A stretch of 25,692 nt of DNA, from assembly GCA_046757025.1 (NCBI GenBank), contig JBHHXN010000065.1:1-25692 (forward strand). The letters run 5' to 3'. The notes below the pieces were generated by a model that was not told the DNA's origin, did not search any database, and worked only from the letters and a program-made list of their open reading frames with translations. The translations under genes were made by a program, and so were the position numbers. The DNA is from a bacterium. Its GTDB lineage: Bacteria > Zhuqueibacterota > Zhuqueibacteria > Oceanimicrobiales > Oceanimicrobiaceae. This document shows positions 1 through 25,692 of this stretch, in pieces. Every line of letters begins with the position of its first letter. Within the stretch, counting starts at the first letter, position 1.

Positions 1-71
1 TCCCGATGAGCTTGTCCCTGCATGTTTTAAGCAGGGAGCACTCGGGAATGACGATCCCGGATGGACTCTAT

Positions 72-1775
72 TTAGTCTCGCTTTTTCTTCCGCACGGAAT
101 GCACTTTAACCAGGTACAGCGGCAGAAAAAAGAAAAGGAAATTCAGCATGGTGTTGACTGGCCTGCGCATATTGGGATTCTGAATCGAAGTGACTTCAAC
201 CGCCCCTTTATCATCACCGCATCCGCCTTTAACTTCAAATGTGAAATGGTTGTCGCGCGTTTCGTTGCCATCGCTGTCAGTTGCTTTGACAAAATAAGTA
301 ATGGTCGTACCCTTTGGCTGTCCTGGAATCTCAGCGCGGTAGTGGTCATCGCCGATAGAGACCATATCATTTGTCACCCCGGCTTGGCCAGAAACCTGGT
401 ATGTGAGTTGAGCCGATGCGATGCCCGTGTCGTCAACGATGTCCGCATCGACTACATAAGGGCCGGTTTCGTTTTTTGTGTTGTCCAGCCGCTTTGTGAA
501 GATGATCGGATTGGTCGATAGGGCTTTGAATACGTTCAACCTGCCGCCGGTTGCGACTTTACCGGTGTAGTCGGACTTTCTATCAACCGAACCCAGCAGA
601 CGAATCTTGACCTGATTGCTGCTAATTCCTGGATATTGCGCCCAGACCAGCGCGGCAGCCCCACTGACGTGCGGTGTTGCCATTGAAGTACCAGAGAATC
701 GAGAGTAGCGATTGTTTCTCACCGTGCTGAGAATATCTGTGCCGGGAGCAGTTAGGTCAACAGATTTTTTGCCGTAATTAGAACGACTCGAGAGCTTATC
801 GTTCCTGGTGTTGTTTGCCACGGCAATAACATTCTCTACTTCATAACCAGCAGGATAAGTGGGAATGTTATCTGTGTTCCGACCTTCATTACCGGCCGCA
901 GCTACGAACAGAACGCCCCGATCTCTGGCAAATTTGATAGCGTCTTCAAGGGCTTGTGAGCGCCCGCCGCCGCCCCAACTGTTACTCAGAACTTTTGCTC
1001 CCATGTTCGTCGCGTAGATAATCGCTGCAACCGCGTCATCTGTGGTCCCGCTGCCCTCGGAGCCCAAAAACTTGAGCGGCATGATCGATACTTCCCAGTT
1101 GACTCCAACAATGCCGATTCCGTTGTTACCCACAGCGCCAATTGTACCAGAGACGTGGGTACCATGATTATTGTCGTCATTGGGATCATTGTCGTCATTG
1201 ATGAAATCCCATCCCTGGTAATCATCTATGAAACCGTTGCTGTCATCGTCAATGCCGTTGCTTTCCTTACCGTCGCCGCTTTCGCCCGGATTTCTCCACA
1301 TATTGGCTTCGAGGTCCACGTGTTGCATTTCGACGCCGGTGTCGATGACCCCCACAATATTCGCTCTATTCCCTGTTTGCATGTCCCACGCTTGCGGAGC
1401 AGAAATCATGACCAGGTTCCATAGGTCAGGAAAGCTTGGATCGTTTGGGTCTCTGAATGTATGATAGATGTAATTCGGTTCCGCATATTCGACATTAGCC
1501 TGTGCTCTTAATTCAGCTACTGCTTTAGTCACGGTTTTGTCGCCAGCGATTGTGCATTTGTAGACAGAAATATCACTAAATTGCTGGGTAATCTGAATTC
1601 CTGCAGTTGAAAAGATACTGGTGATCGATGCCGAGGGAACCTCCGTTTTGAATTTCACGATCACTTCTCCGGGGCGATATTCAGCCTGCTTTGATTGGCC
1701 ATTTATAGTGGTGTTGAATAAGAAAGATAGTGCGATGATAATCCCGAAACTCATGGATTTGCTTTTGAACTCCAT
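72..1775 (-). CDS. Secreted S8 family serine peptidase (subtilase) with N-terminal propeptide, C-terminal beta-domain and a membrane anchor/sorting tail
   Basis: Catalytic triad motifs VIDTG, HGTHVSG and GTSMATP; oxyanion AAAGN; N-terminal hydrophobic signal; GGAG RBS upstream; C-terminus GGCG...hydrophobic stretch...RKKKRD. Confidence 0.95.
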   Translation of the reverse strand: MEFKSKSMSFGIIIALSFLFNTTINGQSKQAEYRPGEVIVKFKTEVPSASITSIFSTAGIQITQQFSDISVYKCTIAGDKTVTKAVAELRAQANVEYAEPNYIYHTFRDPNDPSFPDLWNLVMISAPQAWDMQTGNRANIVGVIDTGVEMQHVDLEANMWRNPGESGDGKESNGIDDDSNGFIDDYQGWDFINDDNDPNDDNNHGTHVSGTIGAVGNNGIGIVGVNWEVSIMPLKFLGSEGSGTTDDAVAAIIYATNMGAKVLSNSWGGGGRSQALEDAIKFARDRGVLFVAAAGNEGRNTDNIPTYPAGYEVENVIAVANNTRNDKLSSRSNYGKKSVDLTAPGTDILSTVRNNRYSRFSGTSMATPHVSGAAALVWAQYPGISSNQVKIRLLGSVDRKSDYTGKVATGGRLNVFKALSTNPIIFTKRLDNTKNETGPYVVDADIVDDTGIASAQLTYQVSGQAGVTNDMVSIGDDHYRAEIPGQPKGTTITYFVKATDSDGNETRDNHFTFEVKGGCGDDKGAVEVTSIQNPNMRRPVNTMLNFLFFFLPLYLVKVHSVRKKKRD

Positions 1776-1900
1776 GGCAGTCTCCTTTTTAAATGATTGG
1801 TATGTTTTTTAATGTTGCGGTTGAGCGAGGTGGCTTTAACATCTTTTTTAACATTTCTCACTTCAATAAGCTGATAAAACTATCATATAAACAAGGTCTT

Positions 1901-2010
1901 AATGTCATTCTGGAAGAATCTTTTTAGTTCTAAGAAATGAGTATTGAAGTAGCACCTGTGCTTAAAATCAAATGGATTCCTCCTACCAGTCCCGCAAGGC
2001 GGGGAATGAC
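1901..2010. repeat. GTCAT...ATGAC REP-like inverted pair; the right copy carries an extra CCCGCAAGGCGGG hairpin
   Basis: GTCATTCTGGAAGAATC (1904-1920) faces GATTCCTCC...GAATGAC (ending 2010); 1901-1926 is the exact reverse complement of 6383-6408. Confidence 0.75.
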
Positions 2011-2041
2011 AGTTACGGTAAACTTTTTTTGACCGTAACTG
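2010..2041. terminator. Hairpin, possible intrinsic terminator
   Basis: CAGTTACGGT / ACCGTAACTG perfect 10-bp inverted repeat; no clear U-tract. Confidence 0.35.
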
Positions 2042-2378
2042 AAGGGAGAAATGTTAGGTCTTTATATATAACAAGAGAGAATAATGAGTGTAAATCTCTC
2101 AAAACGAGAACACTTTTACTATCAAGTCCTTGCAGGATCTTTCCATCAAAAGTCGTTTGATTTTCTTGGAGTGGTTAACATGATAGTCGCTGAATGCAAT
2201 TGCGTCTTCTGGACGCATTTCGTATTGAAATTCTTTCATAACAATAGGCCTGCAAGATAAGATTAGTTTTCCTAACATAATCGACAAATCCCCCTTACTA
2301 AAAATTTAATGATGCCGGTTCGATTTTACGTAACCTGATTAATTCAAAAATTCACGGTTTATGGTCAGCATAAATCCG

Positions 2379-2451
2379 GTTGTCACTCAGGAGGAGTCTT
2401 TTTATTAAAGTAAACTGCTGTTAATTAAAAGGATTCCTCCTGAATGACAAC
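2379..2451. repeat. GTCA(T/C)...ATGAC REP-like inverted pair (REPIN-like)
   Basis: GTTGTCACTCAGGAGGAGTCTTTTT vs AAAAGGATTCCTCCTGAATGACAAC, 25-bp arms with 3 mismatches; outer AAAAATTCAC/GTGAATTTTT inverted repeat at about 2346 and 2467. Confidence 0.75.
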
Positions 2452-2598
2452 GAAGTTGTGAATTTTTCAGGGTAAATGAATTTTCATGATATTTCATCCC
2501 AACCCGTCGGTTTTTTTTGTTTTCGATATGGCCGATTGCTATACACAGCCACTCTTGTGGAGCGATTTATTGCAAAACGTCGCTTTGTTTTATTAGCG

Positions 2599-2664
2599 AA
2601 CCCCGTAGGGGTGGTATATTTATAGAAATGTTCAATCCTAAATCCCCAAAACCCTGTAGGGGTG
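2599..2664. repeat. Direct pair of short palindromic REP-like units AACCC(C/T)GTAGGGGTG
   Basis: Copies at 2599-2613 and 2650-2664, each with an ACCCC-GTA-GGGGT type hairpin. Confidence 0.7.
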
Positions 2665-2939
2665 AAATCTTGCTGCAACGTAAAATCAAACCTGCACCCT
2701 GAGATTAAATTTAATAACTCTCTGCAAGGCTTCGAGTGAATGACCTTACAAACTCATTCAGGTTTTTTCAGTGAAGAATAGTGTATGATTGGTTATCAAA
2801 CAGATCATCAACTCCACCCTCCGTTTAGAGTGGCTGAACATTCATCTTGTGAAGGATACGTATTGTTTTTAAAACGCTGGTACTAAGTGTGGCGTCGGTG
2901 TGGAGAAGAAGTGCCGGAATGCGTTCCAGCGTTAGAATT

Positions 2940-2968
2940 ATAATAATAATCCCTTTTGGGAAATGCAA
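2940..2968 (-). promoter_or_regulatory. Putative sigma70-type promoter
   Basis: Minus strand reads TTGCAT-17 nt-TATTAT. Confidence 0.45.
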
Positions 2969-2990
2969 GCAAAAAAAGTAGCGCCGATCC

Positions 2991-3023
2991 ATACCTTCCA
3001 GGTCTTAAAGACCTGGAAGGTAT
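2991..3023. repeat. Perfect 33-bp palindrome overlapping the stop codon of the PQQ-like gene
   Basis: ATACCTTCCAGGTCTT-A-AAGACCTGGAAGGTAT, 16-bp perfect arms. Confidence 0.9.
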
Positions 3024-4399
3024 TCTGCATCAGAAATACAGTACAAATGTGTGGCCGTGCGCAGAAAGAGCTGCGAGCCGCTAGCGATCGGCGAAGACAG
3101 GGTGTAGCTGCCGTCGAGCTCATTGGTGGCCAGCAGCTTGAACTCCCCGCCTGCTGCCAGCACCGTACTCACCGCCTGTTCGTTGATGATGTAGAGCTTG
3201 CCATCGGCCAGCAGCGGCGAGGCACTGACAATACCCTGCACCGTGCGCTGCGGCCCCCAGACCACTTCGCCGGTTTTGGCGTCAAGACAGATGACTCTGC
3301 CGCGGTCATCCACCATGTAGAAATGCTTGCCGTCGCACACCGGCGTGGGCACGTCGGTGGCCGCTTCTCCGGCCCATTTCCAGGCCAGGTGACTCGTGCT
3401 AACATCGCCTTTGCCGCCGGCCCGCAAAGCCAACAAGGGCTTCCTGCGCGTGGGAGCATAGACTATACCGTCCACGACCATGGGCGAGGCCACGATACGG
3501 TAATTTCTACGCTTCTGAGGATTCAAGCCACCTGCCCGCCAGATTTCCGTACCGCTTTCCGGATCGTGACCGGTCACGTAGTCGCCGCCGGTGATCACGA
3601 TTTGGGATTGGCTGTCATGCTGCAGCAAAGCCGGCGTGGTGTAGGCATCGGGGGATTCTGCCAAAGCGTCGGTGGGCCGTTCCTGTCGCCAGAGCTCCTT
3701 CCCCGACAGGGCATCAAATGCTACCACATAAGAAGGGTCGTCGGTGCGGTACCCCTGCAGCACCTGAATGAACAGCTTGCTGTTGTACAGCAGCGGCGAG
3801 GAAGCGTAACCCCAGTTCAAACCGAACCGCCCATAGTCCTCCTGCAGGTTGCGCTGCCAGAGCTGCTTGCCGTCCATATCGAAGGCCGTCACCGCACCGG
3901 TGCCCGTGACCACCCAGACGTGCCGGCCATCGGTGACCGGCGAAGGCGACGAATTATTTTGTTTGCGGTGCAGCCGGTTGCCTTTGTCCAGGTCGCGCTG
4001 CCAGAGGATGCGACCATCTTTTTTGGAGAGACAAATCAGCAGCAGCGTGTCGCCGCCGGGATTGCGTGCCTGTCCACGAGACCTGCGGCGGCCGCGCGTT
4101 TCCTGCTGCGATTCTTTAGGCGGCATCTTTGCAGCCGGTTCGGCTTTGCTGGGCGAAGTCACAAAGATCCGATCACCCCAGATGATGGGGGTGCCGCCGC
4201 TCCAGGCCGGCAGCGGCGTCTTCCAGACGATATTCTCGGTAGCGCTCCAGGTCGTGGGCAGATTTTTTGCCGAGCTGACGCCGTTTTGAGCCGGGCCGCG
4301 CCATTGCGGCCAGTTATCCTGTGCCCGGGTTTCACACACCTTGATGCTTATGAGCATCGTAAGCGTCAACACGAAAAATGAAATGCTTCTTGCCATCAT
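3005..4399 (-). CDS. PQQ-binding-like beta-propeller repeat protein (BamB-like fold), secreted
   Basis: Signal peptide followed by NWPQWRGP; repeated A/C-x-D-xx-G-xxxW docking motifs (AFDALSGKELW, CLDAKTGEVVW); GGAGG RBS. Confidence 0.9.
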   Translation of the reverse strand: MMARSISFFVLTLTMLISIKVCETRAQDNWPQWRGPAQNGVSSAKNLPTTWSATENIVWKTPLPAWSGGTPIIWGDRIFVTSPSKAEPAAKMPPKESQQETRGRRRSRGQARNPGGDTLLLICLSKKDGRILWQRDLDKGNRLHRKQNNSSPSPVTDGRHVWVVTGTGAVTAFDMDGKQLWQRNLQEDYGRFGLNWGYASSPLLYNSKLFIQVLQGYRTDDPSYVVAFDALSGKELWRQERPTDALAESPDAYTTPALLQHDSQSQIVITGGDYVTGHDPESGTEIWRAGGLNPQKRRNYRIVASPMVVDGIVYAPTRRKPLLALRAGGKGDVSTSHLAWKWAGEAATDVPTPVCDGKHFYMVDDRGRVICLDAKTGEVVWGPQRTVQGIVSASPLLADGKLYIINEQAVSTVLAAGGEFKLLATNELDGSYTLSSPIASGSQLFLRTATHLYCISDAEYLPGL

Positions 4400-4533
4400 T
4401 TTCCCTCCGGAATGACTTGGTACATTTTAGTTGTATTTACATAAACAAATGCGAACAAATTTTGAAAAGTTATTTTTGTCTGCCTGTAATTCTCAAATTA
4501 TTTAGTGCCTGAACGAAAACTCACCTAACGCCC

Positions 4534-4604
4534 TGTCATTGCGAATTCCGCGGTGTGTGCGGGACGAAGCAATCACCTGCCGTAATTAAAACGGAGATTG
4601 CTTC
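4534..4604. repeat. GTCATTGCG...GAAGCAATC / GATTGCTTC REP-like element, right half truncated
   Basis: TGTCATTGCGAA...GAAGCAATC followed by its inverted partner GATTGCTTC at 4596-4604. Confidence 0.6.
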
Positions 4605-4651
4605 TCTGAGAAGTCCAGAAAGCATTCAGGACAATGCAGCCGGCTTTGCAT

Positions 4652-6175
4652 TTAAAAATCATCGCGATAGGTGATCTCACCCAGGGGGCTCACCAGGGCC
4701 ATGCGCAACCAGTCCGGGCGGGTGGACTCCAGAAAATGGTCGTTGAGCTCGTCGCGGGTGGCTTTGTGCATGAGCTCGAAGGCTTCGCCGGCTTCTTTGG
4801 TTTTCCAGAATTCCGCGGTACCGATGCCCAGTGGCTGGTTGGGGCAAATGGCGAACACCGACACCAGCTCTTTCGTCGCCGGATCTTTTTGACGAGCTTT
4901 TTCATTGTACAACCGGGTCATTTTCATGGAATCGCGCTCCAGCACGCCCTGGCGCACATCCATGACCCGGAACACGCGTTTTGAAATCGATTTGTGATCC
5001 ACTTCCGCAAAAAAGGAAGCATTCAATGGCAGCACAAACAAAAGATTGCACTGCTCAATGGCAGTGCCAAAGCGCAGCGGCAAGTTATCCACCACGCCGC
5101 CGTCTTCAAACCACTCATTGTCGATGAACATGTACGGAAACATGGGCGGTAGGTCCATGGAAGCAAACACCGCTATTTTCATGCGCTCCAGCACATCCAC
5201 GCCGTCTTTGTGTTCGATGAGCTCGTAATCGGAAGTGGGTACGACGGCCTCGGCGCCTTCCACTCTACCTTGGTGCCATTTCGGCCGGGTCATTTGCGGC
5301 AGTTTGACATTGTTAGTGGCAAACTCCAGTCGCCCGGACCCGACATTGGAACGCGTCAGATAAAAATGCATGGCCTCTTCGGGATTTTCAAACAGCCGCT
5401 GCATCAGCGCTTCCTTGACCTCGGGGGTTTCCACAAACATGGCATCAAACGTGTTCTTCCAGGGACTGGTGTGTAGAAAATAATTTTTGGTCATGGGCAG
5501 GTAGGAGGAAAATTCGATCACTCGCTTGATATCAATGGCTTTCCACCAGTTTTCGTGGGCGCTCTGCTCATCTCTGGCGGGCGATTTCACCAGACCCGCC
5601 AGCCAGAACATGGCATTCCAGGAGCCGATGGAAGTGCCCGAAATCATTTTCACTTTATTGAGCATGTTGTTTTGCTCCAGAAAATCGTGAATGGCTTTCA
5701 TGGCGCCGGCCTGATATGCTCCTTTGGCGCCGCCGCCCGCTAATATTATGCCGATCCGTAAATCGGTGAGGCCGCGGGCCTCCATGAACTGCTGGATCAC
5801 GGCGCCGTCGCCGTTTTCGGGAGGAGCGGGTGCGTGTGTGAACACATCTGGAATTTTGCGGGTTTTCCGATCCACAAGAGCCGCCACGTTATAACTCAGC
5901 AACACACCGGCCAATAAAATGATCACCGCGATCAAGCCCTCCATGAAAACCGGTATGGGCGCGTAGAGGTAACCGATGAATCCGCTGCCACCGGCATCCA
6001 CAATAAACGACGGTAGCAGATGCTTGAGCACGGCGTCGGCGATGGTACTCAGATCAAAGAATTTCAAGATGGACGAAACAATGAACAGCCAGATAAGCAT
6101 CGTCAAAATAAAAGAGCCTGTGAACGCCAGGGTGAGCCGTTTGGTCCAGGTTATGATGAATTTGATCAAGTTCAT
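4652..6175 (-). CDS. Patatin-like phospholipase with N-terminal transmembrane helices
   Basis: Glycine-rich GGGAKG, nucleophile GTSIG and DGG catalytic-Asp motif; two hydrophobic segments in the first ~100 aa; AAGGAGG RBS. Confidence 0.9.
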   Translation of the reverse strand: MNLIKFIITWTKRLTLAFTGSFILTMLIWLFIVSSILKFFDLSTIADAVLKHLLPSFIVDAGGSGFIGYLYAPIPVFMEGLIAVIILLAGVLLSYNVAALVDRKTRKIPDVFTHAPAPPENGDGAVIQQFMEARGLTDLRIGIILAGGGAKGAYQAGAMKAIHDFLEQNNMLNKVKMISGTSIGSWNAMFWLAGLVKSPARDEQSAHENWWKAIDIKRVIEFSSYLPMTKNYFLHTSPWKNTFDAMFVETPEVKEALMQRLFENPEEAMHFYLTRSNVGSGRLEFATNNVKLPQMTRPKWHQGRVEGAEAVVPTSDYELIEHKDGVDVLERMKIAVFASMDLPPMFPYMFIDNEWFEDGGVVDNLPLRFGTAIEQCNLLFVLPLNASFFAEVDHKSISKRVFRVMDVRQGVLERDSMKMTRLYNEKARQKDPATKELVSVFAICPNQPLGIGTAEFWKTKEAGEAFELMHKATRDELNDHFLESTRPDWLRMALVSPLGEITYRDDF

Positions 6176-6334
6176 TTTTATTCCCTCCTTGAAAGAGTTA
6201 ACGAATTCAATTAAATTAATTGCAAAAGATCATTTTGAAAAGCGAAGACCAGGCCGGTGTTCACGCTTCAGTTTGCTATCACACCTTGCATCGGCAAGTT
6301 AACAGACTGTGTTTAAACAAAAAAACGTCGCATC

Positions 6335-6408
6335 TGTCATTCTTTAGGAATCATTAAAAACCTGGCGTAAAGGGCTGTTTATTAAAAAGATTCTTCCAGA
6401 ATGACATT
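6335..6408. repeat. GTCAT...ATGAC REP-like inverted pair
   Basis: TGTCATTCTTTAGGAATC vs GATTCTTCCAGAATGACA; the right arm is an identical inverted copy of 1901-1926. Confidence 0.75.
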
Positions 6409-6884
6409 AGGGTAAGCAGAGTTTAGAATTGTCGCAATTGTGCTTTGCACTCATTCTGTAATGCTTGAACACCGTGTCGACTGTGGGTTGTTTGGAGCAC
6501 ACCTCGTCAATAAGTGCCTGGATCCGGTGCAAAATATCCTGCAGGTAATTGAGCTGTTTCACGAATATGGGTAAGAAATCGTATCTATGAGAAATGCTGA
6601 TTTCAATTAGCGAACCCCTGTCGACCTCATCCGCAGCCAATGGGTGGTCCCCACTGTGCGCTTGCAAATATATGAAATTTAAAATCCGTTTTCAATCTTT
6701 ACGCGATGATTCGACGATTTTTTTAAACTGAAGCAGGCTAATCCGCAACGTTAGAACCTGTGTTTGCAACGCATTTTCATTTATTAGAATTAGCGCGGGC
6801 TGAGCGAGCGGTCATTTTCGTAGATCGTGTGTGGTGTGTTTTTTTGAACAAAGACGATTCTTGCTCAGAAGATTCGGCAGGCCA

Positions 6885-6910
6885 GTTCGGGTGATCACGC
6901 TTCAGCGTGA
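6885..6910. repeat. GGTG(T/A)TCACGCTTCAGCGTG REP-like unit (family also at 6255-6275 and 8311-8364)
   Basis: TCACGCT-TC-AGCGTGA hairpin downstream of the 6964-8199 gene. Confidence 0.6.
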
Positions 6911-6963
6911 CCGTTCTCCCCTCTTCCCTCACAAGCTAAAGCTCGAACAGCCTTCCCTGCGGT

Positions 6964-8199
6964 CTATTTTAGCACCACCAGTCTTTTGACATTGTTGGAG
7001 GCTTTGAACGCCTGGGATTCCAATTTATAAAAATAAACCCCGTTGGGCAAATCGCTGGCGTCGAATTCCACTGCGTGCTCACCTGCGGATTTAAACTCAT
7101 CCAGCACCACTGCCACCTCCTGCCCCAGTAAATCGTAAATTCTCAGCGTAACGTGTGAAGCCGCGGGTAAAGAAAATTCAATGCGGGTCACCGGGTTAAA
7201 CGGATTGGGAAAATTTTGAGCCAGACGAAACGTTAACGGATGGTTTTCCTGCCGGCTCACGAAAGTGGTGTTGAGTCGCGGATAAAAAGACAGGTGCGCC
7301 GGAATGCCGGCCAGCTCTTCACTCACCGTGTAATATCCCATGCCATCCGCCTGCCAGCAAATACTCTCTCCCTGCGGTTCAATTGTGTAAGGTAACGAAA
7401 TCGGCTGTCGCTCAAAAGCCTGCCACAATGTCTGCTCGGGCGTGCGGCTCCAGTAATAAACCGTGGAATAATTTTTTATGAGTATTTCCAGACCGGATGG
7501 GGAAATGTCCCCGGCCACTGCCAGTGTGAAGTTGAGAACCGCTACCTGCTGCAGAAGATTAGTCTCGCTGGTGGACTGCGGGTAGGCCCCCCGATACACG
7601 CGCACCCGACTCTCCCGCTTGCTCACGATGTAGAGATCGCGGGTGAGTGGGTCGAGCATGAGCGTCTCGGCGTCTCGTTTGCCGTCCGGAAACTGAAAGG
7701 CGATGCGTTCCACCCCTTGCAAAGTGACTTCCACCGGCGACTGACCCGCCCGCACCTCGGGCTCCGGCACGCGATAAACGACTTTCAATTCGTGCTGTGC
7801 GTTGTTATCTCCGATGTCTCCGAGATAGAGATAATCCTGCCCCGCCACGGGTCCGGGCCCAATGGCGATATCTTCCCAATCCCGGGCCGCGGCGCCAGCG
7901 AGGAGGTACACCCCCAGATGTTTTCCACGATCATTCATAGCGAACACGCGGGCTTCACCGCCCGAATCGTTGTGCGTCCACAGAACCTCGGGATTTTTAC
8001 GGCTGGCCACCAGACCTGAAGCTTCGTCGATGGCGTCAAATTCAATTCGGCCGCGATCCTGGCGTTCTCCAAACTTCGGTTCGCCAGCAAAGAGGTCAAC
8101 GAACAAAGCGGCCAGCAGTAATACCTGCGCTGTTTTGATGGGATTTGTGATTGACTTGAACCAAATCAGGCGTCGTAAAAAAATATTTCTCAAACTCAT
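6964..8199 (-). CDS. Secreted putative beta-propeller protein with C-terminal T9SS type-A/FlgD-Ig-like sorting domain
   Basis: N-terminal EASGL, WTHNDSG, DWEDIA, GDIGDN and DAETL motifs; C-terminal FRLAQNFPNPFNP...IYDLLGQEV...LPNGVYFYKL...KRLVVLK; exact start uncertain (ATG at 8199 chosen). Confidence 0.85.
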   Translation of the reverse strand: MSLRNIFLRRLIWFKSITNPIKTAQVLLLAALFVDLFAGEPKFGERQDRGRIEFDAIDEASGLVASRKNPEVLWTHNDSGGEARVFAMNDRGKHLGVYLLAGAAARDWEDIAIGPGPVAGQDYLYLGDIGDNNAQHELKVVYRVPEPEVRAGQSPVEVTLQGVERIAFQFPDGKRDAETLMLDPLTRDLYIVSKRESRVRVYRGAYPQSTSETNLLQQVAVLNFTLAVAGDISPSGLEILIKNYSTVYYWSRTPEQTLWQAFERQPISLPYTIEPQGESICWQADGMGYYTVSEELAGIPAHLSFYPRLNTTFVSRQENHPLTFRLAQNFPNPFNPVTRIEFSLPAASHVTLRIYDLLGQEVAVVLDEFKSAGEHAVEFDASDLPNGVYFYKLESQAFKASNNVKRLVVLK

Positions 8200-8310
8200 T
8201 AACACACTTTAAATAAAATAAATGTAATCTGGATTTTATAATCAGAAAAAAAAATAATAACAGCAACCCATTTCTTAACCTGAATTCTTCATACAAAAGA
8301 GAGCGAACCT

Positions 8311-8364
8311 GTTGGGTGTTCAGCCTTTAGGCTGCCAGGACACGCTGAAGCGTGAACACCGAAC
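8311..8364. repeat. Inverted pair of REP-like units (REPIN/BIME-like)
   Basis: GGTGTTCAGCCTTTAGGCTG ... CACGCTGAAGCGTGAACACC; each unit has its own hairpin and the outer GGTGTTCA/TGAACACC ends are complementary. Confidence 0.75.
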
Positions 8365-8455
8365 GTGCTTATCAATACTCAGTTTTTCGATTTTGAGCGT
8401 AAAATCCTGGTTTGTGAATAATCCAAATTGAATAACTTTTGAATGCGGTTATCGT

Positions 8456-9262
8456 TCATGCGGCGCTGGTCGCCTCTTCGATCAGGTAATAAACGCCGGT
8501 GGAAAGAAAATCCCTCAAAATGGGAATGCGGCTGAGAAACCGAAATTGCCGTCGCCCTTTGATGCCAAACTTTACTTCATAGATGGGATTAAACAGGAAG
8601 AACTCTCTTTTTTTTATCTGCCAGCACGTTTTCGAAAGCAGGCGTTCCAATTTCCGGGTGGACAAGCGCGTGTCATAAATCTCCATCAGCACGCCAATTT
8701 GAACATCCGTTTCCCCGAACAAGTTGAGAATCCCCCGATAAATGGGCTTGGGCAGAATGTGAAACCACGGTAAGAATTTCAAGAGGGAGCCGGCTAACTG
8801 CTGGTGTCCACCGAACGGGTTGTGCCAGGGCGGAAAGGCCAGAAACACCGCGCCGCCCTTTCGGAGGAATTGGTGCAGTACCGCTAAAATCCTTTCCTGG
8901 TCAGGAATGTGCTCGATGGCATCCTTTAAAACGATCAAATCCATCTGCCCTTTGAATTGGGCGAATTTTTCGGTGTCATGAATGTCGCCGGCCAGAAACG
9001 TGATGAGACCGCCGGCTTCATCATCCTTGAAAAGGTTTTTGGCATGTTCGATACGCGCTTGCGATAATTCGATGCCGACCCCTTTGAAGCCGTGCTCGGC
9101 AAACGCTTTTAACACCCCGCCTTCTCCACTGCCAATTTCTAAAACCGTCCCGTTCGCTGGCAGGCGGTGGTGCTTCAAAATAAAGGGTAGGATGTGATTC
9201 TTCGTGGTCAGATATTGCTGCTGCCATTTGGCGGCCGCATCAGAATGAAATGCGTAAGGCAT
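8456..9262 (-). CDS. Class I SAM-dependent methyltransferase
   Basis: Motif I VLEIGSGEGG, DLIVLKDAIEHI and FPPWHNPFGGHQ; start moved to ATG 9262 (MPYAF), overlapping the end of the upstream gene. Confidence 0.9.
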   Translation of the reverse strand: MPYAFHSDAAAKWQQQYLTTKNHILPFILKHHRLPANGTVLEIGSGEGGVLKAFAEHGFKGVGIELSQARIEHAKNLFKDDEAGGLITFLAGDIHDTEKFAQFKGQMDLIVLKDAIEHIPDQERILAVLHQFLRKGGAVFLAFPPWHNPFGGHQQLAGSLLKFLPWFHILPKPIYRGILNLFGETDVQIGVLMEIYDTRLSTRKLERLLSKTCWQIKKREFFLFNPIYEVKFGIKGRRQFRFLSRIPILRDFLSTGVYYLIEEATSAA

Positions 9263-10682
9263 GTTCAGCTTGATTTGGAATGGCGATTTTATTTCGAATG
9301 CGGGCGATCTGAGCACGCAATCGGCTTCGTTCCAACTCTGCAATGCGAGCGAGCAGGACATTCTGCATGGAAGCGACCTTCGCCGAATGCGATGCATACA
9401 AGTTTTTTGTCTCCATCGGATCTTCCAAAAAATTGTAAAGAGCAAACTGTTTCGTGGCGGTGTCGAAAGTTAATTTCCAGTGCCGATTGCGGCAGGCATA
9501 CATTTTTGGCAGCAGTTCTGTGTTGAGTAAATTTTGATCGACCGGCGTGTGGTTTTGATGAACATAACTCGCTTCTGCAAAAACCCGCTGGCGAGGCTGG
9601 GCAGCCGCATGCCACGCGTGATGCAAAAATCCGTCATTTTCAAAGCGGTTTTCAAGCCCGAGTAGCTCCAGAACCGTGGGCGCCAATTGCGAAAGACTCA
9701 CCAGATCATGACAGCGCTCGCCGGCTTGATTATGGGCCAGCTTCACGATCAAAGGTACGCGTAGCAGCTCATCGAACAGTTTTGACTTATGCTGCAAGTC
9801 GCCGTGCTCGAGAAATTCTTCTCCATGGTCTGCGGTGAATATCAGGTGCGTGGAATCAAAAATGTGCCCTTTCTTCAGAAAATCCAACAGCTCCCCAATT
9901 TTATTATCGAGTTGGCGCACGGCCGCATCGTAGAGATGAACCGTGGCCTGCAAAGCCTCCGGCGTCAGCGCCATGTTTTCGCGCACTTGCTGGTTGAGGC
10001 GGCGGTTTTCCGTTTTTGAAATGAAGACGCCGTCCATTTGTTCTTGCGCTTCCCTCTGCGGCAAGTAGGGATAGTGCGTGTCCATGTAGTGCACCCAGAG
10101 AAAAAACGGTTCCGATCGAATTGCATCGATGACATCGAAAATCCGGGCGTTGATTTCCGTTTCCAGGCAGGCTTTTTGATGAATGCTTTCTTCGGAGATC
10201 AAATAACGGTTGAGATCAAATTGCGGTTCGGAAATCACAGATGACGGCCATCTCTCTGATTGTTCCGAATCCCCGTCGGCATGAGAGGTTGGCGATGGCT
10301 TCGCGGCCGGGCTGAGATCATCCAGGAAATCGTAAAATTCATCAAATCCACGCTGGTAATGAAACCATCTCGAAACATAGGGATTGGCGGCGTTCAATGC
10401 GAGCGTCCGGTAGCCCGCCATTTTCAGCGCCTCTGCCAGCGTCAGCGGTGCATCAAACAACCCCAACCGGGCATACCGCAACGGACTGTGTGAAGCCAGG
10501 ATACCCGGAAAAGCATGCGGTGTATTAGGCCCGCACGAAAACGCTTGCGTGTAAAGCCAGCCCGACCCGGCTAGAGCATCGAGATTGGGCGAAGTGGGCT
10601 GGCGGTACCCGTAACAGCTTAAATGGTCCGCGCGCAAGGAATCCACGGTGATCAAAATGAGGTTGGCGGGTTTGCTTTCCAT
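9240..10682 (-). CDS. Sulfatase-like hydrolase/transferase (alkaline phosphatase superfamily)
   Basis: NLILITVDSLRADHL, FLWVHYMDTHYPY, TADHGE and VPLIV motifs; no canonical CxPxR. Confidence 0.88.
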   Translation of the reverse strand: MESKPANLILITVDSLRADHLSCYGYRQPTSPNLDALAGSGWLYTQAFSCGPNTPHAFPGILASHSPLRYARLGLFDAPLTLAEALKMAGYRTLALNAANPYVSRWFHYQRGFDEFYDFLDDLSPAAKPSPTSHADGDSEQSERWPSSVISEPQFDLNRYLISEESIHQKACLETEINARIFDVIDAIRSEPFFLWVHYMDTHYPYLPQREAQEQMDGVFISKTENRRLNQQVRENMALTPEALQATVHLYDAAVRQLDNKIGELLDFLKKGHIFDSTHLIFTADHGEEFLEHGDLQHKSKLFDELLRVPLIVKLAHNQAGERCHDLVSLSQLAPTVLELLGLENRFENDGFLHHAWHAAAQPRQRVFAEASYVHQNHTPVDQNLLNTELLPKMYACRNRHWKLTFDTATKQFALYNFLEDPMETKNLYASHSAKVASMQNVLLARIAELERSRLRAQIARIRNKIAIPNQAEHALRISF

Positions 10683-10894
10683 TATAAATAGCCCAGATCT
10701 CGTAATCGCAGTTTGATGACTTCTTCCGCCTGCCGGGAGTCGTTCGATTCCACATCGCCGGACAGCATCTCCTGCAAAACAAAATTCACGTAATCGGCCA
10801 CCGACTGGAATTGGGTGGATTGCGCCACGATTTTTTCGATTTCCTCGTAATGGAATTTTAAAATGGGCACCCGGCGATATTTTTCTTCAGTCAT
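10682..10894 (-). CDS. Small CopG/ribbon-helix-helix-like protein ending in RLRDLGYL
   Basis: 70 aa from ATG 10894, overlapping both neighbours; FQSVADYVNFVLQEML helix pattern. Confidence 0.75.
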   Translation of the reverse strand: MTEEKYRRVPILKFHYEEIEKIVAQSTQFQSVADYVNFVLQEMLSGDVESNDSRQAEEVIKLRLRDLGYL

Positions 10895-12035
10895 CCTGCT
10901 GCTCCATTTTGGTTTCACCAAATTCTTCAATGGCCTGGATCATGCATTGCCAGGAATACTTTTTCTTTTCCCGTTGCACGTTTTGCACGAATTCCTGTTC
11001 CCGAGCTTGTTTATAAAATTGCACAACCGCCTGCGCCAATTTAGTCGGGTTTTCTGGCTCCACCACCAAACCGGTTTTTTCATGCACCACCACTTCGGCC
11101 AGTCCGCCAACGTCGGTGACGATGCAGGGCTTGTTGAGATGATAAGCGATCTGCACGATGCCGCTCTGGGTGGCGGATTTGTAAGGCAGCACCACCACAT
11201 CCGCGGCGGAAAAGTACACACTGACCTGTCGATTAGCCACAAATTCAGCGTGAATCCGCACATGATTTACCAGGCCGTATTCCGCAATCAGGCTCCGGTA
11301 CTTTTCTTGGTCTTCATAAAACTCCCCTACCACCAGCAATTTCAGCTTCACCTTTTTCAATATCCCCGGCATGGCCCGCAGAAGTAAATCCAGTCCCTTG
11401 TAAGCCCTCACATATCCAAAAAATAAGATGACTTTTTCGTCCGGCAAATCGAGCTGTTTTTTAGCAGTGACTTTGTCCATCGCCTGACCAAAAATTTCAT
11501 AAACCGGATGCGGAACGAGTCTGTACCTGGCATTAGGACACAGCGAAAGGAGCTGCGATTTCACCACTTCGGACTGTACTATGAAGCCGTCTGCCTCTCT
11601 AAAGGCGAATTTCGTCAGGACCACATCCCCGATCCTCCTCTCATGCGGGATGATGTTGTGGCACAGATACACGATTCGGGTGGGCGCCCGTCTTTTGACC
11701 AGCCAGGCGATGCTGCCAAAACACAGCGCAAAAAACGGCATCCAGTAATTGATGAGCAGCAAATGCGGTTGAGCTTTTCTGATCAGCTTAAATGCGCGGT
11801 ACCAGCTCAGCGGTCCGATGGAATCCAGCAGTGGCCGGGTGTCGATTTTGACGGATGCGTCTCCGCTGCAGTCGAGCTGAGTTTTGCCCGGAAACAATAA
11901 TTTGGGATACTGCCGTTTGAACGTGATCACTTCGACCTCATGTTTTCTTTGCAGCAGTTTTTGCGTCATAATGCCTGTATGTTGAGCGATGCCGCCGCGT
12001 AACGGATAGGCTGCTGAGATTACGGTAATCTTCAT
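10887..12035 (-). CDS. Glycosyltransferase family 4 (GT-B)
   Basis: YPLRGGIA, LFFGYVRAYKGLD, LPYKSATQSG and TDVGGLAE motifs. Confidence 0.93.
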   Translation of the reverse strand: MKITVISAAYPLRGGIAQHTGIMTQKLLQRKHEVEVITFKRQYPKLLFPGKTQLDCSGDASVKIDTRPLLDSIGPLSWYRAFKLIRKAQPHLLLINYWMPFFALCFGSIAWLVKRRAPTRIVYLCHNIIPHERRIGDVVLTKFAFREADGFIVQSEVVKSQLLSLCPNARYRLVPHPVYEIFGQAMDKVTAKKQLDLPDEKVILFFGYVRAYKGLDLLLRAMPGILKKVKLKLLVVGEFYEDQEKYRSLIAEYGLVNHVRIHAEFVANRQVSVYFSAADVVVLPYKSATQSGIVQIAYHLNKPCIVTDVGGLAEVVVHEKTGLVVEPENPTKLAQAVVQFYKQAREQEFVQNVQREKKKYSWQCMIQAIEEFGETKMEQQDD

Positions 12036-12577
12036 TTTATATCAAGTGCCCGGGGTAAATCCTGAAGCGAATTGATAATCAGATCGGCCTGGGTGTGGGT
12101 CGAGCTGTCATATTCTGTGGCAATCAAAACGTTGGTACCCACGCCGGCGTTGATTCCCGCCTCGATATCGCTTTCATTATCACCTACTAAAATACTTTCT
12201 TGCAGATTCAACTGAAATTCATCGCGCGCTTTCAATATCATGCCCGGATTGGGCTTTCGGTCAAAGGAGATTTTTTTGTAGTCTCCCACCCCGGCAGTGG
12301 GGTGAAAGGGACAAAAATAGGTTTTTGCAATTTTCACACTGCGCTTTTTAAATTCATCGTCCATCCAATGGGTGAGCCGCCAGAAATCCTCTTCGGTATA
12401 GTAGCCGCGGCCGATGCCGGCCTGATTGGTCACCACGATGAGCAAGAAGCCCCGATCCTGAAATAATCGGCAGGTTTCGAAAATGCCCGGCAAAAATTCC
12501 ACATCTTCTGTTTTGAACAGATAATTGATTTCTTTGTTGATCACGCCGTCGCGATCTAACAGCAGAGCTTTATTCAT
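12032..12577 (-). CDS. gmhB: D-glycero-D-manno-heptose 1,7-bisphosphate phosphatase (HAD family)
   Basis: LDRDGVIN, VTNQAGIGRG, CPFHP, RKPNPGM and VGDNESD motifs. Confidence 0.92.
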   Translation of the reverse strand: MNKALLLDRDGVINKEINYLFKTEDVEFLPGIFETCRLFQDRGFLLIVVTNQAGIGRGYYTEEDFWRLTHWMDDEFKKRSVKIAKTYFCPFHPTAGVGDYKKISFDRKPNPGMILKARDEFQLNLQESILVGDNESDIEAGINAGVGTNVLIATEYDSSTHTQADLIINSLQDLPRALDIK

Positions 12578-13277
12578 ATCTCCTCATTTCAATCTGCGCT
12601 TTTTCATAATCTTCTGGAATGCCAATATCGATAAAATAAGCGTTTGAAATGCAGGCGTGAATTTGCAGTTCACGGGTGTACTTTTTCAAGAAGTCTGCCT
12701 CGATGGAAAAATTTTGCGGCAAATTAAAACCGTCGAACAAATTCTTTTGCGCAAGGTAAACGCCGGTGTTGATGTAGCCAAACTCCACCGGCTTTTTTTC
12801 TTCAAAACTGATCACCCGCGACGACTCGGTGCGCACGATTCCGTAGCGCGCGATATTTTGCATCGGCTTGAGCGCGATGGTTAAATCCGCCTGCTGCAGT
12901 TTATGAACACGCCATATCGTCTGCAAATCAAAATCAAAAAACGAGTCGCCGTTTAAAATCAACACCTCGTCGGTGGTGGTTTGCGTCAGTGCTTTTCGGA
13001 TGCCGCCGCCGGTCCCCAGGGGCTCGGATTCCATTGAATAGTCTATTTCAAGATCATGATAGCTTGTGCCGTAATAGTCCTCAATTTTGTGGTGTAAGTG
13101 GCCGGTGGCCAGAACCACTCTTTTGATTCCGGCTCGGCGCAGGTGATTTAAAAGGTAATTCAAAAACGGCTGGCCATTGACCGGTGCCAGGGGTTTCGGC
13201 AAGTCTGCCACCGCGGTTTGTAAGCGCGTGCCCAGCCCGCCGGCGAGGATGATGGTGTCAAGTTGTTGTTTTACCAT
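12570..13277 (-). CDS. hddC: Sugar-phosphate nucleotidyltransferase, HddC-like (heptose-1-phosphate guanylyltransferase)
   Basis: ILAGGLGTRL...PKPLAPV, EPLGTGG, LNGDSF and FIDIGIPEDY; overlaps gmhB. Confidence 0.8.
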   Translation of the reverse strand: MVKQQLDTIILAGGLGTRLQTAVADLPKPLAPVNGQPFLNYLLNHLRRAGIKRVVLATGHLHHKIEDYYGTSYHDLEIDYSMESEPLGTGGGIRKALTQTTTDEVLILNGDSFFDFDLQTIWRVHKLQQADLTIALKPMQNIARYGIVRTESSRVISFEEKKPVEFGYINTGVYLAQKNLFDGFNLPQNFSIEADFLKKYTRELQIHACISNAYFIDIGIPEDYEKAQIEMRRYE

Positions 13278-13464
13278 TTACAATTTCGAGTGATTTAGTT
13301 AAACGATCTGAATCTTAATGATTAAAGATGAACCTTTTATTTTCAAACACTTTTATAATCATACGAACTTCCATCCCACACGGGCTTGTTTGGCAGTGTG
13401 AAAATTGTACACTACACTTGTTGCCCAGATACGGGGGAGAAATTTCATTCACGGCGATTGACAA

Positions 13465-13522
13465 TTTGAAAATTTGGAACTTTTTGTTTATTTGGGATTT
13501 GATCGTTTGTGATTTGTGAATT
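13465..13522. repeat. Degenerate ~7-nt ATTTG-type tandem repeats
   Basis: ...AATTTGGAAC...ATTTGGGATTTGATCGTTTGTGATTTGTGAATT. Confidence 0.5.
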
Positions 13523-13542
13523 ACAGCCCGGCCGTACGCGGT

Positions 13543-14499
13543 TTATTCCAACACTTTCTTAATTGAATAATCGATCTGCCCTTTGCGGCTTTCGCTGATC
13601 ATTTCGCCCAGCAAACCGATGGAAACAAACTGCACGCCGACGATGATTAGCAAAATTCCCAAAAACAGCAGTGGCCGGTTGGACAAATATTTGCCGAGAA
13701 ATATGCGTTCGAATGCCAGATAGAGACTCACCAGCGCACCCAGCAAAAAAGACATCAGGCCAGCCAATCCGAACAGGTGCAGCGGCCGTCGGGTGTAGCG
13801 CGTGATGAAAAGTACCGTGATGAGATCGAAGAAACCCGCAGTAAATCGAGAAACGCCAAATTTGGTGTGGCCGTATTTTCGCGGATGATGCTCCACTACC
13901 ACCTCGCCCACCTTGAACCCCTGCCACTGCGCCAGCGCCGGCAAAAATCGATGCAACTGCCCGTACACTTTGATATTTTCCGTGACTTCGCGCTTGTACG
14001 CTTTCAGCCCGCAGTTGATGTCGTGCAGTTTGAGTCCCGTTAAAATGCAAGTCACCCGGTTAAAAAATTTCGAGCTGACTCGTTTGATAAACGGATCCTT
14101 GCGGTGCTTTTTCCAGCCGGAAACCAGATCAAAGCCCTCTTCTAATTTCTGGATCAGATGGGGAATTTCCTTCGGATCGTCCTGTAGATCGGCGTCTAAA
14201 GTCACGATGACTTTTCCGCGCGCTTGGGCAAATCCCAACGCTAAGGCGGCTGACTTGCCGTAATTCTTACGGAATTGGAACACACGGATGGCGGCATTCT
14301 GCTGGTGAAGTTTATTCAATACAGCCATGGAGTCATCCGTGGAGCCGTCATCTACAAAAATGATTTCCAGCGGTTTTGTTAAGGTGCAGCTCACCTCCGA
14401 CAATTGCTGGTGCAGTTCATCCAGGGATTCGGCTTCGTTGAATAAAGGCACCACGATGGAAACAGCGATTTCGTTTACCAACGATTTTTTCTTATCCAA
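13543..14499 (-). CDS. Glycosyltransferase family 2, ArnC/polyprenol-phosphate glycosyltransferase-like, two C-terminal TM helices
   Basis: SIVVPLFNE, VDDGSTD, NYGKSAAL, DADLQDDP and HDINCGLKAY; TTG start. Confidence 0.93.
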   Translation of the reverse strand: MDKKKSLVNEIAVSIVVPLFNEAESLDELHQQLSEVSCTLTKPLEIIFVDDGSTDDSMAVLNKLHQQNAAIRVFQFRKNYGKSAALALGFAQARGKVIVTLDADLQDDPKEIPHLIQKLEEGFDLVSGWKKHRKDPFIKRVSSKFFNRVTCILTGLKLHDINCGLKAYKREVTENIKVYGQLHRFLPALAQWQGFKVGEVVVEHHPRKYGHTKFGVSRFTAGFFDLITVLFITRYTRRPLHLFGLAGLMSFLLGALVSLYLAFERIFLGKYLSNRPLLFLGILLIIVGVQFVSIGLLGEMISESRKGQIDYSIKKVLE

Positions 14500-14508
14500 A
14501 GCTCTTTT

Positions 14509-15354
14509 TCAATTTGGTTTGCGTTCGATCTGCGGCCGTTTTACATCGCCCCAATAAATTCGCCGGGCATTGTCAGCCACTTTCAATTTAAATTTTTTCG
14601 ATGAGATGGAGTGATTGATTTTTTGCCGGGTGTAGTACACGGTAATTTGTTCTTTTGCCAGCGGGCGCGTGAGCCAGATGTTCTGCGGCAGCACCACTCC
14701 TTTGTTTTTGCGAAAACGCCGAAACTTTTTCGTCTGCACTACCTGGCCCTGCGCATTCAACAACTGACTCCGGGTCACCACGTATTTCCTGGCGTCGATC
14801 CAATACTTGATTTTTCCGTGGTATTTGCGCGTGGTTATTAAAAATTTACCATCGTTGATTTGTAGCGTTGACGAGCTGTCCACCACCACCTGAATCAAAC
14901 CGGTTAAGACTTCCAATAGCTCGTCTGTTTCCAGTTCAATTTGTAGAAAATCACGCAAATCCAGCAGCTCGATTTCTCCGTAATACAACTCGTTTTCACG
15001 CGGGGCATAGGCGCCAAATTTTTTCTTATCCACAAACAACGCGCCGATGTCGATACCTAACATGGCTTCGGTTTTCACGAAAACGGAGTCTGGGAATTTG
15101 ATGAATATTTGTGAATAGCCGTTATAGCCGTTGCCGGGCAATTCAATGATCACCCGCGCCTGGCCTTCAAAACTGTTTAGATTTTGAAAATTACGAGCAA
15201 CCCTTTTTTGAATAGTCGAAGGCGAGATGCTGGATAAATCGGGAATTTTACTTTTAGAGGATGTTGCGCAACCGATGGGCGTGACGCACAACAAAATGAA
15301 ACACACGAATTGAAATATATGAGACCGCTGCCACCAGAATTTTGTTTTCACCAA
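14509..15354 (-). CDS. DUF4292/LolB-like predicted lipoprotein
   Basis: Hydrophobic signal ending in a lipobox-like TPIGC; PDS...LGI pattern; lies directly downstream of a TPR gene, as recalled for FCB genomes; start uncertain. Confidence 0.7.
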   Translation of the reverse strand: MVKTKFWWQRSHIFQFVCFILLCVTPIGCATSSKSKIPDLSSISPSTIQKRVARNFQNLNSFEGQARVIIELPGNGYNGYSQIFIKFPDSVFVKTEAMLGIDIGALFVDKKKFGAYAPRENELYYGEIELLDLRDFLQIELETDELLEVLTGLIQVVVDSSSTLQINDGKFLITTRKYHGKIKYWIDARKYVVTRSQLLNAQGQVVQTKKFRRFRKNKGVVLPQNIWLTRPLAKEQITVYYTRQKINHSISSKKFKLKVADNARRIYWGDVKRPQIERKPN

Positions 15355-15375
15355 TAGAATGATTTTATTTTTTGC

Positions 15376-17085
15376 CTAATTGCTTTTGAGTTTTAAAAGC
15401 ACGCTTTCACGTTCCGGTTCCAATTCCACCGCTTTTTTCCAGTACTGAATGGCCTGCTGCAATTGTCCTAATTTTTCATAAACGTGCCCGAGATGTTCCA
15501 AGACCTCGGCGGAAGTATCCCGTATTTCAACGGATTTTTTGATGTAGTTCAGAGCTTTTTCGTACTCGCCCATTTTATAATATACCCAACCGATGGTATC
15601 TAAAAACGCGCCGTTTTCGGGATCCGCCTCCAGCGCTTTGTTTACCATTTCCAGAGCTTCCTCCAAGCGCTCCCCTCTCTCCGACAAACTGTAACTGTAA
15701 TTGTTTAATATGGTGCTGTTGTCAGGATCGATTTCCAGTGCTTTTTCGTAATACTCGGTGCTCTTTTCGATCTCCCCCATTTCCTCAAAAACCGCCGCCA
15801 GCGTGCCTACTGTGATAGCGTTGTCCGGTGCGCTGCGCATGGAAATTTCTAAAAATTTCACCGCCTCTTTATAATTCTTGTTCTGAAAAAGCAGGTTGCC
15901 CAGATAAAAATTCGTACCGGGATGCGCCGGCGCTAATTTCTGAGCCTGCCGCAATTTGGCCTCGGCTTCCTGGAGATCGCCGTGCTGCTGCAAGGACAGG
16001 CCGAGTCGAAACCAGACATCCGGAATGGTATTGTTTAAATCCAGGGTCTTTCGCAAATAATGGATGCTCTTTTCGTAGTTTCGCGCCATGAAATAAATCT
16101 GACCCAATTTATAAAAAATGCGCCAGTCATGGGAATGGGTATGAGTTAATTCGGTAAAAATCTCCAGTGCGCGAGCGGTATCGCCTTTGTCATAATATAA
16201 CTCCGCCATTCGAATGGTGGACAAAATTTCCGCGCTGTCGCCCTGGGCATCCTGTTGATAAATTTCAATGGCTTCATCCCATCGGTGTAAATCCACCAAA
16301 AGTTGCGTAAGCTCTTCCCGAACGTTGACAAAATCAGTATGTTCGTCGTAGATTTCTCTGTACCATTTCAGCGCCGCCGAGGTGTCTTTTTGTGCCAAGT
16401 AGATCATGCCAACTGCCAGAAAACCCTGCTCATCCTGGGGATAATCGCGAATGTACTGTCTGAACACTCTCAAAGCATCTCCGTAGGATTTTTCTTTGTA
16501 ATACAAATTCCCGAGCTGAAACTGAATCTCTTCATTGGCCAGATTCAGGTTGATGAGATTTTCGTATAATTTAGCTGCTTCGGCGGTTTTATCCTGCGAG
16601 AGATAGATGGCGGCCAGATTGAGATGGGCGTCGATGTTGGTAGAATCCAGTCGGATGATGGTAGCATACTGTTTTTCCGCCAGCTCGATATCGCCTTTAC
16701 GGTGATAAATCGTGGCCAGCAGTTGATGGCTTTCGAGATAGTCCGCATCCAGCGCGATGCTGCGTTTAAGCATTTCAATGGCGCTGTCTATTTTTCGAAG
16801 ATAAATATATTCCTTTGCGATGGATTGACAAATGGATGCCGAGTTTGGTTCGTAAAGAAGCGCTTCGTTAAAGGATGCAAGCGCTTTCGCGTACTCCCCG
16901 TTCAAATCATAGATAGTCCCTTGAATGACCAGGTCCATGGCTTTGGGATGGTATTTGGTTTTTGATTCTGAACGGTTTTTTTTCGTTTGCTCTTTTATGC
17001 TAAAAGGTGCGGCTGAGGCCGGTTCTACCATGCCCGCCAGCACCCAAACAGTGATAAACAATAGATGAATCAATCTGAATTGCAT
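15376..17085 (-). CDS. Exported tetratricopeptide-repeat protein
   Basis: Many TPR units; C-terminal LNNYSYSL...FLDTIGWVYY...EHLGHVY; start placed at ATG 17085, 7 nt after a GGAG. Confidence 0.92.
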   Translation of the reverse strand: MQFRLIHLLFITVWVLAGMVEPASAAPFSIKEQTKKNRSESKTKYHPKAMDLVIQGTIYDLNGEYAKALASFNEALLYEPNSASICQSIAKEYIYLRKIDSAIEMLKRSIALDADYLESHQLLATIYHRKGDIELAEKQYATIIRLDSTNIDAHLNLAAIYLSQDKTAEAAKLYENLINLNLANEEIQFQLGNLYYKEKSYGDALRVFRQYIRDYPQDEQGFLAVGMIYLAQKDTSAALKWYREIYDEHTDFVNVREELTQLLVDLHRWDEAIEIYQQDAQGDSAEILSTIRMAELYYDKGDTARALEIFTELTHTHSHDWRIFYKLGQIYFMARNYEKSIHYLRKTLDLNNTIPDVWFRLGLSLQQHGDLQEAEAKLRQAQKLAPAHPGTNFYLGNLLFQNKNYKEAVKFLEISMRSAPDNAITVGTLAAVFEEMGEIEKSTEYYEKALEIDPDNSTILNNYSYSLSERGERLEEALEMVNKALEADPENGAFLDTIGWVYYKMGEYEKALNYIKKSVEIRDTSAEVLEHLGHVYEKLGQLQQAIQYWKKAVELEPERESVLLKLKSN

Positions 17086-17161
17086 CAACATACTCCAATA
17101 TTTTGAACGTGCTAATATACCATAATTTTTGGATAAATCCAATAAAAATTTACTCTAACCC

Positions 17162-17190
17162 TTGACTCCATTCGCATTTATTGTTATTTT
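17162..17190 (+). promoter_or_regulatory. Putative sigma70-type promoter with extended -10
   Basis: TTGACT-17 nt-TATTTT with TG just upstream of the -10. Confidence 0.4.
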
Positions 17191-17195
17191 ATGGC

Positions 17196-17320
17196 AACGG
17201 TTCATCCTGTTTTGTCATCCCGCAGGGATCTTGTTTGTTTTTTAGCGTTTATTTGTTTGGATGAATAATTCTCAGATTCAATAAATATCTGTCAATTGTG
17301 GGATGACAGGCTGAACCGTT
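17196..17320. mobile_element. MITE-like element: 15-bp outer inverted repeats enclosing a GTCATCCC...GGGATGAC pair
   Basis: AACGGTTCATCCTGT / ACAGGCTGAACCGTT (14/15 match); inner TGTCATCCCGCA / TGTGGGATGACA; no clear target duplication. Confidence 0.55.
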
Positions 17321-17537
17321 ACATTTCATGTTTAACAATTCGGTCGTTTCATTGATGACTCTGTTGATTAAGTCCATTTTTCCAGCGATCTTCTCATGAG
17401 TCCCCATGTCAATTCGGGAAAACATGCTTTCGCCAGAATTCCGGACTTTTCGTTCAATCACTGATCAGCATCAAATATAATTCACCGTATGGGTTCCACT
17501 TACCCAATTTAATTAAATCCATACATGAGGTGCAAAA

Positions 17538-18605
17538 ATGAAAAGAACAGATAAAAACAGCATCCGGGAAACATTGATCGGGGTCCTTCTGGTCTCGTTT
17601 CTCATGATTAATCCGCCGACCATATTTACTCAGCCGGCGTCGCAGCCAACATTCGGACTCGTCATTCACGGTGGCGCCGGCACCATCACCAAAGAAAATA
17701 TGACGCCGGCGCTGGAAGAAGCTTATCGCGCCAAAATGAAGGAAGCGTTGCTGGTGGGCTACAAAATTCTCAGCAACGGCGGCAGCAGTCTGGATGCCGT
17801 GGAAAAAGTCATCAACATCATGGAAGACTCGCCGCTGTTCAACGCCGGCAAAGGCGCGGTTTTCACCAGCGACGGCAGCCACGAGCTGGACGCCTCCATC
17901 ATGGACGGCAAAACGCTGCAGGCGGGAACGATTGCCGGGGTGAAACACATCAAAAATCCCATTAGCCTGGCGCGACTGGTCATGGAAAAATCGCCGCATG
18001 TCATGCTGGTGGGCCAGGGCGCGGAAGATTTCGCCGCCCTGCACAACATGCAGAAAGTATCTCAGTACTACTTTTACACCGAAAGAAGATGGCAGCAATT
18101 GCAGAAACAAAAAGAAGCGGAAACCCAGGAATCCGAAAGCACTAAACGCGAAATGCAGGAAAAAAAATACGAGAAGCACGCAGACAAATCCAAAGGTACC
18201 GTCGGCTGCGCGGCGCTGGACAAAAACGGCAATTTAGCAGCCGGTACTTCCACCGGCGGCATGTCCAACAAACATTACGGCCGGGTTGGCGACTCCCCCA
18301 TCATCGGCGCCGGCACCTATGCCAACAACCAAACCTGCGCCATATCCGCTACCGGCAGCGGCGAGTATTTCATGCGCCTGCTGGTAACTCACGATATTCA
18401 CGCGCTCATGGCTTACCAAAACCTGTCTTTGCAGGAAGCAGCCCGTAAAGTGATCAGGGAAAAACTCACCGAACTCGGCGGCACCGGCGGCATTATCTCC
18501 ATCGACAAAAACGGCAACATCGCCATGCCGTTTAATACCAAAGGCATGTACCGCGGTTATGTGCGTAACAACGGGCAACCCGTGGTGAAGATTTATCAAG
18601 ATTAA
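17538..18605 (+). CDS. iaaA: Isoaspartyl peptidase/L-asparaginase (type 2, Ntn hydrolase) with signal peptide
   Basis: IHGGAG, EDSPLFNAGKGAV, autocleavage site GTVG, TSTGG, GRVGDSPIIGAG and TGSGE; GAGG RBS. Confidence 0.92.
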   Translation: MKRTDKNSIRETLIGVLLVSFLMINPPTIFTQPASQPTFGLVIHGGAGTITKENMTPALEEAYRAKMKEALLVGYKILSNGGSSLDAVEKVINIMEDSPLFNAGKGAVFTSDGSHELDASIMDGKTLQAGTIAGVKHIKNPISLARLVMEKSPHVMLVGQGAEDFAALHNMQKVSQYYFYTERRWQQLQKQKEAETQESESTKREMQEKKYEKHADKSKGTVGCAALDKNGNLAAGTSTGGMSNKHYGRVGDSPIIGAGTYANNQTCAISATGSGEYFMRLLVTHDIHALMAYQNLSLQEAARKVIREKLTELGGTGGIISIDKNGNIAMPFNTKGMYRGYVRNNGQPVVKIYQD

Positions 18606-18700
18606 GGCCCGATCATTTCTAACACCCAAAACCCGCGATTGGCTTTTAGCTTTTGACCATGGGTATTAAATGTTTGGGAACGTACATTGAGACTATCCTT

Positions 18701-18830
18701 TCACCTGTTAGGCCCGTCTGGGTCTGCCGGTGCCGGCACGGCAGACAGGTGCACACACAGGCAGGTGAGTTACAAAACCATTTTAGCTGATTGTGTTTTA
18801 TTAGCTAACAGCCAACGGCTAATAGCGAAT
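18701..18830. repeat. Nested palindrome plus heptamer tandem repeats
   Basis: GTCTGCC-G-GTGCCGGCAC-GGCAGAC (18722-18746) inside TCACCTG/CAGGTGA; AGCTAAC AGCCAAC GGCTAAT AGCGAAT (18803-18830). Confidence 0.65.
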
Positions 18831-18888
18831 CACTCAATTATTGGTAATGGTTTAACTTTTCAATTATTTTTTATAACGGAGGAGACGG

Positions 18889-19947
18889 ATGTCAAAAACC
18901 ATCAATCGCAGAAATTTCATAAAAAAAACTGCCAGTGTGGGCTTAGCCCTGCCCTTCATCGAAAAGCTACCTGAAATCATCATCCCTGCTAAAAAGCCCG
19001 CCGCTAAGCTACCCATCATTGTGTGCAGCCGTGGTGAAAAATGGGGGGAAAAAGTTCTAACTCCCGCATGGGACAACCTCAACCAAAGCGGAAATATTCT
19101 GGATGCGGTGGAAAAAGGCGCCAATGTGGTGGAGCTGGACCCAGAAGATTCCAGCGTAGGCTACGGCGGTTTACCCAACGAACAGGGCGTGGTGCAACTG
19201 GATGCTTCCGTGATGTACGGCCCCACTCACAATTGCGGTTCGGTGGCGGCTTTGGAAGGCATCAAAACACCCTGCTCCGTGGCGCGACTGGTGATGGAAC
19301 GCACCGACCATATCCATCTGGTGGGCGCAGGTGCGCTAAAATTCGCCATAATGCATGGCTTTAAAAAAGAAAATTTACTCACCGACAAAGCCCGGCTGCG
19401 CTGGTTGAAATGGAAGGAAAATCTCAGTGACAAGGATGACTGGTTCCCGCCAGCTGACAACAATTATGAAAAGGAAGAAAGGCCTACCGGCACTATCAAT
19501 GTTTTGGGTATCGACAAAGATGGCAATGTCGCCGGCATCACCACCACTAGCGGATTGGCCTGGAAGATACCGGGTCGGATGGGCGACTCCCCTATTATCG
19601 GCGCGGGCCTGTATGTAGACAACGAAGTGGGCGCCGCGGGAGCGACTGGCCGCGGCGAAGAAGTCATCCGCACCTGCGGCAGCTTTTTGCTGGTGGAAAA
19701 AATGCGCAGCGGTATGTCGCCGCAGGCAGCCTGCGAAGCCGTCTGCCAGCGCATTATCGACATCAACGGTGGACCCGAGAAAGTCAATTTCTCGGATAAG
19801 TTCGTGGCGGTCAACAAAAACGGTGAGGTCGGTTGCGCCTCCATCCTCGGACGAGAAGGGCGCGAACCCTCGGTGGCATTTATAACGGAAGACGGATTTA
19901 AAGCCATCAAAGGCACGTATTTGATCGAAGTGAAACCAAAAGAATAG
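18889..19947 (+). CDS. N(4)-(beta-N-acetylglucosaminyl)-L-asparaginase-like Ntn hydrolase with Tat signal
   Basis: INRRNFIK twin-arginine motif; SVGYGGLP, LDASVM, GTI autocleavage site, TTSGLAWKIPGRMGDSP and ATGRGEE; GGAGG RBS. Confidence 0.9.
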   Translation: MSKTINRRNFIKKTASVGLALPFIEKLPEIIIPAKKPAAKLPIIVCSRGEKWGEKVLTPAWDNLNQSGNILDAVEKGANVVELDPEDSSVGYGGLPNEQGVVQLDASVMYGPTHNCGSVAALEGIKTPCSVARLVMERTDHIHLVGAGALKFAIMHGFKKENLLTDKARLRWLKWKENLSDKDDWFPPADNNYEKEERPTGTINVLGIDKDGNVAGITTTSGLAWKIPGRMGDSPIIGAGLYVDNEVGAAGATGRGEEVIRTCGSFLLVEKMRSGMSPQAACEAVCQRIIDINGGPEKVNFSDKFVAVNKNGEVGCASILGREGREPSVAFITEDGFKAIKGTYLIEVKPKE

Positions 19948-20479
19948 CCGCCACTTCGCGGTAACCGAACAGGCTTGTGTCCCATACTCACACAACTTGC
20001 AGGTTCTGTTAAATAAACTAGAATAAAAATACGCCAGAGCTTGTTTATTTAGTATCCTTTAAAAATAGCGGACAAATATAAAGTAGATTTAGCAGGGCCG
20101 TTAATTTTCCACCAATTAATCGCTTTTTTCGGCAGCACCTTGTGGAAACAGGAAGACTGTTCCATTGAAGGAACGCTTTGAAATTTCATGCTTTTGCCGA
20201 CCGATTATTTCCAATTAAGGCTCATAAAATAGCGAAAGCATTACCCCTGGCTCCCAAAGTGATAAAATTTATTTAAGTCAGGTTTTTTACGTGGCAGCAG
20301 GGATTGCAAGAAATCGGCTTGTGAACATGAGCTTTTGGAAATCCCACTTAACATTTACATCATTAATTGGGAAAAAGCTAAATAACAGGCCAGTCCAACA
20401 TTCTTGACCAAATCAATCAACAATTCGGCGAAGTCCACCAGATATGGACTTGCCATTAAGATATATCGGAGGATCACAA

Positions 20480-20545
20480 TGGATGATTTAACAGGAAAGA
20501 AAATCTCTATAGAATCATACAGAAGTTGGGTGAGGGCAGTATGTT
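20480..20545 (+). pseudogene. Decayed N-terminal remnant of a Ser/Thr kinase gene
   Basis: GGAGGA RBS, then ATG...TGKKI(S), a frameshift, then YRIIQKLGEGSM, matching YRIVEKLGEGGM of the adjacent kinase. Confidence 0.65.
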
Positions 20546-20692
20546 TACCTTAATGCAAAAATATGATGAATTAATCCCGTGCAAGGCGGGACTTTCCTTA
20601 GTAAAAGAATGCAATAGTTTGCTCCCGCGAAGCGGTCTCCCCAAAAAAGAAACAGATGGGATTAACTCCGAGCATCGGGAAAGGTATCGTCG

Positions 20693-23224
20693 ATGATTGG
20701 AACAACAATCTTACACTATCGAATTGTTGAAAAGCTCGGCGAAGGCGGCATGGGCGTGGTTTACAAAGCCGAAGATACCAGGCTCAAACGCGACGTCGCC
20801 ATCAAATTCCTGCCGCGCCAGATTGCGGCCAGCCAGGAAGAACGCGCGCGTTTTAAAATCGAGGCGCAGGCCGCCGCGGCCCTGAACCACCCGAACATCG
20901 CCCACGTTTACGCCATCGAGGAAGTGGATGACGAGATGTTCATTGTGATGGAATACATCGAGGGCAAGGAATTGCGGGAGATCATTCAAATCCCTCCTGA
21001 CCCCCCTTTACTAAAGGGGGGAAGTGGTGGGCCTCCCCCTTTGAAAAAAGGGGACCGAGGGGGATTTGCAATTGAACAAATCCTCAGCTACGCCACCCAA
21101 ATCGCTGCAGGCCTGCAGGCTGCGCACAAAAAAGGTGTCGTACATCGTGACATCAAAAGCGCCAACATCATGATTACCGAAGAAGGCCAGGTGAAAATCA
21201 TGGATTTCGGGCTGGCAAGAATCGTCGGCGGGGCGCAGGTAACCAAGAAGGGCACGACCCTGGGCACGGCCGCCTACATGTCGCCGGAACAAGCGCGCGG
21301 TGATATCGTAGATTATCGCACGGATATCTGGGCATTTGGCGTTGTGCTTTACGAAATGATAACCGGACGCTTGCCGTTTCAGGGGGATTACGAGGCGGCG
21401 GTCACTTACTCGATTCTGCACGAAAAACCGGAACCCTTGGAGCGATACAAAGCCAATGTTCCAAATGGCTTGCTAATCGTTATCGATAAATCACTGGCTA
21501 AAAATCCTGATGAACGTTACCAGCATGCCGACGAAATAATCGTAGATTTGCAATCCTTGAGAGCCGAACTCATATCAGGAAAAACAGACACAAGTTCAAT
21601 TAGGGCAAAACCAGGAAGAAGGAATCGAATCTATCTCTATAGTGGTTTTGTCGCTTTCTTGATTTTACTCTTGTTCATTTTGGCCAGAATTTATTTCTTT
21701 CCTGATCAGAACGTTACCATCAATTCGATTGCCGTGATGCCGCTAGAGAATCTAATGGGCGACTCTCATGAAGACTACTTCGTAAACGGGATGACGGAGG
21801 AACTCATCAGCAAACTATGTCAACTTGAAAATCTACAAATTACATCTATGAAAGGAGCACAAAAAGATCTGCGCCAGGTTGGTGAGGAATTTGGGGTGAC
21901 GTATATCCTCAGTGGTAGCGTTCGCAAGGCAGATGAGCGCGTCCGCATCACCGTTAAATTAACTGATGCTGCTACTGGCTTCCACCTCTGGTCGGAAGAA
22001 TTTAACGGAGAGTTGAATGACTTGTTCGCGCTGCAGGAAGAAACTGCGCTGAAAATCGCAGAAGCACTCAACTTCCAATTAAGCCCAGAGGAAACAGAAG
22101 CCGTTCGCCAACGCTATACGGAAAACCTCGAGGCCTACGATGCCTTTTTGCGTGGCTGGGCTCTGATCGAATCCTTTCATGTCAGTTTGTCTGTTCCGGA
22201 GGAAAGGCTCGAAGCTGCTCAAAAGCACTTTGAAGATGCTCTTGCATCTGATCCAAATTACGCCCTCGCTCTGGCGGGTCTGTCCATCGTGCATTCCTCC
22301 TCTTACTTCTTCAAGGTGGATGCGACTGCCGAACGTTTGCAGCTTGCAGAGAACCTGGCAAAACAAGCACTGGCGCTCGATTCGCAGCTTGCCGAAGTCC
22401 ATGTCGCCTTAGCTGAAGTTTATGCTCTTCGAGGCGATTTTGATGACGCTATCGAGAAGTATCGCATCGGGCTGGGTCAGGACCCCGAAGACCCAAAGAA
22501 CGCTTATGCCTGGTGTCACCTAGCTTTTACCTATGATTCTCAAAATCCGCCTGACCCGCGTGCGGCTGAGGCAGCCGTGCGGGAGGCGATCCGCCTGCAA
22601 CCCGGTTACTTCTGGTCGTATGTAATCCTCGCCGGTGCACTTGAACGTCAAGAGCGGTATAAGGAGGCAATCTCCGCACTTGAATACGCTTTACAGCAGA
22701 ACCCGCATTTCCATCCGGCGCGGGGCAGTCTTGGGCGTTTGTACAATGAGCAGGGAAGGTTTGAAGAGGCCTTGTCAAAATATCAGAAGGCGGTCGACCT
22801 TGGAGTAGCAAATATATATGACCGGCTCTTTTATTTTCTCCTCCAATGTCGGTTGGGTAAGGTTGAGCAAGCACAAGTACAAATGCGCGATTTCTCCAAA
22901 TCCCTTAGCGACGAATCATGGATAACACCTATTGTGCGCTTCTACTCCGGCGATATTCCGGAAAGCATGATCTGGGAGCTAACGAAAGACCAGGATCCAC
23001 AAAAAGAAAAGGAAAAGCAGTGTGAGACATACTATTATCTTGGTATGGCTTATTTGCTAAATATGGATGTTGAATTAAATACATCAGCGCCCGATACAAC
23101 GGTCGCGCGGGAATATTTTGAAAAATGCTTAGCCAGTCATATGACAGATTTTTTTGAGTATCATTTTGCGGAAATAGAGTTGAAGCGTCTTCAAACGACA
23201 AAGGGAATTGGCCTCAAAGATTAA
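20693..23224 (+). CDS. Membrane Hanks-type Ser/Thr protein kinase: kinase - TM - TolB-like - TPR - NlpI-like tail
   Basis: LGEGGMG, VAIK, HRDIKSAN, DFGLA, YMSPE and DIWAFG; TM helix IYLYSGFVAFLILLLFILARIYFF; SIAVMPLENL TolB-like segment; TPR repeats. Confidence 0.96.
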   Translation: MIGTTILHYRIVEKLGEGGMGVVYKAEDTRLKRDVAIKFLPRQIAASQEERARFKIEAQAAAALNHPNIAHVYAIEEVDDEMFIVMEYIEGKELREIIQIPPDPPLLKGGSGGPPPLKKGDRGGFAIEQILSYATQIAAGLQAAHKKGVVHRDIKSANIMITEEGQVKIMDFGLARIVGGAQVTKKGTTLGTAAYMSPEQARGDIVDYRTDIWAFGVVLYEMITGRLPFQGDYEAAVTYSILHEKPEPLERYKANVPNGLLIVIDKSLAKNPDERYQHADEIIVDLQSLRAELISGKTDTSSIRAKPGRRNRIYLYSGFVAFLILLLFILARIYFFPDQNVTINSIAVMPLENLMGDSHEDYFVNGMTEELISKLCQLENLQITSMKGAQKDLRQVGEEFGVTYILSGSVRKADERVRITVKLTDAATGFHLWSEEFNGELNDLFALQEETALKIAEALNFQLSPEETEAVRQRYTENLEAYDAFLRGWALIESFHVSLSVPEERLEAAQKHFEDALASDPNYALALAGLSIVHSSSYFFKVDATAERLQLAENLAKQALALDSQLAEVHVALAEVYALRGDFDDAIEKYRIGLGQDPEDPKNAYAWCHLAFTYDSQNPPDPRAAEAAVREAIRLQPGYFWSYVILAGALERQERYKEAISALEYALQQNPHFHPARGSLGRLYNEQGRFEEALSKYQKAVDLGVANIYDRLFYFLLQCRLGKVEQAQVQMRDFSKSLSDESWITPIVRFYSGDIPESMIWELTKDQDPQKEKEKQCETYYYLGMAYLLNMDVELNTSAPDTTVAREYFEKCLASHMTDFFEYHFAEIELKRLQTTKGIGLKD
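20987..21068. repeat. In-frame palindromic element inside the kinase ORF
   Basis: Two inverted ~36-bp units, each with a CCCC(C)TTT-n-AAAGGGG(G) hairpin; outer ends CAAATCCCTC / GGGGGATTTG; translated as QIPPDPPLLKGGSGGPPPLKKGDRGGF. Confidence 0.85.
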
Positions 23225-23380
23225 AAACAAGCGTTTCTCATAATGTTAAACTTATCGATACCAAGTTAGCACTGAAATCCCTAAACGAGGTAGATAGAAC
23301 TAACTGGTCACGTTTGTTATGCGAGCTCAGTTAGTTAAGCATTTAATGTAGGAGGAGTATTAATAATAAAGGAAGGCCCG

Positions 23381-24328
23381 ATGTCATATATTAGCATTTC
23401 CGATGTAGTGAAAGTCCAGAAAGCTGATCTCTTTGTGTTTTTTATGTGCATCATCCTGCCATCAACTTTAATGAGTCAGCCTTGGCTATATCACCCAGAT
23501 ATTCCTCAGGCACGGGTGGAGACCTACAAACTGGTAGGTGACACGAAACTACAATTATGGATATTTACCCTAAAAGCCCATCGTGAGGGAGATCAACGCC
23601 CGGCAATCATTTTTTTCTTCGGCGGCAGCTGGAGGTACGGCAGTCCGATCCAATTTGCAAAACACTGTGAGTACCTGGCTACTCGTGGTATGGTAGCTAT
23701 GACTGCTGACTACCGTGTAATTGATCGACACTGAGTAAAAGCTAAGGATTGCGTTGCCGATGCAAAATCGGCAATACGGTGGGTTCGCAAAAATGCGGCT
23801 CGCCTTGGAATAGATTCTAATCGAATTGTAGCGGGCGGTGGCTCTTCCGGCGGACATTTGGCCGCCGCAACAGCAATATTGCACGGGCATGACGATCCCA
23901 ATGACGATATGTCAATAAACGCTAAGCCTAATGCGCTTATTCTATTTAATCCGGCTGTGGTGCGGGCGCCCGTGCCCGGCTTATGGCAGCCCACCGCGGA
24001 AGAACTATCCAAATTTGAAGCATGGTTTGGTGAGGACGCTCATTCATTTTCTCCATTTCATCATATCACCAAAGGCATCGGGCCTACCATTATAATAAAT
24101 GGTACCGCTGATTCCACTGTTACTTATAAAAGTGTGAAGCTGTTTTGTGACAAGATGCGAGAACAAGGCAACCGTTGCGAGGTAGTTGGCTACAGTGGCG
24201 CGAAGCATGCCTTCTTCAATTTTGGCCGTGGAGAAAATGCTGCTTTTATTGATACCGTGAACAAAATGGATCAATTTCTGGTTTCCCTAGGATATCTAAG
24301 TGCACCACCTGAAGCGGAGTCATATTAA
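23381..24328 (+). pseudogene. Alpha/beta hydrolase (HSL-like esterase) interrupted by one in-frame TGA at 23732-23734
   Basis: ORFs 23381-23734 and 23858-24328 share a frame; read-through gives DYRVIDRH*VKAKDCVADAKSAIRWVR...GGSSGGHLAA, with FFGGSW, GTADSTV and HAFFN motifs all present. Confidence 0.85.
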
Positions 24329-24394
24329 GAAGGTCGTTTTGATTAGCTTAGCGGCTCAAAATTCATAACACCACAAAAAACTAAGGAGGACTAA

Positions 24395-24940
24395 ATGCTT
24401 GTTAAATATCGTTACTTGTTCCTGCTGGTAGCGCTTCTCCTCCTCATAATCGTCACGTCAGAATTCAGGCCAGTCAACAGTGAAGAAACCGCGCGACAAG
24501 GACGTGTCATTCAGCCCAACGAAGGCGATTCCTTTCAACTCAGTAACGGCATCGGGACTATCAAAGTTGACCCGAACATCGGCGCGGAGAATTTCGCAAT
24601 GGGTACACAATATATTGAACCGGGTCGGGGTATTAGGGTTCATTTGCACGAGCATCTTGAAGAGGTTTTATACATAACAAGCGGCGAAGGTACGGGCATT
24701 GTGGGCGAAAAACGTGCACCGCTCGTTGCCGGTACGGCAATCTATATACCCAAGGGTGTTTGGCATGGTATCGAAAGCGATGGGAAGGAGATGGAGCTAC
24801 TCTGAATTGTATCTCCGCCAGGATTGGATGCGATGTGGCGGGAAGTAGCAGTACCTGTCGGTGAACCTAGAAAGGCTATTACTCCTGAAGAACGCGAGAA
24901 AATCCTTCGCAAGCACGGTATGCGATTCAAGCCAGATTGA
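24395..24940 (+). pseudogene. Cupin-domain protein interrupted by one in-frame TGA at 24803-24805
   Basis: HLHEHLEE and IPKGVWHG cupin motifs; the frame continues ELL*IVSPPGLDAMWREV...RKHGMRFKPD to TGA 24938-24940; AAGGAGG RBS. Confidence 0.82.
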
Positions 24941-25203
24941 GACATTAAGGATTAATTTATGATTGGGAAGCAGATTTTACATTATCAAATATTAAAAAAG
25001 CTCGGCGAAGGCGGCATGGGCGTGGTCTACAAAGCCGAGGATGCCAGGCTCAAACGCGACGTCGCCATCAAATTCCTGCCGCGACAGATTGCGGCCAGCC
25101 AGGAAGAGCGTGCCCGGTTCAAAATAGAGGCGCAGGCCGCTGCGGCGCTGAACCACCCGAACATCGCCACGATTCATGCCATTGAAGAGCACGAGGACGA
25201 GCT

Positions 25204-25424
25204 TACGGCTATCCAGTTAACTCAGCTTGAACTTATAAAAGCTCTTTTCGATTGATATAAACCTTAATCGTCATGCCCGCGAAGGCGGGCATCCAGAGGT
25301 TTCGACCGCCTCAAATCTTTGTTTCTAAATGGATTCCCGCTTTCGCGGGAATGACTGACTATAGCATTCTTTTAAATACTGAATTCAGTAATAACCCCGT
25401 TTCTGAGCAAACTGGATAGCCGTA
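25204..25424. mobile_element. 221-bp MITE with 22-bp terminal inverted repeats and a 9-bp target-site duplication
   Basis: TACGGCTATCCAGTTAACTCAG ... CTGAGCAAACTGGATAGCCGTA (20/22 match); flanked by GGACGAGCT at 25195-25203 and 25425-25433. Confidence 0.93.
25270..25355. repeat. GTCAT...ATGAC REP-like inverted pair nested inside the MITE
   Basis: GTCATGCCCGCGAAGGCGGGCATCCA ... TGGATTCCCGCTTTCGCGGGAATGAC. Confidence 0.88.
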
Positions 25425-25472
25425 GGACGAGCTGTTTATCGTCATGGAATACATTGACGGCAAGGAGTTGGC

Positions 25473-25507
25473 CAACCTCCCGAAGGTTCAGAACCTTCGG
25501 GAGGTTG
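25473..25507. repeat. Perfect 35-bp palindrome in frame inside the second kinase
   Basis: CAACCTCCCGAAGGTTC-A-GAACCTTCGGGAGGTTG; translated within [13 protein letters not shown]. Confidence 0.9.
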
Positions 25508-25692
25508 TGGATTACGCCACCCAAATCGCCGCCGGTCTGCAAGCCGCGCACGAAAAAGGCGTGGTGCACCGGGACATCAAATCCACCAACATCATGGTGA
25601 CGGATAAGGGCGTCGTCAAGATCATGGACTTCGGGCTGGCCAAAGTGTGCGGCGGGGCGCAGGTGACCCGAGTAGGTACGACGCTGGGCACG

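What the first reader, a model, noticed from the sequence alone, without database searches (positions are those of the whole stretch)
20987..25507. The same kinase loop is occupied in frame by two different palindromic elements in two paralogues
Seen: both kinases are near-collinear up to EYI(E/D)GKEL and again from YATQIAAGL. Between these, kinase 1 has 38 aa including an 82-bp double-hairpin element (20987-21068), and kinase 2 has 14 aa encoded almost entirely by an unrelated perfect 35-bp palindrome (25473-25507). Both keep the frame. Known: this is the alphaD-alphaE 'kinase insert' position after subdomain V, and coding palindromic insertions are documented (Rickettsia palindromic elements, cyanobacterial short dispersed repeats). 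Inference: this loop may be a recurrent hotspot where repeat elements rewrite a surface loop across an expanded kinase family, giving repeat-driven protein diversification rather than a single accident.
Basis: partly seen in the sequence, partly recalled or inferred. Interest (0 to 1): 0.8.

Follow-up and report, generated by a model that had tools for sequence, protein, structure and literature searches.

The report
Kinase loop overwritten by mobile repeats
In a family of bacterial sensor kinases, one short loop of the enzyme is encoded by small DNA repeats of at least five unrelated kinds that replace each other in frame, likely because rare repeat insertions survive there and are then swapped between gene copies by recombination, which would make junk DNA a steady source of new protein sequence at one fixed spot.

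Summary
Both palindromes are real and in frame in the alphaD-alphaE segment, but kinase 2 is broken 14 codons upstream by a 221-bp MITE. The hotspot idea holds. All 8 close paralogues in this genome carry a repeat-derived loop. So do 76 of 177 related kinases, against at most 3 of about 170 in five other kinase segments. At least five repeat kinds occur. Kinase 2's palindrome belongs to a dispersed family that flanks RAYT-like transposase genes in two relatives. Kinase 1's element belongs to a family that flanks a DUF559 gene. Heptamer loops resemble repeats flanking four-helix-bundle genes. Many repeats replace native residues and keep the helix-E hydrophobic register. One pair is 93-99% identical in DNA except for this loop; another shares a 156-nt identical tract centred on the element. 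Best reading: rare in-frame capture, then exchange between paralogues, filtered by selection; a function is untested. In-frame REPs are known, but multi-family turnover at one site was not found in print. The scan noted similar loops on other DNA (e1-2369704, e1-6971316).

The parts
20693..23224 (+). Kinase 1: intact Hanks-type Ser/Thr kinase with TPR C-terminal region, 843 aa
20975..21088 (+). alphaD-alphaE segment of kinase 1 (38 codons; the usual length is 16)
20987..21068 (+). Double-hairpin C-run/G-run element (family B here). Related copies: two paralogues on C258 (89% over 80 nt), a partial copy on C72, and both flanks of a DUF559 gene in G001
20930..20974 (+). Conserved left flank (beta5 and hinge), 84% identical to 25426-25470; a likely homology arm for exchange (inferred)
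   Evidence: D5
21089..21268 (+). Conserved right flank (helix E onward), 77% identical to 25513-25692; a likely homology arm (inferred)
   Evidence: D2
24959..25203 (+). Kinase 2, 5' part (N-lobe), 84% DNA identity to kinase 1
25204..25424 (.). 221-bp MITE with 22-bp terminal inverted repeats and an internal hairpin (25270-25356). It inactivates kinase 2. The 9-bp target duplication lies at 25195-25203 and 25425-25433. Six identical copies in the genome
25434..25692 (+). Kinase 2, 3' part, running off the contig end
25473..25507 (+). 35-bp palindrome (family C here). Its 33-bp core is identical to a copy in G012, and the same arms flank a RAYT-like Y1 transposase gene in G012
2991..3023 (.). 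Intergenic 33-bp palindrome of a related family C variant in the same window

Best explanation
The alphaD-alphaE segment of this kinase subfamily is encoded by short repeats of several unrelated families that replace one another in frame, likely through rare capture of locally mobile repeats followed by recombination between paralogues, with selection likely keeping only versions that preserve the fold. Step 1 (shown): the loop repeats belong to families that also lie between genes, beside or inside genes for RAYT-like Y1 transposases, a DUF559 protein and four-helix-bundle proteins. Step 2 (inferred): these proteins or ordinary repair place a repeat at the end of helix D, and a resident repeat favours the next insertion. 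Step 3 (shown as a sequence pattern, mechanism inferred): the conserved DNA on both sides lets the loop be copied or swapped as a cassette between paralogues and between lineages. Step 4 (inferred from frame and register): purifying selection removes out-of-frame versions and keeps those that supply the hydrophobic residues at the start of helix E. No benefit of the repeat itself is required.
For: Site specificity: 76 of 177 loops pass the stem or heptamer test, against 1-3 of 163-176 in five other kinase segments. In the closest 90 kinases, 58 loops pass, against 7 of 197 linker windows, 6 of 730 C-terminal windows and 50 of 5222 random coding windows of G000. Dispersed families: the family C pattern occurs in 21 of 23 genomes of the order, with 0 control matches. 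It flanks Y1 genes on both sides in L387 and L375. Family B flanks a DUF559 gene in L354. Heptamer runs lie beside the 9 PF05635 matches inspected in G000. Local capture: G010 has 58 GTAG copies, and its kinase loop differs from one of them at 1 of 28 nt. In G002 the same 28-mer is in a kinase loop and in a RAYT-like gene. G006's loop equals four other copies in that genome. Nesting: 6 B-type loops keep the 3' end of an A-type repeat, L060 joins B to half of C, and some MITE copies sit in or beside other hairpins. Exchange: L027 and L057 are 93-99% identical on both sides but have unrelated loops. The two C258 kinases share a 156-nt identical tract while their N-lobes are 58-62% identical. Selection: hydrophobic residues at -1, -5 and -7 are kept in 71, 68 and 60 of 72 element loops (73, 71 and 67 of 77 without an element). 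Catalytic motifs are intact in 69 of 72. Three frameshifted loops were found.
Against: No insertion event, target motif or enzyme activity was shown. The protein of L387 has no match in G000, so kinase 2's palindrome may have arrived by gene transfer. No whole repeat-flanked gene was found inside the loop. Rows are related and some are near duplicates (G013:C571 is 99.75% identical to G000:C258 over 3.6 kb). Two searches used repeat-bearing queries, which favours repeat-bearing hits. The thresholds were set after seeing the data, and loops with inserts are longer windows. The model does not fully explain why the flexible linker behind the kinase has far fewer repeats than this short loop.
Confidence: 0.65

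Rival explanations
1. The site is actively targeted: a DNA feature at the end of helix D, or a resident hairpin cut by its cognate nuclease, would make this a programmed break point that is refilled from whatever repeat or paralogue is at hand.
For: Element starts fall 15-36 nt after the hinge glycine codon, with 17 of 26 A-type starts at 21 nt. In five kinase-rich genomes, 9 of 17 copies of one GTAG pattern are in this loop. Among the first-listed copy per genome, 5 of 21 (family C) and 6 of 17 (GTAG) are in it. TnpA-REP can cleave and rejoin REP sequences (PMC6006769, passages).
Against: The families are linked to unrelated proteins, so one targeting enzyme is unlikely. In repeat-rich genomes most copies lie elsewhere (58 in G010, 31 in G001; not all were inspected). 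Hybrid histidine kinases show a similar in-frame site (3 of 21 loci), so the pattern is not kinase-specific. A narrow window of starts is also expected from protein tolerance.
Confidence: 0.17
2. Loop variants are selected for function: the alphaD-alphaE surface would tune substrate or partner docking and keep many paralogous kinases apart, with repeats as the supply of variation.
For: All 8 close paralogues in G000 carry a repeat loop, of four kinds. The alphaD-alphaE insert is fast-evolving and functionally used in animal tyrosine kinases (PMC8662651, passages). Turnover is high: 52 minimum changes on a 149-row tree.
Against: Identical loops occur in divergent paralogues on one contig, the opposite of insulation. 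Unrelated loops occur in near-identical kinases. The kinase 1 insert is predicted to be disordered. No functional data exist.
Confidence: 0.12
3. The RNA hairpin is what is selected, for example as a ribosome pause or stability element at the N-lobe/C-lobe boundary, and any repeat that folds will do.
For: Most families, including many heptamer tracts, fold into stems.
Against: By inspection, 14 of 29 A-type loops have decayed to stems under 10 bp in otherwise open genes. 101 of 177 related kinases pass neither the stem nor the heptamer test.
Confidence: 0.04
4. Assembly artefact or chance palindromes.
For: The kinase 5' ends are repeats at high summed depth, and no listed public contig spans the whole stretch.
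Against: Both loops are spanned without differences. The same families recur in kinases of many genomes. The folding z-scores are -4.1 and -8.2.
Confidence: 0.02

Closest known systems
Intragenic GTAG/CGTC REPs, REPtrons and TIRtrons (Di Nocera et al. 2013, PMC3733652; passages and sections 15-16 read)
   Same: [quoted passage not shown]
   Different: That paper reports intragenic REPs at different sites, with recB of two Xanthomonas species as the one case at about the same site. Here one homologous site holds at least five unrelated families across many genomes, and they replace native residues and each other.
Rickettsia palindromic elements (as summarised in PMC10969869 and PMC3184786; passages only, the original papers were not seen)
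   Same: Palindromic mobile DNA is translated as part of apparently functional proteins.
   Different: RPEs are about 105-150 bp and spread over unrelated genes. Here 27-85 bp repeats and heptamer runs concentrate on one loop of one paralogue family.
TnpA-REP subclasses 2.4 and 2.6/2.8 (PMC6006769; passages including a table row)
   Same: L308, L339 and L346 carry a GTAG repeat inside a transposase-like ORF, as listed for subclass 2.4. L387 and L375 have NHYH and YIHLNP motifs, closest to 2.8/2.6.
   Different: Subclass assignment is by motif reading only, and NF047646 scores (56-77 bits) are below its 80-bit cut-off.
Ectopic gene conversion between paralogues (established knowledge)
   Same: An identical tract between divergent paralogues, and a loop-only swap between near-identical genes.
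   Different: The exchanged segment is foreign repeat DNA.
Kinase insert domain (DE insert) of animal tyrosine kinases (PMC8662651; passages)
   Same: Same structural position, fast evolving.
   Different: No repeat origin is reported in the passages read, and no homology is implied.
Cyanobacterial SDR and STRR repeats (recalled; two look-ups of the paper failed)
   Same: Small mobile repeats and heptamer runs, some reported in coding regions.
   Different: Not compared by sequence here.

Membership tests
REP/TIR repeat of a RAYT-type transposase (kinase 2 palindrome) | 20-40 bp palindrome | tested here: met
   35 bp, 34 of 35 self-complementary
REP/TIR repeat of a RAYT-type transposase (kinase 2 palindrome) | Dispersed, mostly extragenic copies | tested here: met
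   22 of 24 related palindromes in G000 are intergenic; the pattern is in 21 of 23 genomes
REP/TIR repeat of a RAYT-type transposase (kinase 2 palindrome) | Copies flank a Y1 HuH transposase gene | tested here: met
   L387 and L375: PF01797 over cut-off, NF047646 just under; no match of the L387 protein in G000
GTAG-tagged REP (kinase 2 palindrome) | GTAG or CGTC tetranucleotide at the foot | tested here: not met
   Absent from 25465-25515. Met by the A-type loops on C228 and C196
REP/TIR repeat of a RAYT-type transposase (kinase 2 palindrome) | Cleaved or moved by the transposase | not testable with these tools
   Needs biochemistry
REP/REPIN (kinase 1 element) | Hairpin pair that recurs outside genes | tested here: met
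   15 intergenic C-run/G-run hairpins in G000; the closest non-kinase copy is partial, 89% over 35 nt
REP/REPIN (kinase 1 element) | Associated with a RAYT gene and GTAG foot | tested here: not met
   No GTAG foot; the one gene association found is DUF559 (L354)
MITE (loop elements) | Target-site duplication | tested here: inconclusive
   None seen by eye at the loop junctions; no systematic test was run
MITE (25204-25424) | Terminal inverted repeats, target duplication, several copies, no transposase | tested here: met
   22-bp arms, 9-bp duplication, 6 identical copies; no autonomous partner found
Hanks-type Ser/Thr kinase (kinase 1) | Gly loop, VAIK lysine, HRD, DFG and fold | tested here: met
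Programmed diversification system (integron or DGR type) | Dedicated recombinase or reverse transcriptase with a defined site or template | not tested
   No such gene among the 9 window ORFs scanned; the genome was not searched for one

The most novel reading that the evidence does not exclude
The alphaD-alphaE segment is a true hypervariable cassette of a receptor-kinase family. Resident hairpins are cut by their own nucleases, the gap is refilled from other repeats or paralogues, and selection uses the new surfaces to re-tune docking. This would be a diversification system with no dedicated enzyme, fed by at least three unrelated selfish repeat-gene systems, in which repeat DNA builds part of a core helix.
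Probability: 0.17. Interest if true: 0.88.

Novelty: new variant of a known kind. Interest (0 to 1): 0.62.

Why it matters
In-frame palindromes are usually treated as scattered accidents. Here one homologous site gives dozens of natural replacements with a native control, so three open questions become testable. How do REP-like repeats integrate? Do DUF559 and four-helix-bundle proteins move their flanking repeats? How much foreign sequence can build a structured part of an enzyme? It also warns that this loop is useless for phylogeny and that coding loops can hold a large share of a genome's REP copies.

Tried and rejected
A fold of kinase 1 without an alignment was unusable (pLDDT 33; pending, result); it was repeated with an alignment. 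A search for a whole transposase, DUF559 or four-helix gene inside the loop found none. Two kinase starts are followed by RAYT-like remnants upstream of the loop (L105, L281; identified by eye). No RNA holder was listed, so expression is untested. The L387 protein gave no match in G000, which shows nothing without a control. My first tree labels were partly wrong (53 changes). Relabelling gave 52 changes against 70-87 for 200 shuffles, still with some mis-calls (L035, L030, L178_m148 and L204 unlabelled; L043 mislabelled). FastTree support is weak and recombination inflates the count. The six in-gene hits of the 11-mer E pattern and the C51 kinase hit were treated as chance. The activation segment has long insertions in about 60 kinases but few stems (1 of 170 and 4 of 102 with at least 10 bp), so length tolerance alone does not give palindromes. 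Literature searches listed no paper on multi-family repeat turnover at one kinase site. The library lacks most subscription papers, and supplements of PMC3733652 (list of target ORFs) were not opened and could name kinases.
Full report
Observation. The window ends with two Ser/Thr kinase genes. Kinase 1 (20693-23224) is intact: a Hanks kinase domain followed by TPR repeats, closest among solved structures to PknB. Its 82-bp element folds far better than shuffles (z -4.1), and so does the 35-bp palindrome of kinase 2 (z -8.2). Both are in frame between GKEL and YATQ. A model built from 105 sequences puts the kinase 1 segment between helices D and E, at low confidence inside a confident fold. 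Six identical copies of this MITE are in the genome. Public contigs from one study, probably the source, span element 1 without differences in two runs and palindrome 2 in one run. The best named relative is a record titled uncultured Calditrichaceae (74%); I did not test the lineage further.

Own genome. Of 28 kinase rows with a complete loop, the 8 closest (YATQ-type helix E) all have repeat-like loops. Three carry the C-run/G-run element (family B), one the kinase 2 palindrome (C), two a GTAG palindrome (A), and two heptamer runs (H; 15 and 14 of 21 matches at lag 7, against 10 of 5222 coding windows reaching 14). None of the other 20 loops folds below -15 kcal/mol. With family patterns and a simple gene caller, in-gene copies of A, B and C were in six kinase loops and one type I methyltransferase-like gene; one short hit in another kinase was treated as chance. 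22 of 24 C-like, 15 of 22 B-like and 1 of 3 A-like hits were intergenic.

Relatives. I gathered 308 distinct kinase domains from the genome, relatives, named genomes and metagenomes; 299 had enough aligned columns to be scored. A loop counted if it had a stem of 10 or more pairs (one mismatch allowed) or 14 of 21 matches at lag 7. Among 177 domains at least 62% identical to a reference, 76 loops pass, against 1-3 of 163-176 in five other segments. Only 4 of 104 and 1 of 18 more distant kinases pass. By origin: 67 of 113 within the window's phylum, 5 of 19 from metagenomes and 4 of 45 from named genomes, including one acidobacterial kinase with its own GTAG repeat pair. In the closest 90, 58 loops pass against 7 of 197 linker windows (three real elements, one run of N), 6 of 730 C-terminal windows and 50 of 5222 random coding windows. 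These rows are related, two of the searches used repeat-bearing queries, and the thresholds were chosen after inspection, so the ratios are descriptive.

What the repeats are. Family C occurs in 21 of 23 genomes of the order. An exact copy of the kinase 2 core is in G012, where the same arms flank both ends of a Y1 transposase gene; G011 shows the same layout with another variant. Family A occurs between genes and in frame inside RAYT-like genes, as listed for TnpA-REP subclass 2.4 (PMC6006769, passages). Family B flanks a DUF559 gene in G001. Heptamer runs lie beside the four-helix-bundle genes of G000, and the run beside C153 resembles the loops of C53 and L051. A fifth kind (E) appears in two kinases. 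Loops often carry the variant that is common in the same genome: G010, G002 and G006. In G012 and G016 the loop copy is the only match of the GTAG pattern. That these proteins move the repeats is inferred from position only.

Replacement and exchange. The native loop is 16 aa. 31 of 72 repeat-bearing segments are at most one residue longer than native, and hydrophobic residues at -1, -5 and -7 before the D/N-Y/I-A motif are kept as often as in repeat-free kinases. The repeats therefore supply the start of helix E by homology; this was not modelled for a C- or H-type protein. Mosaics show succession: six B loops keep the 3' end of an A repeat, and one joins B to half of C. L027 (G001) and L057 (G014) are 93-99% identical over the first 170 codons, except exactly between the ELR and ATQ codons. 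The two kinases on C258 share a 156-nt identical tract around the element but only 58-62% in the N-lobe; L067 and L071 show a similar pattern. A tree without the loop needs 52 changes of loop type (shuffles 70-87), with weak support and some mislabelled rows. Three genes are frameshifted in the loop and one breaks off behind a C element into another repeat, so failures occur but are rare among those recovered.

Mechanism. The most likely reading is capture, exchange and filtering: repeats enter rarely at the end of helix D, resident repeats attract more, conserved flanks let paralogues trade the segment, and selection keeps frame and register. Insertion of REPINs into or beside existing ones is described (PMC3116915, passages). 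Active targeting stays open, because the loop holds 9 of 17 copies of one GTAG pattern in five kinase-rich genomes while the flexible linker holds few. But G010 has 58 and G001 31 copies, mostly not at known kinase positions, and hybrid histidine kinases have a comparable site. Selection on the RNA hairpin is unlikely, because about half of the A-type loops have decayed. A docking function is untested.

Comparison and verdict. In-frame REPs and RPEs are known (PMC3733652, passages and sections 15-16; PMC10969869 and PMC3184786, passages). PMC3733652 reports them mostly at different sites. My searches listed no report of several unrelated families replacing each other at one site. Earlier notes of this scan describe a similar multi-element loop in STAND-kinase genes and in a signalling gene on other DNA; I did not check them. 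Verdict: real, a new variant of a known kind, interest 0.62.

Noticed in passing
L329, L331, L337 (G005, G013, G018); L303 (G013); L363 (G001): Sensor histidine kinase genes carry family C in frame at one site just before the ATPase domain in three genomes. L337 holds four repeat-like inserts; L303 has a GTAG repeat in a linker; L363 has a half B element close to kinase 1's.
   Followed up: partly
G000:C258 and L034 (G013:C571): 99.75% identical over 3.6 kb between genomes of different genera: cross-binning or very recent transfer.
   Followed up: partly
G000:C201:3-329; G000:C258:3463; L026, L028, L035, L058, L213, L055: Weaker secondary sites in the same kinases: repeat-like inserts in the beta4-beta5 loop and after helix C.
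   Followed up: partly
L105:5600-6390; L281 (minus strand, about 2380-3300); L210: Kinase gene starts broken off by repeats, two of them followed by RAYT-like remnants (read by eye).
   Followed up: partly
G000:C173:8403-8435: A family C variant in frame in a gene that reads like a type I restriction methyltransferase (identified by eye); the only non-kinase in-gene copy found in G000.
   Followed up: partly
G000 C14:10236 and C92:19856: Family C palindromes sit at the truncated 5' end of four-helix-bundle genes.
   Followed up: no
window 25204-25424 and copies on C46, C107, C259: Several MITE copies lie in or right beside other hairpin repeats; shorter 183-186 bp relatives share its ends; no autonomous partner was found.
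   Followed up: partly
window 23381-24328: An esterase-like gene split into two ORFs by a stop at 23732-23734.
   Followed up: no
window 24395-24920: A cupin ORF ends at TGA 24803-24805 and the frame appears to continue; broken gene or read-through not tested.
   Followed up: no
window 1900-1926 and 6383-6409; 2379-2451: A perfect 27-nt inverted pair 4.5 kb apart and a related 31-bp hairpin, probably halves of another repeat family.
   Followed up: no
window 17538-19947: Two tandem Asparaginase_2 paralogues; the second has a twin-arginine-like leader.
   Followed up: no
G000:C36:299-613: A DUF559 match inside a 629-aa frame whose flanks read like an intein in a DNA methyltransferase (by eye).
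   Followed up: no
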